Below, piece by piece: positions 1 to 64,000 of a stretch of DNA of 64,000 nucleotides. Within the stretch, counting starts at the first letter, position 1, and every line of letters starts with the position of its first letter. This DNA comes from Planctomycetota bacterium. Lineage in GTDB: Bacteria; Planctomycetota; PLA2; JAEUHO01. Made by a program: the position numbers and the translations under genes. The DNA is taken from contig CBDCTJ010000001.1 of assembly GCA_965222115.1 (NCBI GenBank), positions 416,001-480,000 on the forward strand. Direction: 5' to 3'. A model generated the notes under the pieces. That model was given only the letters and a program-made list of their open reading frames with translations, was not told the DNA's origin and searched no databases.

Positions 1-627
1 AGGGTCATCCACAAACTTGAGGATGCACGCCCAGCCAATGCAGACACCAGCCAACTGGTCGCGGCTCACGTCGTATCGAAACGTAAGGCCGGGATGATTC
101 GGTGAAGCGGCGAGTTTTTTACCGATTCCAACACCCGGGAATTGGCGTCCAACGGTGCGTACGAGTCGTCCCGGACGACCTGTAACTCGTGAGAGCAATG
201 CCAAGCCATGCGCCAAACGCCGAAGCTCAGCAAGTGCCGCGGGATCGCGCGTGACGTGGTATCGACACGCCTGGGCCGCGGCATAACAACCACTCCAAAT
301 CGCCGTGTCGGCGCCACCGAGTGCCTCGTGGCTCAGCCGAGACGGGCTAGCGCCGCGTGTATGGCGATACACGAGAAGGCCTTCGGGCGAAATATGTGCT
401 GCCATCTTGGCTTGGATTCGTGCAGCGCGCCTGGCAAGCATGTCGTCGGTGCGACTGGCGAGCGGCACCAATGCGCGTCCCTGACCGGGTGCGTTTCGAC
501 GGCGTGCCCCTTCGGCGGCGGAGGCAAGAACAGGAATCAACATAAAACAACTCGCAAGGCGAAGGAGTCGCTGGGCCCGGCACTTGCTTGCGTACCGTAT
601 AGAGCGAACTCGCTCGAGACGAGTCAC
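1..627 (-). CDS. Uncharacterised, probably exported (alpha/alpha)-barrel-like protein; 3' end runs off the window
   Basis: Not in the ORF track. My translation is open from GTG 627, which overlaps the upstream stop (GTGA), to base 1: MTRLERVR..FMLIPVLASAAEG..DTAIWSGCYAAAQACRYHVTRDP..LSRVTGRPGRLVR..DVSRDQLAG. The fold is an inference. Confidence 0.7.
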   Translation of the reverse strand, partial: MTRLERVRSIRYASKCRAQRLLRLASCFMLIPVLASAAEGARRRNAPGQGRALVPLASRTDDMLARRAARIQAKMAAHISPEGLLVYRHTRGASPSRLSHEALGGADTAIWSGCYAAAQACRYHVTRDPAALAELRRLAHGLALLSRVTGRPGRLVRTVGRQFPGVGIGKKLAASPNHPGLTFRYDVSRDQLAGVCIGWACILKFVDDP

Positions 628-926
628 TCGCAACATTCCATGACCTGAAACTGTGGCTCGCGCACGTGACGGTAGGCAATCTCGGGGAGCCCTTTACCCG
701 TGCGCACCAACGTACTCATGCGCTGGTAGGCCTCACGACTATCAAGTTCGTTCACTTCAACGAGGCGTCCGGTGGGCCCGGCCTCGCCCATCTCCACGAA
801 GACCTCATAGCGCGACGAACCGTTGGCTTCCCAATAGGGCTTGAGTTCCTCGCGTGCGCGGCGCAGAAACTCTTCACGGTGGCAGGCGTCCACGTGAAAC
901 GTAACCAAACTAAGCACACGGGCCAT
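624..926 (-). CDS. Dimeric alpha/beta-barrel (NIPSNAP/ABM-like) small protein
   Basis: ATG 926 with AGGAG RBS. MARVLSLVTFHVDACHREEFLRRAREELKPYWEANG..YEVFVE.. has the beta-alpha-beta pattern of this superfamily. Confidence 0.6.
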   Translation of the reverse strand: MARVLSLVTFHVDACHREEFLRRAREELKPYWEANGSSRYEVFVEMGEAGPTGRLVEVNELDSREAYQRMSTLVRTGKGLPEIAYRHVREPQFQVMECCE

Positions 927-1096
927 GGACAGGGACTCCTGAAGACTCGGCAGCATCCGGCATGCATGCGCGGTTGGCGACCACGCGTAGCCTACCGCCA
1001 GCGTGGGGATGTCGTAGCTCCGCAATCGTCTGCCATCACGCATTGAATCGACCGCGCGGTTGATACCCTTCCCCGACGAGCGTCTATCCTACGCGG

Positions 1097-1516
1097 ATGC
1101 TCCGCCTGCTTTGGTTACTCCTCGCGGCCGCCCTGGCCGCCACCGTCTTGCTCCTTCGGACGCCCGACGTAGGGAACGATCGAACCGACGACGTGCCCGA
1201 TGCGCCCCGAGCGAAACACGCGCCGAGTGAGCCGACAGAACGCGCGCCCTACACCGACGTATGCACGTTGGCCGTCAAAGTGGTCGATGAGCATGACGAA
1301 CCGCTCCGGGGCGTGACGGCCGGCTTTCGTGCGCTGGGCGAGGAATCGACGCGGCAAACCAATGCGCGCGGCGAAGCCGTATTCACATCGGTGCCGGCGG
1401 GCATGGTCGAAGTCTTCGCCCGCGCGCCAAAACGCCGCGAGGTGACCACGCGCCGCCCCCTACCTGCCGGGATTCAATCCGATGTTCGCCTTAGCTTCGG
1501 GACGGCCCGCCGCTAA
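1097..1516 (+). CDS. Membrane-anchored carboxypeptidase-regulatory-like domain protein
   Basis: N-terminal hydrophobic helix; VVDEHDEPLRGVT..TNARGEAVFTSVPAG..V.ARAP beta-sandwich signature. Confidence 0.7.
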   Translation: MLRLLWLLLAAALAATVLLLRTPDVGNDRTDDVPDAPRAKHAPSEPTERAPYTDVCTLAVKVVDEHDEPLRGVTAGFRALGEESTRQTNARGEAVFTSVPAGMVEVFARAPKRREVTTRRPLPAGIQSDVRLSFGTARR

Positions 1517-1714
1517 CCATTCGCTCGCCAGGATTTTTCGTCAATTGGAGCCGGACGCGGGTGGTTCCCCCCGATTCAGGGGCTACCCTTACGTGGAGCG
1601 GATCCCAATGGACGGGACGGCCCATGAATCGCCGTACGTCTGCGTGCGTCAATCGGCACGTTTGATCCAACGTTAGTAGAAATCGTTGCTCGTGAACCAC
1701 TGGAGGCTGATCCC

Positions 1715-3505
1715 ATGTCCCTACGATCGATGAACGCACGGCGGCGGGTTGGACTAGTTGCTGCGCTGATTTTGATTCCCCTTGCGGCGTTATTCCTTGT
1801 GCCTGGCCTACTTCCTGCAAACGCGGAAGACGGACCTGCACCGGCGCCCGCCGCCAAGAAGCCCGTTGAGAAGGTAGCGCCATCAGTACCTAAGGCGCCC
1901 GATCTACTCGCCAAGATGATTCCAAGCGACGCGGTCGCCCTCATCTACGCCCCCAATGTCGAGACCTTGCTCGGGAAAGTACGGGCCTTGGTCGCGCGCG
2001 CCGATGAACAGGCCGCATCAGGCATTACGACGGCGGAGATGTTCCAGGGTTCGGGTATTCCCGTTGAACACATCGATGCGACGCGTCCCTTTGCCCTTGC
2101 CGTCACGTTTATGGAGAACGGCGAGCCGGCGCCCACATTTATCGTTCCCTGTAGCGATGCCAATGCCGCCAAGCAGCAAATGGGCGAGCGTGCCCCCGCG
2201 CTTGCCGTGGGCGACTACCTCGCATTGGGCATGGCTGGTCAACCCTCATTGGGCGAAAATCGCAGTCCGATGGTGGATGGGCTTCCGGGTGCCGACGTAA
2301 CCGTGCGCATCAACTTCGTCAAAGTCATGGAAGCCATGGGCGACCAGATCAATGGCGCGATGGATGAGTTGAGCGGCGCGGGCGGTTCTGGACCCAACGC
2401 CGGAGGCGGTATGCCGGGCATGCCTCCCCAACTGCAAGACATGGTGACTGGTTTCGTCGACGGCGTAAAGACGTTCTTGAATGCGTCAGAGCGCCTTGAC
2501 ATCACGGCGTCGATCGAAGGTGGTGAGTTGCAGCTGGGCGGTCACTTGCTTGTCAAGGCTGGCAGTTCGCTTGTCTCCAAGGACACAGACGCCAGTGCAA
2601 ACCTGTTGGCCATGGGCAGCTTCTTGCCCACGGGTGCCCCGCTAAGTGGGCTCATGAACTTCGATGCATCGGCATTTACCGAATTCTTCAAAACCGTCAT
2701 GGACGCGGCCGTCGAACAACTGCCCGAAGAAGAACGTGCGGATGCGAAGAAATACTTCGATGAAACCATGGCCATCATGACTGAAATCGGTCCTGGCTAC
2801 GCATTTACGCTCTCAATGCCCAAGTCGGGCATGGCCGTGACGCAGATCTGCGACGCCAAGGACCCCGCCGGTTACATCACGCGCGCCAAGGCACTCTTCG
2901 AGAACAAGTACATGCAAAAGAGCGGCATGAAGTTGAAGGCCGCGTCAACCATCCCCGTGGCGGGCATCGAAGTTCACAAGTTTGATCTCGCGATTGATGC
3001 GAAGGCCATGATGGCGGGCCCCGCCGGTCAAAACAATGCTGGCGCTCAGGAGATGGACGAAGTCATGGGCAAGGCCATGCAGGCGTTCTTCGGCGGCGAG
3101 CACATGACGATGTACGTCGCGGCCGTAGAAAACAAACTCGTTTACCACATCGGCACCGACGTCGCCGAAATTACGCGCATCATTGAAGCGATGTCTAAGG
3201 GCGTGCGCGGCACGACACCACCCCGCTTGGCACAGGCCATTCGGCGCACGGGAGGCCACCCCGTCTTTTTGGTGGACGTTGAGATTCGCACGTTGGCTAA
3301 GCAAGTCATGTCGGCGATTGCTGCGGCGGCACCGGAAAACAGCAATATGTCCATGCCCGAGCTTCCCGATGGCGATCCCATACGCGGGTTGATCTTTGCG
3401 ACGTCCAAGGGACGCGATCACCGGGGAGGACTCCACCTGGACGTCGGATCGCTCATCGACATGATCGTTGATGCGCAGCAGCCCTCCGGACCACGCAACA
3501 AGTAG
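1715..3505 (+). CDS. Exported hypothetical protein (596 aa)
   Basis: GGAGG RBS, signal peptide ending ..LPANA, long ORF with host-like codon usage. Confidence 0.8.
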   Translation: MSLRSMNARRRVGLVAALILIPLAALFLVPGLLPANAEDGPAPAPAAKKPVEKVAPSVPKAPDLLAKMIPSDAVALIYAPNVETLLGKVRALVARADEQAASGITTAEMFQGSGIPVEHIDATRPFALAVTFMENGEPAPTFIVPCSDANAAKQQMGERAPALAVGDYLALGMAGQPSLGENRSPMVDGLPGADVTVRINFVKVMEAMGDQINGAMDELSGAGGSGPNAGGGMPGMPPQLQDMVTGFVDGVKTFLNASERLDITASIEGGELQLGGHLLVKAGSSLVSKDTDASANLLAMGSFLPTGAPLSGLMNFDASAFTEFFKTVMDAAVEQLPEEERADAKKYFDETMAIMTEIGPGYAFTLSMPKSGMAVTQICDAKDPAGYITRAKALFENKYMQKSGMKLKAASTIPVAGIEVHKFDLAIDAKAMMAGPAGQNNAGAQEMDEVMGKAMQAFFGGEHMTMYVAAVENKLVYHIGTDVAEITRIIEAMSKGVRGTTPPRLAQAIRRTGGHPVFLVDVEIRTLAKQVMSAIAAAAPENSNMSMPELPDGDPIRGLIFATSKGRDHRGGLHLDVGSLIDMIVDAQQPSGPRNK

Positions 3506-3539
3506 TGCGTGTGCAAACGACGCGCATGACCACAGCAGT

Positions 3540-4781
3540 ATGACCAAAGACAACTGGAACGAGCGGTACTTCCGTAAGGGACTTGGACTTCGCGCCGACG
3601 CGCGCACCGAGGTGTCCACGGCGTACCGCTCGGACTGGGTACAAGCGTTCAAGGAGCACGGGTTTCGCCTACGTCTCGGCGACGATTCACGCTCCGTTAC
3701 GTTCAAGCTCGCGCGCGAGTTCGGCTTCTGCTACGGCGTCGAACGCAGCGTGGACTATGCCTACGAGACACTGATGCGCTTTCCGGGTCGTCGCATCATT
3801 TTGACCGGTGAGATCATTCACAACCCAAGCGTCAATCAGCGTCTACGCGACCAGGGCATTTGCTTTATGGGCGAGGGCGATCTGAAAGACAGCAGCGCCA
3901 TCACGCCCGAAGACGTCGTCATCTTGCCGGCCTTCGGGGTGGCCACCACGCCCTTTGATGAAATCCGCAAGAGCGGTGCGGTGGTGGTCGACACGACATG
4001 CGGGAGCGTGCTCAACGTGTGGAAGAACGTAGAGCGCTATGCCCGCGATGGATTGACGTCGCTGGTGCACGGCAAGGTGAATCACGAAGAGACGCGCGCA
4101 ACGGTCAGTCGTACGCGCCTCTATGAAGATGCCCACTACATCGTGGTACTCGACATGGACGATGCCACGCACGTGGCCGATGTGATTCGTGGCACCAGGC
4201 CCGCCGCGTCGATTTTGATGCGCTTCCCCCACCCCCATACGTCACAGGAATTTGATCCAGAACGACACTTGGCTCGCATCGGTGTGGCCAACCAGACCAC
4301 GATGTTGTCAAGCGAGTCGTTGGCCATCGCGCGCACGATTGGGGAAGTGCTCGAAGCCCGTTATGGCGAGCGCAGCGACACAAACCGCTTTCGTTCATTT
4401 GACACCATTTGCTCCGCCACCCAAGACCGACAAGACGCGCTGCGTGATCTCATTGCGGAACCCCTCGATCTGCTGCTGGTCATCGGCGGGCACAACTCGT
4501 CCAACACCGGACATCTGGCGGAGATGGCCGAGGGTGTCGTGCCCGCATTTCATATCGAGTCCGCCAACGACTTGCTCGACGTCAAAACGATTCGCCACAA
4601 GCCCGTCGGTCAGCCCGTGGACAAAAAAGCGCCGGCCAACGCCAGTGACTGGTTGCCCATCGACAAGCCGCATCTCACGATCGGGCTCACGGCTGGCGCG
4701 TCCACGCCCGACGCCGCGGTGGGCGCCACCGTGGATCGTGTGCTCGCACTATTCGACATTGCCCTCACACCAGCAGGCTAA
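3540..4781 (+). CDS. ispH: 4-hydroxy-3-methylbut-2-enyl diphosphate reductase
   Basis: FGFCYGVER, EIIHNP, VDTTC, HEET, NQTT, DTICSAT.DRQ, GGHNSSNT and LTAGASTPD motifs. Likely start ATG 3540 (track ORF starts 3468). Confidence 0.97.
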   Translation: MTKDNWNERYFRKGLGLRADARTEVSTAYRSDWVQAFKEHGFRLRLGDDSRSVTFKLAREFGFCYGVERSVDYAYETLMRFPGRRIILTGEIIHNPSVNQRLRDQGICFMGEGDLKDSSAITPEDVVILPAFGVATTPFDEIRKSGAVVVDTTCGSVLNVWKNVERYARDGLTSLVHGKVNHEETRATVSRTRLYEDAHYIVVLDMDDATHVADVIRGTRPAASILMRFPHPHTSQEFDPERHLARIGVANQTTMLSSESLAIARTIGEVLEARYGERSDTNRFRSFDTICSATQDRQDALRDLIAEPLDLLLVIGGHNSSNTGHLAEMAEGVVPAFHIESANDLLDVKTIRHKPVGQPVDKKAPANASDWLPIDKPHLTIGLTAGASTPDAAVGATVDRVLALFDIALTPAG

Positions 4782-4820
4782 GCCGCCACGAACGGGTCAC
4801 CCCGCAGGTACGATTCCCGT

Positions 4821-5771
4821 ATGTCGCTCGTCACCACTCCGATGATCGCGTCCATGCTCGTTCCGGGCATGCTGATTGCCGCGTGCATCGCTCTCGGGTT
4901 CTTGCTCTTCATCTACGTGCGCACATTGAAGCAACTCGATACGATTCGCGATGCACAGGCGGCGCAAGCCAAGGCGCACAAGCAGCAGATTCATGCCGTC
5001 ATGGAACAGGCGCAACGTGACCAAGCGAGCAGCGACGCACTGCGCCTCGATGTGCAACACACCACGGCCAAGCTCGAGGGCACCACAAATCACCTGGATG
5101 AGCTCGATGCCCACATCTCCTCACTGCGTCGTGAACTTGCGCATGGTCAGAATGTATTGCGTGGTCAAGTGGGACGCATGGCATTACAACTTGACGACAC
5201 ACACGCCGCCCAAGCCGCCGTCCGACGAGACTTGGCGGGCGCAGACGCCGCGGAGTCGTCCAAACGCGCGTGGAAAAAGCGTATCGATCGCACCGCCACG
5301 GCGGCCAGTGAACACGTGGAGCGGCTTCGTCGCTCGCTCGATGCAATGGAGACGCGGCTGTCCACAAGCCTGGACGCGTTGTCATCACGGCTGAACAATA
5401 TTGAATCAGATTCGCCGAGAAAGCCCACCTCCACAACGCGACCTGCGGCACTACGTACTCATCGACTGCCCGCCGTGGACGCACCGTACAAGCGAGAGGC
5501 GTACGTGCGGAAGACCGTGCAACCGTCTCGATCGATTGCACACGATCCAGCGACGGATTCTCAGATGCTCCATGCGTCACCCACGAATTCCACGGCAGAC
5601 GTATGGGCACATTCAACAGAAGCAAAGTCCGACACACGTTGGGCATCGCTCATGGCGTCTCATGCTGCGCCCACACCGGAAACCGACGACGAGGACGACA
5701 TGCCGTCGGGTTGGGTATTTCTCGGCCTGTTTCTTGTAGTTGCCGCCGGCCTTTACAAACTCATGTTTTAG
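4821..5771 (+). CDS. Hypothetical membrane protein with a coiled coil and N- and C-terminal TM helices
   Basis: Hydrophobic termini and a heptad-rich middle; directly follows ispH. Confidence 0.65.
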   Translation: MSLVTTPMIASMLVPGMLIAACIALGFLLFIYVRTLKQLDTIRDAQAAQAKAHKQQIHAVMEQAQRDQASSDALRLDVQHTTAKLEGTTNHLDELDAHISSLRRELAHGQNVLRGQVGRMALQLDDTHAAQAAVRRDLAGADAAESSKRAWKKRIDRTATAASEHVERLRRSLDAMETRLSTSLDALSSRLNNIESDSPRKPTSTTRPAALRTHRLPAVDAPYKREAYVRKTVQPSRSIAHDPATDSQMLHASPTNSTADVWAHSTEAKSDTRWASLMASHAAPTPETDDEDDMPSGWVFLGLFLVVAAGLYKLMF

Positions 5772-5777
5772 CCTGAG

Positions 5778-8315
5778 CTATCGCTGGATGCGGTAAACGA
5801 CACCTGATGGGCCTGGCGCGTAGTCAGACACTTCGTCGTTTAGAAACAGAATGCGGACTTCGTTCGTGCCGGGACTCTGCGCGTCAATCTCGTTCAGCGG
5901 GATAGCAAACTCAATGTCGGTAGCGCTTGTGAGCGGATTCATCGTAACCGGACCTATATAGCCCGAACTAAAGTTCCCCGCCGCCTGCGTATGCAGGGCG
6001 TTCCCCGCAACAAGGAGTTCACTCCCCACGGTAGGTGACGGTGCAAAGCCTGTGGAGGGATCGTTGTCGGTGTCGAACATGATCAACATGCGGGAGTACA
6101 CGAAGCCCGGCGAACCGTCCACGTTGAACGCGTTCTCCGATGTAAAGCGCACGTAGAGATTGTCGCTGTCATTGACCACCCAAATGGAACGCCAATCGGG
6201 ACCCGAAGAATCGGGGACGTCCGCTGGATCCTCCACCAGTGGTGTCACGAGCGCCCAATCGTCCATTGTGCCGTCAATCGTAATCGTGACGTGTCGCAGC
6301 GGCGTGGCATGCAACGTGACCGTGTTCTTCTCTTCATTGCCGAGCTCGTCCTTTGCGCGAATGCAGCAGTAATAGGTCGTGCCTTCGCGGAGACCCGTCA
6401 CCTCAAACTGGTTTGCAAACTCCGCAGGTCCATAACCCAGTGACGGTGGCGCATAGGGCGTGAGCGCCAAGGCCGTGGCTTGGGTGAGATTTGGATCCCC
6501 CACAAAGTCCAATGGACTCGTGCTGTAGTAGAGCGTGTACTCGACCTTGTGCATGTCCAACGCAACGTCCCAACGAACGAGCATGCAGTCGGGCCCAGGC
6601 TCGATCGCTTGGATGCCGACGCGCGGTGTGGGGGCATCCGGCTCGATGGGCCAGGGATGCACATTGTCGTTGTAGGTGCTCGACCAACGCGGTGCCTCGT
6701 TGTCCGTGAGGTCGTGGTAAAAGCGAACAAACTCATTGGGCAAGATCAGCCCGGCGTCGGTGAGGTAGTGGCGCATACCCATCAAGGTCTCGGCCTCGTA
6801 GATATCGGTCATCAGTTCATCGAATCCCACACTTGACGCACCAATCAACGTATTGACGTTCATCTCCGAAGGTGGGCCTTCCGCATAGCCAAGCGACAGC
6901 ACACGAAAGCCGTCTTCCCGCGCCGCCTCGGCCATGATGGCAGGTAAGAAGTTGTGTTTGTTGTCGGCGAAGAAGTAGGGCGAGTAAAGACTCTGGTTGT
7001 GTGAATCGAGTCGGTAACTTTCGACCAAGAGGATGTCGATGTACGCACGCGTGTTGACGGCATACTGCGGCTTTCGGCTATCAAAGAAGAACATGGCGCG
7101 GTTTTGCAGGATGACCGCGTCGGGATACGCCGTGCGAAGACGGGCATAGAAGTCACGAAACCCTACGGCCGTCCATTCAAACTCGGATTGGTTGGGTGAG
7201 CTTCCGTCCGTGAAGTAGTTTGGCGCACACGTCTCGGTCGTATCCAGAAAGAGACCGTCAAGCCCATAGCCTCGCCCGACATCGGTGCGTAGAAGTTCCT
7301 TGAAGCCGGGGAAACCATCGGCGCCATCAAAGAGCATGTTGTCTACGACGTCAAACCACGCAGGGTCTCCCGCATTTACATAGCAGCCGCCGAATATCGA
7401 ATTGCGATCGGGGATACCGTCACCGATATCGTTGGGATCGTTGTCCACCGCGTTGTCATTGAGGTAATAAGAGGCAAAGCCGGTGCCCCCCGGTGCCGGA
7501 TCCCCAAGAGGATCAAGACCTTCAATCGGACCGCCATCCGCGTCGGGCCCACGGGGATCAACACGCGGCCCGGTGCCGTCACCCACAAAGCGGGGATCGG
7601 CAAGCATCTGTGCCGTCGTCATGCCGATCGTACGACTATCTTCGCCAATCGTTTTGTAACCCAGTACAAGGCAATCGTCGCGAGGGTCCGTTGGATCAAC
7701 ACCATCCATGATGTCTTGCGCCGTTGCAACCGACACGTTGCCATTGAACGGGTGAATGATTACCAATCGATACGATTCGGCCAACCGCAACGTTGTGGCG
7801 TCTATGGCGCCGTAGTGAATGAAGTAGTCATCCAACTGTGCGATCAATGTCTTCCGGTTGTTGATGGGGGGCAGCGTAACAATCCGAGGCATTCCGTGCG
7901 CGCCGTCTCGGACCGGCGTAATCCGAACGCGGCCGCTCGTTATGGGGCGCGGCCCCAAATCGGCCAATGAGTCCCAGCGTACGGTGCGCTTATCTCCGTT
8001 CGAGCTCACGTCTTGCGCTTCCGCAGCATCGATGAGGCTCGCGGGATGCCACGACTGCCCACCATCGTAGGAGGTCTCAACGAGTAGGTCGAGTGGTTGG
8101 CCATCACCGGTTGCAGCGATCGCCAACGGTACGTCGCCCCTCGAATCCACCGGCCACGTCACGGAAGCTATGCCGGCATCCAATGTGGCCGGCGCCGGTG
8201 GAGCACCACCGCCTCCTCCGCCCGAACCGCATGCGGTCAGCGCAAGCGCCAACGCGCCGAGTGCGATCGGTACCCAAACGAAAACGAACACACTGTCTTG
8301 ATTCTTGCCACCCAT
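5778..8315 (-). CDS. Lipoprotein with a GH114/PelA-like TIM-barrel glycoside hydrolase domain, FN3-like domain and C-terminal CBM9/DOMON-like domain
   Basis: ATG 8315 with GGAG RBS; lipobox LTAC + GSGGGGG; VLGY.TIGED, YVNAGDPAW, DGLFLDT, ILQNR, LVES motifs; GLREGTTYYCCIRAKD.GN (FN3); ITIDG..DDW. Confidence 0.75.
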   Translation of the reverse strand: MGGKNQDSVFVFVWVPIALGALALALTACGSGGGGGGAPPAPATLDAGIASVTWPVDSRGDVPLAIAATGDGQPLDLLVETSYDGGQSWHPASLIDAAEAQDVSSNGDKRTVRWDSLADLGPRPITSGRVRITPVRDGAHGMPRIVTLPPINNRKTLIAQLDDYFIHYGAIDATTLRLAESYRLVIIHPFNGNVSVATAQDIMDGVDPTDPRDDCLVLGYKTIGEDSRTIGMTTAQMLADPRFVGDGTGPRVDPRGPDADGGPIEGLDPLGDPAPGGTGFASYYLNDNAVDNDPNDIGDGIPDRNSIFGGCYVNAGDPAWFDVVDNMLFDGADGFPGFKELLRTDVGRGYGLDGLFLDTTETCAPNYFTDGSSPNQSEFEWTAVGFRDFYARLRTAYPDAVILQNRAMFFFDSRKPQYAVNTRAYIDILLVESYRLDSHNQSLYSPYFFADNKHNFLPAIMAEAAREDGFRVLSLGYAEGPPSEMNVNTLIGASSVGFDELMTDIYEAETLMGMRHYLTDAGLILPNEFVRFYHDLTDNEAPRWSSTYNDNVHPWPIEPDAPTPRVGIQAIEPGPDCMLVRWDVALDMHKVEYTLYYSTSPLDFVGDPNLTQATALALTPYAPPSLGYGPAEFANQFEVTGLREGTTYYCCIRAKDELGNEEKNTVTLHATPLRHVTITIDGTMDDWALVTPLVEDPADVPDSSGPDWRSIWVVNDSDNLYVRFTSENAFNVDGSPGFVYSRMLIMFDTDNDPSTGFAPSPTVGSELLVAGNALHTQAAGNFSSGYIGPVTMNPLTSATDIEFAIPLNEIDAQSPGTNEVRILFLNDEVSDYAPGPSGVVYRIQR

Positions 8316-8473
8316 GTCTCCCAATCGACGATCTATGGGTACGGACTGAACGACGATACCGTGTTGATTTGACTTGCTGGACGTTTGACGACAATTGGAC
8401 TTACAGCGGAACTCAAAACATTCAAACGGATGCCCGTTAGGTGTGTACACCGTTTCACAGGTATGGTCCTGCA

Positions 8474-10081
8474 ATGATCGGATCGAAACGACCAGCAACC
8501 GTCCTGCTATTCCTGTTGCCTATGTTGGCCGTCGTGGCCCTTGCGGCCGTGGCGTGGCATGAAGCCGGGCACGCGGCCGAATCCGAACTCACGCGTCGCG
8601 GACAAGCACTGCTAAACGTCTTGCATACAACGATCGATGAATTCGGCCGCAGTACGGAGCGCAATGAGGTTTCGGAACGCGCGCGCCTCCTTGCCATTGC
8701 CCGACGGATTGAAACCGATACGACATCGATTCTTTCACCCATCGCACCGCGCCTCGAGCGCATTGCAGCCGATGAACAGGTGGGGCACATCTTCATGGTG
8801 AATGACGTAGGCCTACCCATTGCCCATGTGGTGCATCCCAAGCCCGTGCGAATATCGGGAACGCCGACCGAAACCGGTGCCGTCGATGCCATGAAGTGGC
8901 AGCACGCAAAGAAAACGTTGGACCGCCTCGCGCAGACGGCCGGGGCGTCGTTGGACGAGGGCGTGGTACCGAATGCCTTCGGTGTGCGCGAACGCATGGG
9001 GGTTGCCCTGCGCTTTTACAACGGATCCGCCGTGCTAATTCGCGCCAAACGAGCGGCCCAAGGGCGCTCCGAAACGCAGTCGGGGCTCCAGTCCGTACTG
9101 ACACGACTCGGTCGCGTGCCGGATGTGGACACGATCACGTTGCGATCCAGTGATGGTGATCAGTTCTTAGAACATCAAAGCGACGCACCGGCTAGGCGAA
9201 CCGCTAGGTTCACGGGAACGACAACCACGCCCCAAACCGGATCGCTGTCTACGTCACTGACGCTCTCCCGCGCACGCGTGGAAGCGCAGAAGGTGTCGCG
9301 ACGCAAACGCATCGCACTATGGGCGCTACTTGCGCTCGCGGGCTCCATCATCGGGTTGCTCGTCTACCGTCGCATGGAGCGGGCGCGAACTCGAACGCAA
9401 CTCCAAGTACGAGCGAAAGCGGCACAGGAACAACGCTTGACGGAAATGGGCGCGCTCGCGGGACTCGTGGCGCATGAAATCAGCAATCCCCTCAATGCGA
9501 TTTCATTGGAATTGGCGCGTTTGGAGGCCAAGGGTGCCGAACCAGCGCTTACCTCGCGCATTCGAACGCAGCTCGCTTCGGCGCGGAACAGTATTGAGTC
9601 CTACCTCCAGTTAGCACACGCGCCGTCGCCATCGGGACTTGCACAGGTTACCGTTACCGATGTTTCAGACACCGTCAATGCCATGCGCATGGAGGCAGGC
9701 CACCGCATCGACTTCGCGGCGCCCAACGCTACCCGTGACATCATTCAGTGCGACTCGCGCATCTTCGATCACGCCCTTCGCAACCTCGTTCGCAATGCCG
9801 TTACGGCATCAAATCATGCCGTGCGCGTTACGTGGACGCAAGTGGATCAGGCGATCCACGTTGCCGTGGAAGACGACGGAGAGGGTTTTCCGAAAGCGCT
9901 AGCGGACCGAGGCACGCGACTAGGCGAATCACTTCGTCGCGGTGGGCATGGACTTGGACTTGCATTGGCGCGGCGGTTCTTGGAGAACAACGGGCTCGAA
10001 CTTCGATTGGGGTCGTCCCCCTTGGGCGGTGCGGCGGCTACGATCGTCGTCCCTGAGTCGTGCTGGAGCCGTCATGACTAG
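8474..10081 (+). CDS. Sensor histidine kinase
   Basis: Two TM helices around a periplasmic domain; H-box AHEISNPL, N-box NLVRNA, G1 DDGEG, G2 GHGLGLA. Confidence 0.93.
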   Translation: MIGSKRPATVLLFLLPMLAVVALAAVAWHEAGHAAESELTRRGQALLNVLHTTIDEFGRSTERNEVSERARLLAIARRIETDTTSILSPIAPRLERIAADEQVGHIFMVNDVGLPIAHVVHPKPVRISGTPTETGAVDAMKWQHAKKTLDRLAQTAGASLDEGVVPNAFGVRERMGVALRFYNGSAVLIRAKRAAQGRSETQSGLQSVLTRLGRVPDVDTITLRSSDGDQFLEHQSDAPARRTARFTGTTTTPQTGSLSTSLTLSRARVEAQKVSRRKRIALWALLALAGSIIGLLVYRRMERARTRTQLQVRAKAAQEQRLTEMGALAGLVAHEISNPLNAISLELARLEAKGAEPALTSRIRTQLASARNSIESYLQLAHAPSPSGLAQVTVTDVSDTVNAMRMEAGHRIDFAAPNATRDIIQCDSRIFDHALRNLVRNAVTASNHAVRVTWTQVDQAIHVAVEDDGEGFPKALADRGTRLGESLRRGGHGLGLALARRFLENNGLELRLGSSPLGGAAATIVVPESCWSRHD

Positions 10082-11450
10082 AGCGCGCGTGCTGGTCGTA
10101 GAAGATGACGTGCATCAACGCGAGGCGTTGGTTGGATTTCTCGGCGACTCAGGCTACGAAGTCGCTGCGGCGAGTGACGTGGACGCGGCCAAGCATGAAT
10201 TGCGTGCGTCGTCATTCGATGCCGTGGTGACCGACTTCAATCTGCCAGGCGGCACCGGCCTTCATGTAATTCAGGCCGCGCAAGAACTTGCCCATGCGCC
10301 CGCGACCTTGTTGGTTACGGCCTATGGCACCATTCCCTTGGCGGTAGACGCCATGCGCGCGGGCGCCGTTGATGTGCAAGTGAAACCCGTCGACCCGCAG
10401 GCGCTGCTTGCAACCCTCGAACGCGCACTCCACACCCGTGCCCTTGAGAACGAGAACATCGATCTCCGCGATCGGCTGAATGAGCGCTTTGACTTTCCCG
10501 AATTCGTAGCTGAAAGCGAGGCCATGCGCCCCGTGCTGCGCGCCATTCGTCAAGTTGCCGCCACGCGTGCATCGGTACTCATTACGGGTGAAAGCGGAAC
10601 GGGCAAGGAAATGGTCGCCAAGTTGCTGCACACGCAGGGCAAGCAGCCCGAGGCACCGTTCGTCGCAGTGCACTGCGCAGCACTGCCGGAATCACTGCTT
10701 GAATCGGAGCTCTTTGGCCATGCGCGCGGTGCCTTTACGGGTGCTTCCGCGGATCGCACGGGCCGGTTTGAACAGGCGCATGGTGGCACGCTGTTCTTGG
10801 ATGAAGTCGGTGAGTTTCCCGCAAGCGTTCAAGTGAAGCTGCTGCGCGCGTTGCAAGAACGCGAGATTGTGCGTGTGGGTGAAAACGAACCGCGATCGGT
10901 GTCGTTTCGACTCATTGCCGCTACAAACGTTGATCTCGAACGCGAAGTTGCGGAAGGGCGCTTTCGTGAAGATCTTTACTATCGTCTCAACGTCGTTCGG
11001 ATTGCCTTGCCACCCCTTCGCGAGCGCCCAGAAGACATTCGACCCTTTGTAACACGTTTCATTCATGAGTGTGCAGCGAGCAACGACGTCCCGCCTAAGC
11101 CGATGAGCGAGGAGGCGCTGAAGGCACTCATCGCGTGCGAATTCCCGGGTAATGTTCGCCAATTGCGAAACGTGGTTGAGGGCGCGCTGTTGGTTGCAAG
11201 CGGACCCGAAATTCAGCCGCACGATCTTTCGCTACGGACCCCTACCTCCTTGCCATCGGACGTGAACCTCGACGGCCAAACGCTTCGTGAGGCACTCGAA
11301 CGTGTCGAACGTCGTCTCATTCGGCGCGCCCTCGCAGCCGCCGAAGGAGTTACGGCGCGCACGGCCGACGTCTTGGGGATTCCCGATCGCACCTTGCGCT
11401 ACAAGATTCGAAAACTTGGCATCCGCGAAGAAGGCAATGACTCGCCGTGA
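10074..11450 (+). CDS. Sigma-54-dependent response regulator (NtrC/ZraR/AtoC-type bEBP)
   Basis: Receiver (VVEDD, TD..LPG), Walker A GESGTGKE, GAFTGA loop, FLDE, FREDLYYRL, PGNVRQL, Fis-type HTH. Start overlaps the kinase 3' end. Confidence 0.96.
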   Translation: MTRARVLVVEDDVHQREALVGFLGDSGYEVAAASDVDAAKHELRASSFDAVVTDFNLPGGTGLHVIQAAQELAHAPATLLVTAYGTIPLAVDAMRAGAVDVQVKPVDPQALLATLERALHTRALENENIDLRDRLNERFDFPEFVAESEAMRPVLRAIRQVAATRASVLITGESGTGKEMVAKLLHTQGKQPEAPFVAVHCAALPESLLESELFGHARGAFTGASADRTGRFEQAHGGTLFLDEVGEFPASVQVKLLRALQEREIVRVGENEPRSVSFRLIAATNVDLEREVAEGRFREDLYYRLNVVRIALPPLRERPEDIRPFVTRFIHECAASNDVPPKPMSEEALKALIACEFPGNVRQLRNVVEGALLVASGPEIQPHDLSLRTPTSLPSDVNLDGQTLREALERVERRLIRRALAAAEGVTARTADVLGIPDRTLRYKIRKLGIREEGNDSP

Positions 11451-11454
11451 ATTC

Positions 11455-11468
11455 GGCAACATGTTGCC
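11455..11468. promoter_or_regulatory. Perfect 14-bp palindrome, candidate bEBP upstream activator site
   Basis: GGCAACATGTTGCC, about 90 bp upstream of the -24 element below. Confidence 0.6.
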
Positions 11469-11556
11469 AGCGATAATCGCGCGCCGTTCGAATGGGACAT
11501 ACGCAACCGACCACCAATCAAGTGCTTAGAGCGTATTCCTGGACGCCGCGCAAGTC

Positions 11557-11572
11557 CGGCACCGCGGTTGCG
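11557..11572 (+). promoter_or_regulatory. Sigma-54 -24/-12 promoter
   Basis: CGGCAC-CGCGG-TTGCG, with GG(11558-9)-N10-GC(11570-1), matching YGGCAC-N5-TTGC; 46 nt upstream of ATG 11618. Confidence 0.8.
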
Positions 11573-11617
11573 AGTCATCCAGCGAAGTTCGCCCCATAAA
11601 CTTCGAGGAACACGAAC

Positions 11618-12457
11618 ATGTCAACAACGCTGAACTCAACGAAGCGTGCCAATGGGTCGGTGCGACCGTGGGTTGGGATCGCCCTGCTCGCCGCGCTGCT
11701 CCTGGTCGTTCCGGCCATGGCCACCGACCATTCACCTTGTGCCGAAGCGCGCGGTGGGCCGGGTGGGCCTCCTCCTGGACCGCCGCCGGGCCCACCTCTA
11801 GGACCACCGCCCGGTGGTGATAGTGCTCCGCCCATGCCTCCGCCGCCTCCGCCCGGTGATGGATTGCCGCCCGGCAATGGAATGCCGCCCGGTGCAGGTG
11901 GCGGCATGCCTCCCGGCCCGCCCCCGGAGATGCCCGATGCGCTGCGCGAACTGCTCGAAGCGCTTATGGGCATGGAGCCCGGCTGTCCGCCTCCCGGCGA
12001 CGGTGGCATGCCCCCGCCGCCACCGCCACCTCCGCCACCACCGCCACCGGGTGGTGATGGACCCCCACCCCCACCCGGCGGAGATGGCGACGGACCGCCG
12101 CGCCCGCCTGGATTCCCACCCCTGCCACCAGGCTTTGACCCCGGTGACTTGCCTCCGCCGCCCGATGGGGACGACGTGCCGCCGTTGCCTCCAGGGTTCG
12201 ATCCCGGTGATCTTCCTCCGCCGCCGCCTGGTGGTGATGGGCCGCCCCCACCGCCGCCGCCACCGCCCGACGGATTTCCAGACTTGCCACCGCCGCCAGG
12301 TTGGGGCGACGACGGCACCGGCGAGCCACCAACGAAAGCCGACTGGGAGAAGTGGCTAAAGGAACTTGACGCCGCACTTGAAGAGGCCATGGAGGCCTGG
12401 GAAGAGCACGTCAAGAGCGAAGGGCCGAAGAAGAAGGATGACGCGGGCGACAAGTAG
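11618..12457 (+). CDS. Exported polyproline-rich protein with a C-terminal amphipathic helix
   Basis: GAGGA RBS, signal peptide (..VVPAMA), PPP/GGD repeats, PPLPPGFDPGDLPPPP twice, helix DWEKWLKELDAALEEAMEAWEEH. Confidence 0.8.
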   Translation: MSTTLNSTKRANGSVRPWVGIALLAALLLVVPAMATDHSPCAEARGGPGGPPPGPPPGPPLGPPPGGDSAPPMPPPPPPGDGLPPGNGMPPGAGGGMPPGPPPEMPDALRELLEALMGMEPGCPPPGDGGMPPPPPPPPPPPPPGGDGPPPPPGGDGDGPPRPPGFPPLPPGFDPGDLPPPPDGDDVPPLPPGFDPGDLPPPPPGGDGPPPPPPPPPDGFPDLPPPPGWGDDGTGEPPTKADWEKWLKELDAALEEAMEAWEEHVKSEGPKKKDDAGDK

Positions 12458-12468
12458 CGCGTCAACCG

Positions 12469-12510
12469 GTGAGCGCGCGTCGTTTCGCGGCGCGCGTTCA
12501 CGTTTCATTT
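12469..12510 (+). terminator. Intrinsic terminator
   Basis: GTGAGCGCGCGTCG-TTTCG-CGGCGCGCGTTCAC stem followed by GTTTCATTT, just after the stop at 12457. Confidence 0.65.
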
Positions 12511-12589
12511 CGCGAATTCTAGTGCCGACCAGTGCATCACGAACTGCACGATCTACTTTTGCCGCGAAGATCTTCGATGAGAGGTAGCC

Positions 12590-14077
12590 ATGGTGTCATC
12601 ACGCTTGAATCCTCGCCGTGCGGTCGCCCCGATTGGGCTGTGCATCGCCACACTCGCCATAGCGCTATGCTCTACGTTCGCTACGGCGGCGGAACAGAAC
12701 CAGACACCTCTTCCCGGCGTGGCCAAGCCGGCGAACCCCGCAAAGGGAAACGAGCAGCCCACTGAAACGGGTACGCAGCTCTCCAAATCACTGAGTCAAC
12801 TTATCGGGCAACAAAACAAATTGCTCGCAAGCAAGCAGGCGGGAAGCGCAAAGAAGACGTATCGCCTTCTACTCAAAGACAATCCATCCAGCGAAGTTGC
12901 GCGTTTCCTCTATGGGCGCGTCTTGGGAGGAAAGAAGGGCCGCCAACTTATGGCGATGGCCCTCGAAGGTCGCCTGGGACTCGACGCCGATCAGTATAGG
13001 GAGATAGGATTGGCGTGGGACATCCTCGCCCGTTCCTACATCAAGGCTGATGATCTGCCGGCGGCATTGAAAGCCGCCAAGCACGGCGCGTCTCTCATGC
13101 GCAACGCTTCTGCTTACGGCCTGGTGGCGTGGATTGCAACACGGCTTGGGAACGACGACGTCGCAATCCTGAACTACACACAGAGTCTTCGACAGAATCC
13201 TCGCAACCTGCCATCGCGCCACGAACTCGTTCAACTCCTGCTCAAGAAGAACCGCGTCGTATCCGCACTGAAGGTCGCCAAAGGCACGTTGATTCTGGCG
13301 CCGCGAGAGCACCGAGCGCATTTGCTGTGGGGTACCGCCCTTGCGGCGGCGGGCAATACAACGGCGGCGCGATCGGCATACCAAGTAGCTATCAAACTTG
13401 CGGATGGCAATCCCGACCGCGTGTCTGCCGTGGCGGCAGCACTGCGTCGCATTGAACACGCCGAATTGGCCGAGGCCGCAATCAAGGCTTCCCTTGAAGA
13501 GGCTCCCAAACACTATGGACTCTTGGTCAACCTCGCGCTTATCCACCTGGATCGGGAGGAGAAGGCCGACGCCATCAAACTCTTGCTCAAGGCAAAAAGG
13601 GCGCACCCAAGGCTGGCCTCCACCCACTACCTGCTGGGACTCGCCCACCTGCGCGCGAAAGAAGGTGGCAAGGCTGCAAGGGCACTCCACGCTGCGCTGC
13701 GCTGCGACGGCGACGTACTCGACTATTACCTCACCCTTGGGCAGGCGTACAACTCGATTGAAAAACATGATGCGGCATTGAGTGTGCTCAAGCGCGCGGC
13801 GTCGAAGTTTCCTGATGAGCCGCGCGCCCAGGCGTCCTACGGCCATGCGCTTTACACCAGCAAGAAGAACAAGGCGGCCGCTCGCGCCTATGAACGCGTG
13901 CTAAAGCTCAAGCCCGACGACACCAATGCGCGCTTTATGCTGGCTTTGGTATATGGTACACGTCTCGGCCAACTGGAGCGCGCCTACGACCTACTCGAAG
14001 AATACGACCGCCTCGGAGGCACGGAACCCGGGGCCGTCAGTTGGCTCAAACAACTCCGCAAGAAGTTTCGAAGGTAA
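12590..14077 (+). CDS. Exported TPR-repeat protein
   Basis: GAGG RBS, signal peptide, many TPR repeats (e.g. AHLLWGTALAAAGNTTAARSAYQVAIKL). Confidence 0.9.
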   Translation: MVSSRLNPRRAVAPIGLCIATLAIALCSTFATAAEQNQTPLPGVAKPANPAKGNEQPTETGTQLSKSLSQLIGQQNKLLASKQAGSAKKTYRLLLKDNPSSEVARFLYGRVLGGKKGRQLMAMALEGRLGLDADQYREIGLAWDILARSYIKADDLPAALKAAKHGASLMRNASAYGLVAWIATRLGNDDVAILNYTQSLRQNPRNLPSRHELVQLLLKKNRVVSALKVAKGTLILAPREHRAHLLWGTALAAAGNTTAARSAYQVAIKLADGNPDRVSAVAAALRRIEHAELAEAAIKASLEEAPKHYGLLVNLALIHLDREEKADAIKLLLKAKRAHPRLASTHYLLGLAHLRAKEGGKAARALHAALRCDGDVLDYYLTLGQAYNSIEKHDAALSVLKRAASKFPDEPRAQASYGHALYTSKKNKAAARAYERVLKLKPDDTNARFMLALVYGTRLGQLERAYDLLEEYDRLGGTEPGAVSWLKQLRKKFRR

Positions 14078-15441
14078 TGAGCACTAGGGCACGATGCCGA
14101 TCTTTGTTGGGCCGGTCATTGACTGCAGTGGTACTCGCACTCGCGCTGTGCCCTTGGGCGGCCACAACAAGCTTCGCCAAGGCATCCGGCGCACCCCACA
14201 CCTACATTGGTGCTCAGGGGAAGAGTCCCGCACCCTTGGGTGAACACGCCGTGGTTACGAAAGCCGAGCGCGGATGTTCGATCGAAGTGAAACCTGGCGC
14301 CGCGTGGGCCCGCGCATCGATGCGCGGAGGTCCAAAGAACATTGCCAGCTATGCGCACATGACATTGCGCGTGCGCAGCAGCAACGCCACGAGTGCTCCC
14401 TCACTTCAGATTCGAGATACTGCCAACGTCGTGGCTTCACTGCGCGTGCCTGCGATTCCCAAGGCGTGGGCCGACATGAAGCTACCGCTGGGCGACTTTC
14501 GCGCGGCGCCAGGATTTAACCCAACATCCATTAAGACCGTTTCTCTGGTTTGGTACAAGACGCAGGGTCATCGCGTAGACATCGCCGACCTCTCCATTCA
14601 CCAAGGTGAAGGCACGTGGCGACACGACCCCAAGGTGCTGGCAGAGCGCGTTTTCGGTGCGCGACGCATGAAGTCGGTCAGTCGCGTAAAAACCAAACAC
14701 TTCGATCTCTGGACCGATGCATCGTCTGCCAAGCGCAAGCTCCCCAAACTCATGGAAGCCATAGTCAAACGAGCGAGCAAGCAGTTGGGGCTGACCGACA
14801 AGGACGTAGACGGCTACCGACTTCCCGTCTACGTGTTCAAGTCGTCCAAGGAATTTCGAGCCTATGGCAAGCGTGTCTATGGCTGGACGGATGAAGCCGC
14901 CACACGAGCCAACGCAGCCGGCTCCTACTGGTCTCTCACGCTCCACTATCAAGGCAAAGGTGAAGAGACCCTCACGCGTCGAATTGGCAAATCGCTCTGG
15001 CAACATCTCATAGGCCATGGCGGCGGCGCGTGGCTTGATGACGGCTTTGGTGAGATGTGCGTTGCTGCGTTGAAGAAACAAACGTGTACCAAGAACATCC
15101 TCTCGCGCATTAAGTCGGGCGACCATTGGTCACTTGCCGGTCTTGTACGCGCCGACAAGCTCTACAAGACCGACACCAAACAGCGGTACGACTACCGCCC
15201 GGTGTACCAACTCGCAGGCTCCGTTGTGGAGTTTCTGATTCACGCCCCCGACGCCTTCGCCACGTTTCCCAAAGATGAGAACGACAAGCCCTCCACGCGC
15301 CTGGCCCTGCAGTCGTTGGCCAACACACACCAGTCCGGCAACAAACGCGTTAAAGCCGTCGAAAGGTTACTAGGCCGCTCCATGGATCAGGTCCAATCAA
15401 CGTGGAAAGCCTGGGCCCTCGTCTTTGGGAAGCGGAAGTAG
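14077..15441 (+). CDS. Exported protein with a beta-sandwich (CBM-like) N domain and a degenerate peptidase-MA/DUF1570-like C domain
   Basis: TAATG coupling to the TPR gene; signal peptide; KTKHFDLWTD, LPVYVF..KEF, AWLDDGFGE, YQLAGSVVEFL. Confidence 0.7.
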   Translation: MSTRARCRSLLGRSLTAVVLALALCPWAATTSFAKASGAPHTYIGAQGKSPAPLGEHAVVTKAERGCSIEVKPGAAWARASMRGGPKNIASYAHMTLRVRSSNATSAPSLQIRDTANVVASLRVPAIPKAWADMKLPLGDFRAAPGFNPTSIKTVSLVWYKTQGHRVDIADLSIHQGEGTWRHDPKVLAERVFGARRMKSVSRVKTKHFDLWTDASSAKRKLPKLMEAIVKRASKQLGLTDKDVDGYRLPVYVFKSSKEFRAYGKRVYGWTDEAATRANAAGSYWSLTLHYQGKGEETLTRRIGKSLWQHLIGHGGGAWLDDGFGEMCVAALKKQTCTKNILSRIKSGDHWSLAGLVRADKLYKTDTKQRYDYRPVYQLAGSVVEFLIHAPDAFATFPKDENDKPSTRLALQSLANTHQSGNKRVKAVERLLGRSMDQVQSTWKAWALVFGKRK

Positions 15442-15460
15442 CCTCTCGGTCGAGGATGGA

Positions 15461-15691
15461 CTACGCTGCGCTTTGCTTGAAGCCTCCGTCTCGCGAAGGA
15501 TCGATTCGCAGGTGTCCGCCGGGCGCCGAATCGTCGTCTCGGCTGGCGAAGAGGGCCTCCATCAGAAGCGCAAGCGCGATGAGCAGCGCGGCAGGCAGTA
15601 CGACGGGCGCGCTCGAGAGTCCATGGATGAAGCGGCCAAAGAGCGGCGAGCTCTCTTTCGATGAGGCAGGCGTGGTAGGTTGTCGCGTCAT
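15461..15691 (-). CDS. Small single-TM hypothetical protein
   Basis: GGAG RBS, 76 aa, one hydrophobic helix; fills an intergenic gap. Confidence 0.45.
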   Translation of the reverse strand: MTRQPTTPASSKESSPLFGRFIHGLSSAPVVLPAALLIALALLMEALFASRDDDSAPGGHLRIDPSRDGGFKQSAA

Positions 15692-15861
15692 AGTAGTGGG
15701 TCTCCGTGGCGACCGCGGATTGGCCGCTATGGGAAACCAGCGGATCTGACGGTCGCTTCACTACAGGTGCTGGAAGCGGCCGAAATTCGGGGGAAGGACG
15801 TAGCGATTTTGATTTCGATTCCGCTGATAGGGGTTGAGACCTCCCGGAGCCCCGACACGCC

Positions 15862-17919
15862 ATGACGCACGAACCCGACTCCGATTCGTTCAAAGCCGAC
15901 GCATCGGTGGCCGACTGCCTCGAAGATCTCCATCGCCGCCGGGCGTTGGGCGAGACCATTTCGCCCGAGGACTATCGTGAGTCGCTGGGCGACAACTGGT
16001 CGATGTTCGAAGAGGTGCTCGACGCAGAAGCGTTGCTGGAAACGCCGTCGGTTACGTCGCGCGCCTTGCCCCGACCGTTGGGCCCCTACACATTGCTTCG
16101 AAAGATTGGCTGGGGCGCCATGGGTGTGGTCTACGACGCCGTTCATCGAGAGCTCGGTCGCCGCGTCGCGCTGAAGTTATTGACGTCCGCACACGAGCCG
16201 TCCTTCGAAGAACGGTTTCGACGAGAAGCACGCGCCGCAGCGCAAGTTCGAAACGATCACATCGTCGAAATCTACGAAGCGGGGGAGGCAGATGGCCAAC
16301 TCTACTACGCAATGTCCTACGTCGAGGGCGATACGCTGCAGAAGGTCATCAAGAACGGCGACGTACCGGGCGACAACGAGCTTTGCGAGCAAGCCGCCCA
16401 CGTAGCCGACGCACTGCAAGAACTTCACGATGTCGGCATCTTGCATCGTGACATCAAACCGTCGAATCTCATCTACGACCGCAAGGATCGGCTCGTCTTG
16501 GCCGACTTTGGCCTGGCGCGCACGGAGGATACGCAATCCCTCACGCGCTCGGGCGATGGCTTGGGCACGCCGCGCTATATGAGTCCAGAGCAGTTCTTGG
16601 GACGACGCAAAGACATTGCGGCCACGTCCGACATCTACGGACTCGGCGCCACGATGTACGAGGCACTACTGGGCGTGCCCCCCTTTCAACGCGATGACGT
16701 CGGCGCGCTGATGAAAGCCGTGCTCCACGAGCGTCCGAGCAAGCCCTCAAAGATTCGACCCAACTTCCCGCCCAAGTTGGAGTACATCCTCCTGCGCTGC
16801 TTGGCGCGCGAACCCGAAGATCGCTACTCGTCGGCCGCGGCACTGGCACGCGATCTTCGAGCGTTCGCAGCGGGCGAGGCCATTGTTGAGGAGGGCACGC
16901 CATGGTGGCGACGCGCGTGGCGGAAAATTCGTCGTCATCCCAAGTCCGCCGCCGCGCTAGCACTACTCACCACGTTGCCATTCATTCTGTGGTTCGCGCT
17001 GCGCCCCACCACCGCGTCGCTCACGGTGAAGGGACCCGAGCAAGCCACAGTCAGCGTGAATCACGCATCTCACGCGGTCGTGCCGCATCAAACAACGGTG
17101 GCCCCAGGCAAGGTGCATCTCCTTCTTCGTTTGCGGGGACACCAGGATCGCGTCATCGATGACTTAACGGTTGAGGCCGGCGAAGAAGCCACCGTGGTTG
17201 CCACGCACTTCGTGATTCAAGACACGAGCAATCCAGAGGTGTTGGCATCCGCCGCCGCGCGCAATGCGTGGCCCCATGCGGCGCCCGTAGATCCAAACGA
17301 GCCTCTCAATGCTCCACGAAGCAAGGGGAATTTCGATGCGCTGCTGCTCTATCCTCAAGGAAACGTGCGTGTGGAGGACCTTAGAAACCTCCGTGCAGAG
17401 GTGGGCGTGAACTTTGAGGGGTATGGTCGCTTTGAATTTCGTCGAGGCGATGACGTTCTTTGGTCCAGCGGCGAAATCGAAATGCTGCGCACGCATGAAG
17501 CGATTCCCGACGCTGTGCGCGCGGGTCTCAAGCCGGGGGACGTGCTCACTTGGGGCATTTATGACGAGCAGGGGACGCCGCGTAGCACGACGACGTGTAA
17601 CGTCGTCGAAGGTCCGCCCGGCGAGCAGATCGCCAAACTTGACGCGTCGCTTAACGATCCCCGGGCGCCACAGAGCAAAGACGTGAAGGCGTACTTCCGC
17701 GCCCAGCAACTTGTGAACGCTAAACTCTTTACCGGCGCCGCGCTCGCACTGGAAGATCTTCGAAACCAAGGTCACGTGTCGGCACTCTTGATTCGACTCG
17801 AAGGCCTCGTCTTGCAGGCGATGCATGCCGACGACGCCATGAAACTCGCAACGTCGCATCACTGGAACCAGTTGCTCCACGCGCAACAGACGCTCCTCAA
17901 GCGTCGGGAGTCCAAGTAA
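15862..17919 (+). CDS. Hanks-type Ser/Thr protein kinase with TM helix and PEGA-like extracytoplasmic part
   Basis: GWGAMGVVY, VALK, HRDIKPSN, DFGLAR, GTPRYMSPEQ, SDIYGLG. Confidence 0.95.
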   Translation: MTHEPDSDSFKADASVADCLEDLHRRRALGETISPEDYRESLGDNWSMFEEVLDAEALLETPSVTSRALPRPLGPYTLLRKIGWGAMGVVYDAVHRELGRRVALKLLTSAHEPSFEERFRREARAAAQVRNDHIVEIYEAGEADGQLYYAMSYVEGDTLQKVIKNGDVPGDNELCEQAAHVADALQELHDVGILHRDIKPSNLIYDRKDRLVLADFGLARTEDTQSLTRSGDGLGTPRYMSPEQFLGRRKDIAATSDIYGLGATMYEALLGVPPFQRDDVGALMKAVLHERPSKPSKIRPNFPPKLEYILLRCLAREPEDRYSSAAALARDLRAFAAGEAIVEEGTPWWRRAWRKIRRHPKSAAALALLTTLPFILWFALRPTTASLTVKGPEQATVSVNHASHAVVPHQTTVAPGKVHLLLRLRGHQDRVIDDLTVEAGEEATVVATHFVIQDTSNPEVLASAAARNAWPHAAPVDPNEPLNAPRSKGNFDALLLYPQGNVRVEDLRNLRAEVGVNFEGYGRFEFRRGDDVLWSSGEIEMLRTHEAIPDAVRAGLKPGDVLTWGIYDEQGTPRSTTTCNVVEGPPGEQIAKLDASLNDPRAPQSKDVKAYFRAQQLVNAKLFTGAALALEDLRNQGHVSALLIRLEGLVLQAMHADDAMKLATSHHWNQLLHAQQTLLKRRESK

Positions 17920-17947
17920 CCGATGCGCTGCGTGTGGTCATTCATTC

Positions 17948-18519
17948 ATGAGTAGGCCCGAAGACACAAAGGCGCGCCTCGCCGCTGGCCTTGATGGGCA
18001 TCGCGAGGCGCTCAACATGGCATTCGAAGCGGTGCGCCCCGATCTTGAGCAATGGGTCGCGCTGCGCATGGGCGCCCGCCTACAGCAACGAATTGACATT
18101 GAAGATGTAGTCCAGGAGACGCTTATGGTGGATTTACACCCCACGAACAGGGTGACTTCTTCAAATGGTTGCGCCGCATTGCCGACAACCGAATTCGCGA
18201 TGCCGCCGACTGGATGAACGCACAACGGCGCAACCCCAAACGGGAGCGTCAACTTGACAGTCGCAAGCGCGCCTCGTGGACATCGGCCAGCATGGCGCTG
18301 GCAACACGAGAGTGTCATGAGCGCGTGCTGGCCATTTTGGCGTCCCTCGACCAACAAGATCGCGACTTGATTCGCATGATTCGCCGGGAAGGACTGCGCT
18401 ATGCAGAAGCGGGGGAACGACTTGGGATTTCGGAAAGGAACGCGGGCGTCCGCTTGGTGCGCGCCCTTCGAACACTGCGACACCGTTGCGCGGACACGAC
18501 TTTTGAAGTGCTCTGGTAG
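17948..18519 (+). pseudogene. ECF sigma factor, frameshifted near 18130
   Basis: Frame A reads ..RIDIEDVVQETLMV. The -1 frame continues GFTPHEQGDFFKWLRRIADNRIRD..EGLRYAEAGERLGIS..RLVRAL (region 4 HTH). Confidence 0.85.
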
Positions 18520-18524
18520 CGGGT

Positions 18525-20837
18525 TCAACGCGGCGCGTGTGCGTCGGATTGAACCGTGACTGTAATCGTGTGTTCAGTGCGTCGCGATGTGACGGCCGTG
18601 ATCTCATGACGACCGGCCGGAAGTGAAAGCGTGATGTGCCCGTCATCCGTCGTTTCACCCACGTCGCGTGCGCCCACGATCAATCGCAGCGGCTGATTGA
18701 GATCGGGACCGATGACGTGTACACGAAGCTTGCAACGAGCGCCATCGGCCAGGACGACTTGGCCATCCACGGGATAGATGAACTCAGGTCGTAGGCATGG
18801 TTCATCAGGAATATGCGTACAGCCCTCCGTGTGAGGCGGGTAGACGCTAGGTACGCGACCGAGTCGTTTCCACCAGCGCAGTTGTCGCGGCGTGAGCAGC
18901 GCCACGCTCTTATGCGCGACGCGGCGATTCGCACGGCAATCGACGCAACACTCGCAACCCGTTTCGGTGTCCACCATGACACGGCGATGGACAGCGCATG
19001 ATCGCAACGCACCGCCTGATGAAGGACGTACGCTGCGAACGATGTCACCGCATGCCTCGGTAGGCGCAAGACCTGAAAGCGCGCACACCTCCACCGAGCG
19101 CGTGCCCGTGACCACATCAAGCGGCGCTGGCGTGGGATCCACCAATGCAAGCACGCTAAACAGGAGCGGCACCGCAGCACGGACGCCCACCAATGAGGCA
19201 TCGCCCGACCCCGACAATTGCCCGCGCCATACCACCACCGTATACCGCGCCGTAACGCCCACGGCCCATGCATCGCGTCGACCCGAAGACGTACCGGTTT
19301 TCCAAGCCACGTCGCGCGCGGGTACTCCGGCGGGACGGGAACGATGCACATCGGCGAGCGAGGCCAATACCAATCGCGCCGCCCCTTCACTCATGACCGA
19401 CGTGGGCGCGGCATCGGGCGCGCGAGGTCGGAGCGCAGGTTCCATATAGGAACCACCGCGGGCAAGGGCCGCGTATGCGCCGGCCAGCTCCATAGCTGTC
19501 ACATCATCCGTGCCCAGCGAAATGTCCACGCGGGCGGCATCACTTTGGTGGCGGGTGTGTTTGAATCCAAAGCGGCGAAGGCAACCAGCAAAGGCACCCC
19601 GGGGCATGGCCGACGCAACACGAACAGCGGGTAGGTTGTAGCTGGCCCACAATGCCTCATGCGCGCGCACCGGGCCATGCTCACGTTTATCGAAGTTCTT
19701 TGGTTGCCAGTCGGCGCGTGCCCATGGCAAGTCCCACAGAATCGTATCGGGCGTCATGTGTCCGCGTTCGTAGGCCAGCCCGTAGAGAAAGGGCTTGAGC
19801 GTGGACCCTGCGCTACGAGGTGCGCGGGTGGCATCCAATTCTGTCGCGGATGCATGTTTTGAACCCACCAATGCGCGAATCAACACATCTCGGTTCTCGA
19901 CGACAACGATCGATACGCCGTCCACGCCCGACGTGTCTCTTGCGAGTCGTTCTACGCCACGCTGCATGTCGCCATCGATGGTGGTACTTCCATCGGCTAC
20001 CCGTTGCCATGCATGGGCACCCAAGTCGGGAAACGCGAGCGGATCGAGTCCGAGCGGCGCACGCACGGCCTCCGCATACGCACTGTCGGACAACGCGCCC
20101 GTGTCGTGCATGGCGTGAAGCACGCGGTTGCGTCGCTGCAAGGCACCTTCAGGATCGTGCTTCGGCGAATAGCGCGTGGGCGCCGGCAAGACCGACACCA
20201 GCAAGGCCGCTTCGGCAACATCCAAGTCTTCGGCGCGCTTGCCAAACCACGCGTAGGCAACCGACGCCACGCCATGCAAGTTCCCACCAAACGGAACCCG
20301 TGCGGCGTAGGCATGCAGAATGTCCCGCTTTGTGTGATGCGCCTCAATCTGACGCGCGCGAAACACTTGCTGCACTTTGCCCATGACCGTACGCGGCGTG
20401 GCATCCACCATGCGCGCGAGTTGCATGGTGATGGTGGAAGCCCCTTCGCGACGCCCACCCAACGTAGTTGCAAACGTGGCGCGCATGAGCCCGCGCACAT
20501 CGACGCCGGCGTGATCAAAAAAGCTACGGTCTTCCTGCGCCAACAAGGCGGCATAAAACACGTGAAGGTCGGCTTGATTGGCCACGGGCAATTGCCGCCG
20601 CTCATCAGCCGTCAAACCAATGTGCATCCACTCGCCGTCTTCGGTCGTAATGACAGACGACGCATCGCCAATCAGCGATAGATCCTTTGGCAGTGGATGT
20701 ACCCAACAGAAGATGCCGTACGCAACGTGTATCGCCCAGATCACGGCAATCGTGGACAGGAACGCGCGAAGGCCAAGACGCGTTGCGGTCATCACCGGAC
20801 CGCTACACTGGGTTCGGAGCTTAGCCGCCAACCACAT
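18525..20837 (-). CDS. pbpC: Penicillin-binding protein 1C
   Basis: Transglycosylase EDRSFFDHAGVD and GASTITMQLAR; transpeptidase STLK, SYN, KTGT; directly downstream of the alpha-2-macroglobulin. Confidence 0.92.
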   Translation of the reverse strand: MWLAAKLRTQCSGPVMTATRLGLRAFLSTIAVIWAIHVAYGIFCWVHPLPKDLSLIGDASSVITTEDGEWMHIGLTADERRQLPVANQADLHVFYAALLAQEDRSFFDHAGVDVRGLMRATFATTLGGRREGASTITMQLARMVDATPRTVMGKVQQVFRARQIEAHHTKRDILHAYAARVPFGGNLHGVASVAYAWFGKRAEDLDVAEAALLVSVLPAPTRYSPKHDPEGALQRRNRVLHAMHDTGALSDSAYAEAVRAPLGLDPLAFPDLGAHAWQRVADGSTTIDGDMQRGVERLARDTSGVDGVSIVVVENRDVLIRALVGSKHASATELDATRAPRSAGSTLKPFLYGLAYERGHMTPDTILWDLPWARADWQPKNFDKREHGPVRAHEALWASYNLPAVRVASAMPRGAFAGCLRRFGFKHTRHQSDAARVDISLGTDDVTAMELAGAYAALARGGSYMEPALRPRAPDAAPTSVMSEGAARLVLASLADVHRSRPAGVPARDVAWKTGTSSGRRDAWAVGVTARYTVVVWRGQLSGSGDASLVGVRAAVPLLFSVLALVDPTPAPLDVVTGTRSVEVCALSGLAPTEACGDIVRSVRPSSGGALRSCAVHRRVMVDTETGCECCVDCRANRRVAHKSVALLTPRQLRWWKRLGRVPSVYPPHTEGCTHIPDEPCLRPEFIYPVDGQVVLADGARCKLRVHVIGPDLNQPLRLIVGARDVGETTDDGHITLSLPAGRHEITAVTSRRTEHTITVTVQSDAHAPR

Positions 20838-20908
20838 GGATCGCTACCAATAGACACGTCGCCGCCAATCGATATCGAGTCGTTCGCGCGCAACGAGAGT
20901 CCTGAAGA

Positions 20909-23900
20909 TCACTCGCTGCGAACATGTACTTCCCTCCATCCAATAGAATCGCCTGTGCCGGTTGCCGCCTGCCCCGGATTGTATAACGCCTCAAGCCGAA
21001 TCCGGCCAACCTTGAATCGACCTTTTGTTACCGCGCGCACGGTGACGCGATGGTGAAACGTTCCAGAAATTGAACGTGTTCGAAACAGCAGGAGTCGATC
21101 GTCCCGAGGCTCCACCCGATCCGGTTCGAATGCTTGGCTCTTAAGCACTGGGCTTTCAAGCGTTTCTGCGTTCAAACGACCTTCGATCGCTGACACGTCG
21201 CGAACACCCTCAAACTCCAAGCCGCCGGGGAACATGACGTTTACGAGCAGATTGCCTGTGGCCGACGACACGCGACCCTCGATGCAAAGGGTGTAGAGCC
21301 GTCCTTGTTCCAGTACCACAGACTCCCCTTCAGCACCTTCCACGTGGTAGGCAATGGACCAACCTTTGGTGTCTTCAGGAGTCTCCGTTTCTTCACCTGG
21401 GCGACCATCGACTCGCAGGATCGCGTAGGCAGGTCCCTTGGCTTGAACGATGGCGTGCACGCGTTCATCTTCTTTCCAGTGAATCGAGCAGGGCGCGCCG
21501 GGTGCATAGGACTTGGAATCTCCGAGAGCATGCACCGTCCCGGTACCGGAATCATGTTCGGACTGCGCGCGGGTCCACGCCGCGACGGCACGCAGGGCCG
21601 CCGCGTTTTCCTGCGTCGTGTGTTCTTTCGCGTGTGCAGCCGACTTTCGAAGCGCCTCAATCAATGCTGGCAGCCTGGAATCACTTGGCGTGGCGCGCAG
21701 GAGCGAGAGCGCCACCGTTGCCCTCGCACGTGTCGGTGACGTCAAGCGTTCACCGGAAGCGCGCGGCATGGCATAGGTGTCTTCCATGCGCTCCGCCAGA
21801 GATGCTGCGACCTCGCGTTCACCCAACGTGCTATAGATTCCCGCAAGATGTGCCAGTTCTTCCGCCGTCTTTGCACGTCGTTTGAGCGCACCAAGAAACG
21901 AACGCACATTGTGACCCGCCGCCTGCACTGCATAGGCGTCGTAGGGTTCACCGTCACCCGCTCGCAGTCGGGCCACAAGATAGTTGACGCCGCGCGTCAA
22001 CAGATGCATTGGAACGCGGTGACCCTTCGCCTTGGCGGCGGACAAGAACTCAACGGCATAGGCACTTCCAAATGGATACGCCGCCTTCCCACCAGGCCAC
22101 ATGGCAAAGCCACCGGAACGCGTCTGCATCGTAGCCAATCGACGAATCGCCGCATCAACAACTTGATGAGATGCATGCGAACCGACTGCGTTTTCACCTC
22201 CGTCGCCATCAATGGCGGTGGCATCCACTAAGTCGCGCCATGCCAGAACAGAAAACGCTCGCGATGTCGTCTGCTCGACACATCCGTAGGGATAACGCAG
22301 CAACTCATCCAATGCCGGCAGGAGCGTGAGATAGGACTCAGACCCCACGCGCAGCGATACGCGACGCCCCTTTGTTTGCCACTTGCCCGGCAGAGAAATC
22401 TCTGTCCGACCATTCAGTTCAATGATGCGCGTGTGTGTTTGATAGGGAATCGGCGAGCGAACCGCCAGCTTGCGCGAAACGGTCCGAGAACGTCCCGTGC
22501 TTGATGCTGCCGTAATCGAAAGCCGGGCGACATCCAATGCGTTCGTCGCGCGTACGCGAAGTTCGGGGTGCGTGGTCACCACGTCGAGCCCGTTCAGCTC
22601 CAACTCATGATCACGTATGTCAGGCGAAACGCCCTCGCCCGAGACTTCCAGCGGCACAACAAACGTATCGCCGGGCACCACCGCACGAGGCACGTGCATC
22701 GCAATGGAAATCGGCGCACGCACAACGACATCGCGATGGTCCGACCCAACACCCAGCGCATCGGCAGCCACGGCCACCACGCGAACACGTCCTTCGTACG
22801 AAGGAAGCGTGAATGTCACCCGCGCTTTGCCGGGGCAATGCAACACCTCACTGGCAAGTGCCAACGTCTCAATCGTCTTTTCGGCACTCGACGCGAGGCG
22901 TGGCGCTATGTCTACGGCATCGCCACCTTGCTCGGTTTCACCCGTGCTGAACGACATTTCTTTGACGAGCCGCGTATAGGAGTCCATTGGCGTGGTCGTG
23001 AGCATTTCCTTGGCGCGGAGGTAGGCAAGTGGCTTCGGTGCCGCGTGATTCGTGAGTCGGAGGAGGCCCTCGTCAATCACGAACACGCGCACATTCGCGG
23101 GACGAGCCGTCGTTACGCGAATCGTCATTGGCGCATCGGGCTCGGGCGTACCGTCAACTGTTACACTGGTTTCAAGTGCCTCATCGGGACGATGTAGCGG
23201 CAGATAGCAAGCACCCAAATGACGCCGCGAACGCACGCCCCGTGCATCGGCCCGCGCACCACGAAGCAACGTGAGTGTTGCATACACGCCGTTGAGCTTT
23301 TCGGCGTTCTCCGGAACCGTGAGCTTCATGCGCTGTACGCCCTTCGTGAGCGCCACGGATCTCGCATCAAGGACGCCACGCCCTTCCCAGGTAAGTAGCG
23401 CGCTTCCCGCAAACGGCGCGTCCACCTCAAGTTCAACCGAATCACCCGCTTCGGCTCGATCCGAAAGCCAACGCATGGGCAAAATCACATCGGACGCCCT
23501 ATTTGTGTCGGATGTGAACGTCCCGTCGAAGAAGCTGCCCGTCACCGATGCCGGCAACATGCCGTCACACGTCGCATGTAACCGATAGCGTCCCTCGGAT
23601 GGCAACGCAACATTCACCAGCGCCTGGTCGCCGTCCCAATCGAACGACGCGCGGGTGGCCTCAGACACCGATTCTGTTGTTGCCCACACCCAACGCGACT
23701 GTTGCCGGACATAGTGACCATGACGCATGACGTGTTCGACGACGACCGTGCCAGCACAACCGAGATCGCTCGTCGCGTCGCGCGCACGGAGACTGAGGCG
23801 CAAAGACTGAGCAGACTCTCCAGCACCCACGTGCAGCCCGATGCGGGAGCGATTCTGTTCAATCGGAAACGATTTATGGGAAAACGCGGCGCGGCCAGAG

Positions 23901-26236
23901 TGATCGACGACTTCAAGTTCGAATCCGACTTGCCACGGGCGCCCCCCATCGGCAAGTGTGGGCACGCGAAACGAGAGAGCGCCTTTACCCTGCTCGTCAA
24001 GCACGAGGGATCCGAGATTGAGCGTTGTCTCAACAAGCTCTTTGTGTGATTCACCAAAAGTAAATTCTCCGTCAACGACTGGCGCCTCAGGTGTGAGCGT
24101 AGCACGCAGCGTAGCGCGGCGCTGTTTCGCTGGCGCGCCCGTAAGCGTGGTCGCCGCGGCTTGAATCGAGATGTTCTGGTCCGGATGAAGGACGTCGGCG
24201 TCGATAGAAATCGATGGGCGCAACGTATCGGGCACAACGCAGGCGCAACGAATCGACGTGGATCCAATCTTTCGTCCCTTCGCACCGAGGCCTACGCTCA
24301 CTTGATAGCTACCGGTGGGTTGATCCGCACTCAACGAAAAATCAAGTGCAACCATGCCTGCGTCGCCCGTCGAGAGACGACGCGTATCGATAATATTGCC
24401 GCGAGGTCCAACGAGCGTCGCGTGGAGCGGCAGCCCGGCAACGGCACTTGTTCCATCACTCTTGCGCACAAGTCCAACCGCGTGAACCGTTTCTCCAGGT
24501 CTCACGACGCCGCGGCTGGCATAGACCCAGGCGTGCAACCCCGTTCGCGGTGAAATCCCCTCGATGGTGGGCGCATAGTGGTGCGCGCGATGCCGTCCAA
24601 TATGTGTAAACGCCATGTCCGTGACGAGGTCCGCATGGTGCGTAGCAATCACGACCGACGGATCGCCGCGCACGTTACGAAGAAGAAGCAATCCATCCTC
24701 GTCGGTCACGCCCTCTGCACACGCTTGGTTCTTGTCACTTCGCACGTCGATCGCTGCGCCCTCGATAGGCGTGCCGTCGGCAATGCTGCGCACCCACACC
24801 ACCAACCCTTCGGGCCGCGCGCGCGCAACAACGGCGAGATCCGTGATCTGAAACGTGCGAGCCGAACGGACCCAACCTTCACGCTCCTTCGCGATCTCGA
24901 TGCGAAATATGCCACGCGGCTTGGGACCGAGGATGGATGCAAGATCAACGCGCTGACGCCAAGGCGAAACGCCCCCGCCCACCGGTTCAATTGTTGTTTC
25001 GCGCGGCGCGTCACCGAGTTCATTGGCATTGGCCCACCCAAGCGCAAGTGGAACCACATTGTTGGCATAGACCGGCGTAACGCGTACGTTCACACGCGGC
25101 GTTCGCACGCCTTCGATGGCAATGCTCGCATCGGCCTTCGCGCTCAAGATCGAACCACGGCCAACAAAACCAAGTTCGGGGCTTGGCGCGGGTACCACTA
25201 CAGTCGTGTGGATGTCTTCCCGCAATTTGTTTCCTTGCGCGGTTTTGAGCCCTGCCGTCAATGCCACCCGTACATACGTCTCGGGTTCAAAGTCGCCACG
25301 CAATATGACTTCATTCTCGTCCACGTGTACCTGCAACCCTGTGATCTCAGGTTCCGTCTTCACGTGCTCCCGAAGCAAGCTCGCGTCCACGGGGTGACTC
25401 AGATAGAGCGTTATTCTCGCGATATCCTTAGATCGTTGTGCCCACGTGTCGTTGATCGTTAGTGCGTCGCGCCATTCGAGCTGGCGTTTGGAGGTCTCAC
25501 CCAGACCTCGCGTACCCTTTTTGGGCGGCAACTCCGCCCCCACCGCCAACGTTGCGTTGCGGATGGACTTGTCAGAGAGCGTCACGACATAGCGATAGTG
25601 GCCCGCGCTGTCCAAAATTCCGTCTTCGTGTCCACCGTCACGGATTGAGAACTCAAGTTCGTCTCCCGCCTCGGATCGCACCGAAAGATGTCGCTTTAGC
25701 GCGCTCACCGCTACGCGTGCATTGAACGTCAAGGTGCACGCCGGTCGATCGTCTTTGGTGTAGTGCGCCGCGACGTCGCCTCGTATGGCAAGCCGACCCG
25801 TTGAGAACGCATATCCAGCCTTTGGGCTATCGCGCAGCACGCCACCATCCGCGCTACCGAGTGTGGGCGAAAGATGCAACCGATAGTCGCGCAGCGGTGC
25901 GATGTCTTGCGCGGGTCGAACGATGAGCACCCGCGGCGAATCCCACGTGGCCGTAAACGGTACGGACGGCTTGATCCACGCGAGTTTCTTTGTGGCCGCT
26001 TGCCCAATCGACTCGTTCGGCACCATGCGTTCTGAAAATCGCAGAACGAGCTCAGGACGGCGCGCGTCACCGGCTTCCTCGAACGAAAGCACGCGCACAC
26101 CTGGCAACGCGTGCGACTCGCCGGGCTTTGTAAACCACTGAAAACCCAGCCAGCCATTGAGCAGAAGGGAGCTAACCAACAAAACGGTCCACGCCTTCCT
26201 GGGACCAGACCGTGTTCTCGACTCGCGTGCGCGCAT
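20909..26236 (-). CDS. Bacterial alpha-2-macroglobulin (YfhM-like)
   Basis: 1775 aa, N-terminal TM, RGVVRPGE, DEGLL, thioester YPYGCVEQTTS, GGFAMWPG, EPRDDR. Confidence 0.94.
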   Translation of the reverse strand: MRARESRTRSGPRKAWTVLLVSSLLLNGWLGFQWFTKPGESHALPGVRVLSFEEAGDARRPELVLRFSERMVPNESIGQAATKKLAWIKPSVPFTATWDSPRVLIVRPAQDIAPLRDYRLHLSPTLGSADGGVLRDSPKAGYAFSTGRLAIRGDVAAHYTKDDRPACTLTFNARVAVSALKRHLSVRSEAGDELEFSIRDGGHEDGILDSAGHYRYVVTLSDKSIRNATLAVGAELPPKKGTRGLGETSKRQLEWRDALTINDTWAQRSKDIARITLYLSHPVDASLLREHVKTEPEITGLQVHVDENEVILRGDFEPETYVRVALTAGLKTAQGNKLREDIHTTVVVPAPSPELGFVGRGSILSAKADASIAIEGVRTPRVNVRVTPVYANNVVPLALGWANANELGDAPRETTIEPVGGGVSPWRQRVDLASILGPKPRGIFRIEIAKEREGWVRSARTFQITDLAVVARARPEGLVVWVRSIADGTPIEGAAIDVRSDKNQACAEGVTDEDGLLLLRNVRGDPSVVIATHHADLVTDMAFTHIGRHRAHHYAPTIEGISPRTGLHAWVYASRGVVRPGETVHAVGLVRKSDGTSAVAGLPLHATLVGPRGNIIDTRRLSTGDAGMVALDFSLSADQPTGSYQVSVGLGAKGRKIGSTSIRCACVVPDTLRPSISIDADVLHPDQNISIQAAATTLTGAPAKQRRATLRATLTPEAPVVDGEFTFGESHKELVETTLNLGSLVLDEQGKGALSFRVPTLADGGRPWQVGFELEVVDHSGRAAFSHKSFPIEQNRSRIGLHVGAGESAQSLRLSLRARDATSDLGCAGTVVVEHVMRHGHYVRQQSRWVWATTESVSEATRASFDWDGDQALVNVALPSEGRYRLHATCDGMLPASVTGSFFDGTFTSDTNRASDVILPMRWLSDRAEAGDSVELEVDAPFAGSALLTWEGRGVLDARSVALTKGVQRMKLTVPENAEKLNGVYATLTLLRGARADARGVRSRRHLGACYLPLHRPDEALETSVTVDGTPEPDAPMTIRVTTARPANVRVFVIDEGLLRLTNHAAPKPLAYLRAKEMLTTTPMDSYTRLVKEMSFSTGETEQGGDAVDIAPRLASSAEKTIETLALASEVLHCPGKARVTFTLPSYEGRVRVVAVAADALGVGSDHRDVVVRAPISIAMHVPRAVVPGDTFVVPLEVSGEGVSPDIRDHELELNGLDVVTTHPELRVRATNALDVARLSITAASSTGRSRTVSRKLAVRSPIPYQTHTRIIELNGRTEISLPGKWQTKGRRVSLRVGSESYLTLLPALDELLRYPYGCVEQTTSRAFSVLAWRDLVDATAIDGDGGENAVGSHASHQVVDAAIRRLATMQTRSGGFAMWPGGKAAYPFGSAYAVEFLSAAKAKGHRVPMHLLTRGVNYLVARLRAGDGEPYDAYAVQAAGHNVRSFLGALKRRAKTAEELAHLAGIYSTLGEREVAASLAERMEDTYAMPRASGERLTSPTRARATVALSLLRATPSDSRLPALIEALRKSAAHAKEHTTQENAAALRAVAAWTRAQSEHDSGTGTVHALGDSKSYAPGAPCSIHWKEDERVHAIVQAKGPAYAILRVDGRPGEETETPEDTKGWSIAYHVEGAEGESVVLEQGRLYTLCIEGRVSSATGNLLVNVMFPGGLEFEGVRDVSAIEGRLNAETLESPVLKSQAFEPDRVEPRDDRLLLFRTRSISGTFHHRVTVRAVTKGRFKVGRIRLEALYNPGQAATGTGDSIGWREVHVRSE

Positions 26237-26416
26237 ACACCGCTCCTCCGGTTCTCACTGGATTGCTCTCCACACATGTCCCCTTTTCGGTGCCATCACC
26301 CCGCATGGTCAGTGCGTCGTCGTCTCAGAGCAACCGCGGACCTACAACATATTGATGAGTTAAGATCTATGATCTACCAGCAAATGTTGTGCACAATGCA
26401 GGGTGAGGTAGTCACG

Positions 26417-26463
26417 ACAATTGGTGCCAGTAAGGTGACTGCGCAAACATCACAATTGGTGCC
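26417..26463. repeat. 12-bp direct repeat ACAATTGGTGCC x2 (35-bp period), intergenic
   Basis: Copies at 26417-26428 and 26452-26463, upstream of the macroglobulin gene. Confidence 0.6.
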
Positions 26464-26629
26464 GGGAGCGAATTCGCGGATGTGCGCTTCCGACCGTTCG
26501 CTCTGCGGGTGAAGAGCCATACCGGCGCCCCCAGCTCAATCAATCTGTTGAGCCACACATCCCATCTATCAGGTCGAGGCCAAGCCAAAGATTCAGAAGA
26601 GGGAAAGGTGCGGGTAGTCCGGACTTCGG

Positions 26630-28027
26630 CTACCTGCCGGGCGTCGTCATATGAATCAGATTCAACACCTTCTTCAACTTTTCGGGCGACAGCAACTCTT
26701 GCTCTTCCGCCAACTCACGAATCGTACGTCCCGTCTTGAATGCTTCCTTTGCCAACTTTGCGGCGTTGTCATAACCAATATGAGGCGCCAACGCCGTTCC
26801 CAACATCAAGCTCTGTTCCACGATCTCGGCTAGCCGTTCCTCGTTGACCTCAACCCCGCGAATGCAACGCAGATGGAATCCCTTGGTGGCGCCAGAAAGT
26901 ACGCGCACGGCGTCGAGTAGGACGTCGGCTAGTACGGGCAGACTCACATTGAGTTCAAAGTTTCCCGAGCCGCCTGCGATGTTGACGGTGGTGACGTAGC
27001 CCTGAACAAGTTGGCAAGCCATGATCAGGCTCTCGGCCATCACGGGGTTGACTTTGCCGGGCATGATGGAGCTGCCGGGCTGGACGGCCGGCAACGTCAA
27101 CTCGCCGAGGCCGCAGCGTGGTCCGCTTCCGAGGAAACGCACGTCGTTGGCGATCTTGGTGAGTGCTGCGGCGGTGCTTGCCAGTGCACCAGCGAAGAAG
27201 ACGACGGCTTCGCGTCCACCCTGTTGTTCAAAGTGATTGCGGGCGGGGCGCAGGCCGAGTTTGGTCTTTTTGCCGAGATGCGCGACGACTTTCTTTTCAA
27301 ACTCTGGATGGCAACCAATGCCGGTGCCCACCGCAGTACCACCAAGAGCGACTTCAAGTAGGCCGTCATAGGCAAGCGCAAGCCGCTGACAACTGTGGGC
27401 GACTTGCGCAGCGTAGCCACCGAAGACTTGGCCCATTGTTACGGGCGTGGCGTCTTGCAGATGGGTGCGCCCCACCTTGACGATTTTGTCGAAGTCCTTG
27501 GACTTCTTGTGGCACGCCGCAGCCAAGCCGCCAAGCGCCGGCAAGAGTTCATCGCGAGTGGCCATCGCAACGGATAGATGAAGTGCCGTGGGGATCACAT
27601 CGTTGCTGGACTGACCCATGTTGACGTGATCGTTGGGATGAACCGGCTCCTTGGCACCGGGCTTGCTTCCGAGCGCGACGTTGGCGACATTGCTCAGGAC
27701 CTCGTTCATGTTCATGTTGGATGACGTGCCCGAACCGGTCTGAAACACGTCAATGGGAAACTCGTCGGGGTACTCGCCGCGGATCACTTGATCGGCGGCG
27801 CGACGAATGGCCACGCCCAGTTTGGGTTTGAGGAGTCCCAGTTCTTGATTGGACTTGGAAGCCGCCCACTTGATGGCGGCCAACGCTTCAATGAAACGCG
27901 GCGGCATCCCGCGACCCGATACCTCGAAGTTCTCGATCGCACGTTGTGTTTGCGCACCCCACATGCGCTTGGACGGCACCTTGACCGCGCCCATAGAATC
28001 ATTTTCTGTGCGCATGCGGGGGGCCAT
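26630..28027 (-). CDS. fumC: Class II fumarate hydratase
   Basis: WGAQTQR, FQTGSGTSSNMN, HPNDHVN.GQSSND, GRTHLQDATP, GSSIMPGKVNP; AGGAG RBS. Confidence 0.96.
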   Translation of the reverse strand: MAPRMRTENDSMGAVKVPSKRMWGAQTQRAIENFEVSGRGMPPRFIEALAAIKWAASKSNQELGLLKPKLGVAIRRAADQVIRGEYPDEFPIDVFQTGSGTSSNMNMNEVLSNVANVALGSKPGAKEPVHPNDHVNMGQSSNDVIPTALHLSVAMATRDELLPALGGLAAACHKKSKDFDKIVKVGRTHLQDATPVTMGQVFGGYAAQVAHSCQRLALAYDGLLEVALGGTAVGTGIGCHPEFEKKVVAHLGKKTKLGLRPARNHFEQQGGREAVVFFAGALASTAAALTKIANDVRFLGSGPRCGLGELTLPAVQPGSSIMPGKVNPVMAESLIMACQLVQGYVTTVNIAGGSGNFELNVSLPVLADVLLDAVRVLSGATKGFHLRCIRGVEVNEERLAEIVEQSLMLGTALAPHIGYDNAAKLAKEAFKTGRTIRELAEEQELLSPEKLKKVLNLIHMTTPGR

Positions 28028-28076
28028 GATGGTGCTCCTTATCGGACGTTGTTCCGTTCGTGCGAGAGTCGGGCGC

Positions 28077-28514
28077 TTATAGTTCCGCGAGGATGGAGTT
28101 GAGCACGGTGGGCGAAGAGAGAATGCCCGCGTAGCGACGCGTGGGGCCGGTGATGGACTTATCCGAGCGTTCGATTTCGTCTGGCTTGGAAAGTCCTACA
28201 AGAAAAATCGGCAACTGCCGCGTGGCACGGTCGGCGCGCAATTGCGAAGCGGTGTGCCGACCGCGATCGGGCTCTTGTTGCATGTCAATGATGATGATGT
28301 CGGGACGAAACTCACGCAGGTTCATGGCGAGCTCGTTGCTTGTGGCAGCCGTGCGAATCTCATGTCCCGCCTGGGAAATGGCCTCCACCGCGACGGCTTG
28401 GCGCTCGGGGTCGGCGTTCAAGATCCACACTTTGCGAGAAATGATGGGCTTCTGCGTTTCGCGCACGGAGCTCACGGGTGCGCCGGGTACCACGCCCTTG
28501 GATTCATCAGACAT
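28077..28514 (-). CDS. Stand-alone atypical receiver-domain protein
   Basis: CheY-like pattern (PDIIIIDM..P, LRADRATRQLPI); the acidic pair is replaced by NAD and no KP motif is visible. Confidence 0.75.
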   Translation of the reverse strand: MSDESKGVVPGAPVSSVRETQKPIISRKVWILNADPERQAVAVEAISQAGHEIRTAATSNELAMNLREFRPDIIIIDMQQEPDRGRHTASQLRADRATRQLPIFLVGLSKPDEIERSDKSITGPTRRYAGILSSPTVLNSILAEL

Positions 28515-28625
28515 ATGCGCTCCCTATGCATGGATTCGCGACGGATAAGCGCGCCATGGTAGCGAGTAGAGAAGCACGCATTGAGCCAATGCCGAGGGAT
28601 GAATCGCGCGCAAGTCGATCGGAAA

Positions 28626-30845
28626 CTAGCGCCTGCCCTCGCTGCGGACGAGATCTCGCCAGGGCTTGGGGACCACCGACGTGGGAATGGCGAGGCCCAA
28701 CACGCCACCCGACCCGAGTGTGGCGGCGGGGACACCGACCAAGCGATAGGCCTCATCGAGCAGCGCGCCCCCACTGTGGCCGAGGCCAATCCATGCGTCG
28801 GTCTTGATCCAGCGCGGTACACGTCGGCGCGCCTCGAGCCCCGCCACACTGCCTTTGGTCAAAATCAGCGGCGTGCGGACCCGTTCGGACCCCTCCGTGG
28901 GATAGCCCAGGACGTAGACCGCATCGCCAATGCTCACGGTGGAAGAATCGCCGAGCGGAATCCACGGCAGCTTCAAGCGCGGATCCACCTTGCGGCCAAA
29001 AACATCGGCAACGATTTCGATGAGCGCTAAATCTAGCGCGTCGTCTTCGAAACGCACACGCGCAACGAACGACTGCGTGGGCGGCGCGTCCATGCGCGAG
29101 GGAAACGCCACCAATATGTTGTCGCGCTGAATCGGGCCGCCTTTGTGTTCAAGCTCTAAGACATGGCGACACGTCAAGATCAAACCGTTCGGCGATACGC
29201 ACGTTCCACTGCCACCCGAATCACCGCGCACCGTGAGCTCAACCGCCGCAGCGGCCGCACGCGTCAACGGCGTTGTTGCGCGGAGCAACGGCGGCCACAC
29301 CATTTCCTTCGGGGGCGCGGGCGGATTGTTAAACGAGAGTGCAATGCGAAAGTCGATTGTGGGTTCGTGCAGATCCCGGCTGATCACACCCAGGAGGTAA
29401 CCTCGCTCCGACGTAGGCGGACGCGTAAAGACAACATCCAAGCGATCGTCAACGCGAGGCCCCAACGCGCGATGCGCAATGCTCCCATCATCGGGACGCA
29501 ACATGACAAGATCGAGAGGCCCGGTCGAACCCATCAACACCGCGTGCATGGAACGTGAGCCGGGCGGCACATTGATGCGATACCAACGCACGCCACGACG
29601 CCTTGACGACACTTGACCGCGCAGCCACGCGCCACTCTTCAAGACCTCGGGCAATGTCTCACCCCAGGTGCCGCGACCGTGCGTGGGATCAAAATGCATG
29701 CAGCGAACGGTTACAACGGCCGCCTTGTCGGCATCCACCAACTGAACGCGACAGTAATGAGGCTTGGGGGGCAATGGTTTGAGCCCGCCCACCACCAACC
29801 GCTCGTGAAACGCGCTACTAATCGCCATATAGTCGGCGTCCATATCACCGCGCTTGACGACGCGGCCTCGCCGCACAAACACGTCGACATCGGCCTCCTT
29901 GTCATTGATCACGTCAATCACAAGCCCACCGGCACCTTCGATTGCGGGGATTTCTACGGTGCGTGCCGCGGCCGCACCGGGTCCACCCAGCACAAACGAA
30001 AGCGATGAGCCCGGCATCAACGTGGGCGTACTTTCGTCCAGTGGATCGCCGCTGGCACCCCCGTCGAGTCGAACTTGAACGCGGATCGACGCGGGGAGTT
30101 CCTGCTCCGTGTCGGTAGAGAAATCCAGTAGGTAGACGCCACCTGGATGATCCCCCCCATCGAGTAACAATCGCTTGGTGCAGATACCGCTGCGCTTCGT
30201 GTTCTTCGGTCCCTTTAACTCAAACGCCAAGCCCGCACTGGGAAGCCCCGTAAACTCCAACGACAACCTTCGTTTGTGACTGGGCAAGAATGTGCGAATG
30301 GTAGGGAATCCGCCCGAGTCAAGTCGCGACACGCGCATGGATTGCCCCGCAACAATGGTCGGACTGCCATTGGCGACATCCAGGAGCGTGGCAATTTCAA
30401 AGTGACACGCACGTTTGGCCTGGTCTTCGTCGCGGGCAATCACAAGATGCCAATCACCCGGTTCCAACGACACATCACCGTCAGGCGTCAACCGAATGGC
30501 CATTGCGCACGACGGCACGGTTCGAGTGAGATGCGCCTCGCGCGCAAAGTCGGCTTCAAAGGCCGCGCCGTGCCGCACATAGAGTTTGAGCGTTGCGTCG
30601 GCACACACAACCAACGACATGGCACGCCCGTTCTTGGGAACTGTGATGCGACCGCGCCAGACCGTGTCGCCGGGAGCCAACGTCACGGCGCGATGCGTTC
30701 CATCTTCAAGTGTTTGCGATGGTTCTGCCGACGCATTGGGCAGCGGCAAAGCGAGATATAACGCATACGCCAGAAGCCAGACGCGCCACTCGAATCGGGG
30801 CCAACGACAAGGTGCACATGGGGATGGGTGGGAGCGGCCGCGCAT
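28626..30845 (-). CDS. Exported trypsin-like serine protease with N-terminal PPC-like repeats
   Basis: Catalytic triad LTCRHV / DLALI / GHSGG; PPC-like DVDVFVRRG and LKLYVRHG. Start uncertain (track ORF starts 31055). Confidence 0.85.
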   Translation of the reverse strand: MRGRSHPSPCAPCRWPRFEWRVWLLAYALYLALPLPNASAEPSQTLEDGTHRAVTLAPGDTVWRGRITVPKNGRAMSLVVCADATLKLYVRHGAAFEADFAREAHLTRTVPSCAMAIRLTPDGDVSLEPGDWHLVIARDEDQAKRACHFEIATLLDVANGSPTIVAGQSMRVSRLDSGGFPTIRTFLPSHKRRLSLEFTGLPSAGLAFELKGPKNTKRSGICTKRLLLDGGDHPGGVYLLDFSTDTEQELPASIRVQVRLDGGASGDPLDESTPTLMPGSSLSFVLGGPGAAAARTVEIPAIEGAGGLVIDVINDKEADVDVFVRRGRVVKRGDMDADYMAISSAFHERLVVGGLKPLPPKPHYCRVQLVDADKAAVVTVRCMHFDPTHGRGTWGETLPEVLKSGAWLRGQVSSRRRGVRWYRINVPPGSRSMHAVLMGSTGPLDLVMLRPDDGSIAHRALGPRVDDRLDVVFTRPPTSERGYLLGVISRDLHEPTIDFRIALSFNNPPAPPKEMVWPPLLRATTPLTRAAAAAVELTVRGDSGGSGTCVSPNGLILTCRHVLELEHKGGPIQRDNILVAFPSRMDAPPTQSFVARVRFEDDALDLALIEIVADVFGRKVDPRLKLPWIPLGDSSTVSIGDAVYVLGYPTEGSERVRTPLILTKGSVAGLEARRRVPRWIKTDAWIGLGHSGGALLDEAYRLVGVPAATLGSGGVLGLAIPTSVVPKPWRDLVRSEGRR

Positions 30846-30986
30846 GACGCCCTTTCGTATCCGGAGAGTCGGGCGCAGGCCAAAAAGAGGGCCGCGACCC
30901 CGGGTAGATGTCACGATAGCCGCTCGGCGTATTCGCCGCGACAGGCGATTTTTAGAACATCCGTATTCGGAGTCGAGGAGCATCCC

Positions 30987-31796
30987 ATGGATAAGTTTCT
31001 GCCCATGTTGTTGAGTGCCGTACTTGGCGGCGCCGTCGGTGGTGGACTGGTCCACGTCTTGGGTCCCGGAGCCGACGCCGATACGCGTGCAACCGCCGCC
31101 ATTGGCGATCTGGCGCTAACGGACGCCCAGATCGAAACGCTCTACGGGCAGATGGAGGCCCATCGTCGCAAGGTTGCGGAGGGGGACAACGCAACGCTTT
31201 CCGCGCCCAAAGGCAACGAGATGTTGACCGCTCCCCCCGCTCTGACCGACGCGCAAATGGACGCTTTGATCGCGCGCCACCAAGCCAAGCTGGAGGCAAG
31301 CACCAAGAAGATGATCGAGGACCAAGTGAAAGAGGCCGTGGCTTCGGCAAGCGACGGCGAGCGTCCACGTCGATCGCGGCGACCGCGTCGCCAACGGAAG
31401 TCGCTTGCCGACGCCGCTGCAGAGCTTCAGCTTTCATCAGCCGAAGAGCAGGCGCTTCGTGACCACTACGAGAACATCACCAACAAGGCGCTCGGCATGC
31501 TTGTCGTCGAAGGCGAAACCATTGAAGATGTTCGGCGCGAGCTGGAGGCGGCGAAAGACGACCCTACCAAGCGCATGAATCTGATTCCCAAGTACATGGG
31601 TCGCGTGATCCCAGCCAAGATTGGCGAATTCATCGCCCTAGAAGGTGAGCGTAGAAAGGGTGTCGTCGATGCCGTGGGCAAGGAAAAGGCACGCGAGATC
31701 GAGAGCAAATACACCATCGAGGAATCCGATCCATTCAACATGCGTGGCGGGGGATTCAGCATGCGAGCCGATTTTGAAGAGCCGACGGGGCGTTAG
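30987..31796 (+). CDS. Membrane-anchored helical hypothetical protein
   Basis: GAGGAG RBS, MDKFLPMLLSAVLGGAVGGGLV, host-like codon bias. Confidence 0.8.
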   Translation: MDKFLPMLLSAVLGGAVGGGLVHVLGPGADADTRATAAIGDLALTDAQIETLYGQMEAHRRKVAEGDNATLSAPKGNEMLTAPPALTDAQMDALIARHQAKLEASTKKMIEDQVKEAVASASDGERPRRSRRPRRQRKSLADAAAELQLSSAEEQALRDHYENITNKALGMLVVEGETIEDVRRELEAAKDDPTKRMNLIPKYMGRVIPAKIGEFIALEGERRKGVVDAVGKEKAREIESKYTIEESDPFNMRGGGFSMRADFEEPTGR

Positions 31797-31805
31797 CGGT
31801 CGCCT

Positions 31806-32270
31806 ATGAGCATGCCTAACGACGACTCGCAGTCAGGCGCGCCTACCGTCCACGCCCTGTTGGTATGTCGCAACGTATCGTCGAATGATGCCGGTGAACT
31901 GTCACTCGCCGACATCGTAGAAGTTGTCGTCGCAAAGGAACTGCCGGGTGAGATCGGGCCACTTGTGTTTGTTGCACTCGTTCGCGGACTTCCGCCGGGT
32001 CCCGGCGAAGCTGCGTTTCTGATTCGCGCGGAGAGCGCTGCTGGCGACGACAACGCCGCGGCCATTCGCATGCCGCTCAAGATCAACATTCCCGCGGGCT
32101 ACGGCGAACGACAAGTCGCGTTGCAACTCAAGGTGGCCAAAATCCCCGTTCACCAAGGTGGTTGGTTTGTACTCGGCTTTCATTGGCAGGGTGAGCCACT
32201 GGCCTGGAATCGATTTGCGGTGGGGCAACTCGCGCCATCACCTGAGTCGGGCGACAAAGAGGCGAAGTAG
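31806..32270 (+). CDS. Hypothetical beta-sandwich protein (DUF6941-like)
   Basis: ALLVC..V....GELSL.DI N-terminal pattern and G.F...F.W.GEPL...F.V C-terminal pattern. Confidence 0.6.
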   Translation: MSMPNDDSQSGAPTVHALLVCRNVSSNDAGELSLADIVEVVVAKELPGEIGPLVFVALVRGLPPGPGEAAFLIRAESAAGDDNAAAIRMPLKINIPAGYGERQVALQLKVAKIPVHQGGWFVLGFHWQGEPLAWNRFAVGQLAPSPESGDKEAK

Positions 32271-32404
32271 CCAGCGCGGCTCACGGTTAACTCGAACATC
32301 AATTCGTCCATTCAAGAACATGAACATATAGCTAACATTTACTTGGCCCCCGATGTGCGTAGAGGATGGTGGTCCCTTCCGGGGGCGCCCTTTTGGAGAC
32401 TCGG

Positions 32405-34360
32405 ATGTCCTATTCCCGTCGCGCATCTATTGCAGTAGTTGCCGTTTGTTCATTGCTCGCTTGGTCCTCATCGTCGCCCGCTATGGCCAAGAGTTCAAAG
32501 CGCCGTTCCCGCAAGGCAGCGAAGAAGGTGGAGGACGCCCTCAAGCAGGTGCGTCGCTCCCGTTCTAGGTCTGCGCGATCGCCACAACGTGTGAATATTC
32601 CGCGAGTTAGGAACAATCGCCCCGAGCCTCGCGTGCGTCGATCCGCGCCGTCCGTTACTCGTCCCATTTCTCAACCACGCGTGAATCGACCGGTCCGGCA
32701 GCGCCCCGCCTTACGCACAATTCCCAACGCGCTGGACCGCATCCGGCATGGTCGCACGTCGCCCACTCGCCGCGCGGCACCGGGACGCACCACGATTCTG
32801 CCGCCTGCCCGCACGCGGATTCCCTCCCCCACGCGTGTCCATTCTAGGACAGGTCGTTCATCTCTAGGAGACACCCGCCGTCGCGCCGTTATCCCGTCCA
32901 ATGTGCGTCGTGCCCTTGCACCCTCGGCGGGCCGAGTTGCTCGTCGTGTCAATCAGCCGGCACCCGCTCAGCCGACAGCCATTGTGCGCCGCAGCAGCTC
33001 ACCCGGGCGTCGCGTCGTTCGCGCTCGCGGCACCGGTAGCCGTGTCGTGGGTCGCAGTTCAGCAAACATTCACGTGGGCCTCGGCGCCCATGCGCCGCGT
33101 AGCACCGGGTACTTCGGCGCACGCCGCGTAATCCGCTCCGGCGGTTCACGCGCCATCGGTCGTCGCGTCATTCATTCAAGCACCCATGGTGCTCGACGCA
33201 TTCGTCGTCGCGGCCGTGTCTATTCCTTCGGCCATGGCCGACGCCACCGTCATCGCAATCACAGCGGTTTCTACTTCAGTATTGGCGCCGTGTTGAATCC
33301 GTTTGGTTACTACCGCGTACCGTCGAGCTTTGGATTCACAACGGCCTATACCAACTACGGCGGTGCCTATGCGCCGGTGCCCATGTTTGGTTACGGCGTG
33401 CAGTACTACCCAGAAGAGGTGTTTGCAGGCGCCCCAGTGCCCGGATACATCGGAACCTACGATCCCTACGGGCCGGCCATACCGTACAGCGGTGAAATGC
33501 CAATCGGTCCCGAGCCGTACGTTGAGTATGGCGACCCGGAATATGGCGACCCGTTGCAGGACGGCAGTACCGTTCCGCCCTATGTGGATTACGGTCCGCG
33601 TAACGCTCCAAACAACGCTCCAGGTAGTGCTCCATCGGTGCCGGACTCGCATGCGTTCCCAGCACCCGACACGACAATACCAAATACGCAAACGCCAAAC
33701 ACCTACGTGCCGCAAGCACCGCTGCATCCCACACCGGAATACGGCGACGAAACGCCAACGGATAGCAACGCATGGCCTGCACCCGACACCGCTCCCGAGA
33801 GTTCAGCACAGCAGCCCGTTGCTCCAGAAGCAAACGAGCAGGCTGGCAATGAACAAGCTGGCGCGCCTCACCCCGACTTCAAGCGCGGTGTGGAAGCGTG
33901 GCAGGCTCGCGACTATGCCCGTGCCCGCGATCACTTCAGTCGCGTAACGGGTTCGGAACCGGGCAATGGTGAAGCGTGGTTGGCATTAATGCACACCTAC
34001 TTCGCCGAAGGTCAGTTCGGTAGTGCCGCAGCGTGCCTACGCCAGGCGGCTGCGCTCGACGCCTTCCCTCGCGGCTATCGCTTTGATGCGGCTCGCCTGT
34101 ATGAGAGCCCTGAGGCGTTCGCCAAACTGCGCGAAGACCTCCACAATCACGTCGCCAAGGACCGGGCCGATATCGATGCTCGCCTACTGAAGAGCTACTT
34201 CCATGTGGCGCTTGGCGAGTCCACGAAAGCTCGCAAGGGCATTGCCAAGATTCAAGCCACGCACCCCGAAGACAAGGCCGCACGCGCGCTTCAAACGGCG
34301 TTGCTACCGGCCCCGCCGCCGCCCGCCTTAGATGAGGGTGCGCCCTCGCAGGGCAAGTAA
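32405..34360 (+). CDS. Exported low-complexity (Arg-rich, Tyr/Gly/Pro-rich) protein with C-terminal TPRs
   Basis: GGAG RBS before ATG 32405, signal peptide ..SPAMA, TPRs from FKRGVEAWQARDY. Confidence 0.75.
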   Translation: MSYSRRASIAVVAVCSLLAWSSSSPAMAKSSKRRSRKAAKKVEDALKQVRRSRSRSARSPQRVNIPRVRNNRPEPRVRRSAPSVTRPISQPRVNRPVRQRPALRTIPNALDRIRHGRTSPTRRAAPGRTTILPPARTRIPSPTRVHSRTGRSSLGDTRRRAVIPSNVRRALAPSAGRVARRVNQPAPAQPTAIVRRSSSPGRRVVRARGTGSRVVGRSSANIHVGLGAHAPRSTGYFGARRVIRSGGSRAIGRRVIHSSTHGARRIRRRGRVYSFGHGRRHRHRNHSGFYFSIGAVLNPFGYYRVPSSFGFTTAYTNYGGAYAPVPMFGYGVQYYPEEVFAGAPVPGYIGTYDPYGPAIPYSGEMPIGPEPYVEYGDPEYGDPLQDGSTVPPYVDYGPRNAPNNAPGSAPSVPDSHAFPAPDTTIPNTQTPNTYVPQAPLHPTPEYGDETPTDSNAWPAPDTAPESSAQQPVAPEANEQAGNEQAGAPHPDFKRGVEAWQARDYARARDHFSRVTGSEPGNGEAWLALMHTYFAEGQFGSAAACLRQAAALDAFPRGYRFDAARLYESPEAFAKLREDLHNHVAKDRADIDARLLKSYFHVALGESTKARKGIAKIQATHPEDKAARALQTALLPAPPPPALDEGAPSQGK

Positions 34361-34520
34361 GCGGTCGATTACGCCAGCGGAATCGCCACGAACCGTGCAA
34401 ACTCGCGGTGATGTCGAGTAGGGTGGCCGTTCGCGCGTGATGTCTCGGGACGTCGCGCGCGCTATTCGAAGGAGCCTGCACGTCGATGATTTGGCGTGCC
34501 GGGCCAGAGAGGATGTCTCG

Positions 34521-35006
34521 ATGAAGAACCGTTCCTTTGCACCCCTTGTGTGCATGTTGGGTGTCGCTGCCCTACTCGCTGCGTTTGCCGTGACGGGCAC
34601 CATGAAACCCGCCATGGGTGAAGGCGACGCCCCCGCCGTCAAGCCCGTTGCCTCCATCAAGTCCATCATGCACGCCAACAATGCCTACGAAGAAGAGGGC
34701 ACCGACAGCCTCTTCAAGATGGTGGACGCGTTTGTTGCGAGCAAGCCCGGCAAGGATCAAAAGAACGCCTGGACGCTTGCCCGTCACCGCGCATTGATGA
34801 TCGCCGAAGGGGGCAATCTCTTGTTGGCGCAAACGCCCATCCGCGGCGAAGCCAAATCGTGGAAAGAACACTCGGCTGCATTTCGCGATGAAGCCAAGAA
34901 GCTTTCCAAGGCGATTGCGATGCGCAACGTGGATAAGGCGGCCGCCGCCATTGCAACCGTCAAGAAGCGCTGCACAGCGTGTCACGACGCGCACCGTCCC
35001 CAGTAA
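34521..35006 (+). CDS. Cytochrome c'-like (class II four-helix) monoheme cytochrome
   Basis: Signal peptide, helical body, C-terminal CTACH. Confidence 0.85.
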   Translation: MKNRSFAPLVCMLGVAALLAAFAVTGTMKPAMGEGDAPAVKPVASIKSIMHANNAYEEEGTDSLFKMVDAFVASKPGKDQKNAWTLARHRALMIAEGGNLLLAQTPIRGEAKSWKEHSAAFRDEAKKLSKAIAMRNVDKAAAAIATVKKRCTACHDAHRPQ

Positions 35007-35063
35007 AGCAGTAAACGAACGAAACGCCACAAAACCATCTCGTTCTCATCGGACGAGTCACAC

Positions 35064-36377
35064 CTACTTTGCTGCGCGCGCTTCGAGCCAGGCTCGGAGC
35101 GCGCGTATTTCGTTGGCGTCCCCCACCAAGGGCGGCATGGTCGACCAAATGGTGGGCACGCCCGGTTTCTGTTTCGCAAGCGAATCGACGAAGATGCCAA
35201 TGCGATTCGCGTTCCATCCGTCTAGCAACCCACGCAACCCTCGGTAGCCGTCTCGTGTGTGGCATACGGCACATTGATGGCGGTACATCGCTTCACCCAC
35301 CGCGAATCGATCACCCGTTTCCAACACGGGCGCATCCACGGTGTGACTGAGGAAGCCGTCGCGGCGAAAACGCTCAATGTCATCCACATAGATCCCATTG
35401 GCGTACACCACGTCTCGTATCACAAACGGTTTGCGTAGCATCTCGCGAATCGCCTCGGCACTGCCAAAGCCCACAAAGCCCAGTACAACCAACACCACCG
35501 CACACCCTCGCGGCAAGCGTGTTGGCCGTCGAAGCGCTAGCACGATACCGGCAAACAACATGATCAACAGGGCGCTGCCCCCCAACCACCACAACGTACG
35601 CAGCCAAGGCACGCCCCCTTTGGTGCCGGCCATCGACCGAGAAAGCACGTCGCGCGCGCCCGCAGGCAGTGCTGCATGCGTAAACAACAGGCCCACGAGC
35701 GATACAATCAACCCCACGGCGATCCACCGGCCCGATCGTGACCACAGCAGTGTTCGATCGTCATCGTCGGATACGGCTCTAGCCGTCACAAGTGCAAAGC
35801 AGCCGGCGACAAACGTGCACGCGCCCAACCGCATGATCGTGGTCGGAACGTACGTGGGGTTGAACAATCCATCCCACACGCTCTTGGTGTCCACCCATCG
35901 TCCAGGCGACAGCATGAACGACAGAATGCCATTGATAATGAGCAACGTCACGATGCTGGCGCCGGCGTACAACCATCCCACACGCATATGATCACGCGGA
36001 GTCAATCGATCCCACGTCTTGTAATACACAATGGCGGTGGCCAACTCGATGAGGAAGAAGCACCACTCGGCTGCCCAAGCCCACACAAAGACTCGAATCA
36101 GCTCAAAGATGCCGTCGGGCGAAGCGAGCCCCACGACGAACCAAATCGCCACACCCGAGAGCGCGCCGAAAACGAGGGTAAGCAGAACAAAGAAACGCGC
36201 GTGACGTCGTGCATGGTCAAGAATGCCGGGACGGTTCAACCTGTGGCCGAGGCGCTCGGTGGTTACGAGATACAACCCACCCCCCACGGCGAAGTGCGCC
36301 ACGAACACGTGGGTGATCGCAATGATGGCGATAAGTCCCGGAACACCGAACCCCTCCGCGGTAAAGCGCGGAAACAT
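35064..36377 (-). CDS. Cytochrome bd superfamily CydA-like subunit fused to a C-terminal cytochrome c
   Basis: THVFVAHFAVGGG, GALSGVAIW, WAAEWCFFLIE, INGILSFMLSPG, EAIREMLRKPF, CAVCH..MPP. ATG overlaps the upstream TGA. Confidence 0.85.
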   Translation of the reverse strand: MFPRFTAEGFGVPGLIAIIAITHVFVAHFAVGGGLYLVTTERLGHRLNRPGILDHARRHARFFVLLTLVFGALSGVAIWFVVGLASPDGIFELIRVFVWAWAAEWCFFLIELATAIVYYKTWDRLTPRDHMRVGWLYAGASIVTLLIINGILSFMLSPGRWVDTKSVWDGLFNPTYVPTTIMRLGACTFVAGCFALVTARAVSDDDDRTLLWSRSGRWIAVGLIVSLVGLLFTHAALPAGARDVLSRSMAGTKGGVPWLRTLWWLGGSALLIMLFAGIVLALRRPTRLPRGCAVVLVVLGFVGFGSAEAIREMLRKPFVIRDVVYANGIYVDDIERFRRDGFLSHTVDAPVLETGDRFAVGEAMYRHQCAVCHTRDGYRGLRGLLDGWNANRIGIFVDSLAKQKPGVPTIWSTMPPLVGDANEIRALRAWLEARAAK

Positions 36378-37423
36378 CAAGACACCTCGCGTTTTGCGTG
36401 GGCGCGTCGCCACATCGAAGCGAGCCAAAGCAACGCGAAAGTCGCAACCAAGAAGCAGGCGAGAAAGAACAACAGGGCACCGTCGTGCGGGCCGGTAGCA
36501 CTCGACGACACGCCCTGCGTCTGCAACTGGAGGTCGCGTGTACGAAATCGAAGGTGTGTCCCTGCGGCAATGGCGAGAAACGCAGTGAGGGCAGTGAGCC
36601 ACGCCAACGATCGACGCCAGTGCCTCACCGCAAGCCATCCCAGCATGGGTACCGCAAGGGCTAGGCCGGCGGACACGTAGAGCATCGGGCCGGCACTTGC
36701 AAAGTCGCCTTCACGCGAGATGCGCTTTCCAATGCCCAGCAGTCCCGTCACGACTGTCAACACCGCAAGTGTTACGAGACCAAACTGTGCCATGGCGTGG
36801 TCTGCACGCTTCGATCGTATGCTCCCAGAAACTCCAACAACAATGAACCACACGGAACCAAACGCGATCGCTCCGACGATCTCGTGCGCCCAACGCAGAG
36901 GGGCTCCGGTTCGCGAAAGCGCCAAGATCCACCCCGGACGATGGCCCTCAGCGGTGATTGTGGCAATGACATCCGGGCGTTCGGAAAGCGTGACATTGGC
37001 CGCCAGAACAAATGAAAACAGCAGCAGTCCGCATAGAGGAATCGCACGCAGTACGGGCCCGGGTGTCTTTCCGCCATGAACGACGCCCTCGCAGGCGTAG
37101 GCCGCGTAGTAGCCAATCATTAACGCAAATACGGCCAGCAACCACGGCCAACCTGCCAGAACACTCGAAGCGTAAAACCGCTCGCCATGCATCAGTTGCA
37201 AGAAGAGCAGCGGCGCCACGCCGAGCGTGATGGTGAACGACATGGCCACGGGCAAGGACGTCGCACTCCTCGACAACATTGCGTCTGCGAATCGACCACG
37301 CGCCATGGCCAATGCAAAGGCCAGCGCGACCATGACATTCATGGCCGCCGTGTGCAGCGTGAACGTAACCGCGTGAAGGACCTCCACGATCCAAAGCGGC
37401 GCAGGAATGGGCGACATGGCCAT
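36377..37423 (-). CDS. CydA'-like partner membrane subunit
   Basis: TFTLH..AMN, TITLGVAPLLFLQ..G..FY.SS, RWAH; multi-TM; translationally coupled to the CydA-like gene. Confidence 0.75.
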   Translation of the reverse strand: MAMSPIPAPLWIVEVLHAVTFTLHTAAMNVMVALAFALAMARGRFADAMLSRSATSLPVAMSFTITLGVAPLLFLQLMHGERFYASSVLAGWPWLLAVFALMIGYYAAYACEGVVHGGKTPGPVLRAIPLCGLLLFSFVLAANVTLSERPDVIATITAEGHRPGWILALSRTGAPLRWAHEIVGAIAFGSVWFIVVGVSGSIRSKRADHAMAQFGLVTLAVLTVVTGLLGIGKRISREGDFASAGPMLYVSAGLALAVPMLGWLAVRHWRRSLAWLTALTAFLAIAAGTHLRFRTRDLQLQTQGVSSSATGPHDGALLFFLACFLVATFALLWLASMWRRAHAKREVS

Positions 37424-37663
37424 GAACAGCTCTCTCTGCGTGCTCTCTCTGCATGGATCGAACTCGAATCGTGGCAACGTGTCATGAGCAACGACATCGT
37501 GCGACGTTTTAATCGAGACTCACGCGCCACCGCATCCAGTGACGAGCAAAAAACAGACGGAGACGGCCCACCATTGACGCACAATCGAAAGGAATCACAC
37601 GGGCACCGTCGCGCATTCGCGGTGTTCGTGCATCGTGCGCAGCATCGATCGGAAGGAAGCTAC

Positions 37664-38497
37664 GTGGTCCGTCGAAATTCCAGATCCCGCAAACGTCGCC
37701 GACGCCAGCACGCACAGAACACACCCGAGGACCCGTCCAATCAAAGACAGCAGAAACACCCGACGCAGCCCTCGACGACGATGCAGGACGCGGATGCAGC
37801 GAAGCAGAACGCATCCGGAGTTAGCAACACGCGCGTGCGTATTCGCCCCTGGCGCGAGCAGATGCAAGGCGCGCTCGATGCGTTGCGTGCCTGGGCACGG
37901 GTGAACTACAGTGAACCGGTGGACACGTTCGTGGCGTCACGCTTTGGTACGCCGCCCAACGCGGACCATCCGCATGACATTGATCGCGCAATAGATGATT
38001 TTCTGTGTTCCCTCGGTTCCGCCGGACACGAACGGGCGAGCATCGCCAAGGCCTTCGCAAACAAGGCAGAGGACCTCGAAGACACCGATCGCACGCAAGT
38101 GGCGCGCTGGGATCGTGAACGCCGGCGCGGCGTGTTCCTTATCCAACGCGCAACGCGTGACACACTCGACGTGTGGGATCCTCTTGAAGGAGCGCCCCTG
38201 TCGCTTCATTTGCTCGAACGCATTGGGCAAGCACGGGCGAGAGACCTCGCCCGAGGAACCGTTGCCGTGGCCACCTATATGCCATGGGTCGCACGACTCG
38301 TTGCCACAGATCGCGTCGAGTTCTTCGATGCGTCCGAAGCGCTTCCGTTGTTTCGACGTCAAGTCGAAGAGGAAGGCGCGCTTTGGCATGAACTGCCTGC
38401 AGTTGTACCGATGCGCGCCCAGAAGACATTGGCGAAGAAGGTGCGTAGCTCGAAAGCAAGTGCATCGCCGGGTCGCAGCAAACGCAAGCGCTCGTGA
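37664..38497 (+). CDS. Hypothetical protein
   Basis: GTG 37664 after GGAAGG; globular C-terminal part (RGVFLIQRATRDTLDVWDPLEG); basic termini. Confidence 0.6.
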   Translation: MVRRNSRSRKRRRRQHAQNTPEDPSNQRQQKHPTQPSTTMQDADAAKQNASGVSNTRVRIRPWREQMQGALDALRAWARVNYSEPVDTFVASRFGTPPNADHPHDIDRAIDDFLCSLGSAGHERASIAKAFANKAEDLEDTDRTQVARWDRERRRGVFLIQRATRDTLDVWDPLEGAPLSLHLLERIGQARARDLARGTVAVATYMPWVARLVATDRVEFFDASEALPLFRRQVEEEGALWHELPAVVPMRAQKTLAKKVRSSKASASPGRSKRKRS

Positions 38498-38548
38498 CGA
38501 ACTAAGGACGGCTCGCGCGATTCAGAACGATTCGCACGATTCTAGCGT

Positions 38549-38830
38549 CTACGGCATACGAAAGGCACCGTGCCCATCACTTGCGGGTGCGGAAGGACGC
38601 TTGCCGTCGGCATTGTCGCCATAGACAGGACGTCCCGCAGCACTCGCCTCGTCTGAGTCACTTGTGCTCTTTGATGGCGCGATGGAATCGACCGCTCCAC
38701 CGACCGTGTCCGTGAGGCTATTCCATCCCGAAGTCACCGTGTCGCCGACGTCCGAAAACGTTGAACAACCCAGCGCAAAGCTCATCGCACATACGATGAC
38801 GACCAACCCAAGAACTCGACTGCCGCGCAT
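38549..38830 (-). CDS. Small lipoprotein
   Basis: AGGAGG RBS, lipobox ALGC, Ser/Thr-rich tail. Confidence 0.75.
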   Translation of the reverse strand: MRGSRVLGLVVIVCAMSFALGCSTFSDVGDTVTSGWNSLTDTVGGAVDSIAPSKSTSDSDEASAAGRPVYGDNADGKRPSAPASDGHGAFRMP

Positions 38831-39016
38831 GGCGCCTCCTACCTACTACCCGTGTGACGCCTAAGGATACGAGATGATGCGGTCGTTGATCGCAAATGGC
38901 GGGCACAAAGATCGTCCGGGCCGTCACAACCAAACGGTCCCTTCAATTGCAAACGGCCAATGTCCTCGATGGGACACTGGCCGCACGCGGGCTCGTCGTC
39001 AGGAACGACGGAACTA

Positions 39017-39808
39017 CTAGGACGCCTTCTTCTTGACCTTCTTGGGCGTGAGCTTCCAGAGTTCGGACTGCTTCTTACGAATATCGGCAAGTTGCTTGCG
39101 AATCTCGGCTTGCTGCTTCTTCACCTTCGCCATCTTCTTGTCGTTGTCCTTCATGCGACCAACTTTACCGTTGATCACCTTCTCGGCATTGGCGAGCTGA
39201 TCTTGTTCGGTGAGAAGATTGAGGTGCTTCTTGACGACCTTGTCGAGCTTCTCTTTGAAGACCTTACTAGCCACCTTGCCCATGGCCTTGTAGAGCTTGC
39301 TGGTCTTGAGACGACCCTTTTCGAGCACGGAAATCTTTACGTTGACAGGGTCAATCAACAAGATGCGCGGTACGGCCTTGCCGTTGCCCTTGAGAATTGG
39401 GTCGGCGGCCACGGCATCGGGATGCATCTTTATGCGGCGGAAGGCCTTCATGCCAAGGGCGACCCTCTCGTCCTTGAAGACAACGCCTTCAAGCTTCTCA
39501 ACGCCATCACAGGACGCCGCGTCATCGCAGACGTAGACGATGATGGGACGATCGCTCCAACGAAGCGGTGACTGACTTGCAGCTTGCTTGGCTTCGGCCG
39601 ACTCGGCGGAATCGCCGGTGGTGATGCTCTCTTTCTTGGCAGCTACGGCCTCGGCCGACTCCCACTTAATCTCTAGCGCCGCCAGACTGGCGGACGAACG
39701 ACCATTGCATCAGCCCGCTTCAGCGGCGGGGCTTAGGAATGCTGGCACACAGAGTGCGGCAAGCATCGCGAACGCTGTAAGCGTGCGGGCGCTACGAAGG
39801 TGCGTCAT
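39017..39808 (-). CDS. Candidate exported selenoprotein A (263 aa, Sec33) with thioredoxin-like domain and coiled coil
   Basis: GGAG RBS, ATG 39808, MTHLRS..CVPAFLSPAAEAG, then TGA (39710-39712), then CNGRSS..RPIIVYVCDDAASCDGVEKLEGVVFKDERVA.., in frame with track ORF 39017-39451. Confidence 0.8.
39679..39693 (-). promoter_or_regulatory. Candidate bacterial SECIS apical hairpin (gene A)
   Basis: CCGCC-AGUCU-GGCGG at +17..+31 after the UGA. Confidence 0.7.
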
Positions 39809-39893
39809 GTCGGTTTCTCCATTACATCAATCCGCCCGTCGCAAGCGCGTCCCCGGACGGATCGCGGGATGCTTGCGCCTAGCAGGGTTTACG

Positions 39894-39932
39894 AAAAAGC
39901 GCGGGCGCTCGTCCTGAGACGAACGCCCGCGC
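39894..39932 (-). terminator. Intrinsic terminator after candidate selenoprotein B
   Basis: Minus strand GCGCGGGCGTTCGTC-TCAG-GACGAGCGCCCGCGC-TTTTT. Confidence 0.85.
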
Positions 39933-39940
39933 GTGAGGAT

Positions 39941-40744
39941 TTAGGACTTCTTGGATGCTCTCGGTGTGAGCTTCCAGAGTGCAGACTCCATTTCGCGGAG
40001 TTTCTTCTGCTCGCCTTCCAAGACCTCAAGCTTCTTCTTGAGCTTCTTGGCGGACGATGAATCGGAATCCTTCGCCGCGGTCAGACGCTGGCGCGCCTGC
40101 TGAACACGGGGATGAATCTTGTCGTATTCGCTGAGAAGCTTGACGTGCTTCTTCACTACGCCATCGAGCGACTCCTTGTAGAAAGGCTTCGAAATCTTTT
40201 TCATGGCGTTGTAGATGGGGCGGATATCTACGCGCTTGCTTTCAAGCACGACGACCTTATCTCGGGCCAAGTCCATAATGATCAAGCGAGGATCTGCCTT
40301 GCCGTGACCCTTGAGTAGGGATTCATCTGCGGCATCTTCGGGAGACATACGAACCATACGGAAGGCCTTGGACGCCAAGGCGACCTTCTTGTCCTTCCAC
40401 ACTTTTTCTTCGAGGCGCTCAGCCACTTCGCAGGTGCCGAGTTCGTCACATACCAGCACCATCAAGGGGCGCGAACGAAGTTCTTCGAGCTTGGCGTCGG
40501 CAAGCTTCTTAGCCGCCTCTGCAGACTCGTTATCGACACCTGTAACTTCACCCGTCTCGGGCATGAGTCGCTCAACGCGATCCCACTTGACTTGCATAGC
40601 CCGTTGGGCATCGGGTGAAGGAGCTGAACTACCACGCGACCGACCGCCGCCACCACCACCGGGGCATCAGCCAGCTTCGGCGGCGGGACTCCACATAAAC
40701 AAGGAAAGCGATAGGGCGAGGCCCGCAGTAATCAGCTTCTTCAT
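39941..40744 (-). CDS. Candidate exported selenoprotein B (267 aa, Sec26), paralog of A
   Basis: GAGGAG RBS, ATG 40744, MKKLITAGLALSLSLFMWSPAAEAG, then TGA (40667-40669), then CPGGGGGRSRG..RPLMVLVCDELGTCEVAERLEEKVWKDKKVA.., in frame with track ORF 39941-40597. Confidence 0.8.
40636..40650 (-). promoter_or_regulatory. Candidate bacterial SECIS apical hairpin (gene B)
   Basis: GCGGC-GGUCG-GUCGC at +17..+31 after the UGA, the same register as gene A. Confidence 0.7.
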
Positions 40745-41128
40745 TCGGACGAACTCCTCTTGTGAAAAATGAGCGGAACCTCTAGGACATGGGACGAGCC
40801 GATGCGTGTGTAGGTTTCCCACGAATCTCCCGATCGGCAGATTCTGCTGGACGCACGCACCTCTTCGTTCAGCCGCCAAAAAGCTAAACGTCGAGTAAGG
40901 CCTGATTCCATCGCAGATTCTACACGTTCGTGCCCCGAATTCGCGTGATCGCAAGCCGTCTACCGGGCTCAAGGTCCCCGTTTCTCGGCCTTTCCGGGCT
41001 AATGAGCGGTCAGGGGCGTGAATTTTCGAGTATTTGGTCCCCATTTTCGGGGACCTATAGCGACTCGGACCTGTCAGTACGTCAAAAGTGCGAAGGACTC
41101 GACAGGAACAATAAGAAGGGCCTACGTC

Positions 41129-44100
41129 TTGAAACATACAAACAAACTCGTAACATACCGAGCAACGGCGGTGACAACGATCTGTGTCCTGGCACTGTCA
41201 ATCGCATCGCTCGCGCCAACGACGCAGTCCCATGCAGAAGAACATGCCGAAACGCTTCTGCTTCAACAGCCTGCGATGAACAAGACGCATGTCGTATTTG
41301 TCTATGCGCGAAACCTATGGATCGTTCCACGTGCCGGTGGAACGGCGCGCGCGCTAACCTCGCATGTGGGAACCGAAACACGCCCCCGCATTTCCCCGGA
41401 CGGCTCCACGCTTGCCTTTAGTGCCGAATACGGTGGCAACTATGACGTCTACACGATGCCGATAACCGGCGGTACGCCCACGCGCCACACGTGGCATCCC
41501 GGCATGGACCTTGTGGAGGGCTGGCATCCGAACGGAAAGCAGGTCCTCTTTACAAGCCGACGCAGAAGCGGTACGCCGGTGTCGAAGGCGTATCTGACCG
41601 TAGAAGCCGCCGGCAAGGCTGCAACGCAACGATTCGTAGAACCGCTGCCCTTACCACGTGTTGGCCGCGCAGCATTCGACACCACCGGAAAGCGCATTGC
41701 CTATGCACCAATTCGAGACGCGTTTCGCACGTGGAAGCGCTATCGCGGCGGGCAAACGTCGCCCATGTGGATCTACGACACGGAGACGCATGAGGTGGAG
41801 GTCGTGCCCCACGAAAACGCAAGTGACACCATGCCATGTTGGATTGGCGATGAGCTCTACTTTGCGTCTGATCGCGCTGACCAGATGAACGCATACCGCT
41901 ACAACGCAGAGGCAAAGTCGGTGGAGGCGCTTACTGAGTTTACGCGTGACGGATTCGGCGTTCGCACCATGACCGCAGGACCCGATGGACTTGTCTTTAC
42001 CCGGGGCGGTGCAATCCACATCCTCGACCCGAAAACCAAAGCGGTCACACGACTTCGCATTCATGTGCCCACCGACGGGCTCGCGCGGCTCCCACGCTGG
42101 GAAAAGGCGAGTAAATCGATTCACAATGGAGACGTGTCTCCCAACGGCAAACGGGCTGTACTTGAGGTGCGCGGTGAAATTGTAACCGTGCCTCGCGAAC
42201 ACGGGGGACCCCGCTACTTAAGTCGAAGCGAAGGCGCCAACGACCGATTCCCCACGTGGAGTCCCGACGGAAAACGGATTGCGTGGTTCTCCGATCGAAG
42301 CGGCGAGTATCAATTGCTGGTTCGCGATCGACTCGGAGAGAAGCCCCCCAAGGCCTATGCCATCAACGACACCGCGGGCTACTACGCAGATCCGCAATGG
42401 AGTCCGGACGGCAAGCACATTGCGTTTTCCGATAAGTCCAACCGCGTCTTGGCTTTGAAACTTGCGGATGGCTCACTCAAGACCATTTCGCATAGTCAGG
42501 GCTCGCTTGGGTATTGGCGTCCGTATGCGACGTGGTCACCCGATAGCAAGTGGCTTGCGGTAGAAGAGAAGAATCCCACCACAGCCTACGGTGGCATCAA
42601 ACTCTATGAGCTTGCCACCGGTGATTCAAAAACGATCACAGATGCATTCGGCGATTCGCACTCGCCAGCATTCACCCGCGACGGCAAACACCTTTACTTC
42701 TGCTCAAGTGCACAAACGGGCCCGAATCAATTCGGACTCGACATGAGCGCACACCGCATGAAGTACGCCAAGAGCAATATGTATCTGGTCGTACTCAAAA
42801 AGGACGGCAAGAACCCCTTAGCACCGAAGATCGACGAAGGCATTGACAAGGACGATAAGAAAGGAAAGAAAAAGAAGAAAGCAAAAGACGAAGAGAAGCA
42901 AGACGGTGAAGGAGAACAAGACGCCGCCGATAAGGAAGACAAAGAAGAGAAGAAGGAAAAGCGCGACGACGAAGAGAAAGAGGACACGTCAGACGCTTCC
43001 AAGAAAAAGAAGGAAGACAAGCCGTCGGTGGATCTGGAGGGAATCGAAGATCGAATCTTGGCTGTACCGGGTTCAAGGGGGAACTACTTCGGACTTGGCG
43101 CTACCAAATCAAAGATGCTTTACTTGGAATGGGGCGAGGGTCGCAAGCGAAGTCTCCGCGCCTACGACCCCAAGACCAAGAAGCACAAAAATCTCGTATC
43201 CGGCTGCACGCGGTACGCCATCAGTAAGAAGGGCACGACCGTGCTCTTCAAGAAGGGTGATGCATGGTCCTTGATGGACGAGAACGGCAAGTCCGAAAAG
43301 AAGCTACCCACGTCAAGCGTTTCCGTCCGCGTGGACCCGGCCAAGGAGTGGCGCCAAATCCTTCGCGAAGTCTGGCGCATTCAGCGCGACTTCTTCTATG
43401 ACCCCAATCTGCACCATGTGAATTGGGATGCCATGTGGGAGCGCTGGAGTGCGTTCTTGCCCTACGTACAGCATCGCGAAGATCTCAATGTGATCCTGCA
43501 GGAGATGATGGGCGAACTGTGTTGTGGCCACGAATACGTGGGCGGTGGCGAGATGGATGAAGCCGAAGAAGGACCGCCCGTGGGTCTCCTTGGCGCCGAC
43601 ATCGTTCGTGCTGACGACGCATACGTCATCAAGAAGATCTACCGCGGCCAAAACTGGAATCCAGGGCTGCGATCACCGCTCACTGAACCGGGCATTGATG
43701 TGCGCGTTGGAGACATCGTGCGCTCCGTCAACGGCCGACTCGCATCCGACAGCGTAAACATCTACGCGCTCATGGAAGGCACCGCCGGTGTGCCCACGCG
43801 CATCACGTTTTCACGTCCCGACAGTACAGAAAAGGAGCGGACGTTTACGATTGTTCCCATCGCAAGCGAAAACCGCTTGCGTCGCCGCGCGTGGGTGGAA
43901 GCCAACCGCAAACGCGTAGACAAACTCTCCGGCGGTCGGCTCGCCTACATTTACATGCCCGATACGGGCCGTCGTGGACTCGCGGCTTTTGATCGTGATT
44001 ACTACAGCCAACTCGACAAGGAAGGCGTGGTCATCGACGAACGCTTCAATGGCGGCGGCAAGATTGCGGACTACGTCGTCAATGTCCTCGCGCGTAAGGT

Positions 44101-44536
44101 GCTCTGCTACTGGATGAATCGCGAAGGGTGGGTTGGACGCACGCCGTTCGGCACCATCGAAGGCCCCAAGGTAATGATCATCAACGATCGCGCCGGATCG
44201 GGCGGCGACGCCATGCCGTGGTTGTTCCGCAAACAGGGCGTTGGCAAGCTAGTAGGCACGCGCACGTGGGGCGGCCTTGTGGGCATATCCGGCTATCCTG
44301 ATCTCATGGATGGCGGATTCGTAACTGCCGCGAGCTTTGGCATTATGGACACCGACGGCAAGTGGATTATAGAGAACGAAGGCGTCACACCTGACGTCGA
44401 GGTTCAGCAGTGGCCGCGCGACGTCATCAAGGGAGGCGATCCGCAATTGGAGAAGGCGGTGAAACTAGCGCTCGAAGCACTAGAAAAATCGCCACGGCGC
44501 AAGCCCCCTGTGTATGTCAAGCCCGCGGCGCGATAA
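41129..44536 (+). CDS. Tricorn protease (S41 family)
   Basis: PD40 propellers (SPDG repeats), WKRYRGG, MMGELCCGH, PDZ, AYIY.PD, DERFNGGG, AGSGGD, GTRTWGG, ENEGVTPD. Start uncertain. Confidence 0.96.
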   Translation: MKHTNKLVTYRATAVTTICVLALSIASLAPTTQSHAEEHAETLLLQQPAMNKTHVVFVYARNLWIVPRAGGTARALTSHVGTETRPRISPDGSTLAFSAEYGGNYDVYTMPITGGTPTRHTWHPGMDLVEGWHPNGKQVLFTSRRRSGTPVSKAYLTVEAAGKAATQRFVEPLPLPRVGRAAFDTTGKRIAYAPIRDAFRTWKRYRGGQTSPMWIYDTETHEVEVVPHENASDTMPCWIGDELYFASDRADQMNAYRYNAEAKSVEALTEFTRDGFGVRTMTAGPDGLVFTRGGAIHILDPKTKAVTRLRIHVPTDGLARLPRWEKASKSIHNGDVSPNGKRAVLEVRGEIVTVPREHGGPRYLSRSEGANDRFPTWSPDGKRIAWFSDRSGEYQLLVRDRLGEKPPKAYAINDTAGYYADPQWSPDGKHIAFSDKSNRVLALKLADGSLKTISHSQGSLGYWRPYATWSPDSKWLAVEEKNPTTAYGGIKLYELATGDSKTITDAFGDSHSPAFTRDGKHLYFCSSAQTGPNQFGLDMSAHRMKYAKSNMYLVVLKKDGKNPLAPKIDEGIDKDDKKGKKKKKAKDEEKQDGEGEQDAADKEDKEEKKEKRDDEEKEDTSDASKKKKEDKPSVDLEGIEDRILAVPGSRGNYFGLGATKSKMLYLEWGEGRKRSLRAYDPKTKKHKNLVSGCTRYAISKKGTTVLFKKGDAWSLMDENGKSEKKLPTSSVSVRVDPAKEWRQILREVWRIQRDFFYDPNLHHVNWDAMWERWSAFLPYVQHREDLNVILQEMMGELCCGHEYVGGGEMDEAEEGPPVGLLGADIVRADDAYVIKKIYRGQNWNPGLRSPLTEPGIDVRVGDIVRSVNGRLASDSVNIYALMEGTAGVPTRITFSRPDSTEKERTFTIVPIASENRLRRRAWVEANRKRVDKLSGGRLAYIYMPDTGRRGLAAFDRDYYSQLDKEGVVIDERFNGGGKIADYVVNVLARKVLCYWMNREGWVGRTPFGTIEGPKVMIINDRAGSGGDAMPWLFRKQGVGKLVGTRTWGGLVGISGYPDLMDGGFVTAASFGIMDTDGKWIIENEGVTPDVEVQQWPRDVIKGGDPQLEKAVKLALEALEKSPRRKPPVYVKPAAR

Positions 44537-44585
44537 ACGACGATCTTCGCGACCGCGCTCGTTGCAACGCGCGGTCGATGCGAGG

Positions 44586-46136
44586 ATGCGACACGCGTCG
44601 AGTGCAACAGGTGCATCGTCGCATGCTCACGGCTTGGTTATGCCGTTGCTGGTATTGGTGGCGGCACTCGTCGGTGCGTGGTTCATCATTGGCGGCGCAA
44701 AGAAACGTCGAACGCAGGCGAACAACGCTCACGCCAGCGCCAGCACGCGCGATGCCAGGCACGCGTCGAGCCCTCGGAGTTCTGAACGTGCCCTTGCGGG
44801 CGTCGTGGTGGACGAAACGGGACAACCGATTGAAGGCGCGCTCGCGTTCTTGATCCCAAAGGGATACACGGGCACCTCGCGTGGCAAAGCGCCCCATGTG
44901 CATAGCAACGCACAGGGGCAATGGCGCTTTCGTGCGCGAGAGGTAAACAATCTTATCGTTGGATTCTTGCGATCCGGACATGTCAATACGTACATTCCCG
45001 CGAGCGAAATCGCGGTGAGTGGTAAGGAACGCATCACGCTTCCCACGTGTCCCGCATTGGCGGTCCGATTGGTGGATGACCGCGGCCGACCGATTGCAAA
45101 CTGTGCGGTTGGCGTCGCGCCGTCACCGCCCATCGACATCTATGACTTGCCGGGCCCCGAAGGACGACGTGGGGAACGCTGGCTCACCACCGACGAGCGC
45201 GGTTGGGCGTCTTGCTTTGTGGGTTCCAAGGGACCCGTCACGCTGTCACCCGTTCTTGAGCAGCATGTATTACCGTGGTCGCGCGTGTGGTTGGCGTCAC
45301 CGCACCGTGAATTCACATTGCACACGTTGCCATCGTGTCGCGTCGCCGTAACGGTCACCCCCACCTCAGGCATGGCCATGCCACAGGCCGGCACACTTCG
45401 TTGGCGCCTTGCGGGCAAACGCGACGATTGGCGTATAGCCTCGGCCATTCGCACCGCCAATCGATTCGAATTTCCTGCAATACCCAAGCAAGCCATCGAT
45501 GCCTCGCTTCATTTGGACGGCGCGCGCGCTGTTGATTTGCCACGCCTCGAACTGACCGACGCAGGCGACGTCCACGAAATCGCTGCGTCTCTACTTCCGA
45601 TGCAAGCACCGGGCACGCTTCATCTCGAAACTGTGGGAGGGCGAGGCGCACTCGCGTATCCGCGCGTCTACGTTCGCCGTGCAACGGATGATGGGGCGTG
45701 GATCATTCTTGACGACGTAGACCATGAGAAAGACGAACGAACGCTGACGATCTCGCTACAGCCCGACACCTATCGCATTCTAGTAATTGAGGGTACCTCC
45801 TCAAAAGGGCCCGCACGCGTTGGCATGGCGGCCGAAGTTGCCATCGAATCAGGCAAAGCGACCAAGCAACAGCTTCCCGTTGCCCCCGGCACAGTTCACA
45901 CCCTCGACGTCTCGGCGTTCACGCCGGGTCATGTCAAGTCGGTCGACATTCACATCGACGGTATGGGTCCGGTTCCACTCTATGGTCGCTACAAGCAACA
46001 TCGCCGCCGATTTGGCGAAGACCTCTTGGCGTGGGTCAATAGCCGTCACGCGGCGGGCATCATGCTGGGGCCCTACCCGGGCGGCAAAGCGCGGGTGCGC
46101 TTTCGACGCTTCAAGGAACCCCCGAAACGCAAGTAA
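44586..46136 (+). CDS. Membrane-anchored carboxypeptidase-regulatory-like repeat protein
   Basis: TM helix; GVVVDETGQPIEGA and LVDDRGRPIANC repeats. Confidence 0.7.
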   Translation: MRHASSATGASSHAHGLVMPLLVLVAALVGAWFIIGGAKKRRTQANNAHASASTRDARHASSPRSSERALAGVVVDETGQPIEGALAFLIPKGYTGTSRGKAPHVHSNAQGQWRFRAREVNNLIVGFLRSGHVNTYIPASEIAVSGKERITLPTCPALAVRLVDDRGRPIANCAVGVAPSPPIDIYDLPGPEGRRGERWLTTDERGWASCFVGSKGPVTLSPVLEQHVLPWSRVWLASPHREFTLHTLPSCRVAVTVTPTSGMAMPQAGTLRWRLAGKRDDWRIASAIRTANRFEFPAIPKQAIDASLHLDGARAVDLPRLELTDAGDVHEIAASLLPMQAPGTLHLETVGGRGALAYPRVYVRRATDDGAWIILDDVDHEKDERTLTISLQPDTYRILVIEGTSSKGPARVGMAAEVAIESGKATKQQLPVAPGTVHTLDVSAFTPGHVKSVDIHIDGMGPVPLYGRYKQHRRRFGEDLLAWVNSRHAAGIMLGPYPGGKARVRFRRFKEPPKRK

Positions 46137-47024
46137 CTATCCGCCTTTATCCAAACCCTTTAAGTAGCGCTCGACGGTTTGTAAGACGCTCTTGCCCCAC
46201 GACGTCTCGTTGTCGGCAAACTCATCGCGCAGTCGCGTGAACTCGGCGCGGGCGTAGTCTTTGTCGCCTTCTTGCTGCGTGAAATAGGCATCCCAAATGC
46301 GGCTCCATGTGCGCGTGGCACCGTTGACTTCGTTCATCTGCGCAACTTCGCGCATCATGTCGCGCCCCACGGTCTTATCGCCGCGATAGTAATTGGCCCA
46401 TGCACGTTGAAATCGTGCGTGGCCATAGCCCGCTGTTCCTTCACCGTGACGTTCTTCCAACGCGATAAACGTCTTCTCTTCTTGATCGTGATCACCGAGT
46501 TCGCGGTACGTATAGCCCAAGTACTCCATCACTTTGGTACGATTCTCGTCGCTGAGTGCCGTTGCGTCATCACGAGAGAGCAATTCCTTGAACATACGAA
46601 GCGCCTTGTCGTGTTCCTTGGCGTGGCGCATCTTGTAAGCCTGCGTCAAGAGCTTGTCGGTGGCCACGGTACTCAGGTCGGGCCCCTCCACCGCACGCTC
46701 CAGTCGTTTCACCGTTTCTCGAAGCGACTTGTTTTCCTCCAACACCGCGGCAACCTGTGACGCCAGTTCGTCCATCGACGCTGCGGTCTCCATGGGCTGT
46801 TCATCTCGCGAAGAACGCGCATCGGAATGGCCATGTAGCGTGGGTTCTTCGGAATCGTTGTCGTCGGTGCCGCTCAGTGGTTCGTTTACATGACTCGCAT
46901 CGTTTTCGCGCACAGTACTCGTTGCATCGCCAACGATGGTCGACGGCTCCGCACGCATCAAGAGCACGACGCCCGCCGACACCGCCGCAGATACCAACGC
47001 TGAAAGAAGGATGGTCTTGTTCAT
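46137..47024 (-). CDS. Membrane-anchored TPR protein
   Basis: GGAGG RBS, N-terminal TM, coiled coil, TPR-like helices. Confidence 0.8.
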   Translation of the reverse strand: MNKTILLSALVSAAVSAGVVLLMRAEPSTIVGDATSTVRENDASHVNEPLSGTDDNDSEEPTLHGHSDARSSRDEQPMETAASMDELASQVAAVLEENKSLRETVKRLERAVEGPDLSTVATDKLLTQAYKMRHAKEHDKALRMFKELLSRDDATALSDENRTKVMEYLGYTYRELGDHDQEEKTFIALEERHGEGTAGYGHARFQRAWANYYRGDKTVGRDMMREVAQMNEVNGATRTWSRIWDAYFTQQEGDKDYARAEFTRLRDEFADNETSWGKSVLQTVERYLKGLDKGG

Positions 47025-47145
47025 GGTGTCCTCCGGTGCTTACCTTTGATTCTAACGCGAAGAAGCGGGTAGAGTCGGGCGACGCAAGCGTGAAGAGGCT
47101 GGGCCAAAGTGACCCCGGGTCGTGAACTACACGCGCGCGAGATGT

Positions 47146-49941
47146 CTACCCACCGCAACTGGCGCCGCAACTCGCTTCGTCGTCCGGCAACTTACGAACG
47201 TCCTCGCCCTTAAGTCGCGCTCGCTCTACTTGCAACTCGGAGAGCTTCTTTGCCAACTCGATGCGCTCTGACTGATTCTTCGCATTGGATAACGCGCTGT
47301 AGATCTCCTTGAGCTTCGCATCGATCTCTTGGATTCGCGTTGTGTCTGCTTCAGAAAACGGCGCCATACGAACCTCGGCGCTGCCCTGGCCACCCCGCGC
47401 ATCGATGCTGAGTCCTCGCATACCCTTATGCGTTGCCGATATCGAGAGTTCGATATCTGGGATGCCAACGAACGTGGCCGTGCCCTCATGACTTACGACT
47501 TGTGTGCTCTCGATATGCCATGAGTCTTCGCTCGCTCGAGGGTCCTTGGCGCCGAGCGTCACTTTGGCGCCAGAAATGGGTTCGCCATGCTCGCCTACAA
47601 CGCGAACGCGAAGCTCGTGTGCGTCTCGAAGCTGGAGGTTGAGCTGTGGTCGGGTCGAGCTCTTTTCGATCTGGTCGTCATCGTCCTCCAACTCGAGCGA
47701 CGCGCGGCTCACGGCGAATCCGGCGAGGCTCACCGTTGCGGTTAGTTTGCCCGTGGGCACGTTGTGCACCACGGCTGTACCGTCGGCGCGCGAAACGATC
47801 TCGGCGAAGTGGCCGTCGCCAAAGTAAGAAAACGCATCCCATTGAACTTCGTCATCAGCGACTACGTTCACTTTGATGGTTGCACCACTCGCGGCCTCTC
47901 CATCCGGCGTCTTCACAGAAATGACAACTTGGTGCCCACGACTCATCACCAAGTCTGGTGTCCGGACACCGGCGCCTTGTTTCAATGCGAAGAGTTCGGT
48001 CTTGGCATCTACGAATCCCTGGCAGCGCGCAATCACGCGTACGTTCGCCCCGGCGGCGCCCGCCTCCAACAAGTAGTCTCCGTGACTGTTGGTGATGCTT
48101 GTGGACGTCCCCATTAACATACTGACGTAACCGTACGTACTGTCCGAGGACGAAACGCGCACTTGAACGCCGCGCAGGGGCTTGCCTTCAGGTCCAACGA
48201 CGCGCCCTCGAATAACCGAGGCCGGCAATAAAACGATGTCACTCTCAATATCCTCATGTGAGTCTTGCCCACCGATTGGGGCCCCAAACGTGCTTGCCTT
48301 AGGATCCGCGACGAAGCCAGGAGCCGATGCCAAGATTCCGATGACGGGCGGACTCAAGCCCTTGAAGACATACGCTCCTTGCGCATTGCTAGTCACAGTC
48401 GAAGCGCCCATTCGGCTCATAACAACGACCTTTGCGCCCGCGATGGGGTTTCCATCTGCATCCGATACGCACCCCGACACAGAAATGCCTCTACGAACGA
48501 AAAACTCGAGCGTTGTCTCTGGGCGCTTGAACGTGACGTCCTTGGGACCCGAAAGCATCGTGTACTTCTTTGCCCCATCAATCTGTACCAGCGCGGGGTT
48601 CATCGCGGGGGAAAACGTAGCGCGCCCATAGTCGGGGTGGCTCACAAGCAACATGTTTAGCGTACCCGGTCTAGATACGTACTGAGCTTCACCTTGCGCA
48701 TCCGTAACAACATTGCCAAAGGCATAGTCGCCACGACCCATGCCATTCCCCTCGGCACTCACAACGGAAACGAAAGCGTTCGAAATCGGGTCTTTGGAGT
48801 GTGCATCAAGAATTCGCAGCGTGACGCGCACGCCACCCTTTAGTACGAACTCCCGCGACGCCTTCCAGGTCTTCGCCTCAAAGAACGTTGTCGGATACTC
48901 GGGCGACTTGGCAATCAATACGAGATCATCTGCGGCAGGCGGCGATTCGATGACAAACGACCCGTCCGAGCGAGTATCGGCAAAGCGACGCCCGGAATAG
49001 ATCGACACTGGGTTATTGCTGTCGAAACACGCAACACGCCCGCGTGAAATTCCACGACCCTCTCCGTCTACAAGCCGACCACGAAGGGCCTTCTGCGTCG
49101 CCAATTGAATACGTACCCTGCCTCCAGCAGCGCCATGAGATGTGAGTACAACGTCTTTGCTACTGAGCCGATAGCCAGCGCGACGCGTAACCAACGTATA
49201 CGGTCCCGGGCTTAGCCCCTCGATTCGAAATCGTCCTTTCGCATCGGTCGTGGCCTGCTTGAGCGCAACGGAATCTTTGTCCAGATTTCGAATGAGATCT
49301 GTCATCTGAAGCGCCAGAGCAACCATCGAGCCCTTGCCTCGACGTACGTCAATGGTGGCGTGCTCGATTGGCTCACCCGCGCCGTCCACAACGACGCCCT
49401 CAAGCACGCCCTTTTCACCGAGCCAAAGCGTTCCAACATCGGTATGGCCATTGGCCTCGACCGATACACCGGGCGCCTGTGCATCGAGCCCTTCGGTTGA
49501 CGCCACCGTGAGTAGGTAGTTCTTGCCTGAAGGCACGTCGGCGAACGAGAACGTGCCATCCTTCGAACTCACTGTCGATTGCTCGACTGTCTCATTGCCG
49601 TAGCCAGTGCCTCGAAGACTCACCGCCGCTCTCGCCACGCCGTCAGATGTTCCGAACCGCATCAAACGCCCCGTCACAGTTCCCTTCCCAACTCGATCTT
49701 CACGCGCGAGCCCAAACAACACGGGCCCACTACTCGTGGCGTCGTCAACAGCAGCGTCGCGTTCATCCGACTCTTCATCACTAAGCGCTTCGTTGTCTCC
49801 AGTCTCCTCCGATGCACTCCCCCACCAACCCATTTCCCGCGGGATGTCCGTGATCCATAGCAGTCCACCGATGGCAAAAACCGCTAGCAGAATCCAAAGT
49901 ACCTTGTGCACAACGCGCCTCCCGTTCAATCCGTCCAGCAT
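47146..49941 (-). CDS. Carboxypeptidase-regulatory-like repeat surface protein, copy 1 (ends ASCGASCGG)
   Basis: N-terminal TM, repeated G.V.D..G.PI.GA / TDA.G.F units, C-terminal helical hairpin. Confidence 0.85.
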   Translation of the reverse strand: MLDGLNGRRVVHKVLWILLAVFAIGGLLWITDIPREMGWWGSASEETGDNEALSDEESDERDAAVDDATSSGPVLFGLAREDRVGKGTVTGRLMRFGTSDGVARAAVSLRGTGYGNETVEQSTVSSKDGTFSFADVPSGKNYLLTVASTEGLDAQAPGVSVEANGHTDVGTLWLGEKGVLEGVVVDGAGEPIEHATIDVRRGKGSMVALALQMTDLIRNLDKDSVALKQATTDAKGRFRIEGLSPGPYTLVTRRAGYRLSSKDVVLTSHGAAGGRVRIQLATQKALRGRLVDGEGRGISRGRVACFDSNNPVSIYSGRRFADTRSDGSFVIESPPAADDLVLIAKSPEYPTTFFEAKTWKASREFVLKGGVRVTLRILDAHSKDPISNAFVSVVSAEGNGMGRGDYAFGNVVTDAQGEAQYVSRPGTLNMLLVSHPDYGRATFSPAMNPALVQIDGAKKYTMLSGPKDVTFKRPETTLEFFVRRGISVSGCVSDADGNPIAGAKVVVMSRMGASTVTSNAQGAYVFKGLSPPVIGILASAPGFVADPKASTFGAPIGGQDSHEDIESDIVLLPASVIRGRVVGPEGKPLRGVQVRVSSSDSTYGYVSMLMGTSTSITNSHGDYLLEAGAAGANVRVIARCQGFVDAKTELFALKQGAGVRTPDLVMSRGHQVVISVKTPDGEAASGATIKVNVVADDEVQWDAFSYFGDGHFAEIVSRADGTAVVHNVPTGKLTATVSLAGFAVSRASLELEDDDDQIEKSSTRPQLNLQLRDAHELRVRVVGEHGEPISGAKVTLGAKDPRASEDSWHIESTQVVSHEGTATFVGIPDIELSISATHKGMRGLSIDARGGQGSAEVRMAPFSEADTTRIQEIDAKLKEIYSALSNAKNQSERIELAKKLSELQVERARLKGEDVRKLPDDEASCGASCGG

Positions 49942-50057
49942 AGACTCGATTCAGCGCATGGCTCTTGGATAGACATCTGACAACGCGTAAGGGTGTCGCT
50001 CTACTCTTCCTCACAACCGAACGCGGGTATCCTTGCAGGTAGAGGAGGACGCCGTTC

Positions 50058-51284
50058 ATGTTCGATCGTTTTACTGACAGGGCGCGCAGAGCGATGGGGG
50101 AGAGTCGGCGCGCTGCCCAACAGCTAGAGAACGACCACATAGGCACGGAGCACCTGTTATTGGGCGTGATCGAGGTATCGAATGGCGTTGCGGCTGCAGT
50201 ATTCAAGAATTTGAAAGTAGATACGGCAAAACTAAAGGAACGCGCCATCGCACTTGCCCCGGAGCCCAACGCAGAGATCGGCTTCGAGGGTCAACTCCCT
50301 TTCACGCCACGTGCCAAGAATGCACTCAACTACGCGTTGCATGAGGCCGTTGAATTGGGCCACACCTACCTTGGTACCGCACACTTGGTATTGGGACTCC
50401 TTCGCGAGAGCAAGGGCGCCGCGTATCAAGCGCTTTCCGAAACTGGAATCCACGTCGATCGTGCACGCCAGGAAGTACGTCAACTCCTAAGCTCGGAGGC
50501 GTCGATCGGGGTAGATGAAACTGCCCCGCATGCAGATGGCGACACGCAAGAGGCCCATGAGTCTCGATCCCATCACCATGAACTGCAACAGATTTTGCGA
50601 CAAGAACGAAGACTCACGGATTCGTTTGGTGATGGATTTCCGAAGGTGATTGCAGAGGCCCGAAAGGCCGCCCGGCGATTTCGACACGAGTATCTGTGCA
50701 CCGAGCATTTGCTACTGGGAATCGCAAAGTGCAAAAGTGCGGTTGGCCGTGACATTCTCAAGCATTGCGGAATCGCGGCGCGGGACGTATCGAAGCATCT
50801 GCGGCACATCGAGCTTCAACCGCCGGACAAACTCGGGATCGACGAGATCGAGTTTAGCGCAGACGACCCCATCGGCTATACCGTCCGCGCAGCAAACGCG
50901 TGCCGGTTCGCGCATGAAGAAGCCGAGAATTGGAGTCTTGCTGACCCGAGCACAGCACATCTCTTGTTGGGCCTCATCATCGATAGGCGATCCAGCGCCG
51001 CGAAGGCCTTGAATGACTTGGGCATGCCCGTAGGTGACATTCGAAGGGAGATTGCTGCCACGCTGTATGGTCATTCCACACCTAGCGCCGACGAAACAAG
51101 TGCCACAGATAGCAAGGAAAAGCTAAAAGCCATGGAAGACCGACTTGCGAGCATGCTTGGCGCACTTGAAGTGCGCATCCTCACGCTCGAAGACCAACTT
51201 CGCTCGCACGGCAAGGAAATTGCGGATCTTCGGAAGCAACTGCGCAAACACGACGAAGATAATGCGCCGACAACTGACGAATGA
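50058..51284 (+). CDS. Clp N-terminal-domain-only protein (two double Clp-N units plus coiled coil, no AAA+)
   Basis: GAGGAGG RBS; MFDRFTDRARR, IGTEHLLLG, LPFTPRAK, LCTEHLLLG, STAHLLLG; no Walker motifs. Confidence 0.9.
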   Translation: MFDRFTDRARRAMGESRRAAQQLENDHIGTEHLLLGVIEVSNGVAAAVFKNLKVDTAKLKERAIALAPEPNAEIGFEGQLPFTPRAKNALNYALHEAVELGHTYLGTAHLVLGLLRESKGAAYQALSETGIHVDRARQEVRQLLSSEASIGVDETAPHADGDTQEAHESRSHHHELQQILRQERRLTDSFGDGFPKVIAEARKAARRFRHEYLCTEHLLLGIAKCKSAVGRDILKHCGIAARDVSKHLRHIELQPPDKLGIDEIEFSADDPIGYTVRAANACRFAHEEAENWSLADPSTAHLLLGLIIDRRSSAAKALNDLGMPVGDIRREIAATLYGHSTPSADETSATDSKEKLKAMEDRLASMLGALEVRILTLEDQLRSHGKEIADLRKQLRKHDEDNAPTTDE

Positions 51285-51304
51285 ACGGCACGTGACGCGA
51301 GTCG

Positions 51305-54076
51305 CTAACCGCCGCAGCTCGATTCCACTTCGTCAGAAAAATCGTGCCTCGGCACGCCCTCGAGTCGCGCTCTCTCGTCTTTCAATTCCACCATCCGCGT
51401 TGATAGTTTGCTTCGTTCTTCATTGGCCATTGCGCTGCCGTACGCTTCTTTGATCGTCTTGAGCTCGGCATCGATCGCCTTGATTCGGGCGGCGTCGATT
51501 GGAGATATGCGCGTCAATCGAATTTCAGCGCTTCCCTGACTGCCATGGGCGCGCATCTCTGCGGGTCGCATTCCCTCTCGCTCAGCCCAGACACCGATTG
51601 CAACCTGCGCGGTGTCAGCAAACGTTGCATTGCCTCCCTTGTCTGTGATCGCGCTACGTGACGAATACCGTCCCAGGATGACCAAATCGTCAGCAATTTC
51701 GTGGATGGATACACTTGCCCCCTTGACGGGATCTCCTTGTTCATCGAGCACGCGAACGCAAAACTCGCGGACTTCACGTAACTTGAGTTTGAGCCGTTGT
51801 TGCGTCGTACTCGCCGAGTCTTCGGCCGAGCCTTCTTCTAGTTTGAGCGATGCGCGACCTGACGCAAATCCCGGTAGACTGGCTATTGCCGTGATCGTAC
51901 CTGCGGGCAAGTTGCTTACTACCGCGGTTCCATCACCTCCCGAGAGTCGATCGGCAGTGGTTTCGCTGTACCCTGAGATGTGATCCCATCCCACGTCGTC
52001 CTCAGCGCTGACGTCAACTTCAATCGCCGCGCCCCTCGCGGGTTCACCGGAAGGTGTCTCGACATAGAGAGTGATTTCCCGGCCCCGACGCATCGCCAAC
52101 GTGGGTGCCTTCACGTCGGCACCCGGTGTCATCTTAAACGTCTCGGTTCGCGCATCTAAGAATCCTTGGCAGCGAGCAATCACGTGCCCCTCCATCCCCT
52201 CGGCGCCGCCCTCAATCGTGTAGTCGCCCTGGCTATTCGTAATGCTTGACGGGCCGCCGGTAAGCACATCCACATAGATGGACATATCAAACGACAGGTT
52301 CATACGCACGTGAACGCCGCCAAGTGGCTTGCCACCGGGTCCCACGACCCGACCCTGTATGACTGCTGACGGAACCAACACGATATCGTACTCGCTGCTT
52401 TCGGAACCGATTGGCTCGCCAGTGCCGGATCGCCGCGGAGCCTTGAAGCTCGAAACATAGCCAGGCGCCGAGGCCGTGAGCATTGCGCCAGACGGATTCA
52501 GTCCCTTCAATTCGTACTCGCCACGCTCATTACTCAATGCACTCGATATGCGTTGCCACATATCACCAAACGCAGCGACCTTTGCGCCAGCAAGAGGATT
52601 GCCGTCGGGATCTACGACTCGACCTGATAGCGCGATACCGGGACGAACATGAAACTCAAGCGTCGTTTCCGGCCCCTTAAGGGTCATGTCTTTGGGACCT
52701 GTGAACATCGCGTTGCCAGCTTCCGCGACTTGGCTCACGTTCTTGGAGAACTGGCCACGTCCGTAATGAGGGTGACTCACAAAGAGCATGCCCAGCTCAC
52801 CTGGCTCGGCCAAGAACTCGGCTTCGCCTCGCGCGTCGGTGATGGCACTACCAATGACCACATTCCCCTCCTTCGTGCCCGCGCTGCTACCGCACATGGC
52901 GGAAAGCACGGCGCCTTGCACCGGTACCCCGGTGTCCCATTCCAACAGACGCAACGTCACGCGCACGCCCCCTTCGAGTACAAACTCACGAGTCCCCTCC
53001 CACGTATCGACACCAAGGAGAGCCGTAGGGCGTCCGGGAGCGGTAGCAATGAGGCTCAGGTTCTCCGCAGCGGGCGGCGACTCGATAACGAACGTTCCAT
53101 CGTTTTTCGTATGCGCGAAGCGACGACCGAAAAATAGCGAATGCATGTTCTTGCTCTCGAAGCACGCCACACGACCCCATGCAATACCGCGCCCCATCTC
53201 GTCCACAAGACGACCACGCAGGGGCACTTGCGCAGTCAGTCTAACGTGAACAGTTCCCCCGGCGGCGCCACCGGACATGAGTACGATGTCTTTGAAGTGA
53301 ATTCGATAGCCTTCGCAGCGCGTTTGCAAAATCAATGGACCCGGATTGAGTCCTTCAACGCGGAAACGGCCCATGCGATCTGTGATTGTATGTTTCAGTG
53401 CGACTGTGTCCCTGTCCAATGTGGAAACCAACTCGGACATCTGTGACGACATGGCAAGAACCGAACGGCCGCCTCGAAGCACTTCAACAGTCGCGCCCTC
53501 AATCGGGCGGTCAGCTCCATCTACGACGACGCCCTCTAGTATGCCCTTCTTACCAAGCCAGAGCGTTCCAACTTCAGTCGTCTGGTTTGCTTCTACCGAA
53601 ACACCGGACGCTTGTGCGTCTAATCCTTCGGTAGACGCCACACTGAGTAGGTAATTCTCGCCTGCGGGTACGTTAGAGAACAAGAACGTGCCATCCTTCA
53701 AACTCATCGTCGATTGTTCGACAGCCTCTTTGCCATAGCCCATGCCTCGAAGACTCACCGCCGCTCTCGCCACGCCGTCAGATGTTCCGAAACGCATCAG
53801 ACGCCCCGTCACAGTTCCCTTCCCAACTCGTTCTTCACGCGCGAGCCCAAACAACACGGGCCCACTACTCGTGGCGTCGTCAACCGCGCCATCACTGACG
53901 CGGGACTTTTCATGAAGAAGCGCGTCATTCTCTTGCCCGTTCTCGGACGAGCTTCCCCACCATCCCATCTGTCGGGGAATTTCAGTCAGCGATAGCAACG
54001 CGACAATGGCTAGAACCGCGAGTAGAACCCAAAGCAACCTGTGCACGACGCGCCTCCCGTTCAACCGGCACAGCAT
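51305..54076 (-). CDS. Carboxypeptidase-regulatory-like repeat surface protein, copy 2 (ends ESSCGG)
   Basis: Colinear paralog of 47146-49941. Confidence 0.85.
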   Translation of the reverse strand: MLCRLNGRRVVHRLLWVLLAVLAIVALLSLTEIPRQMGWWGSSSENGQENDALLHEKSRVSDGAVDDATSSGPVLFGLAREERVGKGTVTGRLMRFGTSDGVARAAVSLRGMGYGKEAVEQSTMSLKDGTFLFSNVPAGENYLLSVASTEGLDAQASGVSVEANQTTEVGTLWLGKKGILEGVVVDGADRPIEGATVEVLRGGRSVLAMSSQMSELVSTLDRDTVALKHTITDRMGRFRVEGLNPGPLILQTRCEGYRIHFKDIVLMSGGAAGGTVHVRLTAQVPLRGRLVDEMGRGIAWGRVACFESKNMHSLFFGRRFAHTKNDGTFVIESPPAAENLSLIATAPGRPTALLGVDTWEGTREFVLEGGVRVTLRLLEWDTGVPVQGAVLSAMCGSSAGTKEGNVVIGSAITDARGEAEFLAEPGELGMLFVSHPHYGRGQFSKNVSQVAEAGNAMFTGPKDMTLKGPETTLEFHVRPGIALSGRVVDPDGNPLAGAKVAAFGDMWQRISSALSNERGEYELKGLNPSGAMLTASAPGYVSSFKAPRRSGTGEPIGSESSEYDIVLVPSAVIQGRVVGPGGKPLGGVHVRMNLSFDMSIYVDVLTGGPSSITNSQGDYTIEGGAEGMEGHVIARCQGFLDARTETFKMTPGADVKAPTLAMRRGREITLYVETPSGEPARGAAIEVDVSAEDDVGWDHISGYSETTADRLSGGDGTAVVSNLPAGTITAIASLPGFASGRASLKLEEGSAEDSASTTQQRLKLKLREVREFCVRVLDEQGDPVKGASVSIHEIADDLVILGRYSSRSAITDKGGNATFADTAQVAIGVWAEREGMRPAEMRAHGSQGSAEIRLTRISPIDAARIKAIDAELKTIKEAYGSAMANEERSKLSTRMVELKDERARLEGVPRHDFSDEVESSCGG

Positions 54077-54200
54077 AGACTTATCTCAGAGCGTTTGCTC
54101 GGGGAACGCCAACCCTTCGTGCGTGGGCGCAATAATCAAGCCATCAGACGCATCCCCCAACGAGTACGGGTACGCTCGCCGCAGAAAGGACCTACCGATC

Positions 54201-54662
54201 ATGTTCGACAGCTTCACAGACAGGGCGCGCAAGACGATGGGCGAAGGCAGACTCGCCGCACTGAAGATGGGTCACGACTTCATTGACACCGAGCACATAC
54301 TGCTGGGCCTCCTCGCAACGGAGGGATGCGTCGGTATCGCCATGCTGGAGACACTGAGAGTAGACACATCGAAATTGGAAGAACGCGTGAAAGCGCTCGT
54401 CTCGCCGACTGGCGCATGTCCTGATTCCAGGTCACAACTTCCGTTCGTTTCGGACGCAAAGAGCGCGCTTGAGTATGCACTCCAGGAAGCGTCCGGCATG
54501 GGGCACAACTACATTGGAACGGAACATCTCTTGCTTGGCATGCTACGAGCAGAGGATGGAATCGCCTACAAGGCGCTGAACGCCATGGGAATCAATGCAA
54601 CCGATGTGCGAACGGAAGTGATTGAGCTTGTGGGCTTTGGGCCGGACACAGACTCGGACTGA
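54201..54662 (+). CDS. Clp N-terminal-domain-only protein, short copy (153 aa)
   Basis: AAGGA RBS; MFDSFTDRARK, IDTEHILLG, HNYIGTEHLLLG. Confidence 0.88.
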   Translation: MFDSFTDRARKTMGEGRLAALKMGHDFIDTEHILLGLLATEGCVGIAMLETLRVDTSKLEERVKALVSPTGACPDSRSQLPFVSDAKSALEYALQEASGMGHNYIGTEHLLLGMLRAEDGIAYKALNAMGINATDVRTEVIELVGFGPDTDSD

Positions 54663-54770
54663 CAAAGCAGCGTGCGAGTACCGTGGGTGACGAGCATTAT
54701 TGGAGTATGCGCACGCAAGAAGGCGAGGCGTGCCATTGCGGTCATCAGGGGCATCTGTGGGGGCGGGGGT

Positions 54771-54803
54771 GACCAGGTGGCACGCTCTGAGGGTGGCAGA
54801 TCA
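54771..54803. mobile_element. Solo IS3 terminal inverted repeat remnant
   Basis: GACCAGGTGGCACGCTCTGAGGGTGGCAGATCA matches the IS end at 63251-63283 at 30/33 positions. Confidence 0.8.
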
Positions 54804-54960
54804 CTGGAAATAGGGGTTGATATTGGCCTTTCCTGATCGTCGCCGAGAGGCGGCAGAAAGGGAGACGATGTCAACGCTAAAAAAAGCCCGGTCGCGAGGC
54901 ATCGGAACGTGGGCGCAAGGGCGAGTCAATTGGAGCGGATTCGGGGCGAATCACCGAGAG

Positions 54961-56370
54961 CTAGTCGTCCGTAACTATCAGCGGCATAGTGCCAGCCTTG
55001 GAGCCCGGATTGCTGAGTCGCAAACTCACCGTGCCACCCAACGAATTCGGGTCTGCAAACGGACCGAAATCAATGGTTACTTCTGAATCGGATATCCAAG
55101 TCAAGGTTCCGGTCGGCAAGGTGTCCGTGCCGCGTACAAGCTGAAACGAAATCGCAGGTGTAAAGTGCTTTCCCTTGATCGTCACGATCGTGTTGGTTGT
55201 ATTGCTAACGTGCCTCGGCGTATAGCTCTCGATTGTGGGACTCGGTGAGGGTGAAACGACGTAGTTCATTCCGACTTCTGTAGGTGAGACAATCAGGCCA
55301 ATTTGCTCACCCGCAACCAAGGAACGAGAAAGTGCAATGCTCTGCATTCGACTCGTAATTTGGGACGAAGCCAACTGCTCTCCGATCACAAGATTCGGTG
55401 AACTCCCCGTAACGACGCTAACAGTAGCCGTGGTGCCAATGGCTTGATCGACGATCACCGCATTGGAGCCCCCATACACGCTCTTCTCTTCAAGATAGGG
55501 CACCGGCGTTCCAGCCCAGTTCCCCTTCGTTTCAAACACACCATCTCCATCCACGTCGAAGAAAGCTGAGTGCCCTTCGATCTGTCGTGAGTCTGGACCG
55601 TACACTCCGCTGCTTGCGGACCTCATTGCCAGAATTCCAGCTTGAGACGAGTCGCGAAGAAAGTGAATACCAACTATCGAAATCTCACCCGTAACCAGAT
55701 CACCACAGAAGTCGGGATACGAGATTGCTGGCGATGTGGCGAGTGTATCGGGTACGCCATCTGAGTCACTGTCGTCAACTCGCAAGACCTCAAAGTTGTG
55801 AACGTCAGATACGTACAAACGACCCAAATCGACGTCAAACGTCACGCCCATGTAACGAGTATTCGATTGAGTGCTGACGATTGTTTGAACGGTACTTGGA
55901 TCAAAATCCTCGCCATTTAGATTGCCCCAGACGCAAACCACCTTGCTCTCATTGGACACTGAATTCCAAGCGGAAATGAATGTCACGACGCCGCTGTGTA
56001 CAGTCGGGTTTGGCCCAGCGCCCAAGGACGACAAATATGCCGCGGTTACGACGAACGGAGATACGTCTAGCGTTCGGACCTCGCCCGTGCGGCCCCTCCA
56101 AGTCAAGCTCGAATTGTCTCCCCCGGTCGTATACCTAAAGCTAGCATCACCGTACAAATCCGAGCACGGAGTTGTGTCCAACCATAGAGCGTTATTCGCC
56201 GTATCAAGAAATTGACCATGAGGATCTGTTTCAGATTGATACTTGTTCCAGTAGCTAACTGCGGTGGCCTCAGACGTATCTGGGCTCGATTTAACAATGG
56301 AGTCTGAAACCCCGCATGCAAGCTGACACACAGCCGCGACGATCACTACTGCCGTTACTAAGTGCTTCAT
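54961..56370 (-). CDS. Lipoprotein with DxDxDG motifs and a C-terminal IPT/TIG-like domain
   Basis: Lipobox LAC-G; DSDSDGVPD and DVDGDG; PTI..P....T.VTIKG.HF; AT-richer codon usage. Confidence 0.75.
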   Translation of the reverse strand: MKHLVTAVVIVAAVCQLACGVSDSIVKSSPDTSEATAVSYWNKYQSETDPHGQFLDTANNALWLDTTPCSDLYGDASFRYTTGGDNSSLTWRGRTGEVRTLDVSPFVVTAAYLSSLGAGPNPTVHSGVVTFISAWNSVSNESKVVCVWGNLNGEDFDPSTVQTIVSTQSNTRYMGVTFDVDLGRLYVSDVHNFEVLRVDDSDSDGVPDTLATSPAISYPDFCGDLVTGEISIVGIHFLRDSSQAGILAMRSASSGVYGPDSRQIEGHSAFFDVDGDGVFETKGNWAGTPVPYLEEKSVYGGSNAVIVDQAIGTTATVSVVTGSSPNLVIGEQLASSQITSRMQSIALSRSLVAGEQIGLIVSPTEVGMNYVVSPSPSPTIESYTPRHVSNTTNTIVTIKGKHFTPAISFQLVRGTDTLPTGTLTWISDSEVTIDFGPFADPNSLGGTVSLRLSNPGSKAGTMPLIVTDD

Positions 56371-56419
56371 TGTGAAAGCTCTCCAATCCTTTTACTGGAA
56401 TCCGATACTAGGCCCCGAT

Positions 56420-57415
56420 CTAGTAGACTGGGCCGTGCGGGATGATGAACTGCAGATAGTCGTGAATAATCTGACACTTTGGATCCTTAGACGCTTGTAT
56501 GTCGCTAATATTCTTGCCAATTGTTGTCTGGAGCCATGCGTCCAGCCCTTGCCGGTCAGCAGTAGTTATGGCGTTAACATACCCAGAAGGAGTCCCACCG
56601 GAACCACCGAAAACCTTGTCGTAGCAAGTAAGGAACTGATTCTTTAGATCGACGGCTGTAATATAATACCAACCAATGTTCTCGAATACTGGGAACGGAT
56701 CACCTCCTTCTGATTCCACGTATTCTGCCTGCCTCTCGAATGCCTCTTGCTCAAGCGGTAAGCGGTCTATGAATGTGCATTGCGCTGCCATTCTCAAGGC
56801 ACACTTCGCCAGGGCGCAAGCCTCCCATGTGTCCCAGCTTTGTCCGTCCGTTGGCCTTGTCGCCGGTGGGGTTGTATTCTGGGATGGGGCAAGCGTGATA
56901 AGACCGGCTCGATCTTGATCTTCGTGAACTTTTTCATGGACTAGCGTCGACTTGAGTTTCCTCACTATTTCATCTTTTTGCATGCCCGTGATCGGTACGC
57001 CGCCAGGAGCAGTACAAGGGAAGCACTTAGGAGAAATCGCCAGACTCTTCGTGGATGGATCGTATGCCCCTCGTGCTCTCGAAGGGCGATAGCGATCGGT
57101 CATTATGCAGATCTGTGCCTGGCTTGCGCTTGGCGCAGCCAGCAGCTTGCATATCCATTTCTTGACATCCAATGGGAGGCAGTTCTTGAAATTCGTCGAA
57201 TTCAAGAATGTGCTTATGCAGTTGGCTTGAGCCTGGGACACTCCGCTACCAGCAGCACCAACATTCACTAGGCCACCACCAGAATTAGAGCCCCCTGCAT
57301 ACGATGCTCTCAACCCAATCGACGCAAAGAACAACAACAAAGTCGCCTGAGTACAAGTTCGAATCACGATCCTGCAACGACCCACTTTCGAACCGTCGTT
57401 CGCGTTCCTATACAT
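56420..57415 (-). CDS. Exported Cys-rich zincin-like (HExxH) protein
   Basis: GGAG RBS, signal-like N-terminus, GAYDP....I, TLVHEKVHEDQ..LEQEAF. Confidence 0.7.
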   Translation of the reverse strand: MYRNANDGSKVGRCRIVIRTCTQATLLLFFASIGLRASYAGGSNSGGGLVNVGAAGSGVSQAQANCISTFLNSTNFKNCLPLDVKKWICKLLAAPSASQAQICIMTDRYRPSRARGAYDPSTKSLAISPKCFPCTAPGGVPITGMQKDEIVRKLKSTLVHEKVHEDQDRAGLITLAPSQNTTPPATRPTDGQSWDTWEACALAKCALRMAAQCTFIDRLPLEQEAFERQAEYVESEGGDPFPVFENIGWYYITAVDLKNQFLTCYDKVFGGSGGTPSGYVNAITTADRQGLDAWLQTTIGKNISDIQASKDPKCQIIHDYLQFIIPHGPVY

Positions 57416-57900
57416 GAAAATCTCCCAAGGTCACTTGAAGGTACGATGCTCTTGCACGCATCTAAGTCAGGTTCTCGCTTAGCGAAAAGGCGATTCTACG
57501 TCCCCAAATCCAACCCTCTTGCCCGGCATTTGCATCCTGTGATGTCTTCGCGAGTCGACGAATAGCTTGTGTCATGATCTATCCCCGAATATTGGCTGCC
57601 AGTGGCCAATGCCGACTTTCATCAACTCAACCACTTGCTCACTAAGCTAACGCTGCACATGGATTCGTCAACTTAGACACAAGAGGCCAGATATCTCGGC
57701 TGTCAACGCACTCATGCGTAACGGAAGAATCACGCTTGGTCTCAAAGATGAAGCGCATGGCATGCAATGAGACAGTTCTTCAAGCACGCCAATTCGACTC
57801 TTTGATCACCTCGCGTTCCAAATCTACTGCCTCATTGACAGCAAAGCGCACATTAGAGTAAGACCTAGTTGCGTCACAGGACCGGAGCGAAGGGATTCTC

Positions 57901-58260
57901 ATGGCAGCACTCCTCTCAGAAAATATGTTCGGCCACTGGGCGCATCTTGTCGATGGACTCAAGATCAAGCCAAGCTCGCTATACAACAAGGTTGCTTCAC
58001 AAGTAGCAGACCGCGGTCTTCCCAAGGCCAAGCTTCGCTCACTTTCCCTCAAGATCGGCGGCGCGTTCTCAGGCAAACGCGAGTACCTACAGATCAAACG
58101 GGGAGAACATGTGTTCCTGCTTTGTGCCGCGCCCTTTGGCGAAGGCTTCTTTGTGTCCTGGCGCCACTTCAGCACTATTGGTGTCTGGCGTGCTTTCTTT
58201 TCACAGATACCCATCGTAGGGAGATTGCTCTTTCGAACTTTTACGCCCTTTAGAGGCTGA
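57901..58260 (+). CDS. Conserved hypothetical protein, possibly C-terminally truncated
   Basis: HW..LVDG....LY..V..GG.FS.KREYL.I.R....CAAPFG.GFFVSW looks like a real domain. I recall homologues being longer, which is unverified. Confidence 0.55.
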   Translation: MAALLSENMFGHWAHLVDGLKIKPSSLYNKVASQVADRGLPKAKLRSLSLKIGGAFSGKREYLQIKRGEHVFLLCAAPFGEGFFVSWRHFSTIGVWRAFFSQIPIVGRLLFRTFTPFRG

Positions 58261-58342
58261 TGAACCTCCAACGACTAACCAATTTGGACGCATGCTTAGC
58301 GCATGACCGAACGATGCGTGCGAGTCCAAATTGCTTCGCCCA

Positions 58343-58813
58343 TCAGTGCAACCGACTCGGCTCGATGGATTCGCCCGACGCGTCGCGCATAAGATTCTTG
58401 AGTTCGGGGACCTGCTTGGCGCCCACGCGAATGGTGCCTGTGATGGTGGCGCCCTTTTCAATTTTGATTGAGGGCGCGCGCAAGTCGCCATTGATTTTGG
58501 CGGTCTTTGAAACGTAGATCGAAACCATGGCCAACGCATCGCCCTGCAAGAACCCGTCGATGCGAATGCTCTCGGCGCGCAAAGAGGCGTAGACGAGGCC
58601 CTTCTTGCGAATGTGCATATCGTTGGCGATGTAATACTTGCGAACCGCCACGTACTCTTTGATGACGGCGGCTTCGGTAATCACGCGCTTGTGGCACGAC
58701 GTGCAGCTGACAGATTTCGCCCCTGCTGCAATGAGCAGCGGCTCATCGCAGTTGGTGCAGAGAATCCGGCGCTGTTGCCCCTTGGAGGGTCGCCCTTTTT
58801 TGGGCATCGCCAC
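58343..58813 (-). CDS. Zinc-ribbon-bactofilin fusion
   Basis: CTNC..CTSC followed by beta-helix repeats (AESIRIDG..GD..A..I..TAKINGDLRAPSIKIEKGA). Confidence 0.8.
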   Translation of the reverse strand: MAMPKKGRPSKGQQRRILCTNCDEPLLIAAGAKSVSCTSCHKRVITEAAVIKEYVAVRKYYIANDMHIRKKGLVYASLRAESIRIDGFLQGDALAMVSIYVSKTAKINGDLRAPSIKIEKGATITGTIRVGAKQVPELKNLMRDASGESIEPSRLH

Positions 58814-58974
58814 AACCTCGCTAGGCGTTCACGACTGCATGGTGTTTATGCAACGCGAGCGCACCGCAAAAGTAACGCGATCGCCGCACCACGCAGACAC
58901 GGCGATCGCTTGGAACTCCCGTTCCCAAATCACGATAGAAGCGTTCAAGAAACGAGTGTGTGCAAATACGAGGG

Positions 58975-59385
58975 CTACTTTCGACCCGAAGCCGCAGCCT
59001 GCACTTGCTTCATGGGCGAAGCGGTTGAGGACCCAGCCTTGCCGGCACCCGGGCCCACCTCACAGCGTCCCACGAAGGTCGCGCCTTCTTGAACCTGCAT
59101 GGTCTTGGCCTTGAGATCGCCCATGAGCTTGCCGCTCGAGTTGAGCTGCACGCGCTCACTGGCCACCACGTTGCCGCTGATGACCCCGTCGAGCTCAATG
59201 CTGCCCGCACGAACTTCGGCTTTCACCTTGCCCTTGCGACTGACATACACGGTGCCGGCCGACTGAATGCCGCCTTCAAACGTGCCGTCGATCTGCACGC
59301 TCCCCTGGAACGTAAGTTCACCCTTAAACACGGCGTCGGAACCGATCACCGTGGGCGTGTCCGTTGTCTTCTTGGCGTCCGCCAC
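58975..59385 (-). CDS. Bactofilin (polymer-forming cytoskeletal protein, CcmA/DUF583)
   Basis: AGGAGG RBS, GTG 59385; TVIG....FKGEL.F.GSVQIDG.FEG.I..G.V..GDL....QEGA.FVG. Confidence 0.93.
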   Translation of the reverse strand: MADAKKTTDTPTVIGSDAVFKGELTFQGSVQIDGTFEGGIQSAGTVYVSRKGKVKAEVRAGSIELDGVISGNVVASERVQLNSSGKLMGDLKAKTMQVQEGATFVGRCEVGPGAGKAGSSTASPMKQVQAAASGRK

Positions 59386-59723
59386 GATGGCTTCCTCCTT
59401 CTTGCAGGACTTCCGATGATGAACAAACGTCATCCAGAAAGCGCGCTGCGATGTTTGCCATGACTGAAGCACCACTACGAGTGCTTTCGTGCGGCGGAAC
59501 ATAACAACCCCCACCCCCGCTCTCGCGGACCCGACGCCGACCCTCCGAGGGCGCAAGAGTTACGCCTCCGCAGCCCCATGTGTCGCTCACAAGCCCCCTA
59601 CACCTGACGTCGTTCACCCGCAAAAGGACATGATTTTTGCCCGCCAGCCATACCCCACACACGTTTCTAGCTTCTACATCTACCGAGGAGCCTCCCGTGT
59701 CGCCCAAACTACCCGCCATTGCC

Positions 59724-60473
59724 ATGCACTTACGGTCCCTGCCCATTGCAGTCGCCACAGTCGCACTCTTTCTTTGCGCCACGTCAACATTCGCAAACGA
59801 GAAGCCAAACGTCACGCCCCCAGCAAGCGCCGAGAACACGGATCAGATCGTGAAAGCCATACCGGGGCTTCACAAGGGCTCGCTCATCGACATCGCCAAG
59901 CACATGCACACCATGGAATACCGCAATGCACACGGTCGCGTGTTTGTCGCCTGGTACAACCCGTTCTCCGGTCGCGCCGCCTGTTTCGTGCATGCGTATC
60001 GCTACAACACCGCAAAGAAGCAGTGGACGCGCTACCTCACCAAGCTCGTGGAAGGCGCCATTTCATTATCCGTTGAAACCGCCCACGACCGTGTGCGCGT
60101 ACGCAACCACAAAGGGGACATCGTCTACGAACAACGCTCCCACCACAGCGAATCCGAAGTCGCCGACGCCATCCGCGCCGGAAAACTCGGCCCCGCCCTC
60201 GCCAAGGCCGCTCGTGAATCTGGGACTGTCCACGTCGCCGAACTCGAACTCCCCGACATTCCCTGCCGCGTCTTCCACGCCACGATGGGCACCACCGGCG
60301 CCACGATTCTCGACGATCGCGGGAAGCTCAAAGAGCTCTGTACAGCGACGAATGGCGGGCTTGCCGAGGCGTTCGCGATGTCGCAGAAGAATAGTCGCGA
60401 ATTGGTGACGTATCGTTACAAGGTGAATGCGAAGGAGAGTAAGGCGGGGGAGTATGTGTTGAGTGAGGAATAG
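59724..60473 (+). CDS. Exported hypothetical protein
   Basis: Signal peptide MHLRSLPIAVATVALFLCATSTFA; start uncertain. Confidence 0.6.
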   Translation: MHLRSLPIAVATVALFLCATSTFANEKPNVTPPASAENTDQIVKAIPGLHKGSLIDIAKHMHTMEYRNAHGRVFVAWYNPFSGRAACFVHAYRYNTAKKQWTRYLTKLVEGAISLSVETAHDRVRVRNHKGDIVYEQRSHHSESEVADAIRAGKLGPALAKAARESGTVHVAELELPDIPCRVFHATMGTTGATILDDRGKLKELCTATNGGLAEAFAMSQKNSRELVTYRYKVNAKESKAGEYVLSEE

Positions 60474-60731
60474 CACAAGCCTCGCCGCGAAATGGGCAAG
60501 TATTACGCGCCCTTCTCCGATCGTTCTACGGGCACGGGCGGTAGCTTGGTGTCGCGCAGTTTGGCAGGGTTCTCGTCGGGATCCGGGCCGCCACCCGAGA
60601 CTTGCCTGGACACTCTCTCCTTGAGCGCCCCATTTCATGCGTACCTGCCTGGAATTCTCTAGCGCCCCCCCAGTTTCGACATGACTCAGCGCACCTAAAT
60701 AGGAACCGTTGTGGTTTCCGGGAGCTTTGCC

Positions 60732-61217
60732 ATGAAGAAGACCTTCATCATCGTGATCTTTCTTGCGCGGGCAGTTGCAACGGGCTTTGCCTTCGAGCGA
60801 GACGTTGTTCGCCAACTGCTTTCCAACGATCCTCAAGAGTCGAGCAGCAGGCATAGGAATTACAGAAGTCCGATAGTTCCCAGGCGCACGCCGGTTCGCG
60901 CGTCGTCTCGCACGCTCACGCCATCTTCGAACTTGCCTGCGCCAAAGGTGAGATCATTGCAAGTGTTCAAGCCTGCCCCGTCGTCCTCACTACGACCACC
61001 GCTACGAAGTTATGGAAATCCACCGGGCGTCTCGCCTTCACCGATTGTCCGGAAGCCACTAGTAGTGCAGGGCGCGCTTCCCTCGCGTAGATTTGGTCCC
61101 GAGCCTCAAGTTTCGTTCGGGGCTTGCGCACCGACACTCGTGCGTCGCCCGGCTCCGATAATGCCTTGCGTTCGTGTCAGACCGCGTCGAATCCATTGTG
61201 GCGCCGCATCAAGATAG
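60732..61217 (+). CDS. Pro/Arg-rich hypothetical protein
   Basis: GGAG RBS, MKKTFIIVIFL signal-like start; low complexity. Confidence 0.35.
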   Translation: MKKTFIIVIFLARAVATGFAFERDVVRQLLSNDPQESSSRHRNYRSPIVPRRTPVRASSRTLTPSSNLPAPKVRSLQVFKPAPSSSLRPPLRSYGNPPGVSPSPIVRKPLVVQGALPSRRFGPEPQVSFGACAPTLVRRPAPIMPCVRVRPRRIHCGAASR

Positions 61218-61340
61218 CGTAAGTCGATCAGTATTCTTGCGTACCAGTGCAGGCGAAGGCGCTTGAGCATGCGGTGCCGTCACCTCATTTCCCGCATGGG
61301 CCTGCTAGACTCCCGACGAACATCGAAAAGGAGCCGCACG

Positions 61341-62056
61341 GTGGCCCGGTACTTAATCGCGATTGATGCAACTTCGGGAGGCGCGTATCGGGAGCTTCCC
61401 AAGGCGCACCATGATTTCAACACCATTGTCAATCGGCTTACGAGCGATGCGGACGGTGAGGCGATGTATGCTCGCGCCCTCGAGAATGAGATCAAAGAAG
61501 TTCTTCATGAGAACGGAGATCCAGACGATGCGCCTCATGCGCTCACCAAAGCAATTCGCACGTGGAAGGGGCCTGCCGGCGTGCAACTGTCTAGCAAAGA
61601 CACTGTATGTCTCTTCTTTGAAGGACATGGAGTCATCGCGGGCAATCGCGACGTCTACCTAGTGCTGCCACGGTCGGTGAAGACACGCGGAAATTTGGAT
61701 ACGCATACGGCCCTTAGGACGCGCGAGCTACTGACGTCGATATTCGAGGGCGAGCACTGTCCCGGGGAGATCTTGATGATCCTGCAGTGCTGCAGCGCGG
61801 GGAGCGCCGCGAAGCAGGTCATTGAAGGAATCTTCGCGGATGGGTTTGTAGATGCTCTGCCGCTGCGACGAGTTGACGTGATCGCTGCAACGATGGAATC
61901 GGTTGGCAAAGCCGAGCATCATGCCGGAACGTTCGGAGAACACTTCACCGCAGCGCTTGACGATTCCTCCCTTGCCACCGCAGATACTGAGTTCATCTCG
62001 CCTGCCGAGCTTTGCGGTCGTATGGAGCAACTTGGTGCGAAGGGATGTACGCCGTC
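61341..62056 (+). pseudogene. Caspase-like (peptidase C14) domain gene interrupted by IS3
   Basis: AAGGAG RBS, GTG 61341; RYLIAI, Y.ELP.A..D, FFEGHG, ILQCCSAG, G.F...F..AL. The frame runs into the IS end and stops at 62102. Confidence 0.75.
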
Positions 62057-62090
62057 TGACCTGCCCCCGAAGAGTGTGCCACTTGGTAAC

Positions 62091-62954
62091 TCACGAATTT
62101 GAGGGTATGAGAGCCCCCGGAAAGGTCCAGGCTCGTGGCGCAGGCGGCTTGCCACCTAGCGAACTATGCGGACGGAAGTGATTGTACTCCAAGCGCCAGT
62201 TCTCAATCAAGACCTGGGCCTCGGTAAGCGTGTAATAGATCTCGCCGTTGAGATGCTCATCACGAAGTCTCCCATTGAATGACTCGTTGTAGCCGTTCTC
62301 CCAAGGACTACCCGGCTCGATGAATAACGTGGTCGCGCCTACGGCGCTGATCCACTTGCGTACCGCCTTGGCTGTAAATTCGCTTCCATTATCGGAGCGA
62401 ATGAAGCCTGGCACACCACGCTCCGTCATCAAGTCGGCAAGGCATTCCAGCACATCACTCGAACAAAGCCGCCTGGCGACACGAATCGCTAAGCACTCCC
62501 GTGTGTATTCATCGACTACCGTCAGCATGCGAATCGCACGGCCATCATGAGTTCGATCCATCACGAAATCGTAGCTCCAGACGTGGTTTCGACGCTTCGG
62601 ACGAAGTCGGATACACGAACCGTCTCCGAGCCACAGCCGCCCTCGCTTTCTTTGCTTCTGAGGCACTTTGAGGCCCTCCTGGCGCCAGATTCGCTCCACT
62701 CGTTTGTGATTGACCTTCCAGCCTTCGCGGCAAAGCAACTCGGTGATTCGCCGATAGCCATAGCGACCGAACTGAATCGCTAGCTCGATGATTCTCGCTC
62801 GAAGCCTCTTTTGATATGCCGAGTCCTTCGGTGGATTCTGCTGCGTCGATCTCGCCTGCCCAAGCACCTTGCAGGCTCGACGCTCTGAAACCCCCAACGT
62901 CTTCTGGATCTGTTTCACAGCCATTCGTCGACGATGAGGGCTTAGAAGTTTCCC
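62091..62954 (-). CDS. IS3 transposase OrfB (DDE), fused to OrfA by -1 frameshift
   Basis: RYGYRRI, VNHKRV.R, WSYDF, VVDEYTRE, SDNGSEF, PGSPWENG..ESFN, YNHFRPHSSL. Confidence 0.95.
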   Translation of the reverse strand, partial: GKLLSPHRRRMAVKQIQKTLGVSERRACKVLGQARSTQQNPPKDSAYQKRLRARIIELAIQFGRYGYRRITELLCREGWKVNHKRVERIWRQEGLKVPQKQRKRGRLWLGDGSCIRLRPKRRNHVWSYDFVMDRTHDGRAIRMLTVVDEYTRECLAIRVARRLCSSDVLECLADLMTERGVPGFIRSDNGSEFTAKAVRKWISAVGATTLFIEPGSPWENGYNESFNGRLRDEHLNGEIYYTLTEAQVLIENWRLEYNHFRPHSSLGGKPPAPRAWTFPGALIPSNS

Positions 62955-63220
62955 CGTGCGGCTTCCTTCAAAATCGCGTTGTCTAGGTGGGATTCGGCCA
63001 GCAAGCGCTTGAGACGAGCGTTCTCGCGCTCCATCTCCTTCAGACGCTTGGCTTGATCCACCCGAAGGCCACCGTATTCCTTACGCCACCGGTAGTACGT
63101 GTTGGGTGTCACGCCCAGCTGCTTGCAGATCAACCCTACTTTCGTGCCTTTGGCCAGCTCGATCTCTGCCTGCCTCAGCATCCCAATGATCTGTTCCGTC
63201 GAGTACCGCTTCCTTGCCAT
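62942..63220 (-). CDS. IS3 transposase OrfA (HTH)
   Basis: RYSTEQII..TYYRWRKEYGG..LK.ME.EN..LK; AGGAG RBS; slippery G_GGA_AAC at 62948-62954. Confidence 0.95.
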   Translation of the reverse strand: MARKRYSTEQIIGMLRQAEIELAKGTKVGLICKQLGVTPNTYYRWRKEYGGLRVDQAKRLKEMERENARLKRLLAESHLDNAILKEAARGNF

Positions 63221-63283
63221 CTGCTAACTCCTGATCGAAAAAGTGTATCCGACCAAGTGGCACGCTCTGAGGGGGGCAGGTCA

Positions 63284-63571
63284 GGACTGATGCTGATATT
63301 CATGTGCCACACGCGCATCCACGCTGTGTTGACGCTTATTAGCCTCGCGGCATCTATGGGATTCGTAGCCTTCCAACTCACATCCGATTCTGCTACACCT
63401 TGCGGTTGCCTCGGCGCTCTCTCACGAGATGCATCGAATGGCCCTCGCTTGGTCGTTGCGAGTTCGCTGATGCTGCTGTCCCTCGCAAGTAGACATGGTT
63501 GCGCCACCTACGCGGACAAGCACCAACACGCCGCTGTTTCCAAGCTAGAGCAAATCGTGGAAGGTAAGTGA
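63284..63571 (+). pseudogene. 5'-truncated MauE/DoxX-like membrane protein fragment
   Basis: TM helix, PCGCLG, TM helix; the frame begins exactly at the IS end. Confidence 0.55.
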
Positions 63572-63578
63572 CTCTAGT

Positions 63579-64000
63579 ATGCGTAAACGCCTGCACCTTG
63601 TATTCGTTCTGCTTGTAGCTACACTTGGGCTGCTTGCCCTCATGTGGCCTTCTTCCGGCAGATCGTTACCGGCGCCTCATGGTCGCTCAAGTGGTGTGCA
63701 GCCACGAACTCATCCCGAGTTGCTGGGCTATCCGACTCAGGTCGTTGCGAGCAAGGACGCGGATCTATCGGCGGTCGAAGACGCAACCAAACGCAAGGCG
63801 TCCACGTCGAGCGCAGAGAGTCTCAAGGCTGAGATCACTGTAATAGATGAAGCGTCGGGATTGCCCGTGGATGGAGCACGTGTCTTTCTCGCCCCTCATG
63901 CCTCCAGTCACTCGGTAACTGACATTGAGGGCATCGCGTCCATTGAGGTTGCTAGTAGTGGTCAGGCGCTGGGTGTTGTTGCCATAGGCTACTTGCCGGC
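63579..64000 (+). CDS. Membrane-anchored carboxypeptidase-regulatory-like protein; runs off the window
   Basis: My translation: MRKRLHLVFVLLVATLGLLALMW..VIDEASGLPVDGARV..VTDIEG..; open to the window end. Confidence 0.7.
   Translation, partial: MRKRLHLVFVLLVATLGLLALMWPSSGRSLPAPHGRSSGVQPRTHPELLGYPTQVVASKDADLSAVEDATKRKASTSSAESLKAEITVIDEASGLPVDGARVFLAPHASSHSVTDIEGIASIEVASSGQALGVVAIGYLP

Follow-up and report, generated by a model that had tools for sequence, protein, structure and literature searches.

The stretch of DNA analysed here (64,000 nucleotides, the window) contains two tandem genes, A and B, which both lie on the minus strand and both carry an in-frame UGA. Gene A (39017..39808; stop codon 39019-39017) has 263 codons when TGA is translated as selenocysteine (U), and its product runs from a signal-peptide-like N-terminus through Gly-Sec-Cys and a thioredoxin-fold domain to a Lys-rich helical hairpin. 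The Sec codon is codon 33 (39710..39712, 39712-39710 as read); this codon is UGA in 75/75 homologous genes and Cys in the Cys-form homologues. The 32 codons before it (39713..39808, minus strand) read as a signal-peptide-like leader ending ...PAAEAG. The basic N-terminus, a hydrophobic helix at residues 7-18 in the predicted model and an A-x-A motif suggest that this leader may be a signal peptide. From the UGA to position 39451 gene A has no ATG, GTG or TTG, a stretch of 86 codons that is conserved among homologues, and read-through of the UGA is therefore required.

The AF2 model of the gene A product (pLDDT 85.5, pTM 0.78) folds residues 39-44 into a confidently predicted helix that sits on the domain, and it places the Sec/Cys dyad on a low-confidence terminal segment, which is probably flexible. 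The best Foldseek matches of the model are thioredoxin folds, but none reaches E ≤ 0.001. The top ten in the PDB are all thioredoxin-fold domains (DsbD-gamma, ERp19, a thioredoxin and AGR2 among them; E 2e-3 to 6e-2), as is nearly all of the remaining list, and the model together with these matches places gene A in the thioredoxin fold.

Gene B (39941..40744, minus strand, 267 codons) is a paralogue of gene A (38% identity in the protein alignment) and shares its architecture, with an additional Gly-rich insert behind Sec-Cys. Translation with TGA as U puts its Sec codon at codon 26 (40667..40669, 40669-40667 as read), preceded by 25 codons (40670..40744, minus strand) that, on the same grounds as in gene A, form a putative signal-peptide-like leader, again ending ...PAAEAG. 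An intrinsic-terminator-like hairpin of 15 pairs followed by TTTTT (39899..39932, minus strand) lies between gene B and gene A. The Pfam family Thioredoxin_7 matches gene B weakly (E 3.6e-4, 21 bits, under the 27-bit gathering cut-off) and does not match gene A. NCBIfam (release 20.0) holds no family for either protein, the best hits (E 0.016 and 0.059) being to unrelated models and far under their cut-offs. Neither protein reaches a curated family cut-off in Pfam or NCBIfam, and the host protein family appears to be undescribed.

Numbering bases from the first one past the UGA (+1), the initial annotation had described a 5-bp stem with a 5-nt loop at +17..+31 behind both UGAs, and the sequences are indeed as it gave them. 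In gene A the core is CCGCC-AGUCU-GGCGG (39693-39679), within an element at 39677..39696 (minus strand) that is assigned from folding and family covariation. In gene B the candidate is GCGGC-GGUCG-GUCGC (40636..40650, 40650-40636 as read, minus strand), assigned from folding and from the excess of hairpins in its class. Both loops have GUC at +23..+25, with GU at loop positions 2-3; gene A has C-G at both pairs 17-31 and 20-28, where gene B has G-C and G-U respectively, and the encoded peptides, SSASLA and GGGRS, differ as described. In gene A one extra A-U pair can close to leave a GUC triloop, and two more pairs are possible beneath a bulged U (+14..+33), with energies of -8.6 kcal/mol for the 15-nt and -10.6 kcal/mol for the 20-nt hairpin. 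We left this bulged lower extension out of the conserved element because its pairing, found in just 45-51% of homologues, is no better than that of an unbulged extension. The gene B hairpin is marginal: one of its 5 bp is G-U, and the isolated 15-nt hairpin has an energy of -6.5 kcal/mol.

Folding after each UGA recovers the hairpins, but the MFE z-scores are null in both genes (for stretches of 63 and 43 nt respectively, -0.47 and -0.08 in gene A, +1.29 and +1.28 in gene B). The test is powerless, since the E. coli fdhF SECIS, though validated, has a z-score of just 0.10. When the peptide was kept fixed and codons were redrawn from genome usage, consensus-like hairpins arose in 17% of 2000 synonymous recodings of gene A and in 65% of those of gene B. 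Rfam covariance models run over positions 38800-41100 returned no family; at E ≤ 10 there were two matches, both of them noise. On their own, the two hairpins do not exceed chance expectation, and their significance comes solely from the comparison of the 75 family members. The pair differences between A and B had been taken as covariation, a reading that does not hold: the Gly-rich insert in B makes the stretches non-homologous in the peptide that they encode, so that the hairpins are independent of each other and share a register, and the one in B is expected in 65% of recodings anyway. The identical register is likewise true of A and B (+17..+31 in both) but not of the family, in which the first loop G falls anywhere from +17 to +30 across the 67 members with a hairpin.

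UGA and the N-terminal dyad in the family

The family sample comprised 75 homologous genes from 41 genomes of one order; about 35 weaker matches, mostly within ORFs of 700-1600 aa or contig-end fragments, lie outside this set. Going upstream from the conserved domain, the first stop met in frame is UGA in 75/75 genes, and it comes immediately after a signal-peptide-like leader. The UGA adjoins Cys in the family, the dyad types being G-U-C (44), C-U-G (28), U-G-U (1), U-U (1) and G-U-N (1). For the leader end we considered either a signal peptidase I site (A-x-A before G-U-C) or a lipobox (for example F-A-G-C-U or I-G-G-C-U). Residues from the UGA to the hairpin loop (C-x-G-R-S) are conserved, and the CxxC position shows no conservation across the family alignment. 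The sole invariant redox element is the N-terminal vicinal Sec/Cys dyad, which lies outside the thioredoxin fold, where the mature protein would begin.

A protein profile search extended the family to 643 representative clusters (50% identity) at E ≤ 0.001. Among the 150 of these 643 matches that were listed, all 11 that start at profile position 11 or earlier are without UGA. Eight of the 11 were aligned and have Cys at the dyad, with a nearly invariant Sec column (at least 90%); in the Cys form P0071 the Sec column holds His, and Cys follows one position on. These Cys-form homologues are translated continuously across the position equivalent to UGA. A Sec-only family, as the uniform UGA of the sampled order might have suggested, is ruled out by these Cys forms in the wider protein library. 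A locus search started from one family protein returned two related loci, both in Planctomycetota MAGs.

Gene callers begin most database members just past the UGA, often at an NUG codon inside the SECIS loop; many matches start at position 35 of the profile, and P0012 and P0014 open with MAAL.... Public proteins consequently lack both signal peptide and Sec/Cys dyad. Family members are almost always truncated in databases in this way, a matter of annotation for a large family.

Constraint on the hairpin across the family

Stems of 6 bp or more lie within +1..+42 in 68 of the 75 members, against a mean of 27.4 and a maximum of 38 in 200 synonymous-codon resamplings, counts that overstate independent events because the homologues are related to each other. 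The consensus-like descriptor fits 66 members and fails for nine; under a looser spacing limit eight are without a hairpin. In most members the hairpin top is GCC-AGU-NUG-GC, which also encodes A-S-(L/M/V)-A, so that RNA and protein are constrained together.

The hairpins might instead be by-products of a conserved S-A-S-L-A-A peptide and of GC-rich Gly codons, with no role in recoding. Four of the six possible gene A pairs are fixed by S-A-S-L-A-A when written as UCN GCN AGY CUN GCN GCN, and the gene B peptide yields a consensus-like hairpin in the majority of recodings noted above. The confident AF2 helix at residues 39-44 means that the peptide could be conserved for the sake of the protein, and the peptide motif persists in paralogues that have it at a distance of over 35 nt from the UGA. 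The two kinds of constraint are separable by internal controls, namely the choice among synonymous loop codons and the loosened constraint both in paralogues whose motif has drifted from the UGA and in the Cys forms.

The synonymous positions are strongly constrained. The loop Ser codon is AGU in 48/50 cases, against 2.5% of the 806 Ser codons elsewhere in those genes and 12.4% of Ser codons genome-wide. The two AGC exceptions are paralogues whose motif has been displaced far from the UGA by inserts, and these have a nearer hairpin with a GGUC loop. The Ala codon before the loop Ser is GCC in 52/56, and the codon after it ends in UG in 47/56; where that codon encodes Leu it is CUG (15) or UUG (11) and only once CUC, though CUC makes up 65% of Leu codons elsewhere. 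Compensatory change is seen as well. Among 47 distinct hairpins, all of the gene A class, pair 8-20 is GC in 22, CG in 16, AU in 2, GU in 2, UA in 1, UG in 1 and unpaired in 3, and pair 7-21 is CG in 35, GC in 8 and unpaired in 4. The covariation score of 0.275 compares with 0.094 for shuffled alignments (reached by 0/500 shuffles) and at most 0.109 for slid ones. Structure in the gene A class is therefore maintained by compensatory change at two pairs, with two to six pair types each, the wobble pair varying among G-C, C-G and A-U. Amino acids change along with the RNA: in 8 sequences Ser/Pro to Gly is coupled to Ala/Glu to Arg, which exchanges C-G for G-C.

Members without the conserved core, the class of gene B, have a consensus-like hairpin in 19/23 cases, whereas resampling gives 9.6 on average and never more than 15. 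Compensatory change is also evident in non-homologous classes, which have hairpins of their own (CGGUGAG-GGUC-CUCACCG and CGGUCAG-GGUC-CUGACCG), a further example of which is GCCGCGGG-GGUCG-CCCGCGGC. A metagenome scan at the DNA level for relatives of gene B found no close ones. Finally, A-S-(L/M/V) is retained in only 1/8 aligned Cys forms. Family hairpins far in excess of what the peptides predict, biased synonymous codons, covarying wobble pairs, paired amino-acid replacements and loss of the motif with Sec together make the by-product explanation improbable, and they argue for the hairpins as SECIS elements.

Selenium machinery and the decoding of UGA

SelA, SelB, SelD and tRNA-Sec are all encoded in the genome (selB 346.6 bits against a cut-off of 242.25; tRNA-Sec 71.6 bits; selA 480.7 bits; selD 150.6 bits). 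The selD gene is frame-broken in the assembly by several frameshifts, no more than about 1.2 kb from a contig end, and selA, which is intact but split across a contig join, lies next to it; the frameshifts are probably an assembly error. The selD gene itself has an in-frame UGA followed by a 12-bp hairpin whose loop starts at +22. Of the 41 family-carrying genomes, 40 have a selB over the cut-off. Presence of selB was discarded as a discriminator, 54 of 61 relatives being over the cut-off.

Ten other selenoprotein genes in the genome have a Pfam domain spanning the UGA: two thioredoxin-like, Prx (AhpC/TSA), ArsC, Redoxin, a second AhpC/TSA, CMD/AhpD, two deiodinase-like and MsrA. Each has a hairpin of 5-7 bp that starts at +12..+21. 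These comparison genes were picked from an unfiltered list after the hairpin-filtered list had been seen, and their Pfam support is independent of the RNA. The descriptor fits 12/13 UGAs taken as Sec codons, compared with 15-20% of 25,976 random TGAs. The model of the initial annotation would have fallen had these genes used a different geometry; theirs is the same, and the selD loop too begins at +22. With at least 13 UGA redox genes that share this geometry, the Planctomycetota order appears to invest heavily in selenium, mostly in exported thiol-redox proteins.

The suggestion that the hairpins could be used to mine further selenoproteins held only in part. A covariance model built from the 47 family hairpins found gene A alone in a genome scan (E 5.6e-6, 33 bits; next match E 1.64) and missed gene B, a third paralogue and the other selenoprotein genes of the genome, and it was therefore rejected for mining in general; what did serve was a loose descriptor of structure used together with coding filters. 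A SECIS covariance model from one family does not transfer to others.

We also weighed whether the UGAs are true stops that end a short leader ORF, with the domain translated from an internal start such as the NUG of the loop and the hairpin acting as a coupling or regulatory element. This would agree with the database, in which most members are called from just past the UGA, and with the loop codon, which is AUG, GUG, UUG or CUG in 47/56 members. The loop codon of gene A, however, is CUG, and the 86 conserved codons without ATG, GTG or TTG follow. A signal-peptide-like leader that ended at the UGA would export nothing, conservation of C-x-G-R-S between UGA and loop would go unexplained, Cys forms are translated straight across the position, and the genome has the full Sec machinery. 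We regard true stops as very improbable.

Decoding of UGA by a route other than Sec (near-cognate Trp or Cys, or a recoded UGA, with the hairpin as a generic read-through stimulator) would follow if the frame-broken selD were real, since no selenophosphate would then be made, but is just as hard to credit given the in-frame UGA and 12-bp hairpin of selD itself, the otherwise intact UGA genes (at least 13) in redox-type contexts, the G-U kept in the loop as SelB recognises it, and the position of the damage near a contig end and beside the split selA.

We conclude that the A and B hairpins are very probably canonical bacterial SECIS elements, in genes that are tandem paralogues within a widespread, unnamed family of exported thioredoxin-fold selenoproteins. 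The evidence that the hairpin is a SECIS is strong for gene A and moderate for gene B. As the ribosome nears the UGA, the GC-rich stem would display an apical loop whose positions 2-3 are G-U, SelB carrying Sec-tRNA(Sec) and GTP would bind this loop, and selenocysteine would be delivered at the UGA in place of release factor 2. SelB binding, Sec insertion itself, export and a redox function are what we infer from the genes.

More tentatively, and with somewhat less than even confidence, we propose that the family represents undescribed, widespread exported selenoproteins with a catalytic terminal chalcogen dyad on an N-terminal arm and with the SECIS sequence written into the protein. The dyad (U-C, C-U, U-G-U or U-U) would sit on a flexible arm of a thioredoxin fold that has no conserved CxxC, as an inverted counterpart of the thioredoxin reductase tail, Gly-Cys-Sec-Gly. 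The putative A-S-(L/M/V)-A turn, which GCC-AGU-NUG-GC specifies, persists in Sec forms but has gone from 7/8 Cys forms.

Comparison with known SECIS elements and redox proteins

In the published bacterial consensus (the bSECISearch model), the loop has 3-9 nt, the stem 4-16 bp and the UGA-loop spacing 16-37 nt, with a G within the first two loop positions, then G or U, and an energy of -7.5 kcal/mol or lower (PMC13188914). The A and B hairpins likewise sit within the coding sequence immediately 3' of the UGA, have stems and loops within the limits (5 bp with 5 nt or 6 bp with 3 nt in gene A, 5 bp with 5 nt in gene B), obey the loop rule (A-G-U-C-U and G-G-U-C-G) and are spaced 21 nt from UGA to loop in both genes (PMC13188914). 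The energy of gene A is lower than -7.5 kcal/mol and that of gene B is -6.5 kcal/mol, although the folding window behind the published figure may differ (PMC13188914). Family members of the C-U type have a 5-nt loop after only 15 nt and fit the consensus only if a stem of 6 bp and a loop of 3 nt are assumed (PMC13188914). The SECIS itself is ordinary and of the general bacterial type; the initial annotation had proposed a model specific to the lineage, which is at odds with the fit to this consensus (PMC13188914) and with the resemblance to the E. coli fdhF loop.

The fdhF loop does contain GGUC, as had been stated (GCA-GGUC-UGC, loop +19..+22; sequence from NC_000913.3). Compared with GCC-AGUC-UGGC in gene A and GGC-GGUCG-GUC in gene B, it has in common the G-U dinucleotide, a small apical loop and a short GC-rich helix. 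G23 and U24 of fdhF contact SelB, which recognises the loop G-U. In fdhF the dinucleotide occupies +20/+21, against +23/+24 in both A and B, and fdhF has a long lower helix back to the UGA, whereas A and B have none. The predicted fold of fdhF leaves a U unpaired in the 5' strand of the upper helix, as does that of gene A, a feature that is not conserved in the family.

Of known proteins, the central domain resembles DsbD-gamma (1vrs_D; thioredoxin fold, Foldseek E 2.2e-3, TM (target) 0.57) and AGR3 (3ph9_A; profile search E 0.0038). Unlike Thioredoxin_7, AGR2-AGR3-ERp19 and DsbD-gamma proteins, the family adds a C-terminal helical hairpin, has no conserved CxxC and carries its dyad outside the fold. 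Mammalian thioredoxin reductase has a vicinal Cys-Sec centre in its C-terminal Gly-Cys-Sec-Gly. Bacterial selenoproteins with a CU motif include SaoC and KCU-star (PMC13188914). The family is like these centres in that Cys adjoins Sec, 28/75 members reading G-C-U-G or similar; it is unlike them in that the dyad is N-terminal and the protein putatively exported, and it shares no sequence kinship with them.

Two tandem genes in an apparently undescribed selenoprotein family

Genes A and B lie on the minus strand at window positions 39808-39017 and 40744-39941, respectively, with in-frame TGAs at 39712-39710 (codon 33) and 40669-40667 (codon 26), and a terminator-like hairpin of 15 pairs (39932-39899) stands between them. 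The opposite strand carries an ORF of 1172 codons (41018-44536, plus) immediately upstream of gene B. Both products begin with a leader that is basic, then hydrophobic, and ends in PAAEAG, followed by U-C, the conserved domain and a Lys-rich tail with an LWKLTP end. In gene A the frame from the TGA to 39451 contains no ATG, GTG or TTG. These 86 start-free codons, which include the invariant W49 and P88, are conserved in homologs, arguing that the gene A UGA must be read through.

A six-frame search of 61 related genomes gave family matches in 41: 27 of 28 from the same family, 11 of 11 from the sister family of the same order and 2 of 21 elsewhere in the phylum, plus the window's own genome. 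Leaving out ~35 weaker matches, we located 75 homologous genes in 70 loci, among them a third paralog in the window's own genome at C1:499761-500747. In all 75, the first stop met in frame on going upstream from the conserved domain is a TGA directly after the leader. G-U-C is the dyad of 44 genes and C-U-G that of 28, with single cases of U-G-U (locus L048), U-U (L070) and G-U-N (L085). Two of these dyads carry two Sec codons, UGA-GGC-UGA in L048 (TGA at oriented position 197) and UGA-UGA in L070 (oriented position 372), each served by one downstream hairpin.

A profile search of 1.84 billion representative proteins returned 643 at E ≤ 0.001, of which 377 reach E ≤ 1e-10 and 91 reach E ≤ 1e-30. 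Most matches start at profile position 35, just past the UGA. Gene callers start family members at an NUG codon within the SECIS loop, yielding MAAL... products (database proteins P0012 and P0014 and most profile matches), and for this reason public family proteins lack the leader and the Sec/Cys dyad. Among the 150 listed matches, the 11 that start at or before profile position 11 are uninterrupted Cys forms. Eight of them were aligned with Sec forms and have Cys at the dyad, in a Sec column that hardly varies (at least 90%). Pairing of this kind is the classical way to recognize a selenoprotein independently of its SECIS. The Cys forms also refute the idea of a Sec-only family.

The AF2 model, built from a 51-sequence alignment, has a pLDDT of 85.5 and a pTM of 0.78; residues 22-33, from the leader end to the Sec codon, fall below pLDDT 50, and SASLAA forms a confident short helix (residues 39-44). 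Foldseek matched the model to thioredoxin folds, the best being DsbD-gamma (1vrs_D, E 2.2e-3), with none at E ≤ 0.001, and a profile search of PDB sequences found AGR3 (E 0.0038). The dyad, W49, P88 and F123 are invariant; the position equivalent to CxxC shows no conservation. For these proteins no match reached the cut-off of any NCBIfam or Pfam family, and no names were found on the database members. An N-terminal G-U-C or C-U-G dyad is absent from the families listed in the consulted passages of the PMC13188914 table. Of the entries in BSepDB (PMC13326102), which covers 111 families, 87.4% have a canonical SECIS element, and Planctomycetota go unmentioned in its main text; selenoproteins of other Planctomycetes are described in PMC4807772, which, in the text consulted, makes no mention of this family. 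The family is thus apparently, rather than certainly, undescribed, because the supplements of these three papers may list it.

RNA-level selection on the hairpin

The initial annotation had described SECIS-like hairpins at +17..+31 (where +1 is the first base after the UGA) in gene A (CCGCC-AGUCU-GGCGG) and gene B (GCGGC-GGUCG-GUCGC), and all of its sequence details were correct on re-reading. In gene A an extra A-U pair can close, leaving a GUC triloop, and two more pairs are possible below a bulged U. Folding z-scores were -0.47 and -0.08 for gene A and +1.29 and +1.28 for gene B, in a test without power, because the experimentally established E. coli fdhF element (NC_000913.3) scored only 0.10. 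When codons were redrawn 2000 times from the genome's usage with the peptide kept, a consensus-like hairpin arose in 17% of redraws for gene A and 65% for gene B. The compensated pairs between A and B had been taken as covariation, a reading that fails since the gene B hairpin sits in a Gly-rich insert missing from gene A and the columns are therefore not homologous. By itself, the pair of hairpins is weak evidence.

Across the family, however, sequence comparison indicates selection on the hairpin as RNA. Stems of 6 bp or more within +1..+42 occur in 68 of 75 members, versus a mean of 27.4 and a maximum of 38 in 200 synonymous resamplings; stems of 5 bp or more occur in 72, where resampling averages 51.9 and never exceeds 64. 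The hairpin top GCC-(A/G)GU-NUG-GC, encoding x-A-(S/G)-x-(A/D)-x, is common to 56 of 75 members. Its loop Ser codon is AGU in 48 of 50 cases, whereas AGU accounts for 2.5% of 806 Ser codons in the rest of these genes and 12.4% genome-wide. The loop Leu codons are CUG (15), UUG (11) and CUC (1), with CUC making up 65% of Leu codons elsewhere; these hairpin and codon counts come from related sequences and are not independent events. The two AGC exceptions are paralogs in which inserts move the motif at least 24 nt further from the UGA and which carry another, nearer GGUC-loop hairpin, and they are consistent with RNA-level selection.

Among 47 distinct 27-nt hairpin windows, three stem pairs are invariant. 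Pair 8-20 is GC in 22, CG in 16, AU in 2, GU in 2, UA in 1, UG in 1 and unpaired in 3, and pair 7-21 is CG in 35, GC in 8 and unpaired in 4. The covariation score of 0.275 compares with 0.094 after shuffling (0 of 500 shuffles reached 0.275) and at most 0.109 when slid. Pair 7-21 swaps by RNA-compensating replacements, Ser/Pro to Gly together with Ala/Glu to Arg, and classes with unrelated post-UGA peptides have their own hairpins with compensatory changes. Even core-less members retain a consensus-like hairpin in 19 of 23 cases (mean 9.6, maximum 15 of 23, in 300 resamplings). In protein sequences of the Cys forms, A-S-(L/M/V) is retained in one of eight, a loss that fits a peptide imposed by the RNA.

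Sec machinery and other selenoprotein genes

Genes for the Sec machinery include selB (346.6 bits; cut-off 242.25), tRNA-Sec (71.6 bits; gathering score 47) and selA (480.7 bits), the latter split between the start of contig C7 and the end of C1, which indicates that these contigs abut. The selD gene (L108, C1:654443-655201, minus; 150.6 bits) is broken by several frameshifts within ~1.2 kb of the C1 end, which is probably assembly error and stands as a caveat. Within selD there is also an in-frame UGA (GG-U-AAK), and a hairpin of 12 bp occupies +10..+41 after it, its loop starting at +22.

From 502 coding-like TGA contexts listed without a hairpin filter, candidates were picked by protein context, the hairpin-filtered list being already known, and in 10 of the 19 tested a Pfam domain spans the UGA (Thioredoxin_2 twice, AhpC-TSA twice, ArsC, Redoxin, CMD, T4_deiodinase twice and PMSR). 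The ten genes lie at L087 C1:30806-32170, L088 C7:2272599-2273264, L089 C3:297310-297672, L090 C7:2027845-2028984, L093 C3:119769-120755, L094 C7:221125-221718, L096 C7:1777834-1778430, L098 C7:191498-192646, L099 C1:255067-255885 and L100 C7:215766-216704. Their products are two thioredoxin-like proteins, a Prx (AhpC/TSA), ArsC, Redoxin, a second AhpC/TSA, CMD/AhpD, MsrA and two EF-hand proteins with a deiodinase-like domain; many have leader-like N-termini. The genome is thus rich in selenoproteins.

In all ten genes a hairpin of 5-7 bp begins within +12..+21, and the loops are cgugu, ggc, gguc, ggu, cgugc, gguc, cgugac, agguc, aguuc and caguguu. Two descriptors each fit 12 of 13 UGAs (the ten genes and three family paralogs), versus 15.2% and 20.0% of 25,976 random TGAs. 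Hence the comparison with the genome's other selenoprotein genes proposed in the initial annotation revealed the same geometry, not a different one. Loops of the NGUC/GGUC flavor occur in genes A and B, ArsC, CMD and one deiodinase-like gene, and those of the CGUG(N) flavor in the third paralog, three thioredoxin-like genes, one AhpC-like gene and L105.

L105 (C3:502670-503758, minus) and L104 (C1:329469-331493, minus) encode exported-looking proteins with G-(M/I)-W-U-P-G at an in-frame UGA, followed in L104 and L105 by hairpins of 6 and 8 bp with loops AGGU and CGUGU, respectively. No Pfam domain crosses either UGA, and the two may represent another unnamed selenoprotein family. Six further candidate read-through genes with consensus-like hairpins, L092 (C7:2599827-2601242, minus), L095, L097, L091, L101 and L102, also have no Pfam domain across the UGA. 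Their contexts include an FG-GAP repeat protein with G-V-W-U-C, an E-A-U-G-K-C protein, G-G-T-U-G-R-S-S and the thioredoxin-like F-C-U-A-N-G, A-C-T-U-N-N-G and V-U-A-P-C. Contig C6 (48,116 bases) has 39.7% G+C, versus 55-59% in the other six contigs, and may be foreign DNA, a mobile element or bin contamination.

Relation to the general bacterial SECIS

The initial annotation had proposed a lineage-specific SECIS in identical register that could be used to mine selenoproteins. The shared register holds for genes A and B and is not fixed family-wide, the first loop G ranging from +17 to +30 among the 67 of 75 members that form a hairpin and peaking at +17 and +23. The 47 family hairpins were made into a covariance model, which, scanned over the 4.55-Mb genome, recovered only gene A (33 bits, E 5.6e-6; next match E 1.64). 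Gene B, the third paralog and the other selenoprotein genes are all absent from its six matches at E ≤ 10. Mining is possible only by a loose descriptor combined with coding and homology filters.

Rather than a lineage-specific model, the A and B geometry corresponds to the general bacterial consensus as summarized in a 2026 review (PMC13188914). There the upper stem has 4-16 bp and carries an apical loop of 3-9 nt, with a G at one of its first two positions and G or U next to it. The loop is separated from the UGA by 16-37 nt, and the energy is at most -7.5 kcal/mol. More interesting than the SECIS itself are its host family and the visible tug-of-war between RNA structure and encoded peptide. 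Judged against that summary, gene A agrees in stem, loop and spacing and apparently also in energy (-8.6 and -10.6 kcal/mol), and gene B in all but energy (-6.5 kcal/mol for the bare hairpin). We read both hairpins as ordinary bacterial SECIS elements, our confidence being high in the case of A and moderate in that of B. E. coli fdhF has a similar loop at +19..+22, within GCA-GGUC-UGC.
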